Shown: piece by piece, positions 1 to 64,000 of the stretch
How the letters are laid out: every line of letters starts with the position of its first letter
Position numbering within the stretch: the stretch's first letter is position 1
Assembly: GCF_024235615.1 (NCBI RefSeq)
Contig: NZ_JACKMB010000002.1
Origin: Thauera sp.
GTDB taxonomy: Bacteria > Pseudomonadota > Gammaproteobacteria > Burkholderiales > Rhodocyclaceae
Strand: one strand, 5' to 3'
Length of the DNA: 64,000 nt
Program-made: the position numbers and the translations under genes
Notes under the pieces: generated by a model
Told to the model about the DNA's origin: nothing
The model's input: the letters and a program-made list of their open reading frames with translations, nothing else
Databases searched by the model: none

Positions 1-301
1 AGTCTGAACCGAGGACGTGACTGCCGACTTCCGAGTGGGGCGGCAAGTCGTGCGGTGTGCGAAACAGGTTCGTGCCGCGGGCGTCGGGGTGGATTGGCTT
101 GAGGGTATGGGTGACGATCTGGATCTGCGCGACGCGCCGGGCGGCGTCTGCAAGCCAGGTTTCGCGTGCATGCTGGGCGATCAGCTCGGGACGTTTCGGG
201 TCGTCGGCTGGCAGCTTGTCGAGCTTGGCATCGAGGCGCTCCTTGAGGAAGCGCTCGATCGTGGTGCGGAAAGCCGCCTGGCGTTCGGTGCGAGTAGTCA
301 T
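1..301 (-). CDS. csy1: Type I-F Cascade large subunit Cas8f/Csy1, 5' fragment running off the left edge
   Basis: Manual translation from ATG at 301 (SD GGGAG about 8 nt upstream): MTTRTERQAAFRTTIERFLKERLDAKLDKLPADDPKRPELIAQHARETWLADAARRVAQIQIVTHTLKPIHPDARGTNL. This matches the recalled Csy1 N-terminal signature WLxDAARRVxQxQxVTHxLKxIHPDARGxNL and lies in the expected position downstream of cas2-3. Not in the ORF track. Confidence 0.9.
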   Translation of the reverse strand, partial: MTTRTERQAAFRTTIERFLKERLDAKLDKLPADDPKRPELIAQHARETWLADAARRVAQIQIVTHTLKPIHPDARGTNLFRTPHDLPPHSEVGSHVLGSD

Positions 302-400
302 GGTGCGGCTCCCGAGGCACGATGACGGACATCTGAACTCGATTGCATTGCGCTTCTCCCCTTGGTCAAATGGTGACGCTGGTTCAATTTGAGGTGATCT

Positions 401-691
401 ATGAAGCCATCGGATGTACTGCGGCGCCGTGTTGACACGATCCGTGAAGCCGCGGCGCGATTCCATGTACGCAATCCTCGGGTGTTCGGCTCGGTCCTGC
501 ATGGGACCGACAAGGATGGCAGCGACCTCGATCTGCTTGTCGATCCACAACCTGGAACAACCTTGTTCGATCTTGGCGGGCTGCAGGTTGAGCTGGAAGA
601 TATGTTGGGCGTGCGGGTTGACGTGGTGACGCCGGGTGACTTGCCGGCTCGAATTCGAGCGCAAGTTATTGCCGAGGCCCGTCCGCTATGA
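401..691 (+). CDS. Minimal nucleotidyltransferase (MNT) antitoxin, MntA-like
   Basis: 96 aa with an exact GS-X10-DxD motif (GSVLHGTDKDGSDLD). SD GAGGTG at 391-396. ATGA overlap with the downstream HEPN gene. Confidence 0.92.
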   Translation: MKPSDVLRRRVDTIREAAARFHVRNPRVFGSVLHGTDKDGSDLDLLVDPQPGTTLFDLGGLQVELEDMLGVRVDVVTPGDLPARIRAQVIAEARPL

Positions 692-1059
692 GCGGTGCCG
701 ATCGGCTGATGCTTTGGATTGAGCAGATGGCCGAGGCGACCGGGAGCGCCTGCAGCTATGTCGAAGGGGTGGATTTTGCCGCCTTCGAACGTGACAAGCG
801 CACCCAGCAGGCTGTCGTCCTGAATCTGCTGTTGATCGGGGAGGCGGCAGCGCGGATCGTTGAAGGCGCGCCCGGATTCGTCGCTGCGCACCCAGAGATT
901 CCCTGGGCACCGATGCGGGGCATGCGCAACCGGATCGCCCACGGTTACTTCGAGCTGGATATCAAGGTCGTATGGGATACGGTCGGCAGCGCTTTGCCTG
1001 CACTCTCCCGACAGTTGCCGGGACTCTTGCGCGCAGCCGTTGAATTTGGCGCCGAATGA
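688..1059 (+). CDS. HEPN RNase toxin, HepT/DUF86-like
   Basis: 123 aa with AVVLNLLLIGEAA and the R-X4-H-X-Y motif RNRIAHGY, typical of DUF86/HepT. Translationally coupled to the MNT gene. Confidence 0.92.
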   Translation: MSGADRLMLWIEQMAEATGSACSYVEGVDFAAFERDKRTQQAVVLNLLLIGEAAARIVEGAPGFVAAHPEIPWAPMRGMRNRIAHGYFELDIKVVWDTVGSALPALSRQLPGLLRAAVEFGAE

Positions 1060-1085
1060 ACGCGCTTTAGGTGGCGATGCATTCA

Positions 1086-4000
1086 TCACCGGCTCCTCGT
1101 GAAACCCAGCGCAGGATGAAAACGCCAGCCCTGCATGCTCTCGGGTAGCGTCACGGTGCCGTAGCGTTCAGCGCACGCCTCCAATGTCATGCCGCGTTCC
1201 TGGGCGAGCTCGGTCAATGCCGCCATGTAGTCGGTGACACCCCACGGCGCCATGCGTGCGCCGGCGAGTTGTTCATCCGGGATGCGATGGTTGAGGCTGT
1301 CGTCTATCTTCACGTACAGGTTGCGATAGCGAGCCGGGCCCGGCTCGACGCGGTAGAGCGCGTAATCCTCGGCCTCTTCATCCGGTAGCAGGACAAGGTC
1401 CACTTTCGGTTCGGGATCATGGCGGAACGGTTGCTGCTGCGGCAGCACCGCGGTCAGCGAGACGCCGCGCTTCAGCCAGTGGGTGGTGGCGTTGATGTAC
1501 GCCTTTGGTCGCACGCCCTTCTTGAGTTTGTGGGCACTGATCACTTCGTTGTTTGATTGCGGGCGCATCTGGTTCTGGATGCGCGCGTGCTCAAGGTCGA
1601 CCAGCCGTGCCGTAGGCTGTAGCGCCTCGTCTGGTTTCGGCAGGATGCGCGGGCGGGCGTCGATGACGTCGCGTTGCCCGGCCTCGAGCAGGTCAGCAAG
1701 AGAATGGGACCGCAGCTTGAAACGCGGCTCTTCGGTCTCGAAGCCCGGGGTGCAATAGGCGGCTTTGCCGGGACGCTCGAAGTGACGAAGGTTGCAGTCC
1801 AGTACGCGGATGTTGGGCGTGTCGACTGCGCCGGGGCGGTGACGGCGCACCCGGCCGGCGAGCTGGATCAGTGAGCGCATCGAGGAGGGTTCGACCACGG
1901 CCCAGTCGTAATCGTGGTCGCGCCCGACCTCGGTGACCGGACTGCCGAGCACGATGAAGAGGTGGTCGGACTCGGGGTTGGCGTCGAGGCGGCTGCGGAT
2001 CTCGGGTCGAGCAAAGACCGCGTCGGGCGAGCGGCGGTCGAGTGTGGCGTCCAACTGGTGCTCGATGGCCGAGCGGATCAGCAGCGGATACTGCGAGTGG
2101 TAGGTGCAGAGGTGAATCTGCGTGTTTTCGGGCGCGCCGAGCGCGTAGAGGGCCAGTGCGACGTCGACCAGTGGGGCGATGTTCGCCATGCGGATCAAGC
2201 CGAAGCTGACGCGTTTGCCTGACACCGGGTCGACGGAATAGTGAGCGGAGTGCAGGACTAGCGCGGCCTCGCGCAGGATCGTTGCCATCGTGGAGCGCAG
2301 CGTGTCGCGTGGCTTGCCGGCGAGCGGGAGTGCGATGAGCTCGGCTCGCCGCCGCACGGCCTCCTTGGCGAGATGCGCATGACGGCGTCGGGCGAAATCG
2401 AGCTGGCGTTCGGCGAATGCATCGCCATCGGCGCAGTCGTGTCGCATCTGGTCGAACTCGTCCACCCACATGCAGCACACCTCTGGCGCAGCGCCTGGAC
2501 GCTCGCCACGATTGCGCTGGAACCAGCGCCGTCCGTCGAGATAGGCCTCGAACAGGCCTTGCACCAGCGCGGGCGGTAGCGTGGCGGAGGACAAGAGCAC
2601 GCGACTTCCAAGCAGGCCGGCCCAGTGAACGAGGCGGGCGAGGGCAGGGAGATCGTCGATGTCGAAGTCGTCGGGTTCGTCGAGCACCAGGTCGCCGCTC
2701 ATCAGGCGCAGCATGGGTGCGATCTGCCCGCCACCGCGCTGGCTCTCGGTGGCCGGGATCAGGTGATCGATGGTGCAGACGAGCAGCGGTGCGGCGAGCA
2801 GCTTGTGGATCCTTGGATCGTGTGACAGGCGCTGCAGCAGCGGATGGGCGATGTTGCCCTCGTAGATCACGCCGGCGTCTTTTGGCAGCAATGCCTGGGT
2901 CGAGGCCGATCCGCTTTGCTCGGCGAGTTGCTCGTAGTGCTCGAAGAGCTCCCGGTTTGCTGCGCCGCCCACGCGTATCGCAAGTGCATCATCGGAGAGC
3001 TGGAGTTCATCGCGGAACGCGCGGCCGGTCTGCAGCGTGAGGGTGCGCAGGCCGAGGGCGAAGGCGCAGCGCAGCCCGCGCGACGGGTCGGCGAGCGCGT
3101 TCATGATGCGGGCGTTGGCGAGGGTCTTGCCGCAGCCGGTGGAGGCCATATTGACGATGAATGCGCCCTGCCGGGATGCGGCTTCGCGCATCGCCTCGGC
3201 GAGGTCCGCCGCGCGGTCCTGCCAGCGGAAGCGGGGATCGGCACTGCGTTTGCGCAGGCCCTTGTGGCGGACCAGTCGTGGCAGGTGATGTTCGAAACCG
3301 GGTAGGGCATGGGCGACCATGCCGGCGTGCCGGGCGACGCCGAGCAAATGTTCGTCGAGGGTCTGATTGAACTTGCCGGTCTTGCGGTCGGTATTGGCGA
3401 ACAGCGGATAGGCCGGGTTGAGGTCGGAGCGCGCCGCTGGATCGGTGAGGCTGGAGTAGTGGTGATCGGCCAGCATCAGGGCGAGGCGGCCGAGATGCAT
3501 GACGTGCGGGTCTTGCAGCCAGTCTCGAGAGTCGGCACCCTGCACGATCGTCAACATGCGGCGTGCCACGCGCGCGGCGCGCTTTTTCCATGCGGCGGTC
3601 GTGATCGGTAGCCCTTGCGGAAATTTCCAATAGGGCTCAATCACTGCGCGGTCCTTGCTGTCCGCAAGTTCGTTCCAGTTTGCGTCCACCTGCTCCAGCA
3701 GCCGGTCCAGTTGTGCGGCGTGCAGGTTCCGCACACGCGCTCCGAGCCACTGCCAACGTCCGGCATCGTCCTTGGTCGGCATGACAGGCAGACGGTGATG
3801 GGTCAGCACGAGCCAGGCAATGACCCGTGCCAGCGGCGGAAGCGTGCCAAACGGCTTGTTGTCTTGCGCAGCGGGGTCGAGTCCGTCACACAGCCCGTGC
3901 TCGCCCAGGCCCACGGTCCAACTCTCGTCGTCGTCCCCCGACGGGTTGATGAGCCGCTCGAGCCATTCGGCGTCGCCGCTGTCGCCGACGAAGGCCTGGA

Positions 4001-4469
4001 ACAGGCGTAGCGATACCCACTCGTGACGATATAGGTTGCGCTCGATGGGTCCCTTTGCCTGCAGCCTTTGCTGAAAGGCGAGGCAGGCCTTGCCCAGGTC
4101 GTGCAGCAGTGCCGCAAGCGAGGCCAGCAGGTGGATCAATGCGAGGCTGTGCCAGTCGTTCTCGGATTCCGTCCGCAGTACGTTGCGTCGCGTCGTGTTG
4201 GTCGGCGTCGCGCCCCGGTCGCTGAACTGCCGCGCATCGCCGACGATCCACAGCAACTCGCTATGGTCCTTGCTGCGAATCCAGTGGCAGGCCACTGCGG
4301 TGTTCTTGCGGGCGGTCTTGCGCAGCAGGCGGTGCAGCGTTTCCAGTCCGGCCCGAGTGATGGGCGTCTGCCAGGTGCGATCCCCCCGGCGCTCGGCGAA
4401 TTGGTCGAGGATACGCCGCGTCTCGGTGAGCGCGTTCTTCGTGCATTGAGAGATGAGGAGCACGTTCAT
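1086..4469 (-). CDS. cas3: Type I-F Cas2-Cas3 fusion nuclease-helicase
   Basis: 1127 aa. N-terminal Cas2-like region (MNVLLISQCTKNALTETRRILDQFAERRGDRTWQT), HD motifs (LLHDLGK, THH, LADH), Walker A ASTGCGKT, Walker B DEPD and motif VI QLAGRVRRHR. Overlaps the cas1 stop. Confidence 0.96.
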   Translation of the reverse strand: MNVLLISQCTKNALTETRRILDQFAERRGDRTWQTPITRAGLETLHRLLRKTARKNTAVACHWIRSKDHSELLWIVGDARQFSDRGATPTNTTRRNVLRTESENDWHSLALIHLLASLAALLHDLGKACLAFQQRLQAKGPIERNLYRHEWVSLRLFQAFVGDSGDAEWLERLINPSGDDDESWTVGLGEHGLCDGLDPAAQDNKPFGTLPPLARVIAWLVLTHHRLPVMPTKDDAGRWQWLGARVRNLHAAQLDRLLEQVDANWNELADSKDRAVIEPYWKFPQGLPITTAAWKKRAARVARRMLTIVQGADSRDWLQDPHVMHLGRLALMLADHHYSSLTDPAARSDLNPAYPLFANTDRKTGKFNQTLDEHLLGVARHAGMVAHALPGFEHHLPRLVRHKGLRKRSADPRFRWQDRAADLAEAMREAASRQGAFIVNMASTGCGKTLANARIMNALADPSRGLRCAFALGLRTLTLQTGRAFRDELQLSDDALAIRVGGAANRELFEHYEQLAEQSGSASTQALLPKDAGVIYEGNIAHPLLQRLSHDPRIHKLLAAPLLVCTIDHLIPATESQRGGGQIAPMLRLMSGDLVLDEPDDFDIDDLPALARLVHWAGLLGSRVLLSSATLPPALVQGLFEAYLDGRRWFQRNRGERPGAAPEVCCMWVDEFDQMRHDCADGDAFAERQLDFARRRHAHLAKEAVRRRAELIALPLAGKPRDTLRSTMATILREAALVLHSAHYSVDPVSGKRVSFGLIRMANIAPLVDVALALYALGAPENTQIHLCTYHSQYPLLIRSAIEHQLDATLDRRSPDAVFARPEIRSRLDANPESDHLFIVLGSPVTEVGRDHDYDWAVVEPSSMRSLIQLAGRVRRHRPGAVDTPNIRVLDCNLRHFERPGKAAYCTPGFETEEPRFKLRSHSLADLLEAGQRDVIDARPRILPKPDEALQPTARLVDLEHARIQNQMRPQSNNEVISAHKLKKGVRPKAYINATTHWLKRGVSLTAVLPQQQPFRHDPEPKVDLVLLPDEEAEDYALYRVEPGPARYRNLYVKIDDSLNHRIPDEQLAGARMAPWGVTDYMAALTELAQERGMTLEACAERYGTVTLPESMQGWRFHPALGFTRSR

Positions 4470-5443
4470 GCGGCGTGCTTTCCGGTTTCGGTGGCGATGG
4501 CCTTCAACGTGTCGATCATGTAGTCCAGGGCTTCCGCCTGCACCAAGGTCTCGACACAGCGTTCGCGGAACTCCTGCTCGCTATCGCCGCGCATAGCGGA
4601 AACGAAAGCCTGCGGGAGGATGAGCGCATCCTTGATCAGGTCGGCAACGTCGAATACCAGGCCGCCGCGGCGCGTCTTGCCGTGCAGCACGGCGAGACCG
4701 TGCGGGAGGCCGAGCACCCAGGTGGCAGTGGCGCCCAGCCCATAGGCGAGATAGTTGCCGTGGTCCAGGAAGCGGTTCGCCGGATCTCCACCGCTGCCAC
4801 CCTTGGCGCGCGTGAAGTCCCCGTAACCGGTGGCATCGCATGCAAGCCGGAACAGCGTCTTGGTAAGACGGGCTTCCTCGGTGAGGAGAGCCGTGTTGTC
4901 CGGTGCAGCGAGCATGGTGCGCCGGGAGGCCGCCAGGGCGGTTTCGAGTCGCTCGCGGGGAACGTCGAAGCCTGCTTCCGAAAGCGCGCGATTGTCGATC
5001 CAGTGTCCGGTGATGCGTGTCAGCCGCGCCTGCTGGAGGGCTTTGGCCGCGCGGAGTCGCAATGCGTCGTCGAACCAGAAGCGTACCCACGGCTGCAGGT
5101 ACTCGGTTGGTCGGTACTCGCTTTGCGGCGAGAACCAAGCGACGTCGAAGTCGACTTCGTTGGCGCTGAAGAGTGGCGTACCGCCGCCACCGCAGAAACC
5201 CACCATAACGCCTGCCTTGGCGAGTTCCCTCATGGCGGCCTGGGTGATGGAGGTTCCCGTTCCGAGCAGAAGGGTCGTGGTGTTGGCAATCGGGATGTTC
5301 CAGTACGCCGACCGGCTGCCCTCGTCGGTGACGTATTCCACCCGGCCGCCATTCACCAGCACGCGGCAATGCTCCAGGTAGTACAGGTTGGCGCGCTTGG
5401 AGTGGAGGATGGTCTTGAGGTCGGATGGCGAGATTTCGTGCAT
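4466..5443 (-). CDS. cas1: Type I-F CRISPR integrase Cas1
   Basis: Start placed at ATG 5443 (SD GGAG upstream): MHEISPSDLKTILHSKRANLYYLEHCRVLVNGGRVEY, with NRFLDHGNYLAYG and HGKTRRGGLVFDVAD motifs typical of I-F Cas1. 325 aa. Confidence 0.96.
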   Translation of the reverse strand: MHEISPSDLKTILHSKRANLYYLEHCRVLVNGGRVEYVTDEGSRSAYWNIPIANTTTLLLGTGTSITQAAMRELAKAGVMVGFCGGGGTPLFSANEVDFDVAWFSPQSEYRPTEYLQPWVRFWFDDALRLRAAKALQQARLTRITGHWIDNRALSEAGFDVPRERLETALAASRRTMLAAPDNTALLTEEARLTKTLFRLACDATGYGDFTRAKGGSGGDPANRFLDHGNYLAYGLGATATWVLGLPHGLAVLHGKTRRGGLVFDVADLIKDALILPQAFVSAMRGDSEQEFRERCVETLVQAEALDYMIDTLKAIATETGKHAA

Positions 5444-5687
5444 CGCAGATCGGTCTCCAGGTGAAGCAACTGGCATTGCCGGACAAGTATAGATGCATGG
5501 CGCTGCCGACCTGCCTCCGACTCGCGCGAGCTGGCCGGTGGGCGGCACCGAGTCCGGCAGTTCCCCGCGCGCGATGCGGCGCATCATCGGAGCAGCGACT
5601 GTGTGGAACAGAACCACCGCCCGCCCCCCTCCCGGCGCCCGCCGAACCCGCCCCTCATGTTCCCATCGATAAATCTGATGATTTGCA

Positions 5688-5716
5688 TTGACATGCCTCG
5701 CGGGCTCCCTTAGGCT
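5688..5716 (+). promoter_or_regulatory. sigma70 promoter of the lldP-lutABC operon
   Basis: TTGACA (5688-5693), 17-nt spacer, TAGGCT (5711-5716). Confidence 0.7.
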
Positions 5717-5724
5717 GGTGCAAC

Positions 5725-5757
5725 TTCCGGTAAAGTGGTATTACCAATTTACCGGAA
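5725..5757. promoter_or_regulatory. GntR/FadR-family (LldR/PdhR-type) operator inside a 33-bp palindrome
   Basis: TTCCGGTAAA-G-TGGTA-T-TACCA-A-TTTACCGGAA. The core AAGTGGTATTACCAATT (5733-5749) fits the AATTGGTnnnACCAATT consensus and lies just downstream of the -10 element. Confidence 0.75.
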
Positions 5758-5880
5758 AGACGAAGGCACACTCATCCAGATTTCATGAAATCCATCCGAA
5801 GGGGGAAGGGGCAATGATGGTTCGATCGATGTTCATGGCGGCGCGCACGATGCGCGCGCCGGTCTGAGGCGGGGGCTCCC

Positions 5881-7578
5881 ATGCAGCCGGGTACGCTCGC
5901 ATTCCTCGCCTTTTCTCCGATCCTGCTCGCCGCGGTGTTGCTGGTGGGCCTGCGCTGGCCCGCCAAGCGCGCGATGCCGGTCGTCTATTTCCTCACCGCG
6001 GGCATCGGCCTGTACGTGTGGGAGATGAGCCTCAACCGCGTGCTCGCCTCGACCCTGCAGGGGCTGGTGATCACGGTCGGGGTGCTGTGGATCATCTTCG
6101 GCGCCATCCTGCTGCTCAACACGCTGAAGTACTCGGGCGGCATCACCGCGATCCGCGCGGGCTTCGCAACGATCAGCCCCGACCGCCGCATCCAGGCGAT
6201 CATCATCGCGTGGCTGTTCGGCTGCTTCATCGAGGGCGCGTCGGGCTTCGGCACGCCGGCGGCGATCGCCGCGCCGCTGCTGGTGGCGATCGGCTTCCCG
6301 GCGCTGGCGGCGGTGCTGCTCGGCATGCTGGTGCAGAGCACGCCGGTGTCCTTCGGTGCGGTGGGTACGCCGATCATCATCGGCGTCAATAGCGGCCTCG
6401 ACAGCGCGACGATCGGGGCGCAGCTCGCCGCCAAGGGCTCGAGCTGGGACGTCTTCCTGCAGGTGATCACCGGCAACGTGGCGATCATCCATGCCATGGT
6501 CGGCACGGTGATCCCGCTGATCATGGTGATCATGCTCACCCGCTTCTTCGGCCGCGAGAAGAGCTGGAAGGCCGGCCTCGAGGTGCTGCCCTTCGCGCTC
6601 TTCGCGGGGGTCGCCTTCACCGTGCCGTACGCCTTCACCGGCGTCTTCCTGGGGCCGGAGTTCCCCTCGCTGCTGGGCGGCCTGGTGGGCCTGGCCATCG
6701 TCACCAGCGCGGCGCGCTTCGGCTTCCTGGTGCCGAAGAAGACCTGGGACTTCGCCGACCCGAAGGAGTGGCCGAGCGAGTGGATGGGCAGCATCGAGAT
6801 GAAGCTCGACCAGCTGCCGCATCACCAGCCGATCAGCATCTTCCGCGCCTGGCTGCCCTACGTGCTGGTGGGGGCGCTGCTGGTGCTGAGCCGGGTCTTC
6901 CCCGAGATCGGCGGGGCGATGAAGTCGGTGGTGATCGTGTTCGCCGACATCCTGGGCGAGAAGGGCATCAAGGCCGACTTCCAGCCGCTCTACCTGCCCG
7001 GCGGCATCCTGGTGGCGGTGGTGCTGATCACCGTGTTCCTGCACGGCATGCACGCGCGCTCGCTGGTGAAGGCGGTGGGCGAGTCCTCGCGCGTGCTGCT
7101 CGGCGCCGGCTTCGTGCTGCTGTTCACCGTGCCGATGGTGCGCATCCTGATCAACTCGGGGGTGAACGCCGCCGACCTGCCGAGCATGCCGATCGCGATG
7201 GCGCGCTGGGTGGCCGACAGCGTGGGCAACGTGTATCCGCTGCTGGCGCCCTCGGTGGGCGCGCTCGGAGCCTTCATCGCGGGCTCGAACACGGTCAGCA
7301 ACATGATGCTGAGTCAGTTCCAGTTCGGCGTGGCGACCTCGCTCGGGGTGTCCACGGCGATGATCGTGGCGGTGCAGGCGATCGGCGCGGCCGCCGGCAA
7401 CATGGTGGCGATCCACAACGTGGTGGCGGCCTCGGCGACCGTGGGCCTGCTCGGCCGCGAGGGCGCGATCCTGCGCAAGACCTTCTGGCCGACGGTCTAT
7501 TACGTGCTGATGACCGGCGCGGTGGCGATGGTCGCGATCTACGTCCTCGGCGTGTCCGACCCGCTGCTCGCCGGCTGA
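5881..7578 (+). CDS. lldP: L-lactate permease
   Basis: 565 aa, highly hydrophobic, with the [14 protein letters not shown] motif of the LctP family. Heads the lut genes. Confidence 0.93.
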
Positions 7579-7707
7579 GCGCCGCAGCGGGGGGGGGCTC
7601 CGGCATCCCCCGCGCGGCCGTCCCTCCTGCAGTCGAGGCCTGGCCGCGGCTGCAGTGCATTCCAGATCCCTGCAATCCAGAACCCAGCAACCCCGGAGCC
7701 CAGGCAC

Positions 7708-8541
7708 ATGAGCCCCCTGTCCCCTGCACCCGCCAATGCCACGCGCGTTGCGCCGCCGCTCGAGGCCGCGCGCCGCTACCCGCCCAAGCCGGCCGATGTC
7801 TACCTGTTCGGCACCTGCGTGATCGACGTGTTCTTTCCCGGTGCGGGGATGGACGCGATCCACCTCCTCGAGCGCGAGGGCATCCGGGTGCATTTCCCGC
7901 AGGCGCAGAGCTGTTGCGGCCAGCCGGCCTATACCTCGGGCTACACCGACGAGGCGCGCGAGGTGGCGCGCGCGCAGCTCGCGCTCTTCGCCGGCGACTG
8001 GCCGGTGGTGATCCCGTCGGGCTCGTGCGCGGGCATGTTCCGTCATCACTACTTCGAGCTGTTCAAGGACGAGCCGCAGACGCTGAAGCAGGTCGAGTCG
8101 CTGTCCGCGCGCACCTTCGAGCTCGCCGAGTTCCTGCTCGAGGTGTGCAAGGTGCGCTTCGAGCACACCGGCGCGCCGGTCAAGCTCGCGCTGCACACCT
8201 CCTGTTCGGCGCGGCGCGAGATGAACACCCACCTGCATGGGCGTGCGCTGCTCGCGCAGCTGGCGGGGGTCGAGCGCGTGGAGCACGACCACGAGAGCGA
8301 GTGCTGCGGCTTCGGCGGCAGCTTCAGCGTGCGCATGCCCGACATCTCGGGCGCGATGGTGCAGGACAAGACCGCGGCGCTGAAGGGCTCGGGCGCGGCC
8401 GAGGTGGTGAGTGCCGACTGTGGCTGCCTGCTCAACATCAACGGCTGCTTCGAGAAGCAGGGCGACGCCCTGCGCGGCGAGCACCTGGCGAGCTTCCTGC
8501 TGCGCCGCACGGCCTCGGCGGGCACGGGAGGTGCACGATGA
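7708..8541 (+). CDS. lutA: Lactate utilisation Fe-S protein A (LutA/LldE/YkgE)
   Basis: Two CCG domains (QSCCGQPAY, ECCGFGG). 277 aa. Confidence 0.92.
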   Translation: MSPLSPAPANATRVAPPLEAARRYPPKPADVYLFGTCVIDVFFPGAGMDAIHLLEREGIRVHFPQAQSCCGQPAYTSGYTDEAREVARAQLALFAGDWPVVIPSGSCAGMFRHHYFELFKDEPQTLKQVESLSARTFELAEFLLEVCKVRFEHTGAPVKLALHTSCSARREMNTHLHGRALLAQLAGVERVEHDHESECCGFGGSFSVRMPDISGAMVQDKTAALKGSGAAEVVSADCGCLLNINGCFEKQGDALRGEHLASFLLRRTASAGTGGAR

Positions 8542-9977
8542 GCACGCTCGCCGACACCCCCGCGCAGCCGATCGCCTTCACCCGCAACGCGCGCGAGGCG
8601 CTCGCCGATGCGCAGCTGCGGCGCAACTTCCGCGGCGCGATGGATTCGCTGATGGACAAGCGCCGCAACCAGTTTCCCGACGGCGACGAGCTCGAGCGCC
8701 TGCGCGCCTTCGGCAACCGCGTGCGCGCACGCGCGCTGTCGAAGCTGCCCGACCTGCTCGAGCGCCTCGAGGCCAATCTCGCCCGCAATGGCGTGCAGGT
8801 GCACTGGGCGGAGACGGTGGAGGAGGCCAACGCCATCGTGCACGGCATCGCCGAACGCCATGCGGCGAAGAAGGTGATCAAGGGCAAGTCCATGGTGTCC
8901 GAGGAGATGGAGATGAACCATTACCTCGGCGCGCGCGGCGTCGACTGCCTCGAGTCGGACATGGGCGAGTTCATCGTGCAGCTGCGCGAGGAGAAGCCCT
9001 CGCACATCATCATGCCGGCGATCCACCTCAACGCCGGCCAGGTCGCCAGGCTGTTCCACGACAAGCTCGACGTCGACTACACCGAGGACGTCGACCGCCT
9101 GATCCAGATCGGGCGCGAGACGCTGCGGCGCAACTTCTTCGAGGCCGACATCGGCGTCTCGGGGGTGAACTTCGCGATCGCCGAGACCGGCACGCTGCTG
9201 CTGGTGGAAAACGAGGGCAACGGCCGCATGTCGACCACGGTGCCGCCGGTGCACATTGCCGTCACCGGCATCGAGAAGGTGGTCGAGAACCTGCGCGACG
9301 TGATCCCGCTGCTGTCGCTGCTGACGCGCTCGGCCACCGGCCAGCCGATCACCACCTACGTCAACATGATCTCCGGCCCGCGCAAGGCCGACGAGCTCGA
9401 CGGCCCGCAGGAGGTCCACCTGGTGCTGCTCGACAACGGCCGCAGCCAGGCCTTCGCCGACGGGGAGCTGCGCCAGACGCTCAACTGCATCCGCTGCGGC
9501 GCGTGCATGAACCACTGCCCGGTGTATACGCGGATCGGCGGCCACGCCTACGGCACGGTGTATCCGGGGCCGATCGGCAAGATCGTCACCCCGCACATGC
9601 TCGGCCTGGAGACCACCCGCGACCTGCCCACGGCCTCGTCGATGTGCGGCGCCTGCGGCGAGGTGTGCCCGGTGAAGATCCCCATCCCCTCGCTGCTGCG
9701 CCGCCTGCGCGAGGAGGCGGTGCGCGCGCCTGCCGCCGAGCCGCAGCACATGCGAGGGCAGGGCGCCAAGCACTCGAAGAAGGAGACCCTGGTGTGGAAG
9801 GCGTGGCGCACGCTCAACACCTCGCCGGGCCTGTACCGCGTGGCGATGTACGCCGGCACCCGCCTGCGCGGGCTGATGCCGGCCGACATCGGGCCGTGGA
9901 CGCGCTACCGCAGCGCACCGAAGCCGGCCGCCCGCAGCCTGCACGAGCTCGCCCGCGAGCATCTGGGCGCGCAATGA
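8538..9977 (+). CDS. lutB: Lactate utilisation Fe-S protein B (LutB/LldF/YkgF)
   Basis: ATGA overlap with lutA. KGKSMVSEE, CIRCGACMNHCPVY and SSMCGACGEVCPVKI ferredoxin motifs. 479 aa. Confidence 0.93.
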   Translation: MSTLADTPAQPIAFTRNAREALADAQLRRNFRGAMDSLMDKRRNQFPDGDELERLRAFGNRVRARALSKLPDLLERLEANLARNGVQVHWAETVEEANAIVHGIAERHAAKKVIKGKSMVSEEMEMNHYLGARGVDCLESDMGEFIVQLREEKPSHIIMPAIHLNAGQVARLFHDKLDVDYTEDVDRLIQIGRETLRRNFFEADIGVSGVNFAIAETGTLLLVENEGNGRMSTTVPPVHIAVTGIEKVVENLRDVIPLLSLLTRSATGQPITTYVNMISGPRKADELDGPQEVHLVLLDNGRSQAFADGELRQTLNCIRCGACMNHCPVYTRIGGHAYGTVYPGPIGKIVTPHMLGLETTRDLPTASSMCGACGEVCPVKIPIPSLLRRLREEAVRAPAAEPQHMRGQGAKHSKKETLVWKAWRTLNTSPGLYRVAMYAGTRLRGLMPADIGPWTRYRSAPKPAARSLHELAREHLGAQ

Positions 9978-10000
9978 ACGACGCCAGGAGCGAAACCCGA

Positions 10001-10672
10001 ATGAATGCGAAAGAACGGATCCTCGGCAAGCTGCGCGCCAGCCTCGCGGGCACGACCGCGGTCGCCGACGACTACGACATCGGCCTGGTCACCGATCCCT
10101 GGCGCTATGCGGCGGACGAGCGCATCGCGCGCCTGCGCCGCATGCTCGAGGCGGTGCATGGCGAGACCTTGCTGACCACCGCGGCGGAGTGGCCGCAGCG
10201 CGTGCTGGAGGCGCTCGCCGCGCGCGGCATCGACGAGCTGCTGGTGTCGCCCGCCACCGCCCACGGCCGCCGCCTGGCCGAGCACGTGCGCGAACAGGGG
10301 GCCGCGCTGCGGCTGAAGGGCTACGAGCGCGCGGTGGAGGCGTGGAAGGACGAGCTCTTCTTCCACACGCCCGCCAGCCTCACCGGCACGCTCGGCGGCA
10401 TCGCCGCCACCGGCAGCCTGGTGCTGTGGCCGAGCCCGCAGGAGCCGCGCCTGATGAGCCTGGTGCCGCCGCTGCACATCGCGCTGCTGAACGCGAGCGA
10501 GGTGCGCGACAACCTCTTCGAGCTCATGCATGCGCAGCGTTGGACGGACGGCCTGCCGACCAACGCCTTGCTGGTGTCGGGGCCGTCGAAGACCGCCGAC
10601 ATCCAGCAGACGCTCGCGTATGGCGCGCATGGGCCGAAAGAGCTGCTGGTGCTGGTGATCGAGGACGCCTGA
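10001..10672 (+). CDS. lutC: Lactate utilisation protein C (LutC/LldG/YkgG)
   Basis: C-terminal SGPSKTADIQQTLAYGAHGP LUD motif. Alternative in-frame start at 9974. Confidence 0.9.
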   Translation: MNAKERILGKLRASLAGTTAVADDYDIGLVTDPWRYAADERIARLRRMLEAVHGETLLTTAAEWPQRVLEALAARGIDELLVSPATAHGRRLAEHVREQGAALRLKGYERAVEAWKDELFFHTPASLTGTLGGIAATGSLVLWPSPQEPRLMSLVPPLHIALLNASEVRDNLFELMHAQRWTDGLPTNALLVSGPSKTADIQQTLAYGAHGPKELLVLVIEDA

Positions 10673-10726
10673 GCGTCGCGTGCCGCCGCGCTTTCGAGGC
10701 GCCACCGCGCTTGCTCGAGCGCCGAT

Positions 10727-11036
10727 TTCGCAGCTGCCGCAGCTCCTACAGGCGGGGCCGGGACGCGCGGCGGCGGGGACGCGCGGTGGTGTGTGTGGGA
10801 GCGCCGGGACGCGCGGTGGTTTCTGTAGGAGCGCCGGCAGGCGCGAATGCGGCGGTGAAGCCCTGCACGCGCGTCCATCGCCGGACCGTCGGGTTCGCAG
10901 CTGCCGCAGCTCCTACGGGCGCGGCCCGGACGCGCGGCGGTTCATGCGGAAGCGCGGGGACGCGCGGTGGGGGGTGTGGGAGCGCGGGGACGCGCGGTGG
11001 TTTCTGTAGGAGCGCCGGCAGGCGCGAATGCGGCGG
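10727..11036. repeat. REP/BIME-like cluster: two inverted REP doublets with internal short tandem repeats
   Basis: REP-A (revcomp GTAGGAGCTGCGGCAGCTGCGAA) at 10727-10750 and 10894-10916. REP-B (TGTAGGAGCGCCGGCAGGCGCGAAT) at 10824-10848 and 11005-11029. GGACGCGCGG occurs three times per unit. Lies between the convergent lutC and pat genes. Confidence 0.8.
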
Positions 11037-11088
11037 CTTGATCCACCCTGGGCGTAGATCTTTGGCGCGCAGCCCCGGTGTCCGCCCC

Positions 11089-13794
11089 TCACGCCTCCGA
11101 CGGCGGGCGCAGCTCGAAGATCGCCCGCACCACCCCAGGCTCCTCCGAGGCCTTGAGCTTGAAGCCGAGGTGCTTCAATAGCCCGAGCATCGGCTCGTTT
11201 TCGCCCATCACCTCGCCGACGAGGCGCTGGATGCCGATCTCGCGCGCGTAGCGCACCAGCTTGTCCATCAGGATCGAGCCCAGGCGCTGGCGCTTGAGGT
11301 CGGAGCGGATGACGAGGGCGAACTCGGCGGTGTGGTTGTCCGGGTCGGCCACCGCGCGCGACACGCCCAGGGTCTCGGGCTTGCCGTCGGGGCCGGTGGC
11401 GGTGGCGATGAAGGCCATCTCGCGGTCGTAGTCGATCTGCGTCAGGCGCGCCATCTCGCGGCGCGGAAACTCGGGGATGTAGTTGAAGAAGCGGTAGATG
11501 AAGTCCTCGCGGGTGAGGCGCGAAAGGAAGGCGTAGTGCGCCGGCTCGTCCTCGGGGCGGATCGGGCGCAGCAGGATCGGGCGGCCGTCGCGCAGCTGCG
11601 AGGGCTCCTCGAGCGCCTTCGGATAGGGCTGGATGGCCAGCCGGTGCTCGTGGGCGGTGGCCGGGCGCAGGCGCATGTGGGCGTCGAGGGCCTGCACGCC
11701 GTGCTCGTCGACAAACACCGGGTTGATGTCCATCTCGTGGATCTCGGGATGGTCGACGACGATCTGCGAGACCTTGGTGAGGGTGAGCGCGAGCGCGTCG
11801 CGGTCGGCCGCGGGCAGGTGGCCGCGCGCCTCGAGCAGCGCCGCCGCCTTGCTGCGGGCGATGAGATCGTCGGCGAGCGGCTTGTTGAGCGGCGGCAGGC
11901 CGACTGCGAGGCCGCGGAAGATCTCCAGCGCGCGGCCGCCCTCGCCGAACACGATCACCGGTCCGAACAGGCGGTCGGTGCTGACGCCGATCAGCAGCTG
12001 GCGCGCATGGCCGCGCATCACCATGCGCTGCACGGTGAAGCCGCTCACCGACACCGGCGGCTCGGCGCGCCCGGCGCGCTCGATCATGCCGCGCGCGGCG
12101 ACCTCGACCGCCTCGGTGCTCTCGAGGTTGAGCGCGACGCCGCCGACGTCCCACTTGCGGCGGATGTCGCGCGACATCAGGGTCAGCGCTACCGGCAGGC
12201 CGATGCGGCCGGCGATCTGCGCGGCCTCTTCCGGGCTGGCGGCGAGGTGGGTCTGGATGACCGGCACGCCGTAGGCCGCGAGCACGTCCTTGGATTCGGA
12301 TTCGGTCAGGCTGGCGCGCGATTCGGCGAGCGCGCCCTGGATCACCGCGCGGGCGCGCGCGACGTCGGGCTTGAACGCCTCGGGTTCGGAGGTCGGGACC
12401 TCCATAAGCACCTCGGAGGCGATGCGGTGGCGGTGCATGTGCAGGAAGGCGCTGGCCGCATGCTCGGGTGAGTCGAAGGTGGCGATGCCTGCGTTGATGA
12501 AGAGGTTGCGCTCCTTCTCCACGCTCTCGTCGCCGACCCAGCAGGTCATCAGGTTGATGCCGGTCTCGCGCGCGGTGGCGATCACCTGCTGCGCGGTGTC
12601 CATGCTGCTCGAGAGCGCGTTTGGAGTGTGGATGAGCAGCACGGCGTCGCCGTCGCGCTCTTCCTGCAGGATCTTGAGCAGGCGCTCGTAGCAGGCCGGC
12701 TCGGAGTCGACGCGGATCTCGAGCGGATTGCGCCCGTTCCAGCCCGGCGACATGAAGCGGCGCAGGCGCTCGATGGTCTGCTCCTTGAGCGACGGCAGGC
12801 TGTAGCCGGCGAGGTAGAGGCTGTCCTCCACCATCAGGCCGGCACCGCCGCCGTTGCTCAGCACGACGAGGCGGTTGCCGCGCAGCGGGCGGGCGCGCAG
12901 CACGGTCTCGGCGGCGCCGAACATCTCCTCGAGCTGGTCCACCCGCAGGATGCCGGCGCGGCGCAGCGCGGCGTCGTGCACGTCGTCGTGGCTGACCAGG
13001 TTGGGCATCTCGAGGAAGAGCGGGTCGGAGACGCCCATCAGCGGGTTGTTGGGCGAGCGCCCGGCCTTGATCGCGATCACCGGCTTGTTGCGCGCGGCGG
13101 CGCGCGCGGCCGACATGAAGGCGCGGCGGTCCTGGATGGACTCGATGTAGAGCAGGATCGCGCGTGTGCCCGAGTCCGCGGCGAGGAAGTCGAGTACCTC
13201 GCCGAAGCCGATGTCCAGGCTGTCGCCGAGCGAGACGAAGTGCGAGAAGCCGACCTTCTTGCGCAGCGCCCAGTCGAGCACCATGGTGCCGACCGTGTCG
13301 CGCTGGGAGACGAAGCCGAGCTTGCCCGGGCGCGCGGCGATCTGCGAGAAGGTGGCGTTGAGGCCGAGCCCGGGGACCAGGATGCCGAGCGTGCTGCCGC
13401 CGAGCAGGCGCATCTCGTGGCGGCGGGTGATCTCGAGGATGCTGCGCTCGAGCGGGCGGCCGTCGGCGCCGAGTGTGGTGTCGAGCTGGTTGGCCATCAC
13501 CATCACCGCGCGCGTGCCGCGTTCGCCGAGTTCCTCGACGATGCGCGGTACGAGCGGGGCAGGGGTACAGACGATTGCCAGGTCGGGCGTCTGCGGCAGG
13601 GCGGCGACGCTCGGATAGGTGAGTACGCCGGCGACCGAGGGGCGCCGAGGATTGACCGGCATGATCGGCCCGGCGAACTGGCCCGACAGCAGGTTGCGCA
13701 TGAGGACGTTGCCCATGCGACGCTCGCGCGCGCTCGCGCCGATCACGGCGATCGAGCGCGGATTGAACAGGCTTTTCAGGTGGCGGAAGCTCAT
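11089..13794 (-). CDS. pat: Protein lysine acetyltransferase (acyl-CoA synthetase-like plus GNAT), Pat/YfiQ family
   Basis: 901 aa. N-terminal CoA-binding fold (LFNPRSIAVIGAS), ATP-grasp-like middle, C-terminal GNAT (RLTQIDYDREMAF, AEFA). Confidence 0.88.
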   Translation of the reverse strand: MSFRHLKSLFNPRSIAVIGASARERRMGNVLMRNLLSGQFAGPIMPVNPRRPSVAGVLTYPSVAALPQTPDLAIVCTPAPLVPRIVEELGERGTRAVMVMANQLDTTLGADGRPLERSILEITRRHEMRLLGGSTLGILVPGLGLNATFSQIAARPGKLGFVSQRDTVGTMVLDWALRKKVGFSHFVSLGDSLDIGFGEVLDFLAADSGTRAILLYIESIQDRRAFMSAARAAARNKPVIAIKAGRSPNNPLMGVSDPLFLEMPNLVSHDDVHDAALRRAGILRVDQLEEMFGAAETVLRARPLRGNRLVVLSNGGGAGLMVEDSLYLAGYSLPSLKEQTIERLRRFMSPGWNGRNPLEIRVDSEPACYERLLKILQEERDGDAVLLIHTPNALSSSMDTAQQVIATARETGINLMTCWVGDESVEKERNLFINAGIATFDSPEHAASAFLHMHRHRIASEVLMEVPTSEPEAFKPDVARARAVIQGALAESRASLTESESKDVLAAYGVPVIQTHLAASPEEAAQIAGRIGLPVALTLMSRDIRRKWDVGGVALNLESTEAVEVAARGMIERAGRAEPPVSVSGFTVQRMVMRGHARQLLIGVSTDRLFGPVIVFGEGGRALEIFRGLAVGLPPLNKPLADDLIARSKAAALLEARGHLPAADRDALALTLTKVSQIVVDHPEIHEMDINPVFVDEHGVQALDAHMRLRPATAHEHRLAIQPYPKALEEPSQLRDGRPILLRPIRPEDEPAHYAFLSRLTREDFIYRFFNYIPEFPRREMARLTQIDYDREMAFIATATGPDGKPETLGVSRAVADPDNHTAEFALVIRSDLKRQRLGSILMDKLVRYAREIGIQRLVGEVMGENEPMLGLLKHLGFKLKASEEPGVVRAIFELRPPSEA

Positions 13795-13930
13795 CGCCTT
13801 GCTCCCCGTGGAGGAATCGCTCGCCTGCAGTTTAATGCACGCTCAAGCTGCATGCATGAACTGAATTGCGGCCTCTTCGGTGAGCACGCCCCGGCGCGGC
13901 ATTCGGCGTCGATGCCGGTGCGTGCGCGGT

Positions 13931-14635
13931 TCAGCCCGCGGCGACGGTATGGATGAGGTAGTTCACGTCGGTGTCGCGGCCGAGCGAGTAGGTCTTGGTG
14001 AGCGGGTTGTAGGACAGGCCGATGATCTCCTGCACGTCCAGGCGCGCATTGCGGCAGTGACGGCTGAGCTCGGAGGGCTTGATGAAGCGCGCGTATTCGT
14101 GCGTGCCGGCGGGGAGGAGCTTGAGCAGGTACTCCGCGCCGATGATCGCGAACAGGTAGGACTTCGGGTTGCGGTTGAGTGTGGACAGGAAGACGTGGCC
14201 GCCGGGTTTCACCAGCCGCGCGCAGGCGGCGACGATGCTGGCCGGGTCGGGGACGTGCTCGAGCATCTCCATGCAGGTGACGACGTCGAAGTGCCCGGGC
14301 AGTTCGTCGGCGAGCGCCTCGGCGCTCATGTGGCGGTAGTCGACCTTGTGGCCGCTCTCGAACAGATGCAGGCGGGCGACGCTGAGCGCCTTCTCGGACA
14401 GGTCGATGCCGGTGACCTCGGCGCCGAGCGAGGCCATGCCTTCGGCGAGGATGCCGCCGCCGCAGCCGATGTCGAGCACCTTCTTGCCGGCGAGCGCGGC
14501 CTTGCCGTCGATCCAGCCCAGGCGCAGCGGGTTGATCTCGTGCAGCGGGCGGAACTCGGAGGCGGGGTCCCACCAGCGGTGGGCGAGGTCGCTGAATTTC
14601 TGCAGTTCGGCGGGGTCGGCGTTGACGGTGTTCAT
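13931..14635 (-). CDS. ubiG: Ubiquinone biosynthesis O-methyltransferase
   Basis: [38 protein letters not shown] and [11 protein letters not shown] motifs. 234 aa. Confidence 0.96.
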
Positions 14636-14690
14636 GGCTTCGAAAGTCCTTGCTAGCGCGCGCCGGGTGCACGCGCACCCGGCACAAACG

Positions 14691-14716
14691 AAAAAGCCCC
14701 GCCGAGGCAGGGCTTT
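14691..14716 (-). terminator. Intrinsic terminator of ompA
   Basis: Minus strand AAAGCCCTGCC-TC-GGCGGGGCTTT followed by a T run, 20 nt past the ompA stop. Confidence 0.75.
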
Positions 14717-14735
14717 CGGGTTACCGGCTCGAGGA

Positions 14736-15434
14736 TTACTTGGAGCCGATGACTTCCACTTCGACGCGACGATCCGGCTGCAGGCAGGAGATCTGCGCGG
14801 CGCGACCACCGACCTTGTCGCACTTGTTGCCGGTCACGGGCTGGGTTTCGCCCTTGCCTTCGGTGTAGACGCGGTTGGCATCGACGCCCTTCGAGACCAG
14901 GTAGGTCTTGACGGCGGCGGCGCGACGCTCGGACAGGCGCTGGTTGTAGGCGTTCGAACCCAGGCGGTCGGTGTGGCCGACGGCGAGGATCACTTCCAGC
15001 TTGAGCGACTTGGCCTGGGCGGCGAGCTGGTCGAGCTTGGCCTTGCCTTCAGCCTTGAGGACGGCCTTGTCGAAGTCGAACAGGGCGTCGGCCGACAGCT
15101 TGACCTTGTCGGCGGTGGGCTTCGGCGCGGGCACGGCAGCGGCAGCCTTCACGGTGCACTTGTCGGCGGGGACGATGTCCTTGTCGCAAGCGCAGCCGAC
15201 CGGGAACTCGCCGGCCATCGCGGTCGAGGCAGCGGCGGGGCTCCAGTAGCCGGTGCGCCAGCACAGGCCGGTACCGCTGCGAGCGACGACGTTGCGCGCG
15301 TCGATCACGTAGGGGATTTCACCCTTGCCGGCGACGACGACGTCGTTGACCTGAGCGAAAGCGCTCGGGGCGGACAGGCCGATCGAGGCGATGGCGGCCA
15401 GCATGAGCATCTGCTTCTTGGATTGTTTGATCAT
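14736..15434 (-). CDS. ompA: OmpA-family outer membrane protein (betaproteobacterial OmpA/RmpM type)
   Basis: Signal peptide, CWRTGYW, and the OmpA C-terminal domain ([39 protein letters not shown]). Confidence 0.93.
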
Positions 15435-15534
15435 GGTTTCCTCTTTGAAGGGCGAGTCGCCGGAATTGCCACTGAACGAAATGAAGACTGGCGAATCTGC
15501 CGTCTTCGTGTCGGTTTGTACCAGTATATCCAGT

Positions 15535-16893
15535 TCAATTACCGAGCCTAGTTTGCCACATCGACACGAGCCGGAGCAATTCGGTGTCGTTAATATGCAA
15601 CAGCGAGATGCCTTTGTCCACGCGGGTTTCACCCCCGATCCAGACATGAGAGACATTTTCGCGACCGCAGACGTAGACCAGATGCGACACCGGATCGAAA
15701 CAGGGTCGGCATTGCGGTGCGGAAAGCTCGAGGGCGCAAAGATCGGCGCATTTGCCTATTTCGATCGAGCCGATGCGATCGTCCATGCCCAATGCGCGTG
15801 CACCGTCGAGCGTGGCCATGCGCAGGGCCGCGTGTGCCGGCACGGCGGTGGCGTCGAGGCTGCCTACCTTGGCGAGCAGCGCGGCGTGGCGCATCTCCTG
15901 GAGCAGGTCGAGGCGATTGTTGCTCGCCGCGCCGTCCGTGCCGAGGCCGACCGGGATGCCGGCGGCGAGCAGGCGCGGCACCGGCGCGATGCCACTGGCG
16001 AGCTTCATGTTCGAGGTGGGGCAGTGGGCGACGCTGCAGCCGTGGCGGGCGAGGAGCTCGATGTCGGGTTCGTCGACGTGCACCGCATGGACGCCGATGA
16101 GGTTGCTGCCGAGCACGCCGAGGCGGGCGAGGCGCGCGAGAGGCCGGCAGCCGTGGGCGGCGAGCGAGTCGGCGATCTCCTGCGCGGTCTCGTGGATGTG
16201 CACATGGATCGGCAGCTCGAGCTCGTCGGCGAGCGTCTGCACGTGGCGGAAGCTCTCGTCCGAGACGGTGTAGGGGGCGTGCGGGGCGATCGAGAAGCCG
16301 AGCAGCGGGTGGCCCTGCCAGCGGTCGCGTGCGGCCAGTCCCTTGCGCAGGTAGTCATCGGGGTCGCTCGCGTACGAGGTGGGGAACTCCAGCGCGACCG
16401 CGCCCACGACCGCGCGCATGCCCGCCGCGGCGAAGGCTTCCGCCGCGGCCTCGGGATGGAAGTACATGTCGCTGCAGGTGGTGATGCCACCCCGGATCAT
16501 CTCGGCCGCTGCGAGCAGGGTGCCGTCGCGCACGAAAGCCGCGCTGACGTGGCGGCTCTCCGCCGGCCAGATCGCCTCCTGCAGCCAGCGCATCAGCGGC
16601 AGGTCGTCGGCGATGCCGCGCAGCAGGCTCATCGCGGCATGGGTGTGGAGGTTGACCAGGCCCGGGATCAGCACGTGCTGGGGCAGCTCGACCACCTTGT
16701 CCGCGGCGTAGCGCGTGCGCGCCGCGTCCTGGCCGAGCAGGTCGACGATGCGTCCGCCGCGGACCGCGACCGCGTGGTCGGCGAGCACGGAGTCGTGCGG
16801 ATCGACGGGGACGATCCAGCGGGCGTTGATCAGCAGGTCGACGGCTTCGCTCAAGGCGGGCTCCTCGGGGGGCGGTTGCGGGACGGGCCTCAT
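15535..16893 (-). CDS. TRZ/ATZ amidohydrolase, probable 5'-methylthioadenosine/SAH deaminase (MtaD-like)
   Basis: PGLVNLHTHAAM, HIHET, HCPTSNMKLASG and GLGTDGAASNN metal-binding motifs. The exact start is uncertain. Confidence 0.85.
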   Translation of the reverse strand: MRPVPQPPPEEPALSEAVDLLINARWIVPVDPHDSVLADHAVAVRGGRIVDLLGQDAARTRYAADKVVELPQHVLIPGLVNLHTHAAMSLLRGIADDLPLMRWLQEAIWPAESRHVSAAFVRDGTLLAAAEMIRGGITTCSDMYFHPEAAAEAFAAAGMRAVVGAVALEFPTSYASDPDDYLRKGLAARDRWQGHPLLGFSIAPHAPYTVSDESFRHVQTLADELELPIHVHIHETAQEIADSLAAHGCRPLARLARLGVLGSNLIGVHAVHVDEPDIELLARHGCSVAHCPTSNMKLASGIAPVPRLLAAGIPVGLGTDGAASNNRLDLLQEMRHAALLAKVGSLDATAVPAHAALRMATLDGARALGMDDRIGSIEIGKCADLCALELSAPQCRPCFDPVSHLVYVCGRENVSHVWIGGETRVDKGISLLHINDTELLRLVSMWQTRLGN

Positions 16894-17024
16894 TCAAGCA
16901 TGCACGGGCCGCGGCGGACAATCCCGCGTGGCCGGGGGCCGGGGAGCGCACGCCGGCGCCGGATCGTGCAACAATCGCGCCGATGCCTGCCGCCCGCGCG
17001 GGCGCCCGAGCCTCGCAAGACAGC

Positions 17025-18389
17025 ATGAACCGGATTCCCGAACGCATCGGCAAGTACAGGATCATCAAGGAGATCGGTCGCGGCGCGACCGCGGTGGTCT
17101 ATCTCGCCGAGTCCCCGGACTACCCCGAGCCGGTGGCGCTCAAGCACGTGCGCTTCGACGACAAGGCGCGCGACGAGGCGAAGTGGAACCGCCGCCTGAT
17201 CAAGCTGCTGAAGGCCGAGCGCGTGGTGTCCGGCCGCCTCGACCACCCCAACATCATCCGTATCCACGACGCCTCGATCGAGCCCGACCAGGCCTATGTG
17301 GTGATGGAGTACTTCCCCGGCGGCTCGCTCGAGCGCTACTGCAGCTTCCAGAACCTGCTGCCGATCCACCGCACGATCGGGATCATTTTCAAGTGCTGCA
17401 TGGCGCTCGACCACGCCTACCGCCAGGGCATCGTGCACCGCGACATCAAGCCGGCGAACATCCTGGTCGACGAGCAGGACAACGTGAAGATCACCGACTT
17501 CGGCCTCGCGCTCAACATCAACAAGAAGCTCGACACCGACTCGACCTTCATCATGGGCGTGGGCTCGCCGGCCTACATGAGCCCGGAGCAGATCAAGGGC
17601 TATCCGCTCAACCAGAAGACCGACCTGTATTCGCTCGGCGTGCTGCTCTTCCACATGTTGACCGGTCGGCTGCCTTTCCGCGCGAACAATCCGGCCCAGC
17701 TCGTCTACAAGATCATCAATGCCGATCCGCCCTCGGTCTCGCAGCTCAACCCGGACGTGCCCGAGCAGATGGACGCGGTAATCCGCAAGGCGCTCGAGAA
17801 GGATCTGTACTCGCGCTACCGCAATGGCGCCGAGTTCGCCAAGGACCTCGCCGCGGTGCGCTACCAGATCCTCGACGAAGGCCACGTGCACCATGACGCC
17901 GAGCGCTTCGCGCGCCTGCGCAAGCTCGCTTTCTTCACCGAGTTCGAGGACGTCGACCTGTGGGAGGTGATGCGGATCTGCGCCTGGCGCAAGGTCGGCA
18001 GCGATCTCGGGTTGATGCGCGAGGGCGACATCGACCAGCGCTTCGGCATCGTGCTCGAGGGCAAGGTGGAGCTTTCGATCGAGGGCCGCCGGGTGCTGGA
18101 GGTGGGGCCGGGCGAGGTCTTCGGCGAGCAGGCCTGGCTCGACCAGCTCGAGCACAGGCAGCTGCTGAGCGCGGTGTCGCTCGACGAGCTGAGCTATCTC
18201 GAGGTCAACCCGGCCGCGCTCGCGCTCGCCAGCGAGGAAGTGCTGGAGCGCTTCCGGCGCCAGCTCGGCACCGTCGCCGCGCGCAGGCTCGCGGCGGTGT
18301 CGCGCCAGATGGCGGCGCATGCCCCCGCGGCGGTGCGTGCGGTCCGTGCGGCGCCGGTCGTGCACGACCTGCAGATCGTCGATTACTGA
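17025..18389 (+). CDS. Hanks-type Ser/Thr protein kinase with C-terminal cNMP-binding-like domain
   Basis: GRGATAVV, VALK, HRDIKPAN, DFG, SPEQ and DLYSLG motifs. C-terminal LRKLAFF...GEVFGEQA resembles the cNMP/Crp fold. 454 aa. Confidence 0.88.
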   Translation: MNRIPERIGKYRIIKEIGRGATAVVYLAESPDYPEPVALKHVRFDDKARDEAKWNRRLIKLLKAERVVSGRLDHPNIIRIHDASIEPDQAYVVMEYFPGGSLERYCSFQNLLPIHRTIGIIFKCCMALDHAYRQGIVHRDIKPANILVDEQDNVKITDFGLALNINKKLDTDSTFIMGVGSPAYMSPEQIKGYPLNQKTDLYSLGVLLFHMLTGRLPFRANNPAQLVYKIINADPPSVSQLNPDVPEQMDAVIRKALEKDLYSRYRNGAEFAKDLAAVRYQILDEGHVHHDAERFARLRKLAFFTEFEDVDLWEVMRICAWRKVGSDLGLMREGDIDQRFGIVLEGKVELSIEGRRVLEVGPGEVFGEQAWLDQLEHRQLLSAVSLDELSYLEVNPAALALASEEVLERFRRQLGTVAARRLAAVSRQMAAHAPAAVRAVRAAPVVHDLQIVDY

Positions 18390-18441
18390 AACGGCGGTCC
18401 GCCCGGTCGCGGACCGGGCCGACCGCCGGCGGGTGCCGCCC

Positions 18442-19539
18442 CTATTGCGCGGCGCCGAGTGTGCGCGCGCGTTCCAGCGCGGCCTTGCGCGCGGCTTCGT
18501 CGGGCGGCGCGATCTCGAGCCAGTTGCCCAGGTGGCTGCGCACCAGCGCCGCCAGCGCCCTGATCCAGGCGTCGCGCTCGTTCAGGCAGGGGATGTAGTG
18601 GAAGGTCTGGCCGCCCTTTTCCACGAAAGCCTCCTTGCACTCGAGCGCGATCTCTTCCAGCGTCTCCAGACAGTCGGCGACGAAGCCCGGGCACATCACG
18701 TCCACCCGCCGCACGCCCTGGGCGGCGAGCTGCTCCAGGGTGGGCTGGGTGTAGGGCTTGAGCCACTCCGCCTTGCCGAAGCGCGACTGGAAGGTGACGA
18801 GCACGCGCTCGCGCGCCACGCCGAGGCCTTCGGCCACCAGACGGCCGGTCTTGTGGCACTCGCAGTGATAGGGATCGCCGAGATCGAGCGAGCGCCGCGG
18901 CACGCCGTGAAAGCTCAGCAGCAGGCGCTCGGGCTCGCCATTGGCCGCCCAGTGCTCGCGCACGCTCTTCACCAGGGCGTCGATGTAGCCGGGGTCGTCG
19001 TGGAAGTTGCGCACGAAGCGCATCTCGGGCTGGTTGCGCCACTGCGCCAGGCTGCGGCCGACTTCGTCGACCACGGTGGCGGTGGTGCTCGCGGAATACT
19101 GCGGGTACATCGGCACCACCAGGATGCGGGTGCAGCCGCGCGCGCGCATCGCGTCCAGGGTATCGCCGATCGAGGGCGAGCCGTAGCGCATCGCGTAGTC
19201 GACGTCGAGCCCGTCGTGGCCGTCCTTGGCGAGGTAGCCGGCGAGCAGCTTGGTCTGGCGTACCGTGTGCACCAGCAGCGGCGAGCCCTCGTCGGTCCAG
19301 ATGCTGGCGTATTTCTGCGCCGAGGCCTTGGGCCGGGTGTTGAGGATGATGCCGTTGAGGATCGGCCACCATACCAGGCGCGGGATCTCGACCACGCGCG
19401 GGTCGGAGAGGAACTGCTTGAGGTAGGGGCGCAGCGCGGCAGCGGTGGGGGCGGCGGGGGTGCCGAGGTTGACCAGCAGCACGCCGGTGCGCGGGGTGCT
19501 GTCGTGGCGGTAGATCGGTTCGGGCCGGGAGCGGGGCAT
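18442..19539 (-). CDS. hemH: Ferrochelatase
   Basis: VLLVNLGTP, LLSFHGVP, FQSRFGKAEWLKPYT and GFVADCLETLEEI motifs. Confidence 0.96.
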   Translation of the reverse strand: MPRSRPEPIYRHDSTPRTGVLLVNLGTPAAPTAAALRPYLKQFLSDPRVVEIPRLVWWPILNGIILNTRPKASAQKYASIWTDEGSPLLVHTVRQTKLLAGYLAKDGHDGLDVDYAMRYGSPSIGDTLDAMRARGCTRILVVPMYPQYSASTTATVVDEVGRSLAQWRNQPEMRFVRNFHDDPGYIDALVKSVREHWAANGEPERLLLSFHGVPRRSLDLGDPYHCECHKTGRLVAEGLGVARERVLVTFQSRFGKAEWLKPYTQPTLEQLAAQGVRRVDVMCPGFVADCLETLEEIALECKEAFVEKGGQTFHYIPCLNERDAWIRALAALVRSHLGNWLEIAPPDEAARKAALERARTLGAAQ

Positions 19540-19589
19540 CGTGGTCCTTGGGTGGGGTTCGTACGCGCAGTGAGGCGCGGGCGTCGGAG

Positions 19590-20618
19590 TCAGTGCCTGG
19601 AAGACAGGGCGTTGGAGAGCAGCCGGGCGGTGATGTCGACGATCGGGATCACGCGGTCGTAGGCCATGCGGGTGGGGCCGATGACGCCGAGCGAGCCCAC
19701 CACCTGACCGTCGACCTCGTACGGTGCGGTGATGACCGAGCAGCCGTCGAGCGGAGCGAGCCCGGACTCGCCGCCGATGAAGATCTGCACGCCCTCGGCG
19801 CGGTTGGACAGGTCGAGCAGCTGGAGCAGGCCGGTGCGCTGCTCGAAGAGCTTGAAGAGCTCGCGCAGGCGCGACATGTTGCTCGACAGGTCCTCGATGT
19901 CGAGCAGCTTGGTTTCGCCGGACAGCACGTAGCTCGTGGCGCTGTCCTCGGCGGCGTCCGAGCCGGCGTCGACGGTGGCGGCCATCAGCTCGCTCATGTC
20001 GCTGCGCAGCTGGCGAAGCTCGTCGCCGACGCGGCGGCGGATCTCCTCGAAGGACAGGCCGGCGAAGTGTTCGTTGAGATAGGTGGCGGCGCCGTGGAGC
20101 TCGGCCGAGGTGTAGGCGCGCCGGGTAAGCAGCAGGCGGTTCTGCACGTCGCCGCCGGTGGTGACGATGATCAGCAGGATGCGGTTCTCGGCCAGGCTGA
20201 TGAACTCGAACTGGCGGATGCGTACCGCGTCCTTGCGCGGCGCGACCACCACGCCGGCGAACTGGGTGAGCTCGGAGAGCAGGTGCGAGGCCGAGCTGAT
20301 CAGGCGCTGTGGCTGGTCGGGCAGCAGCTGGCCCTCGAGGGCGCGCACGCGGGCGTTCTCGAGCGGCTGCACGGTGAGCAGCGAGTCGACGAAGAAGCGA
20401 TAGCCGAGCGCGGTGGGAATGCGCCCCGCCGAGGTGTGCGGGCTGGCGATGAAGCCCATCTCCTCGAGGTCGCTCATCACGTTGCGCACCGTGGCGGGCG
20501 ACAGCTCGAGGCCGGAGTAGCGCGACAGTGCGCGCGAGCCGACCGGCTGGCCGTCCGCGATGTGGCGTTCGATCAGGGTCTTGAGGAGGATCTGGGAGCG
20601 GGCGTCGAGCGGATTCAT
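19590..20618 (-). CDS. hrcA: Heat-inducible transcription repressor
   Basis: [32 protein letters not shown] and [10 protein letters not shown] motifs. Start at ATG 20618. Confidence 0.96.
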
Positions 20619-20737
20619 GGCTGCCTGGGGTCGAGAGGCCGATTCTATTGAAGCGCGCACGTACTGGCCACTGGGTGGCGCCGCGCCGGGCTCCGGTGCT
20701 GCCGCGCGCGCGGGCGATTGTGGTTTAATCGATGCCC

Positions 20738-21619
20738 ATGAGCACGCCATTTCGCACGCTTGCCCTCATCGGCAAATACCAGAGCCCCGACGTGGCCGAG
20801 TCGGTGCTGTCGATCGCCCGCTTCCTGCGCGATCGCGGCCTTGCGGTGTTGATCGAGCAGGGCACGGCGAGTTCCATCGGCGGCGCCCACGACTTCCCGG
20901 TCGCAAGCTACGAGCATATCGGTGCCAGCGCGGACCTCGCGGTGGTGATCGGTGGCGACGGTACCATGCTGCATACCGCGCGCCGCCTGATCGAGCATGG
21001 CGTGCCGCTGGTCGGCGTGAATCTCGGTCGCCTCGGCTTCCTTACCGACATCGCGCGCAGCTCGGCCACCGAGCGCCTCGCCGAGATCCTCGACGGCGCC
21101 TTCACCGCCGAGGACCGCTTCATGCTGGACGTGGAGGTGCTGCGTGGCGGCGCGCGCGTGTTCCACACGCTGGCGCTCAACGACGTGGTGGTGAACAAGG
21201 GCGAGCTCGGGCGCATGATCGAGTTCGAGCTGTCGATCGACGAGGAGTTCGTCTACACGCAGCGCTCGGACGGCATGATCGTTTCCACCCCCACCGGCTC
21301 CACCGCCTACGCGCTCTCGGCCAACGGTCCGATCCTGCACCCGAGCGTGGGCGGGATCGCGCTCGTGCCGCTGTGCCCGCACGCGCTCACCGCGCGCCCG
21401 ATCACGCTGCCCGACTCCTGCCGCATCGATATCGCGCTGCTGCCGCCGCACGACGCCCGGGTGCACTTCGACGGCCAGACCCGCTTCGACCTGCGCGCAG
21501 GCGACTGCGTGCGGCTGACGCGCTCGAGCCGCAGCCTGCGCCTGCTGCATCCCAAGGGCTACTCCTACTTCGCGATGCTGCGCCAGAAGCTGCACTGGAG
21601 CGCGGCGCCGAGGGTGTGA
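20738..21619 (+). CDS. nadK: NAD kinase
   Basis: [23 protein letters not shown] and [16 protein letters not shown] motifs. Alternative start at 20732. Confidence 0.96.
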
Positions 21620-21682
21620 GCGCCCGCCGCCTGACCTCCACCCCCGAACCGTCCGCCGTCCCGATCCGCGACCGCCGCTGCC

Positions 21683-23338
21683 ATGCTCCGCTGCCTCACC
21701 ATCCGTGACTTCGTCATCGTCGATCGCCTCGACCTCGAGTTCGCCACCGGCTTCGGTGCGCTGACCGGGGAGACCGGCGCCGGCAAGTCCATCCTGCTCG
21801 ACGCGCTCGGGCTCGCCCTCGGCGGGCGCGGCGAGGCGGCGATGGTGCGCAGCGGCCGCGACCGTGCCGACGTCGCCGCAGAGTTCGACCTGCCTGCGGC
21901 CGAGGGGCTGGTCGCGTGGCTCGCCGAGCAGGCGCTGCCCGCCGACGAGGGCGTGCTGATCCTGCGCCGCACGATCGATGCCGGCGGGCGCAGCCGGGCG
22001 TGGATCAACGGCGTGGCGGCCACGCTTGCGCAGCTGCGCGCCGCGGGCGAGTGGCTCGCCGACATCCACGGCCAGCACGCCCACCACGCGCTGCTGCGCG
22101 CCGACGCGCAGCGCGACCTGCTCGACGCCCAGGCGGGCGCGGGCGCGCTGGTCGCCGAGGTGGCCGCGCGCCACCGCGAGTGGCAGCGCCTGCTGCGCCT
22201 GCAACGCGAGGCCGAGGCCGATTCGGCGAGCTCGGCGCGTGAGCGCGAGCTGCTGGCGTGGCAGCTGCGCGAGCTCGAGCAGGTCGGCTTCGACAGCGAC
22301 GAATGGGCGGAGCTCAACGCCGAGCATGGACGCCTGGCGCACGCCGCGAGCCTGATCGAGGGGGCGGAGGAGGCGGTGGTCGCGCTCGGCGAGGGCGAGC
22401 TCTCGGTGTGCTCGGTGCTCGGCCGGCTCGACGGCCGCGTCGCCGCGCTGGCCGACTTCGACGCCGGGCTGGCGGACGTGCGCGAGCTCATCTCTGCGGC
22501 CGCGATCCAGGCCGACGAGGCCCTGCATGCGCTGCGCCGCTATCGCGACCGGCTCGACCTCGATCCCGGACGTCTTGCCGAGCTCGAGCGCCGCATCGCC
22601 GCGGTGATGGAGGCGGCGCGCAAGTACCGCGTACAGCCCGAGGAGCTGCCCGCGCTCGGGCAGCAGTGGCGCGAGCGGCTCGACACCCTCGAGGCGACCG
22701 CCGACCCGGCGCGCCTGGCCGCGGCGGCGCAGGCGGCGCAGGCGGCCTACGACGCCGCGGCGGCGAAGCTGACCGCGGCGCGCATCCCCGCGGCGCGCCG
22801 GCTCTCGGAGGAGATTGCCGCCGCGATGCAGGACCTGGCGATGGCAGGCGGACGCTTCGAGGTCGCGCTCGAGCCTTGCAGCCCCTCCGCGTCAGGCGTG
22901 GAGGCGGTGGAGTTTCGCGTCGCCGCGAACGCGGGCCAGCCGCTGCGCAGCCTCGCCAAGGTGGCCTCGGGCGGCGAGCTGTCGCGCATCGGGCTGGCGA
23001 TCCAGGTCATCACCAGCCGCGACAGCGCGGTGCCGACGCTGATCTTCGACGAGGTCGACGTGGGGATCGGCGGCCGCGTGGCCGAGATCGTCGGCAAGCT
23101 GCTCGCCCGTCTCGGGCGGGATCGCCAGGTGCTGTGCGTCACCCACCTCCCCCAGGTGGCGGCCTGCGCCGACTGGCAGTGGCGCATCGCCAAGCGCGAC
23201 CAGGGTGGAGAGACGCTGAGCGAGGTCACGCCGCTCGACGATGCGACGCGGGTGGAGGAGATCGCGCGCATGCTCGGCGGCGTGAATATCACCGCGACCA
23301 CGCGCGAGCATGCAGCCGAGATGCTCGGCCGGCGCTGA
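21683..23338 (+). CDS. recN: DNA repair protein RecN
   Basis: GETGAGKS, IHGQH, coiled coil, ASGGELSR, FDEVDVG and THLPQVAA motifs. Confidence 0.96.
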   Translation: MLRCLTIRDFVIVDRLDLEFATGFGALTGETGAGKSILLDALGLALGGRGEAAMVRSGRDRADVAAEFDLPAAEGLVAWLAEQALPADEGVLILRRTIDAGGRSRAWINGVAATLAQLRAAGEWLADIHGQHAHHALLRADAQRDLLDAQAGAGALVAEVAARHREWQRLLRLQREAEADSASSARERELLAWQLRELEQVGFDSDEWAELNAEHGRLAHAASLIEGAEEAVVALGEGELSVCSVLGRLDGRVAALADFDAGLADVRELISAAAIQADEALHALRRYRDRLDLDPGRLAELERRIAAVMEAARKYRVQPEELPALGQQWRERLDTLEATADPARLAAAAQAAQAAYDAAAAKLTAARIPAARRLSEEIAAAMQDLAMAGGRFEVALEPCSPSASGVEAVEFRVAANAGQPLRSLAKVASGGELSRIGLAIQVITSRDSAVPTLIFDEVDVGIGGRVAEIVGKLLARLGRDRQVLCVTHLPQVAACADWQWRIAKRDQGGETLSEVTPLDDATRVEEIARMLGGVNITATTREHAAEMLGRR

Positions 23339-23339
23339 T

Positions 23340-23780
23340 TCAGTCCTTCTCCCGCTCCAGGTTCGGGCAGTTCTCGCGCTGGCAGTCGGCGTAGATGTAG
23401 AGCGCGTGCTCGCGGATCGCGAAGCCGCGCTCGGTGGCGATCTGGTTCTGGCGGCGCTCGATCTCGGCGTCGAAGAACTCTTCCACCTTGCCGCACTGCA
23501 TGCACACGAGGTGGTCGTGATGGCCGCCCTCGTTGAGTTCGAAGACCGCCTTGCCCGACTCGAAGTAATGGCGCTCGAGCAAACCGGCCTGTTCGAACTG
23601 CGTGAGCACGCGGTAGACCGTCGCCAGGCCGATGTCCATGCCTTCGTTCATCAACGTGCGGTACACGTCTTCCGCGGTCAGGTGGCGCTGCTCCGAGCTC
23701 TGGAAGAGGTCGAGGATCTTTAGGCGGGGATAGGTCGCCTTCAGGCCGATGCTTTTCAGGTTCCTGGAGTTGTCGGACAT
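23340..23780 (-). CDS. fur: Ferric uptake regulator
   Basis: [32 protein letters not shown] and CGKVEEF motifs. 146 aa. Confidence 0.96.
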
Positions 23781-24029
23781 GGGCTCTGGGTGAAGTTGGC
23801 TTGCGGAAGATCGGGTTGCGGGAGCACGCGAAGGCTGCGTGTCCGGCGGGTGGCCGCGCGGTCTCCGGAGAACCAGACCGCGGCGAAACGGCATGGTTCG
23901 CGGTCGGCAGGAGGATCTTCGGCATCCGGGCGGCAATGGCGTTCGAGCGCCGTCGATCGCGGCTATGTTATATTTTTTGCCCCTAACTGAGAACTGCGAC
24001 CCCGGTCGCATCCCGGCGCCCCCTCTCCC

Positions 24030-24437
24030 ATGCGTTCCTTCCTCGCTGCGCTCGTCGTCTCCTCCGGCCTGATCTCGGGCTGCTCCTTCGACTCCGTGGT
24101 CGGCCTCGTCGACCCCTACCGGATCGACGTCCGCCAGGGCAACTACGTCGATCAGGAGATGGTCGCGCAGTTGCGCCGCGGCATGACCCGCGAACAGGTG
24201 CGCTATGTGCTGGGTTCGCCGCTGGTGGTCGACATGTTCCGCTCGGATCGCTGGGACTATGTCTATCGCTTCCGTCCGGGCAGCGGTGAAGCACAGCAGC
24301 GCGTGATCTCGCTCTTCTTCGCGGGCGACGTGCTCGACCGCATCGAGGGTGACGTCGCAGCGGCTTCCGCCGCGCCCGAAGCGGTGCCGCAGCAGCGCTC
24401 GCGCGTGGTCGAGATCCCGCCCGCTGCGGGCCGCTGA
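24030..24437 (+). CDS. bamE: Outer membrane protein assembly lipoprotein BamE/SmpA
   Basis: Lipobox [22 protein letters not shown] and RWDY motifs. Divergent from fur, as is typical. Confidence 0.93.
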
Positions 24438-24503
24438 GGCGGCGCTCAGACCCATTCCGGGCCGGCCGTCTGCGCGGGCCCATTGATGCAGGAAACCAAT
24501 CCG

Positions 24504-25310
24504 ATGTCCCAGATTCGAGTCGCGATCGCCGGTGCGTCCGGGCGCATGGGCAGAATGCTGATCGAGGCCGCGCTGAAGGAGGAGGGCGTCGTGCTCGCCG
24601 CCGCCTTCGACCGCAGCGACACTCCCTTCATCGGCCGCGATGCCGGTGAGATGGCCGGGGTGGCAACCGGCGTGCTCATCACCGACGATGCCGCCGCGGC
24701 GATCGCCGCGGCCGATTGCGTGATCGACTTCACCCGCCCCGAGGGCACGCTCGCGCACCTCGCGCTCGCGCGCGCCGCCGGCAAGGCGATGGTGATCGGC
24801 ACCACCGGCTTCGACGCCACCGGCAAGGCCGCGATCGCCGCCGCCGCCGAGCACGTCCCGGTGGTGTTCGCGCCCAACATGGCGGTGGGCGTGAACGCGG
24901 TGTTCCGTCTGCTCGAGGTCGCCGCGCGCATCCTCGCGGAGGGCTACGACGTCGAGGTCATCGAGGCGCACCATCGCTTCAAGGTCGATGCGCCCTCGGG
25001 CACCGCGCTGCGCATGGGCGAGGTCGTCGCCCGCGAGCTCGGCCGCGACCTCGAGACCTGCGCGATCTACGGTCGCGAGGGTCACACCGGCGAGCGCAGC
25101 GCCGAGACCATCGGCTTCTCGACCATCCGTGGCGGCGACGTCGTCGGCGACCACACCGTGCTCTTCGCCGGCATCGGCGAGCGCATCGAGATCACCCACA
25201 AGTCGGGCAGCCGCATGCCCTACGCGCTCGGTTCGATGCGGGCGGCGCGCTTCCTCGCCGGTCGTGCGCAGGGCCTCTACGACATGCAGGACGTGCTCGG
25301 CCTGCGCTGA
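24504..25310 (+). CDS. dapB: 4-hydroxy-tetrahydrodipicolinate reductase
   Basis: GASGRMG, DFTRP, GTTGF and [16 protein letters not shown] motifs. Confidence 0.96.
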
Positions 25311-25318
25311 GTCACGCC

Positions 25319-27820
25319 ATGAGCGGCGCGCCCGACACGCGCGGGAATCCTTCTGGACCTGCTTCCGTCGAAGCGGAGCTCGCCCGCCTGCGGGGGGAGC
25401 GCGATGCCGCGCTGCGCGCCTTGTCGAGCGCGCGTCGACACCTCGACCTGGTCTCGGCGAACGCCGGTGCCGGTGTGTGGCACAAGGACCTCGCGAGCGG
25501 CGCGATCCGCCTCGACGAGCGTTGGCGCAGGCTGCTCGGCTACGAAGGCACCGAGGCCACCGACTGGATGGCGCTCGTGGACGAGGAGGGCAGGTCCGCG
25601 CTGCAGCAAGCCCTGCGTGCCCACCTGGGCGGCGACGCGGACGAATTGCGTGCCGAGATCCGCATCCGCGCGCAGGACGGCAGCTGGCACTGGATCGAGG
25701 TGTGCGGCAACGCCGGCGGACGCGGCGAGGATGGGCGGTGGTCGCGGGTCGAGGGCACCTATCGTGACGTGACCGAGCGCAAGCTGCGCGAGATCGAGCT
25801 CCTCGAGGCCAAGGAAGCGGCCGAGGCGGCGAGCCGGGCCAAGGGCGACTTCCTCGCCAACATGAGCCACGAGATCCGCACGCCGATGAACGGCATCATC
25901 GGCATGACCGATCTGCTGCTCGACTCCCCGATCGCGGGCGAGCAGCGCGAATACCTGCAGACGGTGAAGTCCTCGGCCGAGGCGCTGCTGACCATCATCA
26001 ACGACATCCTCGACTTCTCGCGCATCGAGGCCGGCCGCCTGAGCGTCGAGCAGATCGACTTCTCCCTGCAGTCGGTCGTCTCCGAGACCTGTCGTGCGCT
26101 CGCGCTGCGTGCGGCGCAGAAGGGGCTGGAGCTCTACTACGACATCGGTGCCGACGTGCCCTCGGTGCTGCGCGGCGACCCTACGCGCCTGCGCCAGATC
26201 CTGGTGAACCTCATCGGCAACGCGATCAAGTTCACCGACCGCGGCGAGGTCGAGGTGCGCGTGCGCTGTATCGAGCGCAACGGCAGCATGGCCAGCCTCG
26301 AGTTCCTGGTGCGCGACACCGGCTGCGGCATCGCGCCGGACAAGCTCGAGGCGATCTTCGGCGCCTTTTCGCAGGCGGACAACTCGACCACGCGCAAGTA
26401 CGGCGGTACCGGCCTCGGGCTGGCGATCTGCCGCCAGCTCAGCGAGCTCATGGGCGGGCGGATCGGCGTCGACAGCGTGCCGGACGCGGGCAGCCGCTTC
26501 GAGGTGGTGCTGCCGCTGCGCCTGGTCGCCGATCCGGCGCCCCTGCGTGCCGGCGTGCTCGCCGGGGCGCGGGTGCTGGTGGCGAGCGCGAGCGCGGCCT
26601 TCGGCGACTTCCTGTGCGCGACCCTGCAGGCGGCCGGGCTGCGTGCGGAGGCGGCCTGTGGCGGTGAGATCGCGGTCCAGGCGCTGGCGCGCGCCGCCGA
26701 CGGCAGCGACCCTTTCGCCTTCCTGCTGATGGATGCGGACCTGCCGGAACCGGGCGGCTTCGCGTTGGCGCAGCGCTTCGCCGCCGCGTGGCCGCGACCG
26801 GACCGCATCATCCCGATGATGGCGAGCCACTCGCAGCGCAACGATGCCCTGCGTTGTGAAGAGCTCGGGCTCGGTTTTCGTCTCGCCAAGCCCTTCTCCG
26901 CCGAAGACCTGCTGGCCGTGCTGCGCATGGCGCAGGGCGGCGAGCGCGAGGCTACCGAGCCGCCGCCCTTCGAGCTCGCGCCGGTCGAGTTGCGCTCGAG
27001 TGTCGGGGTCGAGCGGCCCGCGCGGGTGCTCGAAGTGCTGGTGGTCGAGGACAACCCTGTGAACCAGACCGTGGCCCGACGCATGCTCGAGCACGCAGGC
27101 CACAGCGTGGCCGTGGCGAACAACGGCGAGGAGGCCCTTGAGGCGATCGAGGCTCGTCACTTCGACGTGGTGCTGATGGACGTGCAGATGCCCGTGATGG
27201 GCGGCATCGAGGCCACGCAGGCGATCCGCGCGCGCGAGGCGAGGCGCAGCTGGGTGCTCGAGGGCGACTGGAGGCCGGTGCCGATCATCGCGATGACCGC
27301 GCATGCGATGGAGGGGGATCGCGAGCGCTGCCTCGAGGCCGGCATGGACGACTACGTCTCCAAGCCGGTCCACCCCGAGGCGCTGTTCGCCGCGATCGAG
27401 CGCGCGCTCGGCCCGGCGGGCGGGGAGGAGGTGGGCAGCGACATCACCCTGCTCGAGCTGGACGCGGCCGACCGTCGCCGCATCGCCTGTCTGGACGAGG
27501 CGCGTGCGATGTTCGAAGGCGACGAAGGGGTCGTCGAGCAACTCGTCGAGGTGTTCCTGCGCGATCTGCCACGCACGGTCGCGGACCTGCACAAGGGCGC
27601 GGCCGACATGGATTTCGAACGCCTGCGCGCGCTCGGTCACATGATCAAGGGCTCGGTGGGGGTGTTCTCGGCGCAGCGTGCGGTCGACGCCGCGCGCCGG
27701 CTCGAGGACCTCGCTGCGGCCGGCGACCCGCGTGCGCTGACCAGCCAGGCGGGCCTCGCGGCACGCGAGATCGAGCTGCTCGGCGAGGTGCTGCGGGAAG
27801 AGGCGGCTGGCGGCAGTTGA
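25319..27820 (+). CDS. Cytoplasmic hybrid sensor histidine kinase (PAS-HisKA-HATPase-REC-REC-Hpt)
   Basis: PAS (GVW..D; DGSWHWIE), H-box [18 protein letters not shown] boxes, GGTGLGL, REC2 (VVEDN, LMDVQMP, AMTA, KP), Hpt GHMIKGS. No transmembrane helix seen. 833 aa. Confidence 0.9.
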
Positions 27821-27829
27821 GCGGGCGGT

Positions 27830-27906
27830 TTGCCTTGAATCCGCCGAAAATGTACAATTACAAGGTTTTCGAAGCGGGATCGGCCCGGAGGCCCGTCCCG
27901 CTTTTT
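27830..27906 (+). promoter_or_regulatory. carA promoter followed by a terminator-like hairpin (possible attenuator)
   Basis: TTGCCT (27830-35), 17 nt, TACAAT (27853-58). Hairpin AAGCGGGA...TCCCGCTT plus TTT at 27872-27906. Confidence 0.55.
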
Positions 27907-27968
27907 GTACATATCGGGCGCGCCGTTCGCGCGCCTGCAAGACTTCCAGCAGATTCCAGGAGCTTCTC

Positions 27969-29111
27969 GTGAGTGCATTCCCGCCCGCCATTCTTGCGCT
28001 CGCCGACGGAACCGTCTTCCACGGCAAGGGTATCGGCGCGGTTGGCAGCACGGTCGGCGAGGTGGTGTTCAACACCTCGATGTCGGGGTATCAGGAAATC
28101 CTGACCGACCCGAGCTATTGCCGCCAGATCGTCACCCTGACCTATCCGCACATCGGCAACACCGGCATCAACCCCGAGGACGTCGAGTCCACCCGCGTGC
28201 AGGCGGCCGGCCTGGTCATCCGCGACCTGCCCATCCTGCCGTCCAACTTCCGCATGACCCAGCGCCTGGACGACTACCTGCGCGCCGAGAACGTGGTCGC
28301 GATCGCCGGGCTCGACACCCGCAAGCTCACCCGCGTGCTGCGCGAGAAGGGCGCGCAGGCGGGCTGCATCGTCACCGCTACCGTGGGCCAGGCGCTCGAC
28401 GCCGAGGCTGCCGTGGCCCAGGCGCGCGCCTTCCCCGGCCTCGCGGGCATGGACCTCGCCAAGGTCGTCAGCGCCAGCGCGCGCTACGAGTGGAAGCAGG
28501 CCGAGTGGGCGCTCGAGGGCGGCTACAGCGACCGCGCCGACGGGCGCTTCCACGTCGTCGCCTACGACTTCGGCGTCAAGTACAACATCCTGCGCATGCT
28601 GGTCGAGCGCGGCTGCCGCCTCACCGTGGTGCCGGCGCAGACGCCCGCCGCCGAGGTGCTGGCGCTGAGTCCGGACGGTGTGTTCCTGTCCAACGGGCCG
28701 GGCGACCCCGAGCCCTGCGACTACGCGATCGCGGCAATCCGCGAGATCCTCTCCGCGCGCGTGCCGACCTTCGGCATCTGCCTCGGCCACCAGCTGCTGG
28801 CGCTCGCCTCCGGCGCGAAGACCATGAAGATGAAGTTCGGCCACCATGGCGCGAACCACCCGGTCAAGGACCTCGACAGCGGCCAGGTGCTGATCACCAG
28901 CCAGAACCACGGCTTCGCAGTCGATCCGTCGACCATGCCGGCGAGCCTGCGCGTGACCCACCAGTCGCTCTTCGATGGCTCCAACCAGGGCATCGCGCGC
29001 ACCGACGTGCCGGCCTTCTCCTTCCAGGGCCACCCCGAGGCGAGCCCCGGCCCGCACGACGTCGCCTACCTGTTCGACCGCTTCATCGGCCTGATGGAAG
29101 CAGGCAAGTAA
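27969..29111 (+). CDS. carA: Carbamoyl-phosphate synthase small subunit
   Basis: GTG start. [29 protein letters not shown] and FQGHPE glutaminase motifs. Confidence 0.97.
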
Positions 29112-29200
29112 GACCTTCCACGGCGGGCGAGGGCCCGCCGCCCCAGTTCATTCCGATGCGCGCGATCGGCGCGGCGTCGAGGAATCACCGAGGCAAGACA

Positions 29201-32427
<3,227 letters not shown>

Positions 32428-32431
<4 letters not shown>

Positions 32432-32904
32432 ACAAGACCCCGCTTACCGTCGCCGGCGCCGAGAAGCTGCGCGCAGAACTGCATCGGCTGAAGACCGTCG
32501 AGCGTCCCAACGTGATCGCCGCGATCGCCGAGGCGCGCTCGCACGGCGACCTCTCCGAGAACGCCGAGTACGAGGCCGCCAAGGATCGCCAGGGCTTCAT
32601 CGAGGGGCGCATCATGGAGGTCGAGTCCAAGCTCGCCAACGCGCAGATCATCGATCCGACGCTGCTCGATGCGGACGGTCGCTGCGTGTTCGGCGCCACG
32701 GTCGAGCTCGAGGACCTCGAGTCGGGCCAGGTGGTGACTTACCAGATCGTCGGCGACGACGAGGCCGACATCAAGGAAAACAAGATCTCGATCAGCTCGC
32801 CGATCGCGCGTGCGCTGATCGGCAAGTACGCCGGGGATATCGCCGAGGTGCAGGCGCCCGGTGGCGTGCGCGAATACGAGATCCTGGACGTGCGCTACGT
32901 CTGA
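32428..32904 (+). CDS. greA: Transcription elongation factor GreA
   Basis: [10 protein letters not shown] and [14 protein letters not shown] motifs. ATGA overlap with carB. Confidence 0.97.
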
Positions 32905-32927
32905 GGGGTGCGGGGTGGCGTGGAGCT

Positions 32928-32961
32928 GAAGAGGGCGGTGCGATGCACCGCCTCTTCGTTT
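32928..32961. terminator. Hairpin between the convergent greA and yhbY genes
   Basis: GAAGAG(G)GCGGTGC-GAT-GCACCGCCTCTTC-GTTT. Confidence 0.6.
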
Positions 32962-32997
32962 GCAGCCGCGGCGCGGGGCGCGCCGGGCGGGGGGTGC

Positions 32998-33450
32998 TCA
33001 GCGCCCGCGTGCGGCGCCGCGTCCGCGCGGGGCGGGCGCGCGAGCGGGCGAGCGGCGCGACTCGGCGCTCGCCTTGGCGAGCGCGGCGCGACGCGCGGCG
33101 GCGGCGAAGGCCGCGGCCGACTTGGCGGTGGAGGCGCGCGCCGGCTTCTTCTCGGCGGGCGCGGCGGTCTTCTCGTCCTCGCGGCGTGCGCGCCACACGA
33201 CGAGGATGCTGCCGATGTGCTGCACCGGGGCGGCGTCCACCGCGGTGCACAGCTCTTGCATCAGGGCCTCGCGCTGCTCGCGTTCGGCGCCCTGGACCTT
33301 GACCTTGATGAGCTCGTGCGCCTGCAGGGCGCGCTCGATCTCGGCGAGGACGGCTGGCGTGAGGCCGTTGCCGGCGACGGTCACGACGGGGTTCAGGTGG
33401 TGGGCGCGGGCGCGAAGGTCGCTGCGCTCGGCCGGGGTAAGCTCGGTCAT
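32998..33450 (-). CDS. yhbY: YhbY/CRM-domain RNA-binding protein with basic C-terminal tail
   Basis: [20 protein letters not shown] and QHIG motifs. Divergent from rlmE. Confidence 0.9.
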
Positions 33451-33533
33451 TGCAAATCTCTGGATGGGTGAAGCCCGGGACGCGGATTCTACCCCGTGCG
33501 TGCCATGCATGGCCGTCGCGGATGGAGCAAGGG

Positions 33534-34157
33534 ATGAAGAAGAACAAGACCAGCCGTGCCTGGGTGCACGATCATGTGAACGATCCCTGGGTGCAGCGCG
33601 CCCAGGCCGAGGGCTATCGCGCGCGCGCCGCCTTCAAGCTGCTCGAGATCGACGAGCGCGACCACCTGCTGCGGCCCGGCGCGGTGGTGGTGGATCTGGG
33701 CGCGGCGCCCGGCTCCTGGTGCCAGGTCGCGGTCCGGCGCTGCGGCCCGAAGGCGCGCATCTTCGCCCTCGACCTGCTGCCGATGGAGGCGGTGGCGGGG
33801 GTGGATTTCCTGCTCGGCGACTTCACCGAGGACGCCGTGCTCGAGGAGCTCGAGTCGCGCCTCGGCGGCGCGAGCGTCGACGTGGTGCTCTCGGACATGG
33901 CGCCGAACCTTTCCGGGGTCGCGACGGTCGACCAGGCACGTTCGGTCCATCTGTGCGAACTCGCGCTCGACTTCGCGGTGCGGCATCTGAAGCCGGGCGG
34001 GCAGTTCGTGGTCAAGGTGTTCCAGGGCGAGGGCTTCATGGAGTATCGGAAGCAGATGGAGGCGGCGTTCGCGTCGGTGCAGGTGCGCAAGCCCAAGGCC
34101 TCGCGCGACCGCAGCGCCGAGGTCTATCTGCTCGGCAAGGGGCCGCGCCGTCCCTGA
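33534..34157 (+). CDS. rlmE: 23S rRNA U2552 2'-O-methyltransferase RlmE/FtsJ
   Basis: [31 protein letters not shown] and KPKASR motifs. Confidence 0.96.
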
Positions 34158-34279
34158 GTCGGCGTGCTGGGATGGCGATCGGGTTGCGCTATGGGTCCCA
34201 TTGGTTTGCCCGTGGGAACAATCGCCACTAGAATCGGTCAGTCGCGTACAGGCCGCAATGGCTTTCGGGGAACAGAAAG

Positions 34280-36172
<1,893 letters not shown>

Positions 36173-36192
36173 GTTCGACACATCCGCTTCAC

Positions 36193-36216
36193 GGGGCCGG
36201 CCAGACCGGCCCCTTT
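36193..36216 (+). terminator. Probable terminator after ftsH
   Basis: GGGGCCGG-CCAGA-CCGGCCCC-TTT. Confidence 0.55.
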
Positions 36217-36271
36217 CCATTCCGGCGCCCGCATGCTGCCGTGCGGGCGCATCGATCATCACGAGGGTTCG

Positions 36272-37102
36272 ATGTCCGTCCTCCAATGCGGCCGCTTCCG
36301 GCTCGATCTGTCCCAGCCCAGGGTGATGGCGATCATCAACCTCACCGACGACTCCTTCTCCGGCGACGGCCTGCGCGGCGATCTCGCCCGTGCGCTGGCG
36401 CGTGCCGAGCGTGCGCTGGAGGAGGGCGCGGAGATGCTCGACATCGGCGCCGAGTCCACCCGACCGGGCTCCGACCCGGTGCCGGAGGCCCAGGAACTCG
36501 AGCGCGTGGTGCGCTTCGTCGAGGCCGCGCGCGACTGGGGGGTGCCGCTTTCCATCGACACCCTGAAGCCTGCGGTGATGCGCGCGGCGCTCGCGGCGGG
36601 GGCGGACATGATCAACGACATCAACGCGTTTCGCGCGCCGGGCGCGCTCGAGGCGGTCGTCGCGGGCGAGTCCGGGCTGTGCGTGATGCACATGCTCGGC
36701 CAGCCGCGCACGATGCAGGAGGACCCGCGCTACACCGACGTGGTCGGCGAGGTGATCGGTTTCCTCGCCGAGCGCGTGGCCGCCCTCGAGGCAGCGGGCG
36801 TGGCACGCGAGCGCATCGTGCTCGATCCTGGCTTCGGCTTCGGCAAGCGCGTCGAGCACAACTACGCGCTGCTCCGCGAACTCGCGCGCTTCGGTGCGGG
36901 CGGGCTGCCGGTGCTGGCCGGGCTGTCGCGCAAGTCCATGCTCGGTGCGGTGACCGGTCGCGCGGTCGGCGAGCGGCTCGCCGCCAGCGTTGCCGGTGCG
37001 TTGATCGCGGTGCAGAACGGCGCGCGCATCGTGCGGGTGCACGACGTCGCCGCCACCCGCGACGTGCTCGCGGTCTGGAGGGCGACCGTGACGGGTTGCT
37101 GA
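36272..37102 (+). CDS. folP: Dihydropteroate synthase
   Basis: INLTDDSFSGDG, DIGAESTRPG, DPGFGFGK, GLSRKS and RVHDV motifs. Confidence 0.96.
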   Translation: MSVLQCGRFRLDLSQPRVMAIINLTDDSFSGDGLRGDLARALARAERALEEGAEMLDIGAESTRPGSDPVPEAQELERVVRFVEAARDWGVPLSIDTLKPAVMRAALAAGADMINDINAFRAPGALEAVVAGESGLCVMHMLGQPRTMQEDPRYTDVVGEVIGFLAERVAALEAAGVARERIVLDPGFGFGKRVEHNYALLRELARFGAGGLPVLAGLSRKSMLGAVTGRAVGERLAASVAGALIAVQNGARIVRVHDVAATRDVLAVWRATVTGC

Positions 37103-37158
37103 GCAAGGCGCTGCCTGCGGTGTCATAATCTGCGCTTTCGAAAGTTGCTGGAGCGAAG

Positions 37159-38511
<1,353 letters not shown>

Positions 38512-38593
38512 CTCGGCGGGCATGAAGTGGGCGGACGGTGCGCAACGCGCCGTCCGCGCGCGGGAAGGGGGGCAAATCTTCCCGTTCGATGAC

Positions 38594-38627
38594 ACGCAAC
38601 GTGGCTGTAACAATCGCTTGCTACCTT
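38594..38627 (+). promoter_or_regulatory. Putative Pho box and -10 element of pstS
   Basis: 11-bp periodic half-sites ACGCAAC-GTGG-CTGTAAC, then 10 nt, then TACCTT. The first half-site is degenerate. Confidence 0.5.
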
Positions 38628-38661
38628 ACGGGCTCAGTCTTCCAACCCCGAGGTAGTCACC

Positions 38662-39702
38662 ATGCGTTTCTCCACGAAGTTTGCCGCCGCCGCATGTTCG
38701 TCCGTGCTGTTCGCCGCCAGCGCCCATGCGCTCGACATCACGGGCGCGGGCGCTTCCTTCCCGGCGCCGCTGTACGCGAAGTGGGCCGATGCCTACCAGA
38801 AGGCTTCGGGCAACCGCGTGAATTACCAGTCGATCGGCTCGGGTGGCGGCATCCGCCAGATCGGTGCCAAGACCGTCGACTTCGGCGCGTCCGACATGCC
38901 GCTGACCCCCGAGAAGCTCGCCGAGGGCGGCCTGCAGCAGTTCCCCACCGCGATCGGCGCGGTCGTGCCGGTGGTGAACATCGAGGGTGTCAAGCCGGGC
39001 GACATGAAGCTCACCGGTGAAGTGCTGGCCCAGATCTACCAGGGCAAGATCACCAAGTGGAACGATCCGGCGATCGCCGCGCTGAACCCCAGCCTCAAGC
39101 TCACCGACCAGGACATCGGCGTCGTGCGTCGCGCGGACGGTTCGGGCACCACCTTCGTGTTCACCAACTACCTCTCCAAGGTCTCGACCGAGTGGAAGGA
39201 GAAGATCGGTGAAGGCACCGCGGTGCAGTGGCCGGTGGGCCTCGGCGGCAAGGGCAACGAGGGCGTGTCGGCCTTCGTGCAGCGTCTGCCGGGCTCGATC
39301 GGCTACGTCGAGTACGCCTACGCCAAGCAGAACAAGCTCTCCCACGCGATCATGCAGAACAAGGAAGGCCAGTTCGTCGAGCCGAACAACGAGAGCTTCG
39401 CCGCTGCCGCCGAAGGCGCCGACTGGTCGAAGTCCGCGTTCTACGAGATCCTGACCAACCAGCCGGGCGCGAAGTCGTGGCCGATCACGAGCGCCACCTT
39501 CATCCTCATGCACAAGGTGCAGGACAAGCCGGCGCAGGGCGCCGAGGTGCTGAAGTTCTTCGACTGGGCCTACGTGAATGGCGCCGACATGGCGCTCGAG
39601 CTCGAGTACATCCCGATGCCCAAGGCCACGGTCGAGCTCATCCGCGCCTCCTGGGGCGAGATGAAGGACAGCGCCGGCAACCCGGTCTTCTCGGCCAAGT
39701 AA
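38662..39702 (+). CDS. pstS: Phosphate ABC transporter substrate-binding protein
   Basis: [26 protein letters not shown] and RRADGSGTT motifs. Confidence 0.97.
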
Positions 39703-39816
39703 GCCGGAGTCGGCCCCGTGGCTCGATCCAGCGTCCAGCCAGGGGCCCCCGGGGCCCTTGGCCACAAACTTTCCGCGGGGGGCGGCGCAGATGCGGCCGC
39801 CCTTTCTGGTGTCCCC

Positions 39817-40779
39817 ATGCAAACGACCGGATTCAAGTCGTCGGCGTCGATGAAGTTCGGCGACAGACTGTTCGGTACCCTGGCGAAATCCTTCGCCTGG
39901 TTGACCCTGATCCTGCTCGCCGGGATCATCCTCGCCCTGATCTACGCCTCCTGGCCCAGTATCCAGGCCTTCGGCATCGGCTTCCTGTTCTCCGATGCCT
40001 GGAATCCGCCGATGGACGAGTTCGGCGCGCTGATCCCGATCTACGGCACCATCGTTACCTCGGTGATCGCGCTGCTGATCGCCGTGCCGGTGAGCTTCGG
40101 CATCGCGCTCTTCCTCACCGAGATGGCGCCGGCCTGGCTGCGACGCCCGCTCGGCACCGCGATCGAGCTGCTCGCGGCGATTCCCTCGATCGTGTACGGC
40201 ATGTGGGGGCTGCTGGTGTTCGCGCCCATCTTCGCCAAGTACATCCAGCCCGGCCTGCAGTCCTCGCTCGGCCAGGTGCCGGTGATCGGCAAGCTCTTCG
40301 CCGGCGCGCCGCTCGGCATCGGCCTGCTGTCCGCGGGCATCATCCTGGCGATCATGATCATCCCCTACATCGCCTCGGTGATGCGCGACGTATTCGAGGT
40401 CACGCCGCCGATGCTCAAGGAGTCCGCCTACGGCGTGGGCTGCACCACCTGGGAGGTGATGTGGGGCGTGGTGCTGCCCTACACCAAGACCGGCGTGATC
40501 GGAGGCGTCATGCTCGGCCTCGGTCGTGCGCTCGGTGAGACCATGGCGGTCACCTTCGTGATCGGCAACACCAACTTCCTCGACTCGGCATCGCTGTTCG
40601 CGCCGGGCAACAGCATCACCTCGGCGCTGGCCAACGAGTTCGCGGAAGCGGATCCGGGCCTGCATACCTCGGCATTGATGGAACTGGGCCTGATCCTGTT
40701 CGTGATCACGCTGATCGTGCTGGTGGTGTCGAAGCTGTTGCTGCTGCGTCTCGCCAAGGGCGAGGGTACGAAGAGCTGA
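39817..40779 (+). CDS. pstC: Phosphate ABC transporter permease PstC
   Basis: [16 protein letters not shown] and [12 protein letters not shown] motifs. Confidence 0.95.
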
Positions 40780-40791
40780 CCGGGGAACGAC

Positions 40792-41634
40792 ATGAACCTT
40801 CTCGCTAGACGCAAACTCACCAACCGGGTGGCGCTGACCCTGTCGCTGTCGGCCATGGCCTTCGGCCTGTTCTGGCTCGCCTGGATCCTGTGGACCGTGC
40901 TCGAGCTCGGTCTCTCCGGGCTCTCGCTGACGCTCTTCACCGAGATGACGCCGCCGCCCGGCGCCGAGACCGGGGGCCTGCTCAACGCGATCGCCGGCAG
41001 CCTGATCATGGTCGTGCTGGCAACCCTGCTCGGCACCCCGATCGGCATCCTCGCCGGGGTGTATCTCGCCGAGTACGGCCGCAATCACTGGCTGGGCTCG
41101 ACCACGCGCTTCATCAACGACCTGCTGCTGTCGGCGCCGTCCATCGTGATCGGTCTCTTCGTGTATGCGGTGGTCGTTGCGCAGACCGGCAAGTTCTCCG
41201 CCTGGTCGGGGGTGATCGCGCTCGCGCTGATCGTGCTTCCGGTGGTTGTGCGCACCACCGAGAACATGCTGCAGCTGATCCCGAACACGCTGCGCGAGGC
41301 GGCCTTCGCCCTCGGTGCGCCCAAGAGCGTGGTGATTTCCAAGGTCACCCTGCGTGCGGCGCGTGCGGGCGTGCTCACCGGGGTGCTGCTGGCCGTGGCG
41401 CGTATCGCCGGCGAGACCGCGCCGCTGCTCTTCACCGCGCTCTCCAACCAGTTCTGGACGCTGAACCTGAACGAGCCGATGGCCAACCTGCCGGTCACGA
41501 TCTTCAAGTTCGCCATGAGCCCCTTCACCAACTGGCAGGAATTGGCCTGGGCAGGTGTGTTCCTGATCACGATGGGGGTGCTCGCGCTCAACATCATCGC
41601 GCGCGTCTTCCTGCGCGCCGAGAAGATCAACTAA
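40792..41634 (+). CDS. pstA: Phosphate ABC transporter permease PstA
   Basis: [24 protein letters not shown] and [13 protein letters not shown] motifs. Confidence 0.96.
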
Positions 41635-41714
41635 GGCTCAACCAAGGATCAATCCGGCTATCCGCCGCACGCAATCCGTGCCCGCCGCCGTGCGGGCCGG
41701 GATTGGAGAAAAGA

Positions 41715-42479
<765 letters not shown>

Positions 42480-42498
42480 ACGATCGACAGCACGAGCG

Positions 42499-42538
42499 GG
42501 CGGAAGCGGGCCTCGTACGCCGCTTCCGCCTTTCTTTT
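42499..42538 (+). terminator. Intrinsic terminator of the pst operon
   Basis: 11-bp stem GGCGGAAGCGG/CCGCTTCCGCC followed by TTTCTTTT. Confidence 0.8.
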
Positions 42539-42683
42539 CACCAACGTTCCAAGAATTCTTGGAATGACTCGGCAGGCTCTTGCTCGATCCATCCAGGCGG
42601 GATCGACGCCATGGTGGGGCGGCTGGGGCGCGTGCGTCGGGGGCGAGGCGGGATCCGAATGCGCCTTGCCGACGTGGGTCGCG

Positions 42684-42713
42684 TTGCGGCTGATCGGCCG
42701 CAAGCCTTATAAT
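42684..42713 (+). promoter_or_regulatory. sigma70 promoter of tpiA
   Basis: TTGCGG, 18 nt, TATAAT; 35 nt before the ATG. Confidence 0.6.
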
Positions 42714-42747
42714 CCTGCGGTTTATCTCCACGGACATTCCCCGCCCC

Positions 42748-43482
42748 ATGACCAGACTCGTTGCCGGTAACTGGAAGATGAACGGCAGCCTCGCGGCCAA
42801 TCGCGACCTGCTCGACGGCCTCGTGTCGATCCCGGGGATGGAAATGGCGGTCTGCGTGCCCTATCCCTATCTTGCCCAGGCGCAGGAGCGGCCCGCCGGC
42901 GTGGTGCTCGGCGCGCAGGACGTGTCGGAGTACGCGGTCGGTGCCTACACGGGCGAGGTGAGCGCGGCCATGCTCGTGGAGTTCGGTTGCCGCTACGCCA
43001 TCGTCGGGCACTCCGAGCGTCGTGCGCTCTTCGGTGAGGACGACGCCACGGTGGGGCGGAAGGCGCGGGCTGCCATGCAGGCGGGGCTGGTGCCGATCGT
43101 GTGCGTGGGTGAAACGCTCGCCGAGCGCGACGAGGGGCGTGTCATGGAGGTCATCGGGCGGCAGCTCGACGCCGTACGCGAGGTCCTCGGCCCCGTGGCG
43201 ATCGGCCGGATCGTGCTCGCCTACGAGCCGGTGTGGGCGATCGGTACCGGGCGCTCCGCGAGCGTGGCGCAGGTGGCCGAGGTGCATGCCGGGATTCGCG
43301 CCTGGCTGAATGTCCACGGCGCGGCCGGAGGGGTGCGCATCCTCTACGGCGGCAGCGTCAAGCCGGACAATGCCGCGGCGATCTTCGCCGTTGCGGATGT
43401 CGACGGTGGGCTGATTGGTGGCGCCTCGCTCGCCGCGGCGGATTTCATGGCCATCTGCCGCGCCGCGGCTGGTGGGGTCTGA
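42748..43482 (+). CDS. tpiA: Triosephosphate isomerase
   Basis: AGNWKMN, GHSERR, AYEPVWAIGTG, YGGSVK and GLIGGASL motifs. Confidence 0.97.
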   Translation: MTRLVAGNWKMNGSLAANRDLLDGLVSIPGMEMAVCVPYPYLAQAQERPAGVVLGAQDVSEYAVGAYTGEVSAAMLVEFGCRYAIVGHSERRALFGEDDATVGRKARAAMQAGLVPIVCVGETLAERDEGRVMEVIGRQLDAVREVLGPVAIGRIVLAYEPVWAIGTGRSASVAQVAEVHAGIRAWLNVHGAAGGVRILYGGSVKPDNAAAIFAVADVDGGLIGGASLAAADFMAICRAAAGGV

Positions 43483-43513
43483 GTTTCAACTGTTCTATCT
43501 TTCAGGATTCAAG

Positions 43514-43864
43514 ATGGGTGACTATCTCTTCTCTCTCGTGCTCACCGTGCATGTGCTGGTGGGTCTCGGCGTGATCGGGCTCGTGCTCGTGCAGCACGGC
43601 AAGGGCGCCGACATGGGGGCGGCCTTCGGCAGCGGAGCCTCGGGCAGCCTCTTCGGCGCATCGGGTTCGGCGAACTTCCTCAGCCGTACCACGGCGGTGC
43701 TGGCCACGGTGTTCTTCCTGACCAGCCTGGGTCTGAGCTTCCTCGCCAGCAACAAGCCGGCGGCCCCGGGTAGCGTCATGGAAGGGGCTCAGACCGCCCC
43801 CGCGACGACCCCCGCGCCGGCTGCGCCGGTCGAGTCCTCGCCGGCGCAGTCCATCCCGAAATAA
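43514..43864 (+). CDS. secG: Preprotein translocase subunit SecG
   Basis: LVQHGKGADMGAAFGSGAS and NFLSRTTAVLA motifs. Confidence 0.96.
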   Translation: MGDYLFSLVLTVHVLVGLGVIGLVLVQHGKGADMGAAFGSGASGSLFGASGSANFLSRTTAVLATVFFLTSLGLSFLASNKPAAPGSVMEGAQTAPATTPAPAAPVESSPAQSIPK

Positions 43865-43878
43865 TTGGTTGCGAGCCC

Positions 43879-43907
43879 TTTGCGCAGTGCGGGAAAACAC
43901 TTATAAT
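43879..43907 (+). promoter_or_regulatory. sigma70 promoter of tRNA-Leu
   Basis: TTTGCG/TTGCGC, 16-17 nt, TATAAT (43902-07), followed by a GC-rich discriminator. Confidence 0.6.
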
Positions 43908-43929
43908 TATCGCGCTGTCAGAACGAAGC

Positions 43930-44014
43930 GCCGACGTGGTGAAATTGGTAGACACGCTATCTTGAGGGGGTAGTGGCGAAAGCCGTATGAGTTCGAGTCT
44001 CATCGTCGGCACCA
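43930..44014 (+). tRNA. tRNA-Leu(GAG)
   Basis: Acceptor GCCGACG/CGTCGGC-ACCA, D-loop GAAATTGGTAGAC, anticodon stem CTATC/GGTAG with loop TT-GAG-GG, long variable arm, T-loop GTTCGAGT. 85 nt. Confidence 0.97.
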
Positions 44015-44021
44015 CATTCCG

Positions 44022-44048
44022 GGAACGCCCGCAGAAGCGGGCGTTTCC
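44022..44048 (+). terminator. Hairpin after tRNA-Leu
   Basis: AACGCCCGC-AGAA-GCGGGCGTT-TCC. Confidence 0.55.
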
Positions 44049-44121
44049 ACGCAGGGCTGAGCAATAACAATAATTGCGGCGCGCAAATGACGCCGCGGAC
44101 TTCAAATGGGGGTTTCCGGAC

Positions 44122-44496
44122 ATGCTGGAAAATTATTTTCCCGTCCTGATGTTCATGCTCGTCGGCCTCGGCTTCGGCCTTGCGCCCGTCATCCTCGGGC
44201 GGCTCATCGCCCCCTATCGGCCTGATTCCGAAAAGAATTCTCCCTACGAGTGCGGCTTCGAGGCGTTTGAAGACGCCCGCATGAAGTTCGATGTCCGCTA
44301 CTACCTGATCGCCATTCTCTTCATCCTGTTTGACCTCGAAATCGCCTTCCTCTTCCCGTGGGCGACGGTCTTCCAGGAGTTCATCGCCGCCGGCGAAATC
44401 GCTTGGTTCGTATTCGGCTCAGTGATGGTTTTTCTGGCGATTCTGGTCATTGGCTATATCGTCGAGTGGAAAAACGGCGCACTCGACTGGGAGTAA
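44122..44496 (+). CDS. nuoA: NADH-quinone oxidoreductase subunit A
   Basis: PYECGFEAF and [14 protein letters not shown] motifs. Confidence 0.96.
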
Positions 44497-44499
44497 TGC

Positions 44500-44976
44500 A
44501 TGAGCATTGAGGGCGTCTTCCGCGAGGGGTTCGTCACCACCTCGCTCGATGCGGTCATCAACTGGACGCGCACCGGCTCGTTGTGGCCGATGACCTTCGG
44601 TCTGGCCTGTTGCGCGGTCGAGATGATCCACGCGGGCTGTTCCCGCTACGACTTGGATCGCTTCGGTGTTGTGTTCCGGCCGAGTCCGCGCCAGTCCGAC
44701 CTGATGATCGTCGCCGGAACCTTGTGCAACAAGATGGCGCCGGCACTGCGCAAGGTCTATGACCAGATGTCGGAGCCGCGCTGGGTCATCTCCATGGGCT
44801 CTTGTGCCAACGGCGGTGGCTACTACCACTATTCGTACTCGGTCGTGCGCGGTTGTGACCGCATCGTGCCGGTCGACGTCTATGTGCCGGGCTGTCCGCC
44901 CACCGCCGAGGCGTTGATCTACGGCATTCTCCAGCTCCAGAACAAGATCAAGCGCACGAACACGATTGCGCGCTGA
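44500..44976 (+). CDS. nuoB: NADH-quinone oxidoreductase subunit B
   Basis: [19 protein letters not shown] and VPGCPP motifs. Confidence 0.97.
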
Positions 44977-44990
44977 CGGGTGTCCCAGAC

Positions 44991-45596
44991 ATGAGTGCCA
45001 AGCTAGAACGCCTCAGCCAGACCTTGCGCGACGTTTTCGGTAACCGGATCCAGTCGCTCGTGCTCGATCGCGGTGAAGTGACGATCGAGGTCTCCGCTGC
45101 CGAATATCCCCGCGTCGCACGCCAGCTTCGCGACCATGCCGATTTGCGCTTCGAGCAGTTGATTGACCTCTCGGGTCTCGACTATTCCGCCTACGGTAAC
45201 GCGATCTGGGAGGACAAGCGCTTCGCTTCCGTCGCCCACCTGACCTCGGTCAAGCACAACTGGCGCCTGCGTGTTCGCGTGTTCGCCGACGACGACGCCT
45301 TCCCGGTGATCGATTCGGTGGTCGATGTGTGGCCGAGCGCCAACTGGTACGAGCGCGAGTCCTTCGATCTGTACGGGATCCTGTATTCGGGCCACCCGGA
45401 TCTGCGCCGCATCCTGACCGACTACGGTTTCGTCGGTCATCCGTTCCGCAAGGACTTCCCGGTTTCGGGGTACGTCGAAATGCGCTACGACCCGGAGCAG
45501 GGCAGGGTCGTCTATCAGCCGGTGAGCATCGAGCCGCGCGAGAACACGCCGCGCATCGTGCGCGAAGAGAAATACGGGGACGTCGGCCATGGCTGA
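44991..45596 (+). CDS. nuoC: NADH-quinone oxidoreductase subunit C
   Basis: [24 protein letters not shown] and HPFRKDFP motifs. Confidence 0.96.
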
Positions 45597-46842
45597 GATC
45601 CGCAACTACACGATCAACTTCGGTCCGCAGCACCCCTCGGCGCACGGCGTGCTCCGCCTCGTGCTCGAACTCGACGGCGAAGTCGTCGAGCGCGCCGACC
45701 CGCACATCGGCCTCCTGCACCGCGGCACCGAGAAGCTCGCCGAGACGCGCACCTGGGTGCAGTCCGTGCCGTACATGGACCGTCTCGACTACGTGTCCAT
45801 GATGTGCAACGAGCACGCCTACTGCATGGCGATCGAGAAGCTGCTCGGGGTCGAGGTTCCGCTGCGGGCCCAGTACATTCGGGTGATGTTCGACGAGATT
45901 ACCCGCGTCCTGAACCACCTGCTCAACATCGGTACCCATGCCCTCGACATCGGCGCGATGACCATGGTGCTGTATACGTTCCGCGAGCGCGAAGACCTGA
46001 TGGACGTCTATGAGGCAGTCTCGGGTGCGCGCATGCATGCGGCGTACTACCGTCCGGGCGGCGTCTATCGCGATCTGCCGGACCGCATGCCCAAATACGA
46101 GGTCAACAAGTTCAAGAACGAGAAGACGGTTCGCGAGCTCAACGCCAACCGCGAAGGCTCGATGCTCGACTTCCTCGAGGACTTCACCAACCGCTTCCCG
46201 ACCTACTGCGACGAATACGAGACACTGCTGACCGACAACCGCATCTGGAAGCAGCGCACCGTCGGCATCGGCGTGGTATCGCCTGAGCAGGCGCTGGCCT
46301 GGGGTTTCACCGGTCCGATGCTGCGCGGCTCGGGCATCGCCTGGGATCTGCGCAAGAAGCAGCCCTACGAGGTCTATGATCGCGTCGATTTCGATGTGCC
46401 GATCGGCAAGAACGGCGACTGCTACGACCGTTACCTGTGCCGCATGGAAGAGATGCGCCAGTCGAACCGCATCATCAAGCAGTGCATCGACTGGCTGCGC
46501 AAGAACCCCGGTCCGGTCATCACCGACAACCACAAGGTCGCGCCGCCTTCTCGCGAGGCGATGAAGACCAACATGGAAGAGCTGATCCACCACTTCAAGC
46601 TCTTTACCGAAGGCATGCACGTGCCAAAGGGCGAGGTGTACGCGGCGGTCGAGCATCCGAAGGGCGAGTTCGGCGTGTATGCGGTGTCGGACGGGGCGAA
46701 CAAGCCCTACCGGCTCAAGCTGCGCGCGCCGGGCTTCGCGCACCTCGCGGCCATGGACGACATCGCCCGTGGCCACATGATTGCCGACGTGGTCGCGATC
46801 ATCGGCACGATGGACGTGGTGTTCGGCGAGATCGACCGCTGA
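45589..46842 (+). CDS. nuoD: NADH-quinone oxidoreductase subunit D
   Basis: [20 protein letters not shown] and DVVFGEIDR motifs. Confidence 0.97.
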
Positions 46843-46930
46843 GCGCGCCCGCGCGCAACAGCGGATGGGCGCCTGCGGGCGCCGCGGTATCAAACAAGAA
46901 TCGGCAGGCTATCCGGAAGATCAAGACGAC

Positions 46931-47410
46931 ATGCTGAGCCAGGAATCGCTGCAACAGATCGATCGAGAGATCGCCAAGTATCCGCCCGATCAGACGCAGT
47001 CTGCGGTCATGGCCGCGCTGCGGATCGCGCAGGTCGAGAAGGGCTGGCTGCCCAAGGAACTCATCGAGTTCGTGGCCAGGTACCTCGGCATGCCGCCGAT
47101 CGCCGCCTTCGAGGTCGCGAGCTTCTACAACATGTACGACCTCGCGCCGGTCGGACGGCACAAGATCACCGTGTGCACGAACCTGCCGTGCGCGCTGTCC
47201 GGCGGCGTCCATGCGGCGGACTACATCAAGGAAAAGCTCGGCATCGACTTCAACGAGACCACGCCCGACGGCAAGTTCACGCTGAAGGAAGGCGAGTGCA
47301 TGGGCGCCTGCGGCGACGCCCCGGTGCTGCTGGTGAATAACCATCACATGTGCAGCTGGATGACCACCGAGAAGATCGACCAGATGCTGGCCGAGCTGGA
47401 CAAGAAATGA
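46931..47410 (+). CDS. nuoE: NADH-quinone oxidoreductase subunit E
   Basis: VCTNLPC and ECMGAC 2Fe-2S ligands. Confidence 0.95.
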
Positions 47411-48726
47411 GCACGCAAGGAATGATCCTCGCCGGCTGCGACGGCGACCGCACCTGGCGGCTCCAGGACTACGTCGCCCGCGGCGGTTATTCGGCGCTCC
47501 GCAAGATCCTCGCGGAGAAGATACCGCAGGACGCGATCATCGCCGAGCTCAAGACCTCTGTGCTGCGCGGTCGTGGCGGAGCGGGCTTCCCGACCGGACT
47601 GAAGTGGAGTTTCATGCCGCGCTCCTTCCCGGGCGACAAGTACCTCGCGTGCAACTCCGACGAGGGCGAGCCGGGGACCTTCAAGGACCGCGACATCCTG
47701 CGCTACAACCCGCACAGCGTCATCGAGGGCATGGCGATCGCCGCCTACGCGATGGGTGCTGCGCGGGGTTACAACTACATCCACGGCGAGATCTTCGAGA
47801 CCTACTCGCGCTTCGAGGAGGCGCTTGCGGAGGCCCGCGAGGCCGGTTTCATCGGCCGCAACATCCTCGGCAGCGACTTCTCCTTCGAGCTCTTCGCGCA
47901 TCACGGCTACGGCGCCTACATCTGTGGCGAGGAGACCGCGCTGCTCGAGTCGATCGAGGGCAAGAAAGGCCAGCCGCGCTTCAAGCCGCCTTTCCCGGCG
48001 AGCTACGGCCTCTATGGCAAGCCGACCACGATCAACAACACCGAGACCTTCGCGTCCGTCCCGTTCATCATGAACATGGGCGGCGAGGCCTTCCTGAACC
48101 TCGGCAAGCCCAACAACGGCGGCATGAAGCTCTTCTCGGTCTCGGGCCACGTCAATCGCCCGGGAAACTACGAGATCCCGCTCGGCACGCCCTTCGCCGA
48201 GCTGCTCGAGATGGCTGGCGGCATGCGCGGCGGGCGCAAGATCAAGGCGGTGATCCCTGGTGGTTCGTCCGCTCCGGTCGTTCCCGGCGGCGTGATGATG
48301 GACTGCACGATGGACTACGACTCGATCTCCAAGGCGGGATCGATGCTCGGTTCCGGCGCGGTTATCGTGATGGACGAGACCACCTGCATGGTCAAGGCCC
48401 TCGAGCGACTGTCCTACTTCTACTTCGAGGAGTCCTGCGGCCAGTGCACGCCCTGCCGCGAGGGCACCGGCTGGCTGTACCGTGTGGTGCATCGGATCGA
48501 GCACGGTCTTGGCCGCCCGGACGACCTCGACCTGCTGAACTCGGTGACGACCAACATCATGGGCCGCACGATCTGCGCGCTCGGTGACGCCGCCTCGATG
48601 CCGGTGCAGAGCTTCGTCAAGCACTTCGGCAGCGAGTTCGAATACCACATCGAAAACAAGAAGTGCCTCGTGCCGCCCGAAGTGCAGCGCGCTGGCAGTC
48701 AAATCTACGTGAGCCCGTCATGCTAG
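47407..48726 (+). CDS. nuoF: NADH-quinone oxidoreductase subunit F
   Basis: [42 protein letters not shown] and TICALGD motifs. Confidence 0.97.
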
Positions 48727-51059
48727 AGATCGAAATCGACGGCAAGCAGGTCCAGGTCAACGACGGCAGCACGGTGATCGAGGCTGCAGCGGTTGCCGGG
48801 TCCTACATTCCGCACTTCTGTTACCACAAGAAGCTGTCCATCGCGGCTAGCTGTCGGATGTGCTTGGTGCAGGTCGAGAAGGCGCCCAAGCCGCTGCCCG
48901 CCTGCGCGACGCCCGTTACCAATGGCATGAAGGTATGGACGCACTCCGAGCTCGCCGTGAAGGCGCAGAAGGGGGTGATGGAGTTCCTGCTGATCAACCA
49001 CCCGCTCGACTGTCCGATCTGCGACCAGGGGGGCGAGTGCCAGCTGCAGGATCTCGCCGTGGGCTACGGTTCGACCGCCTCGCGCTACCAGGAAGAGAAG
49101 CGCGTGGTGTTCAACAAGAACCTTGGCGCGCTGGTGTCGACCGACATGACGCGCTGCATCAACTGCACGCGCTGTGTTCGCTTCACCACCGAGATCGCCG
49201 GCGAGATGGAGCTCGGCCAGGCCTTCCGCGGCGAGCATGCGGAGATCATGCCCTTCATCGAGAAGACGGTCGATTCCGAGCTCTCCGGCAACATCATCGA
49301 CCTCTGCCCGGTCGGTGCGCTGACCTCGAAGCCTTTCCGCTTCGCCGCTCGTACCTGGGAGCTCTCGCGCCGCAAGTCGGTGAGCCCGCACGACTCCCTC
49401 GGCGCCAACCTGATCGTCCAGACCAAGCACGACGTGGTGAAGCGCGTGCTGCCGTTCGAGAACGAAGACGTCAACGAGTGCTGGCTGTCCGACAAGGACC
49501 GCTTCTCCTACGAGGCCCTGTCCAGCGAGCAGCGCCTCGGTGCGCCGATGATCCGCCAAGGCGGGCAGTGGAAGCAGGTCGAGTGGCAGGCCGCCCTAGA
49601 GTTCGTCGCCACCGGCCTGCGCGGCGTCGAGCGCGATCATGGTGCCGCCTCGATCGGCGCGCTGGCCTCGCCGCATGCCACGGTCGAAGAGCTCCACCTG
49701 CTGCAGAAACTGATGCGCGGGCTCGGTAGCGAGAACATCGATTTCCGCCTGCGCCAGGTCGACTTCCGTGCCGACGGCAAGCGCGCCGGCGCTCCGTGGC
49801 TGGGGATGCCGATCGCCGGCGTCAAGGATCTGACGCGCCTGCTCGTGGTCGGCAGCTTCCTGCGCAAGGATGCGCCGCTGCTGGCGCAGCGCGTGCGCCA
49901 GGCCGCAAAGAAAGGCCTGCACGTCAGCGCCATCGGCCCGAATGCCGAAGAGTGGTTGCTCCCAGTGCGCAACCGCGCGCTGGTCGCGCCTTCGGCGATG
50001 GTCGCCACGCTCGGCCAGGTCGTGGTCGCGCTGGCGAAGGAGAAGGGCGCCGAGGTCAGCGTCGCGCTGCTCGGCAAACTGCCCGAGACAGTGAGCGATG
50101 AAGCGCTCGCCATCGCGCAGAGTCTCGCCAGCGGCCGCAAGGTTGCGGTGTGGCTCGGCAATCTCGCCGTCCAGCACGCCCGCGCCTCCGAGCTGCAGAT
50201 GCTGGCGCAGGAGATCGCCCGCCTCACCGGCGGCAGCTTCGGCTTCATCGGTGAGGCCGCCAACAGCGTGGGCGGCTACCTTGCCGGCGCGGTTCCGGGC
50301 GAGGGCGGTCTGAACGCCGCGGCGATGATCGAGCAGCCGCGCAAGGCCTACGTGACCCTTAACCTCGAGCCCGAACTCGACCTCGCGAATCCGGCGGCGG
50401 CAATGGCGGCGCTCGACGGTGCGCAACTGGTCGTGGCGCTCACGAGCTTCGACTCGCCTTCGCTGCGTCAGGCGGCGGACGTGATGCTGCCGATCGCCCC
50501 CTTCACGGAGACATCCGGCACCTTCGTCAACTGCGAGGGCCGTGCGCAGAGCTTCACCGCGGTGGCGAAGCCTCTCGGCGACGTCCGTCCAGGCTGGAAG
50601 GTGCTGCGTGTGCTCGGCAACCTGCTCGCGCTCGAAGGCTTCGCCCAAACCGACTCCGAGGCCGTGCGCGCCGAGGCGCTGGCGGGCGATTTCGCCGGCA
50701 GGCTGGACAATGGCGTCGAAGGCATCGTGGTCTCCTCGGCCACCGGCGCCGCCGGGGCGCTCGAGCGCGTCGCCGACGTGCCGATCCACTTCGCCGATCC
50801 GATCGCGCGCCGTGCCCCGTCGCTGCAGAAGACGCGCGACGCTGCGGCCCCTACGGCGCGCATCGCGCCGGCGACACTCGCGGCGCTCGGCCTCGCGGCC
50901 GGCGACCGTGTGCGCGTTGCACAGGGTGCGGCGAGCGTGGAACTCGTCGCGCAGGCGGATGAAGGATTGGCTGCAGGGTGCGTGCGCGTCGCCGCCGCGC
51001 ATCCCTCGACCGCGGCGCTCGGCGCGATGAGCGGTGATCTCAGCGTGGAGCGTGCGTGA
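48720..51059 (+). CDS. nuoG: NADH-quinone oxidoreductase subunit G
   Basis: [39 protein letters not shown] and CPVGAL motifs. 779 aa. Confidence 0.96.
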
Positions 51060-52109
51060 TGGAAGCGATGCTGCAACCCGTGGCGGATTTCTTCGGCCCC
51101 TCCTGGACGGCCATCTGGACGCTGCTCAAGATCGTCGCGATCATCGCGCCGCTGATGATTTGCGTCGCCTACCTGACGCTCGCCGAGCGCAAGGTCATCG
51201 GCTACATGCAGGTCCGCATCGGCCCTAACCGGGTCGGCCCGAAGGGCCTGCTGCAGCCCATCGCCGACGGCATGAAGCTTCTGTTCAAGGAGATCATCGT
51301 CCCGAGTGGCGCCAACAAGGGCCTCTTCATCCTCGGCCCGATCCTGGCGATCGCGCCCTCGCTCGCAGCGTGGGCGGTCGTGCCCTTCGGCGACGGTCTG
51401 GTGCTTGCCGGATGTCAACGCTGGCCTGCTCTTCCTGCTCGCGATCACCTCGATGGAGGTGGTACGGCGTGATCGTCGCCGGCTGGGCGTCGAACTCGAA
51501 ATACCCTTCCTCGGTTCGATGCGCGCCGCCGCGCAGATGGTGTCCTACGAGGTGTCGATGGGCTTCGCGCTGATCTGCGTGCTGCTGATCTCCTCCAGCC
51601 TCAACCTGACCGACATCGTGATGTCGCAGAACGAGGGCCGCTTCGCCGACATGGGCCTGGGCGTGCTGTCGTGGAACTGGATCCCGCTCTTCCCGATGTT
51701 CGTGGTGTATGTGATCTCGGGCATCGCCGAGACCAACCGCGCGCCGTTCGACGTGGTGGAAGGCGAGGCCGAGGTGGTCGCGGGTCACATGGTCGAATAC
51801 TCGGGCATGACCTTCGCGCTCTTCTTCCTCGCCGAATACGCGAACATGATCCTGGTGTCGATCCTGACCTCGATCCTGTTCCTCGGTGGCTGGCTGTCGC
51901 CCGTGGGCTTCCTGCCCGACGGTTTCCACTGGCTGGCGGTCAAGACCGCGTTCATCCTGCTGCTGTTCCTGTGGGCGCGAGCCACCTTCCCGCGCTTCCG
52001 CTACGACCACATCATGCGTCTGGGCTGGAAGGTGTTCATCCCGGTCACCCTCGTGTGGCTGTTCGTGGTGACCGTGTGGATGATGTCGCCGCTGTCGATC
52101 TGGAGTTGA
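51059..52109 (+). CDS. nuoH: NADH-quinone oxidoreductase subunit H, frameshifted as sequenced (three indels, probably artefact)
   Basis: [19 protein letters not shown] in one frame; [17 protein letters not shown] in a second; [14 protein letters not shown] in a third; then [15 protein letters not shown]...ETNRAPFD back in the second frame. Extra G at about 51410, extra G at about 51461, missing base at about 51505. Confidence 0.9.
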
Positions 52110-52116
52110 GAAGACC

Positions 52117-52602
52117 ATGGGTGCCAAGGATTACATCGGCAGTCTGTTCCTGAAGGAACTCGTCAAGGGCATGGCCCTGACCGGACGGCATTTCTTTCAG
52201 CGCAAGATCACCATCCTCTTCCCGGAAGAGAAGACGCCGCAGAGCAACCGCTTCCGCGGCCTGCACGCCCTGCGTCGCTATCCCAACGGCGAGGAGCGCT
52301 GCATCGCCTGCAAGCTGTGCGAGGCGATCTGTCCTGCAATGGCGATCACCATCGAGTCGGACCAGCGTGACGACGGCTCGCGCCGCACCACGCGCTACGA
52401 CATCGACCTGACCAAGTGCATCTTCTGCGGCTTCTGCGAGGAAGCCTGTCCGGTGGACGCGATCGTCGAGACGCGCGTGCTGGAGTACCACGGGGAGCAG
52501 CGCGGCGATCTGTACTACACGAAGCAGATGCTGCTCGCGGTGGGGGATCGCCACGAGTCGCAGATCGCGGCAGACCGCCAACAGGACGCCAAGTACCGCT
52601 AA
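52117..52602 (+). CDS. nuoI: NADH-quinone oxidoreductase subunit I
   Basis: [12 protein letters not shown] and [12 protein letters not shown] motifs. Confidence 0.97.
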
Positions 52603-52635
52603 GGGGAGGGCGCTTCGGCGCCACGAGTCAAGAAC

Positions 52636-53241
52636 ATGGAATTCAAGACCTTCGTCTTCTACTTTCTCGCCGTGATCATGGTGCTCGCGGCGCTGAGGGT
52701 GATCACCGCCCGGAACCCGGTACATGCCGCGCTCTTCCTGGTACTGACCTTCTTCAACGCCGGCGGCCTCTGGCTCCTGCTGAATGCCGAGTTCCTCGCG
52801 GTCACGCTGGTGATGGTTTACGTCGGCGCGGTGATGGTGCTCTTCCTCTTCGTGGTCATGATGCTGGACATCAACCTCGACCGCCTGCGCGAAGGCTTCT
52901 GGAGCTACCTGCCGGTGGGGGCGCTGGTGGGCATCCTGATGCTGGTCGAGATGGTCATGGTGCTCGGCGGCAGCTACTTCGGTCTCGAGGCGATGCCCGC
53001 GCCGGCCCCGGTCGCCGCGGATTACAGCAACACCCGCGAACTCGGCCGTGTGCTCTACACCGACTACGTCTATGCCTTCGAGCTTGCCTCGCTGGTGCTG
53101 CTGGTGGCGATGGTCGCCGCGGTCTCGCTGACGCTGCGCAAGCGCAAGGGGCTGAAGTCGATCCCGCCGTCCGAGCAGGTTGCCGTGAGGCGCGAGGGCC
53201 GGGTCGAGCTGGTGAAGATGCAGGCCGAGAAAGACGACTGA
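52636..53241 (+). CDS. nuoJ: NADH-quinone oxidoreductase subunit J
   Basis: NPVHAALFL, VYVGAVMVLFLFVVMML and FELASLVLLVAMV motifs. Confidence 0.96.
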   Translation: MEFKTFVFYFLAVIMVLAALRVITARNPVHAALFLVLTFFNAGGLWLLLNAEFLAVTLVMVYVGAVMVLFLFVVMMLDINLDRLREGFWSYLPVGALVGILMLVEMVMVLGGSYFGLEAMPAPAPVAADYSNTRELGRVLYTDYVYAFELASLVLLVAMVAAVSLTLRKRKGLKSIPPSEQVAVRREGRVELVKMQAEKDD

Positions 53242-53304
53242 CAACGCACGCGAACAAAACAAGAACCGCACCGGCAGGCAGCCGGTGCGATCAGGGGGTC
53301 ACTG

Positions 53305-53610
53305 ATGCTTTCGCTTTCCCATTTCCTCATCCTGGGCGCGATCCTGTTCGCGATCAGCGTGGTCGGGATCTTCCTCAACCGGAAGAATCTGATCGTGCTG
53401 CTGATGGCCATCGAGCTGATGCTGCTCTCGGTCAACATGAATTTCGTCGCGTTCTCGCATTACCTCGGCGACATTGCCGGCCAGGTCTTCGTTTTCTTCA
53501 TCCTCACCGTGGCGGCGGCCGAATCGGCGATCGGCCTCGCGATCCTGATCGTGATGTTCCGCAACATGCGCACGATCCACGTGGATGATCTGGACAGCCT
53601 CAAGGGTTAA
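53305..53610 (+). CDS. nuoK: NADH-quinone oxidoreductase subunit K
   Basis: LMAIELML and [12 protein letters not shown] motifs. Confidence 0.97.
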
Positions 53611-53622
53611 GGAAGCGTCACG

Positions 53623-55650
53623 ATGTCGGACATGAAAGCAATCTATCTCCTCGTGCCGCTGGCGCCGCTGGCGGGAGCGATCCTCGCAGGCCTGTTCGGA
53701 AAGCAGATCGGGCGTGCCGGGGCGCATGTGGTCACCATCCTCGGTGTGGCGATCGCCTTCGTGGCGTCGCTCTTCATCTACCAGGACGTGGCGGCCGGAA
53801 ACACCTTCAACGGCACCGTGTATACCTGGATGCAGGCGGGCGGCATCGACTTCGAGGTCGGCTTCCTGATCGACTCGCTGACGGTGATGATGATGCTGGT
53901 GGTCACCTTCGTGTCGCTGATGGTGCACATCTACACGATCGGCTACATGTCGGAAGATCCCGGCTACCAGCGCTTCTTCAGCTACATCTCGCTGTTCACC
54001 TTCTCGATGCTGATGCTGGTGATGTCCAACAACTTCCTCCAGCTCTTCTTCGGCTGGGAGGCGGTTGGCCTGGTGTCCTACCTGCTGATCGGCTTCTGGT
54101 ACGAGCGCCCGACCGCGATCTACGCCAACATGAAGGCCTTCCTGGTCAACCGCGTGGGCGACTTCGGGTTCCTGCTCGGGATTGGCCTCGTGGCCTCCTA
54201 CGCCGGCAGCCTCGACTACGCCGAGGTGTTCGCCAAGGCCAAGGAGCTGTCCGTGACCGAGATGGCGGTGACCGGATGGCCGCTGCTGACCGCGATCTGC
54301 ATCTGCCTCTTCATCGGCGCGATGGGCAAGTCCGCCCAGGTGCCGCTGCACGTGTGGCTGCCCGACTCGATGGAAGGCCCGACCCCGATCTCGGCGCTGA
54401 TTCACGCGGCGACCATGGTGACCGCGGGCATCTTCATGGTGGCGCGCATGTCGCCGCTGTTCGAGCTGTCCGACACCGCGCTCTCCTTCGTCCTGGTGAT
54501 CGGCGCGACGACCGCGCTGTTCATGGGCTTCCTCGGCATCGTCCAGAACGACGTCAAGCGCGTCGTGGCCTACTCGACGCTGTCGCAGCTCGGCTACATG
54601 ACGGTCGCGCTCGGCGTCTCGGCCTATTCGGCCGCGGTGTTCCACCTGATGACGCACGCCTTCTTCAAGGCCCTGCTGTTCCTCGGCGCCGGCTCGGTGA
54701 TCATCGGCATGCACCACGATCAGGACATGCGCAACATGGGCGGCCTGCGCAAGTACATGCCGATCACCTGGATCACCTCGCTGCTCGGTTCGCTCGCGCT
54801 GATCGGCTTCCCGCTGTTCTCCGGCTTCTACTCGAAGGACTCGATCATCGAGGCGGTGCATGCCTCGACGATCGGCGGTTCCGGCTACGCGCTGTTCTGC
54901 GTGCTGCTCGGCGTGTTCATCACCGCGTTCTACTCCTTCCGCATGTACTTCCTCGTCTTCCACGGCGAGGAGCGCTTCGGCAAGGCGCATGACCACGCCC
55001 ATCACGATCACCACGGCGACCACGACGACGAGGAGCCCTCGGCGGACCACCACCACGGCCTGGCGCCGGGTCAGAAGCCGCACGAGTCGCCCTGGGTGGT
55101 GACCTTGCCGCTGGTTCTGCTGGCGGTGCCCTCGGTGCTGATCGGCTTCTTCACCATCGATCCGATGCTGTTCGGCGAGTGGTTCAAGGGGGTGATCTTC
55201 GTCGGTGACAACCACGTCGGTCTGAAGGAAATGGCGGCGAACTACCATGGCCCGTTCGGCATGGCCCTGCACGGCCTGCAGACGGCGCCCTTCTGGCTGG
55301 CGATGGGTGGCGTCGCGCTCGCATGGTTCTTCTACATGAAGCGTCCGGACATCCCGGCTGCGATCCAGCGCACCTTCAAGCCGATCCACACGCTGCTCGA
55401 GAACAAGTACTACTTCGACCGCTTCAACGAGATCTTCTTCGCCGCCGGGGCGCGCCTGCTCGGACGCGGCCTGTGGAAGGCGGGCGATCAGGCCCTGATC
55501 GACGGCGTGGCGGTGAATGGCTCTGCGCGTCTGGTGGGCTGGGTGGCGCAGATGTCGCGCCTGTTCCAGACGGGCCACCTGTACCAGTACGCCTTCATGA
55601 TGATCATCGGCGTGTTCGTGCTGCTCACCTACTGGTTCAACCGGGGCTGA
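53623..55650 (+). CDS. nuoL: NADH-quinone oxidoreductase subunit L
   Basis: GWEAVGL, GKSAQVPLHVWLPDSMEGPTPISALIHAATMV and HAFFKALLFL motifs. Confidence 0.97.
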   Translation: MSDMKAIYLLVPLAPLAGAILAGLFGKQIGRAGAHVVTILGVAIAFVASLFIYQDVAAGNTFNGTVYTWMQAGGIDFEVGFLIDSLTVMMMLVVTFVSLMVHIYTIGYMSEDPGYQRFFSYISLFTFSMLMLVMSNNFLQLFFGWEAVGLVSYLLIGFWYERPTAIYANMKAFLVNRVGDFGFLLGIGLVASYAGSLDYAEVFAKAKELSVTEMAVTGWPLLTAICICLFIGAMGKSAQVPLHVWLPDSMEGPTPISALIHAATMVTAGIFMVARMSPLFELSDTALSFVLVIGATTALFMGFLGIVQNDVKRVVAYSTLSQLGYMTVALGVSAYSAAVFHLMTHAFFKALLFLGAGSVIIGMHHDQDMRNMGGLRKYMPITWITSLLGSLALIGFPLFSGFYSKDSIIEAVHASTIGGSGYALFCVLLGVFITAFYSFRMYFLVFHGEERFGKAHDHAHHDHHGDHDDEEPSADHHHGLAPGQKPHESPWVVTLPLVLLAVPSVLIGFFTIDPMLFGEWFKGVIFVGDNHVGLKEMAANYHGPFGMALHGLQTAPFWLAMGGVALAWFFYMKRPDIPAAIQRTFKPIHTLLENKYYFDRFNEIFFAAGARLLGRGLWKAGDQALIDGVAVNGSARLVGWVAQMSRLFQTGHLYQYAFMMIIGVFVLLTYWFNRG

Positions 55651-55724
55651 GACGGGCACGCAGGGACGGAAACACATAACAAGATCGAACGCGCCGTTCG
55701 CGGCGCACTGAACGGAAAGCAACG

Positions 55725-57206
55725 ATGACGGACATTCCTCTCCTCAGTCTGGCGATCTGGGTACCGATAATCGGTGGCCTGCTGGTGCTCGCGACCGGCT
55801 CGGATCGCAACGCTCCGCTGGCGCGCATGCTCGCCTTGGCGGTCGCCGTGGCTGGCTTCGTCGTGACGATTCCGCTCTACACGGGCTTCGACGTCGGGAC
55901 CAGCGCGATGCAGTTCGTCGAGCTGCAGTCCTGGGTGCCGCGTTTCAACATCAACTATCACCTCGGGGTCGACGGCATCTCGGTGCTGTTCGTGCTGCTC
56001 AATGCCTTCATCACCATCATCGTGGTGGCGGCAGGCTGGCAGGTGATTCAGAACAAGGTCGCGCAGTACATGGCCGCGTTCCTGATCATGTCGGGCCTGA
56101 TGAACGGCATCTTCTCGGCGCTCGACGCGGTGCTGTTCTACGTGTTCTTCGAGGCCTCGTTGATCCCGCTCTACCTGATCATCGGCATCTGGGGCGGCGC
56201 CAACCGGGTGTATGCCGCGATCAAGTTCTTCCTCTATACGCTGTTCGGCTCCCTGCTGATGCTGATCGCGCTGCTCTACCTGTTCATGCAGTCCGGTGGC
56301 AGCTTCAGCATCCTCGACTGGCACCAGCTGCCGCTGCCGATCGAGCCGCAGATCCTGATCTTCCTCGCCTTCCTGGTCGCCTTCGGCGTGAAGGTGCCGA
56401 TGTGGCCGGTGCACACCTGGCTGCCCGATGCCCACGTAGAGGCGCCCACCGGCGGCTCCGTGGTGCTGGCCGCGATCGCCCTGAAGCTCGGCGCATATGG
56501 CTTCCTGCGTTTCTCGCTGCCGATCGTGCCCGACGCCGCGAACGAGCTCGCGCCGCTGGTGATCACGCTGTCGCTGATCGCGGTGGTGTATATCGGTTTC
56601 GTTGCGCTGGTCCAGGCGGACATGAAGAAGCTGGTGGCGTATTCATCGATCTCGCACATGGGCTTCGTGACGCTGGGCTTCTTCATGTTCAACAAGCTCG
56701 GGGTCGAGGGCGCCCTGGTGCAGATGATCTCCCACGGCTTCGTGTCGGGCGCGATGTTCCTCTGCATCGGCGTGCTCTACGATCGCCTGCATTCGCGCCA
56801 GATCGCCGACTACGGCGGCGTGGTGCACACCATGCCCAAGTTCGCCGCCTTCTTCATGCTCTTCACCATGGCCAACTCCGGGCTGCCGGCCACCTCCGGC
56901 TTCGTCGGCGAGTTCATGGTGGTGCTCGGCGCGGTGCAATACAACTTCTGGATCGGCTTCGTCGCCGCCACCACGCTGATCCTCGGCGCGGCGTATTCGC
57001 TTTGGATGTACAAGCGGGTGGTGTTCGGCAAGGTGGCCAACCCTCATGTCGCCGAACTCGAGGACATCAACGGCCGCGAGTTCGCCTTCCTCGCGGTGCT
57101 GGCGGTGTGCGTGCTGGCGATGGGCCTGTATCCCTTCCCCTTCACCGAAGTGATGCACGCCTCGGTCAATGAACTCCTGCGGCATGTTGCCGTGAGCAAG
57201 CTCTGA
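55725..57206 (+). CDS. nuoM: NADH-quinone oxidoreductase subunit M
   Basis: VKVPMWPVHTWLPDAHVEAPTGGS, KKLVAYSS and GFVGE motifs. Confidence 0.97.
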   Translation: MTDIPLLSLAIWVPIIGGLLVLATGSDRNAPLARMLALAVAVAGFVVTIPLYTGFDVGTSAMQFVELQSWVPRFNINYHLGVDGISVLFVLLNAFITIIVVAAGWQVIQNKVAQYMAAFLIMSGLMNGIFSALDAVLFYVFFEASLIPLYLIIGIWGGANRVYAAIKFFLYTLFGSLLMLIALLYLFMQSGGSFSILDWHQLPLPIEPQILIFLAFLVAFGVKVPMWPVHTWLPDAHVEAPTGGSVVLAAIALKLGAYGFLRFSLPIVPDAANELAPLVITLSLIAVVYIGFVALVQADMKKLVAYSSISHMGFVTLGFFMFNKLGVEGALVQMISHGFVSGAMFLCIGVLYDRLHSRQIADYGGVVHTMPKFAAFFMLFTMANSGLPATSGFVGEFMVVLGAVQYNFWIGFVAATTLILGAAYSLWMYKRVVFGKVANPHVAELEDINGREFAFLAVLAVCVLAMGLYPFPFTEVMHASVNELLRHVAVSKL

Positions 57207-57254
57207 GCGCTGCCCGGCGCGAGCGCACGAGACACTTTACGGACTGGTCAGAAG

Positions 57255-58724
57255 ATGAATTTCGTCGTCCCCGACTTCTACCCCGCAGCGGCCGAGATCT
57301 TCGTTGCCGTGATGGCCTTGGTGATCATGCTGGCGAGTACGTTCGCGCGCAGCGTCGCCCGCAACCTGGCCTATCTGCTCACCCAGGCGACGCTGATCGT
57401 CGCGGCCTTCATCACGATCTTCACGATGGAAGGGGAGGTGGTGCACACCTTCAGCAACCTGTTCATCAGCGATCTGCTGGGTGACGTGCTGAAGCTGATG
57501 ATCTACTTCTCCACCGCGATCGCGCTGCTGTACGGGCGTGGCTACCTTGCCGACCGCAAGATCGACAAGCCCGAGTACTACCTGCTCGCGCTGCTGATGA
57601 CGCTCGGCATGATGGTGATGGTCACGGCCAACCACATGCTGCCGATGTACATCGGCCTCGAGATGATGTCGCTCGCGCTGTACACGATGGTCGCCTTCGA
57701 TCGCGACTCGGCGCGCTCGACCGAGGCGGCGATGAAGTACTTCGTGCTGGGCGCGCTGGCCTCGGGCCTGCTGCTGTACGGCATGTCCATGGTGTATGGC
57801 GCGACCGGCACGCTCGAGTTCTCGGGCGTGGCTCAGGCGCTCTACAACCAGACCGCGAACCAGACCGTGCTGATGTTCGGCCTCGTCTTCCTGGTTGCCG
57901 GCATCTGCTTCAAGCTCGGCGTCGTCCCGTTCCACATGTGGGTGCCCGACGTCTATCAGGGCGCGCCCACCGCGGTGACGCTGGTGATCGCCACCGCGCC
58001 CAAGCTCGCCGCGTTCGCGATGGCAGTGCGCCTGCTGATCTGGGCGCTTTTCGACATCGCCGAAGAGTGGCAGATGATGCTGATCCTGGTGGCAGCCGCC
58101 TCGATCGTGCTCGGCAACCTGGCCGCGATCGCGCAGCAGAACATCAAGCGCATGTTGGCCTACTCGGGCATCTCGCACATGGGTTTCATGCTCCTCGGCC
58201 TGCTCGCCGGCGTGGTCGAGGGCGACCGCCACTTCGCGCTCAACGCCTACAGCTCGGCGATGTTCTATGCGATCTCCTACGTGATCATGAGCCTGGCCTC
58301 GTTCGGCATGCTGATCCTGCTGTCGCGCGCCGGCTTCGAGGCCGAGAACATCGACGACTTCAAGGGGCTCAACAAGCGCAGCTCGTGGTATGCGCTGATG
58401 ATGCTCTTCGTGATGTTCTCGATGGCGGGCGTGCCCTTCTTCATCGGCTTCTTCGCCAAGCTGTCGGTGCTGCAGGCGGTGGTCGCCGCGGGCTATTTCT
58501 GGCTTGCGGTGCTTGCGGTGGTGATGTCGGTGATCGGGGCGTTCTACTACCTGCGCGTGGTCAAGGTGATGTACTTCGACGATCCGATCGATGCCTCGCC
58601 GATCCATGCCGCGCCCGAAGTGCGCGTGATGCTCTCGGCCAACGGCCTCGCGATCGCGGCCCTCGGCCTCGCTCCGCAGGCGCTGATGTCCTTGTGCGCG
58701 TTCGCGCTGCTGCGCTCGCTCTGA
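57255..58724 (+). CDS. nuoN: NADH-quinone oxidoreductase subunit N
   Basis: [27 protein letters not shown] and KRMLAYS motifs. Confidence 0.97.
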
Positions 58725-58731
58725 TCCGGCG

Positions 58732-59064
58732 GTGGGTGCAGAGGCCGGCGTCTTCCTGCTGTTGGCCATCGCCATCACGATGGCCAACCTGCCTTTCGTC
58801 TTCGACCGCATCCTCTTCGTCCGCAAGCCGCCAGCCGGTGCCCGCAAGGGGCTCGGCTGGTGTTTTGCCGAGCTGGTGCTGCTTTATTTCATCGTGGGCG
58901 GGCTTGCCGCCCTGATCGAGGCGCAATCCCACGGCCGGGTGTATGAGCAGGGCTGGGCGTTCTATGCCACGACCTTCTGCCTGTTCGTCGTGTTCGCGTT
59001 TCCCGGGTTCACCTGGACCTACCTGTGGCACGCGGGGCGCAGGCCGCCCGAGGTGGGCGCATGA
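58732..59064 (+). CDS. Small membrane protein (DUF2818-like) commonly following nuoN in Betaproteobacteria
   Basis: 110 aa, hydrophobic, with ANLPF, ELVLLYF and FYATTFCLFVVFAFPGF. Family name from recall and synteny. Confidence 0.7.
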   Translation: MGAEAGVFLLLAIAITMANLPFVFDRILFVRKPPAGARKGLGWCFAELVLLYFIVGGLAALIEAQSHGRVYEQGWAFYATTFCLFVVFAFPGFTWTYLWHAGRRPPEVGA

Positions 59065-59630
59065 GCGGGGTCGGGGGGGACGCGCTGCACGAACACACGC
59101 TCGAGAGCGAGCCCGTCTACCAGGGTGCGCTCCTCAAGGTGTGGCGCGATCGCGTCGAATTGCCGGACGGCAGCCACAGCGTGCGCGAGTACATCCGCCA
59201 TCCCGGCGCGGTGGTGGTGGTGGCGTTGGACGAGAGCGGGGCGCTGGTGTTCGAGCGCCAGTTCCGCTATCCGCTGCAGCGTGCCTTCCTCGAGCTTCCC
59301 GCCGGCAAGATCGACGCCGGCGAGGACATCCTGGCCTGCGCGCGGCGCGAGTTGCGCGAGGAGACCGGCTTCGCCGCGGTGCATTGGGAATACGTCGGGG
59401 TGATGCATCCCTGCATCGGCTATTCGGACGAGCGCATCGAGGTCTTCTTCGCACATGGGCTTTCGCAGACGGAGCGTGCACTCGACGACGGCGAGTTCCT
59501 CGAGGTGCTGAGCCTGCGCACGGATGAGGTGGAGCAGGCGATCCGTACCGGGCGCATCACCGACGCCAAGACCATCACCGCGTATTACCTGTCCTTGCCG
59601 CGCATCCAGGAGTGCTTGCAGGGACGCTGA
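59061..59630 (+). CDS. NUDIX hydrolase (ADP-ribose pyrophosphatase-like)
   Basis: Nudix box ELPAGKIDAGEDILACARRELREETG, plus REYIRHPGAV and ITDAKT. Confidence 0.92.
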   Translation: MSGVGGDALHEHTLESEPVYQGALLKVWRDRVELPDGSHSVREYIRHPGAVVVVALDESGALVFERQFRYPLQRAFLELPAGKIDAGEDILACARRELREETGFAAVHWEYVGVMHPCIGYSDERIEVFFAHGLSQTERALDDGEFLEVLSLRTDEVEQAIRTGRITDAKTITAYYLSLPRIQECLQGR

Positions 59631-59655
59631 CTGGGCTGGTTGAGGGGCGAAGCGG

Positions 59656-60930
59656 TCAGCGCGGTGGACATTGTCCGCGCTCGGCGTCCGTGGCCTCCGC
59701 CGTTCCTGCGCCGCCAGCCCCATCCGTATCGCGCCGAAACGGGCTGTGTCCTTCCAGCTCGTCCAGGTAGTGCCCCACGCCCGCGCGCTCCCTCACCAGC
59801 CATTCGTCCACCGCGCCGCGAAAGCGCGCATCCGCGAGCCAGTGCGCCGAGAAGGTACGCACCGGCAGCAGGCCGCGGGCGAGCTTGTGCTCCCCCTGTG
59901 CGCCGCCCTCGAAGCGGGCGAGGCCGTGCCGGAGGCAATACTCGATGGCCTGGTAGTAGCAGAGCTCGAAGTGCAGGAAGGGCAGGTCCTCGACGCAGCC
60001 CCAGTAACGCCCGTACAGCGCCTCGCGATCGCACAGGAAGAAGGCCGCGGCGACCGGGTGGCCGTCGCGGCGCGCGACCAGCAGGCGCACGGCCCCGGGC
60101 ATGCTGCGCGCGAACCGCACGAAGAATTCCGCGCTGAGATAGGGCGTGGAGCGGTGCAGCGCGTAGGTGGTCGCGTAGCAATGGGCGAAGAACGCCCAGT
60201 CCTCGTCCCGCGCTTCATGGCCGTCCAGCCACTGCAGGTGCAGGGCATGCGCGGCCGCACGGCGGCGTTCCTGGCGGATCTTCCTGCGCTTGGCGCCGGA
60301 CAGGCTGGCGAGGAAATCCTCGAAGTCCGTCCAGCGTCGTCGCGGCGCGGAGAACGCCGCACCCGTCCCAGGGGAAACAGGGTCCCCCACGGCGGGCGGA
60401 TTCTCCCAATGGAACTGCACGCCCTCGCGGATCATCAGCCCGGCCGCCTCCAGGAGCCCCCGCTCGCTGTCGAGCGGGAAGAGCAGGTGCAGCGACGACA
60501 GGCCGCTTTCCCGCGCGTTCGAGAGCAGCGCTGCGAGCAGCTCCCGGCGCGCATCGTCTCCGCCGCCGAGCAGGCGCGGCCCGGGAATGGGGGTGAAGGG
60601 CACGGCCCCGAGCCACTTGGGATAGTAGTCCAGGCCGTGGCGCTGGTAGGCTTCCGCCCAGGCCCAGTCGAAGACGTACTCGCCCCAGGAGTGCGCCTTG
60701 AGATAGAGCGGCATGGCTGCGCGCAAAGCGCCGTCCTGCCAAAGGGTGGCGTGCGCGGGCGTCCAGCCGCTTCGGCCCCCCACGCAACCGCTCTCTTCGA
60801 GGGCATGCAGGAAGGCGTGGCGGATGCACGGTGCTGGGCTTGCGCAGCTCGCGTCGACCAGGGCATCCCACTGGCTTGCGTCGATGCGGGCGATGCGGGG
60901 GAAGAGGTGGAATCCGTCGGGCTGGCTCAT
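59656..60930 (-). CDS. DUF482 / FemAB-like GNAT-family protein
   Basis: YLKAHSWGEYVFDWAWA, PFTPIPG, QFHW, LYGRYWG, LHFELCYYQAIE and FEGGAQGEHKLARG motifs. 424 aa. Confidence 0.88.
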   Translation of the reverse strand: MSQPDGFHLFPRIARIDASQWDALVDASCASPAPCIRHAFLHALEESGCVGGRSGWTPAHATLWQDGALRAAMPLYLKAHSWGEYVFDWAWAEAYQRHGLDYYPKWLGAVPFTPIPGPRLLGGGDDARRELLAALLSNARESGLSSLHLLFPLDSERGLLEAAGLMIREGVQFHWENPPAVGDPVSPGTGAAFSAPRRRWTDFEDFLASLSGAKRRKIRQERRRAAAHALHLQWLDGHEARDEDWAFFAHCYATTYALHRSTPYLSAEFFVRFARSMPGAVRLLVARRDGHPVAAAFFLCDREALYGRYWGCVEDLPFLHFELCYYQAIEYCLRHGLARFEGGAQGEHKLARGLLPVRTFSAHWLADARFRGAVDEWLVRERAGVGHYLDELEGHSPFRRDTDGAGGAGTAEATDAERGQCPPR

Positions 60931-61206
60931 GGAGGCTGGGGCGGGGACAGCGCACACGGCTGCCCGTTTTTTGTGCAGTGCGACGATACGTCGCCGCGAC
61001 AGGCACTTGCAAGTGCTGTCCACGCCTTGTCCACAGGCTTGCGCACCTCGGCTGTGGGTTCCTGCATCGTAATCCACGGTCTCGCCGCGAGCGTGGCGGC
61101 GGCCGGGTGCGGGACGGCGCCCGGGCATGAAGGTGCGTGCACGCATGCGATCGGGCGCACGCGGGGCCTGTCGTGGAGCTTCGCCGAAGCGGTATAGTTC
61201 CGCCCC

Positions 61207-63190
<1,984 letters not shown>

Positions 63191-63223
63191 TCGCCGCGCG
63201 GCGACGTCCGCGCCTGGAAGCGT

Positions 63224-64000
63224 TCAGGCGCGCGTTACCGCGTTCTGCGCGCGCAGCAGCACCAGCAGCGCGCCGCCACCGCCATCGTGCGGGCCGGCCT
63301 GGCAGAAGGCGAGGATCTCCTCGCGCTGGGCCAGCCAGCCGCGCGAAAGCTGTTTCAGGATCGACACCTTGCCCGGCGAGCCGTGGCCCTTGCCGTGGAT
63401 CACCCGGATGCAGCGCTTGCCCTGGGCGAGCGCGTCGTGCAGGAAGGCCGCCAGCGCGGCGCGCGCCTCGTCGCGGGTGAGGCCGTGCAGGTCGATCTGG
63501 CCCTGCAGCACCCAGCGCCCGCGGCGCAGGTCGGTGAGCACCCGGCGCGGCAGCCCGTTGCGCAGGAAGGCCGCCTCGTCGCCCATGTCGAGGCGGTCCT
63601 CGAAGGTGAGCGGTGCGGCGAGCGATTCGTCGAGCGCCGCGCGTTCGTCCTCCTCGCGCTTGAGCGGCGCCGGCGCTGGCTGCGGACGCTCCAGTTCCAC
63701 CCGGTTGCGGTCGGCGACCGGGCGTGCATTGCCCACCACCGCACGGAAGAGCGCTGCCGGATCGCTGACGTCGGCGTCCGCTGGCAGCACGATGGCGTCC
63801 GGTCGCAGCGCTGGCGCGGGATGCGTTCCGCGGGCATGGTGGCGCAGCGGCGTGTCGAGCGCCACCCGGCCAGTCTCCTTCAGCGGCACCACACCCTCGT
63901 AGGCGGCGCGTAGCGGGTCGGTCTCGGGGCGCGCGCGGGCGGGTTCCTCGGATTCCTCGTCCTCCACGGCTTGTGTGCGCGGCAGCGGGGCAGGGCGGGG
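63224..64000 (-). CDS. Smr/MutS2-domain endonuclease (SmrA-like), probably 5'-truncated by the window edge
   Basis: IDLHGLTRDEAR, VIHGKGHGS and GGGGALLVLL motifs. The frame stays open from GTG 63967 to the window end. Confidence 0.88.
   Translation of the reverse strand, partial: PRPAPLPRTQAVEDEESEEPARARPETDPLRAAYEGVVPLKETGRVALDTPLRHHARGTHPAPALRPDAIVLPADADVSDPAALFRAVVGNARPVADRNRVELERPQPAPAPLKREEDERAALDESLAAPLTFEDRLDMGDEAAFLRNGLPRRVLTDLRRGRWVLQGQIDLHGLTRDEARAALAAFLHDALAQGKRCIRVIHGKGHGSPGKVSILKQLSRGWLAQREEILAFCQAGPHDGGGGALLVLLRAQNAVTRA

Follow-up and report, generated by a model that had tools for sequence, protein, structure and literature searches.

Organization of the interrupted cas locus

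The stretch analysed here comprises 64,000 nucleotides from Thauera sp. (contig NZ_JACKMB010000002.1; hereafter the window). [quoted passage not shown] The gap between cas2-3 and csy1 (302..1085, 784 nt) encloses two plus-strand genes, mntA and hepT. This gene order, including complete motifs in both proteins of the toxin-antitoxin (TA) pair, had been proposed in a first-pass annotation and was borne out by ORFs, family scans and translation. The gap length of 785 bp given there needs a slight correction, and its coordinates (302-1088) cover the gap together with the stop codon of cas2-3.

Table 1. Coordinates of genes and other features at the cas2-3/csy1 junction.
Feature	Position	Strand	Remarks
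csy1 (cas8f), 5' part	1..301	-	ATG at 301..299; runs beyond window start; complete protein 454 aa
Antisense ORF to the TA pair	298..1089	-	263 codons, stop-free; judged not a gene
Divergent control region, csy1/mntA	302..400	.	99 bp
38-bp core GAACnnGATTGCATTnCnnTnCTCCCCTTGGTCAAATG	335..372	.	near-invariant in alignment of six loci
mntA, minimal nucleotidyltransferase antitoxin	401..691	+	96 aa; PF01909 NTP_transf_2, E 1.6e-8; PF18765
hepT, HEPN RNase toxin	688..1059	+	123 aa; PF01934 HepT-like, E 7e-25
Spacer between convergent hepT and cas2-3 stops	1060..1085	.	26 bp
cas2-3 (type I-F Cas3f)	1086..4469	-	1127 aa; TIGR02562, 1309 bits
cas1 (I-F)	4466..5443	-	TIGR03637, 504 bits (residues 70-375 of long ORF)

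Csy1 scores 412 bits against TIGR02564 (cut-off 169), and Cas2-3 shows the Pfam domains Cas3_I-F_Cas2, Cas3_HD and C-terminal. The open frame of cas1 reaches up to 5617; translation likely starts at the Met at 5443, which would give a protein of 325 aa, matching the 325-aa Cas1 of relatives. DNA upstream of the window (L001) encodes Csy1, Csy2, Csy3 and Cas6f, each above its NCBIfam cut-off; beyond these genes lies a CRISPR array whose I-F repeat is GTTCACTGCCGGATAGGCAGCTCAGAAA. The locus belongs to type I-F1, since all six of its signature proteins (Cas1f, the Cas2-3 fusion, Csy1, Csy2, Csy3 and Cas6f) exceed their NCBIfam cut-offs and an array of I-F repeats is present. This array is oddly rich in deletions, for which assembly error and real decay are both conceivable; the ORFs in its large interruptions gave no Pfam match except for one IS110 transposase. 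No terminator-like hairpin was found in the spacer between hepT and cas2-3.

Identity of the mntA-hepT pair

MntA exceeds the cut-offs of both PF01909 and PF18765, and its translation contains the complete nucleotidyltransferase motif GS-x10-DxD (G30-S31, D42-L-D44). Its gene is preceded by a Shine-Dalgarno sequence (GAGG, 391-394). In comparisons with PDB and PADLOC it matched 1WOT_A (E 1.4e-16) and the defence-candidate family PDC-S09 (E 1e-29), respectively. HepT reaches 87 bits against PF01934 (cut-off 23.5) and contains the Rx4HxY motif (R80-NRIA-H85-G-Y87), which is invariant across 40 homologues. A phmmer search of HepT against PDB found nothing, and HepT had no match in PADLOC. A profile built from the 40 HepT sequences matched S. 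oneidensis HepT (5YEP_B, E 6.6e-5), and the AF2 model of HepT (pLDDT 92) has HepT/HEPN toxins as its best 17 Foldseek matches. The antitoxin gene comes first and the start of hepT overlaps the stop of mntA through ATGA; an antitoxin-first arrangement of two overlapping or adjacent genes is kept in all relatives. Both genes are under purifying selection, with pN/pS of 0.04-0.12 for mntA and 0.08-0.28 for hepT. On sequence evidence the MNT-HEPN pair in the gap is type VII-like, genuine and intact, and it lies antisense within a complete I-F locus. Scores against the NCBIfam equivalogs, 36.4 bits for MntA (NF047752) and 35.5 bits for HepT (NF047751), stay under the cut-offs of 60, and the pair falls within the superfamily and Pfam HepT-like but outside the curated MntA/HepT equivalogs. 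The host genome has two more HepT-like genes outside the cas locus.

The gap can also be read on the minus strand, where the stop-free frame opposite the TA pair has GTGA and ATGA overlaps at its ends; on such a reading this ORF would be the true gene of the gap, with translational coupling to its neighbours cas2-3 and csy1, and the TA genes would be spurious. We consider this extremely improbable. The frame is broken in all six relatives checked (L004-L007, L072 and L075), and its pN/pS is 1.0-1.9 over hepT and always worse than that of the sense frame over mntA, while evidence from family, motif and fold strongly backs the genes on the plus strand. Over mntA, moreover, the antisense frame uses the same wobble position as the sense frame, and in GC-rich DNA long antisense ORFs usually arise in this way. 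The interrupted frames and pN/pS led us to reject the ORF as a high-GC artefact.

The cas2-3/csy1 junction in related loci

Eight of the 10 HepT relatives examined for context (61-80% identity) lie at exactly the cas2-3/csy1 junction, and the flanks outside these loci vary (PAS/GGDEF, phage tail, TIR, IclR, WYL, AMP-binding). An identical arrangement is seen in T. mechernichensis, P. lacus, Zoogloea, a Competibacter-labelled MAG and several metagenome contigs; apart from that MAG, the named genera are Thauera, Pseudothauera and Zoogloea. A 55%-identical copy in Pseudoduganella, beside an IS3 transposase, is the only truly unlinked homologue, and a HepT search of the genome contigs returned just two distant, uninformative matches. 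A comparison of I-F loci at the cas3-csy1 interval, as advised in the first-pass annotation, found the pair to be recurrent: among 53 species-level junctions, 6 contain the intact pair and 4 contain MntA only. The comparison of TA and cas trees that had likewise been advised showed them to be congruent, with co-varying TA and Cas distances (Spearman r=0.90, Mantel p=0.0002). The pair is thus not a peculiarity of one genome with homologues at random loci, the outcome named beforehand as refuting, because the association is recurrent and the pair co-diverges with cas.

The linkage of the TA pair to type I-F is not obligate, as close relatives have shed hepT or the entire pair. In one close relative without the TA (L029) the gap measures 92 bp, another (L030) has a deletion scar that retains the first mntA codons, and four loci (L027, L067, L038 and L039) have the antitoxin only, hepT being gone. 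The opposite state is found in two Thauera MAGs (L008 and L009), where the TA pair is intact and constrained between a csy1 pseudogene with in-frame stops and a cas2-3 stub of which about 40 codons are left. In these ghost loci the TA pair protects itself better than it does the cas genes. They were considered as standalone homologues at a random locus, and this was rejected, as their flanks are cas remnants.

The junction is a hot spot for cargo. Other I-F loci carry YefM-YoeB, FitA-PIN, HipBA or RelE-HTH at the same place, and in sister I-F loci such alternative TA cargo often sits just 3' of a self-targeting mini-CRISPR. Directly upstream of mntA, seven relatives (L068, L071, L077, L046, L027, L067 and L038) have a mini-array of the form psiR-26 nt spacer-psiR. 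Between this spacer and a CC-flanked site lying about 100 nt upstream, 14-21 of the 26 positions agree; mismatches occur at 6, 12 and 18, and from locus to locus the spacer and its target change together. In these relatives mntA begins 8-24 nt after the mini-array hairpin, a short distance suggestive of genuine regulatory coupling in the ancestral form. In L040, the FitA-PIN cargo is placed in the same way with respect to a repeat-like element.

No repeat-like mini-array was found in the gap of the window at up to 7-8 mismatches, and 302..400 contains no CRISPR repeat-like sequence. The window's closest relatives (L004-L007, L072, L075 and L034-L036) have no mini-array either. The hallmark of a CreTA-like circuit, psiR-spacer-psiR beside the TA with a PAM-flanked partial target, is accordingly absent from the window. 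What the control region does contain is the 38-bp core, near-invariant in an alignment of six loci whose synonymous sites are near saturation; its csy-proximal half is also retained in the TA-less L029 and in the antitoxin-only L039. Within the core we predict a csy promoter on the minus strand (-35 TTGACC, 369..364; -10 TGCAAT, 347..342) and, overlapping it as a mirror image, an mntA promoter on the plus strand (-35 TTGCAT, 343..348; -10 TCAAAT, 366..371). A strict consensus scan of 150-1300 gave neither promoter nor terminator, and the putative hexamers are therefore assigned from conservation.

Persistence of the pair and possible coupling to CRISPR-Cas

The gap is probably occupied by an autonomous, functional type VII-like TA operon, a long-lived addictive cargo of a kind reported before for CRISPR loci, which the CRISPR machinery itself does not need and which adds no new component to immunity. 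By homology, HepT would be an RNase of the HEPN type, with an Rx4HxY site that MntA inactivates by adding AMP units to Tyr87, an AMPylation extrapolated from structures that are about 20% identical. The pair belongs to one MntA-HepT sublineage, which entered the cas2-3/csy1 junction a single time, in an I-F lineage centred on Rhodocyclaceae, and has thereafter been inherited, and moved horizontally, along with the cas genes. Its persistence probably results mainly from addiction of the DNA that carries it; deletions removing the pair would be counter-selected, and the middle of the cas locus would be stabilised as a by-product. The mini-array ancestrally present upstream of mntA has been lost in this genome, and with it any mini-CRISPR wiring to Cascade, leaving a compact 99-bp region in which TA and csy promoters probably overlap. 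Some observations sit less easily with plain cargo: the long co-divergence, with five unrelated TA families at the junction, could mean a selected guard function, mntA lies close behind the mini-array hairpin in the relatives that have one, and the 38-bp core common with the csy promoter could couple both operons here.

The pair might indeed guard the CRISPR locus, being coupled to Cascade/csy such that loss of Csy or an anti-CRISPR frees HepT and causes dormancy or death, which would make the pair an analogue of CreTA built from proteins. We regard this as possible, if rather unlikely. Long linkage to I-F with co-divergence would fit, as would the self-matching mini-arrays directly 5' of mntA in the seven relatives, on account of which the TA would be transcribed through the mini-array, and the similarly placed FitA-PIN of L040. 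Shmakov et al. 2023 (10.1101/2023.03.03.530964) proposed circuits of exactly such a type. In S. oneidensis, MntA binds the promoter from which it is itself transcribed (PMC4621449), and in the window the invariant core is common to the csy and mntA control regions. Against a guard, neither the window nor its closest relatives retain a mini-array, derepression of a bicistronic antitoxin-toxin operon does not on its own release the toxin, the ghost loci indicate that cells survive loss of cas with the TA present, and hepT was lost in several lineages whose cas genes remain intact. The suggestion in the first-pass annotation that the pair addicts the cell to the cas locus, or forms a layer coupled to Cascade, is thus favoured by recurrence and co-divergence but weakened by the non-obligate linkage, the ghost loci and the want of a mini-array in the window.

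A more elaborate version of coupling, which we think unlikely, is that the ancestral mntA-hepT was driven by the promoter of a self-targeting, crRNA-like mini-array and freed by Cas6f cleavage at the second pseudo-repeat, and was in this way gated by Csy. The window would then show a derived state, the 38-bp bidirectional core having taken the place of the mini-array, with mutually exclusive csy and TA promoters, and the TA would still sense or set csy expression. Quite improbable, in our judgement, is an independent abortive-infection or anti-phage module that merely clusters with CRISPR-Cas, HepT being triggered by phage (e.g., by depletion of MntA or by de-AMPylation). HEPN RNases often serve as effectors of abortive infection, MntA matches a PADLOC defence-candidate family, and the outside flanks of relatives include TIR and phage genes. 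HepT, however, lacks a PADLOC match, and we are aware of no canonical HepT/MntA pair with a reported effect on phage defence; simple clustering in an island also fails to explain a fixed intra-operon position over long divergence, and the two further HepT-like genes of this genome sit outside the cas locus. Addictive cargo remains the reading that we prefer.

Comparison with known systems

The experimentally characterized HEPN-MNT pair of S. oneidensis is addictive: it stabilises plasmids, and deletion of the antitoxin alone is lethal (PMC4621449). It resembles the pair described here in its antitoxin-first overlapping bicistron, in the MNT GS-x10-DxD and HEPN Rx4HxY motifs, and in the fold of HepT (Foldseek TM 0.62-0.66, probability 1.0; profile match given above). 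It differs in that sequence identity is only about 20% and the Shewanella pair does not lie in a cas operon; MntA is also minimal here (closest solved structure, Thermus 1WOT), compared with 139 aa in Shewanella. The HEPN-MNT toxin of Aphanizomenon flos-aquae (Songailiene et al. 2020; 7AE2, 7AE6, 7AE8 and 7AE9; Foldseek ranks 3-17) has the same fold as HepT, and the pair reportedly lies within a type I-D CRISPR locus. It thus shares with the present case a HEPN-MNT pair physically inside a type I cas locus, whereas the subtype (I-D versus I-F) and phylum differ and the sequences are distant. We know of no published co-divergence analysis of the Aphanizomenon pair with cas genes.

TA modules in cas loci are thought to enforce CRISPR dependence or to punish phages that disable CRISPR; for protein TAs the support for either role is mostly statistical. 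The study of Shmakov et al. 2023 (10.1101/2023.03.03.530964) reports significant TA enrichment in I-F1, and also in I-B, I-E and I-D, describes TA cargo beside mini-arrays at cargo-shuffling hot spots, and puts forward addiction-circuit and abortive-infection hypotheses. Protein TAs inside type I cas loci, and hot spots with 'empty' and mini-array-only relatives, are common to both studies, and our Rhodocyclaceae survey reproduces the cargo patterns reported there. The study illustrates I-D loci and, in its accessible text, names no I-F MntA-HepT lineage; the window differs in having lost the mini-array. The first-pass annotation knew of no described I-F example. A literature search found no paper on this particular I-F-linked MntA-HepT lineage; TA cargo in I-F1, and the hypotheses attached to it, had already been reported, and therefore the novelty of the window pair is limited. 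New relative to the earlier study are the co-divergence and the ghost locus. A clean natural series is available in cultivable Thauera, Pseudothauera and Zoogloea: TA with mini-array, TA without mini-array (as in the window), antitoxin only, empty junction, and TA after cas decay. Comparing these states could tell directly whether stabilisation or regulation by the cargo extends to the cas locus or is confined to the cargo itself.

CreTA modules of types I-B and I-F (Li et al. 2021; P. aeruginosa CreTA1/2, 10.1101/2024.10.29.618823) consist of two RNAs, and their antitoxin requires Cascade. Like the pair in the window, CreTA is a small TA next to a type I effector operon, and dependence on cas has been proposed or shown for it. 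The window pair, in contrast, consists of two proteins, has an enzyme as antitoxin and is devoid of a repeat-like element. If the Csy-gated model were true, mntA-hepT would be a protein counterpart of CreTA.

The mntA-hepT pair and its cas locus

The gap between cas2-3 and csy1 is 784 nt long (302..1085) and holds two plus-strand genes, mntA and hepT, that overlap by ATGA. MntA carries the complete motif G30-S31-x10-D42-x-D44 and HepT the complete motif R80-x4-H85-x-Y87, the latter unchanged in 40 homologues, which confirms the first-pass annotation of an intact MNT-HEPN toxin-antitoxin (TA) pair with both motifs at this type I-F junction. MntA is similar to 1WOT, a minimal nucleotidyltransferase from Thermus (E 1.4e-16). 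A profile built from the 40 HepT homologues matches 5YEP_B, the HepT of S. oneidensis, at E 6.6e-5, and the motif is in register. With the AlphaFold model of HepT (pLDDT 92) as query, the 17 top-ranked Foldseek matches are all toxins of the HepT/HEPN type, from S. oneidensis and A. flos-aquae, with a TM of about 0.6. Both proteins score below the NCBIfam equivalog cut-offs, and are superfamily members outside the curated Shewanella-type equivalog. The pair is an intact operon under selection, with sense-frame pN/pS of 0.04-0.12 for mntA and 0.08-0.28 for hepT. Two more HepT-like genes are found in the same genome (G000), away from the cas locus.

A stop-free minus-strand ORF of 263 codons bridges cas2-3 and csy1. 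It was rejected as a real gene: the same frame has internal stops in six related loci, its pN/pS across hepT is 1.0-1.9, and across mntA, where it uses the same wobble position as the sense frame, its pN/pS is worse than that of the sense frame in every comparison, by a factor of about two. Selection acts on the TA genes and not on this ORF, which arises as a side effect of GC-rich coding sequence.

The window corresponds to C2:408321-472320 of G000. In the 12 kb upstream of it (L001), full-length Csy1, Csy2, Csy3 and Cas6f each score above the NCBIfam cut-off, and a CRISPR array lies beyond their genes. The three array units closest to cas6f have a regular 60-nt period; in the remaining ~40 the spacers measure 16-31 nt and the repeats carry internal deletions of 1-4 nt, and the array is broken by three large interruptions (279, 1239 and 1651 bp). 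This irregularity reflects either a poorly polished long-read consensus or genuine array decay. In Zoogloea-type loci a gene for a WYL/WCX-domain protein, possibly a transcriptional regulator of the I-F locus, directly adjoins cas1. A metagenome copy of the Competibacter-type locus (L070) has cas2-3 split into two overlapping ORFs (542 and 596 aa), as a result of a frameshift or else of misassembly.

Features of the window, its genome and related loci (L-numbers other than L001)
Feature	Location	Strand	Remarks
csy1, first 100 codons only	ATG at 301; window start falls inside csy1	-	
Stop-free ORF, 263 codons	298..1089	-	rejected as a gene
mntA, 96-aa nucleotidyltransferase	401..691	+	PF01909, PF18765
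hepT, 123-aa HepT-like HEPN protein	688..1059	+	PF01934, E 7e-25
cas2-3	1086..4469	-	clear I-F equivalog (NCBIfam)
cas1	4466..5443	-	clear I-F equivalog (NCBIfam)
CRISPR array after cas6f	L001:2491-8211 (= G000 C2:398811-404531)	-	I-F repeat; upstream of window
IS110-family transposase	L001:2580-4121	+	PF01548 + PF02371; inside CRISPR array
HepT-like gene	G000 C7:1804-2082	-	
HepT-like gene	G000 C12:22036-22317	-	
Mini-array module	L068:5338-5713; L071:5337-5713; L077:5322-5713		also in gaps of L046, L027, L067, L038
Ghost I-F locus	L008:1404-3023		Thauera sp. MAG GCA_054640155.1
Ghost I-F locus	L009:1399-3020		Thauera sp. MAG GCA_054607075.1
WYL/WCX-domain regulator gene	L077:10826-11806; L078:9621-10601		Zoogloea-type loci
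Split cas2-3	L070:6396-9768		Competibacter-type locus

Association with the I-F genes and its loss

A search with HepT gives 2909 homologues at E <= 1e-10; among those with a name, the closest belong to Thauera, Pseudothauera, Zoogloea and a Ca. Competibacter-labelled MAG. Genomic context was examined for ten, and eight of these (61-80% identity) have the identical layout of cas1, cas2-3, mntA-hepT on the opposite strand, and csy1-4. The eight loci have unrelated outer flanks, with genes for PAS/GGDEF sensors, phage tails, a TIR protein, IclR, a WYL regulator or an AMP-binding enzyme. A Pseudoduganella copy (55% identical) adjoins an IS3 transposase, without cas genes. An 80%-identical copy in two Thauera MAGs (L008 and L009) seemed to stand alone and to be unlinked to cas, until its flanks proved to be cas remnants.

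Identity to the window declines in parallel for Cas3, Csy1, MntA and HepT. The comparison of TA and cas trees proposed in the first-pass annotation was run on 12 loci: the trees are congruent, and pairwise distances of MntA+HepT and Cas3+Csy1 are correlated (Spearman r = 0.90, Mantel p = 0.0002). The position of the pair at the I-F junction is no coincidence. Given the shared layout, parallel identities, correlated distances and congruent trees, the pair was captured once and afterwards inherited and moved jointly with the I-F genes.

Nevertheless, the association is facultative and has been lost repeatedly. A Cas3 clade with 100/100 support unites the window with three TA-bearing loci, two that have MntA only (L027, L067) and one that is TA-less (L030). 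The last still has the mini-array upstream and the initial dozen mntA codons, a deletion scar. The same pattern is seen in a second Cas3 clade, where L046 has the intact pair, and L038 and L039 MntA only. In TA-less L029 (Cas3 77% and Csy1 83% identical to the window) the gap is just 92 bp and preserves the csy-proximal half of a window-type control region. Decay begins with loss of the toxin, as expected for TA modules.

In the two ghost loci, L008 and L009, the TA has outlasted its cas operon. About 1.6 kb aligns with the window's junction at 77% identity, flanked by genes for a sulfatase maturase and an MFS transporter. The TA is intact and constrained (mntA pN/pS 0.04 against I-F locus L072); csy1 is a pseudogene, shortened to about 245 codons and interrupted by indels and in-frame stops, and just the last ~40 codons of cas2-3 are left.

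Contents and control regions of the junction

Csy1 was searched in two sets of 401 genomes each, one from the window's order and one from its family (Rhodocyclaceae as defined by GTDB). This retrieved 58 cas2-3/csy1 junctions, 53 of them, including the window, with both gene ends. Scoring these intervals, as the first-pass annotation had also proposed, found intact MntA-HepT at 6/53 and MntA only at 4/53. Twenty gaps are empty (125 bp or less), and 15 are non-coding (150-580 bp), mostly with I-F repeat-like sequences. Other TA families occupy four (PhdYefM+YoeB in L026, FitA-RHH+PIN in L040, HTH+HipA in L025 and L037) and other cargo a further four, including a YhgA-like transposase (L013), an HTH protein and one of unclear content. 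In a class-level sample the same gap holds a RelE(PF06296)+HTH pair in a locus from an unrelated family (L083), DUF3800 proteins (L084, L085) and an ORF6N protein (L105). The junction is therefore a hot spot for cargo that strongly favours TA modules, of several families.

I-F repeat-like sequences antisense to cas are present in TA-free gaps of L010, L043, L044, L047, L051, L054, L059, L060 and L065, twice in L010 and four times in L043, both with a 60-nt period. In several TA-free loci they lie directly beside the cas2-3 stop codon.

Seven MntA-bearing relatives share a conserved csy1-mntA module of ~380 nt on the TA strand. Its elements, in order, are a CC-flanked site (CCTATTCAC...), a TAGACT resembling a -10 box, a degenerate repeat whose end is CTCAGAAA, a spacer of 26 nt that starts with TATTCGC, another repeat, this one with the I-F hairpin, and, 8-24 nt past this hairpin, the mntA start codon. 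The spacer matches the CC-PAM site ~100 nt upstream at 14-21 of 26 positions; mismatches cluster at positions 6, 12 and 18, and spacer and target co-vary between loci. The unit of spacer and two pseudo-repeats is a self-targeting I-F1 regulatory mini-array as described by Shmakov et al. 2023. In these relatives mntA-hepT must be co-transcribed with the mini-array, and the TA mRNA could be released from the joint transcript when Cas6f cuts it.

No repeat-like sequence was found in the gaps of the window and its nearest relatives, which instead have a region of 99-100 bp with a nearly invariant 38-bp core (335-372). A promoter consensus scan of the window's control region gave no match. The core may hold a minus-strand csy promoter (TTGACC-N16-TGCAAT), partly kept in TA-less L029 and in L039, and a plus-strand mntA promoter (TTGCAT-N17-TCAAAT) in mirror overlap with it.

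Possible role and published precedents

The pair is probably self-maintaining cargo that would stabilise the DNA around itself and ride with the I-F locus. By analogy with characterised relatives, HepT would be an RNase that MntA switches off by AMPylating Tyr87, and the pair would be addictive, as in S. oneidensis, where HepT-MntA stabilises plasmids, the antitoxin cannot be deleted alone, and MntA binds its own promoter (PMC4621449). That the pair is instead a dedicated, Cascade-coupled guard of the CRISPR locus seems unlikely; such a function is likelier in the relatives that have a mini-array than in the window. A stand-alone anti-phage role, to which the match of MntA to the PADLOC candidate PDC-S09 might point, is less likely still, and HepT is without any PADLOC match.

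For I-B, I-E, I-F1 and I-D systems, Shmakov et al. 2023 (10.1101/2023.03.03.530964) report a significant excess of TA genes in the interval between mini-arrays and cas genes. They describe such intervals as hot spots where genes are shuffled, and suggest a possible part for addiction or abortive-infection circuits. In P. aeruginosa I-F loci, RNA-based CreTA modules lie beside the csy operon (10.1101/2024.10.29.618823). A literature search for an I-F-linked MntA-HepT lineage like that of the window found no paper describing it. TA cargo in cas loci is a kind of element that has already been published.
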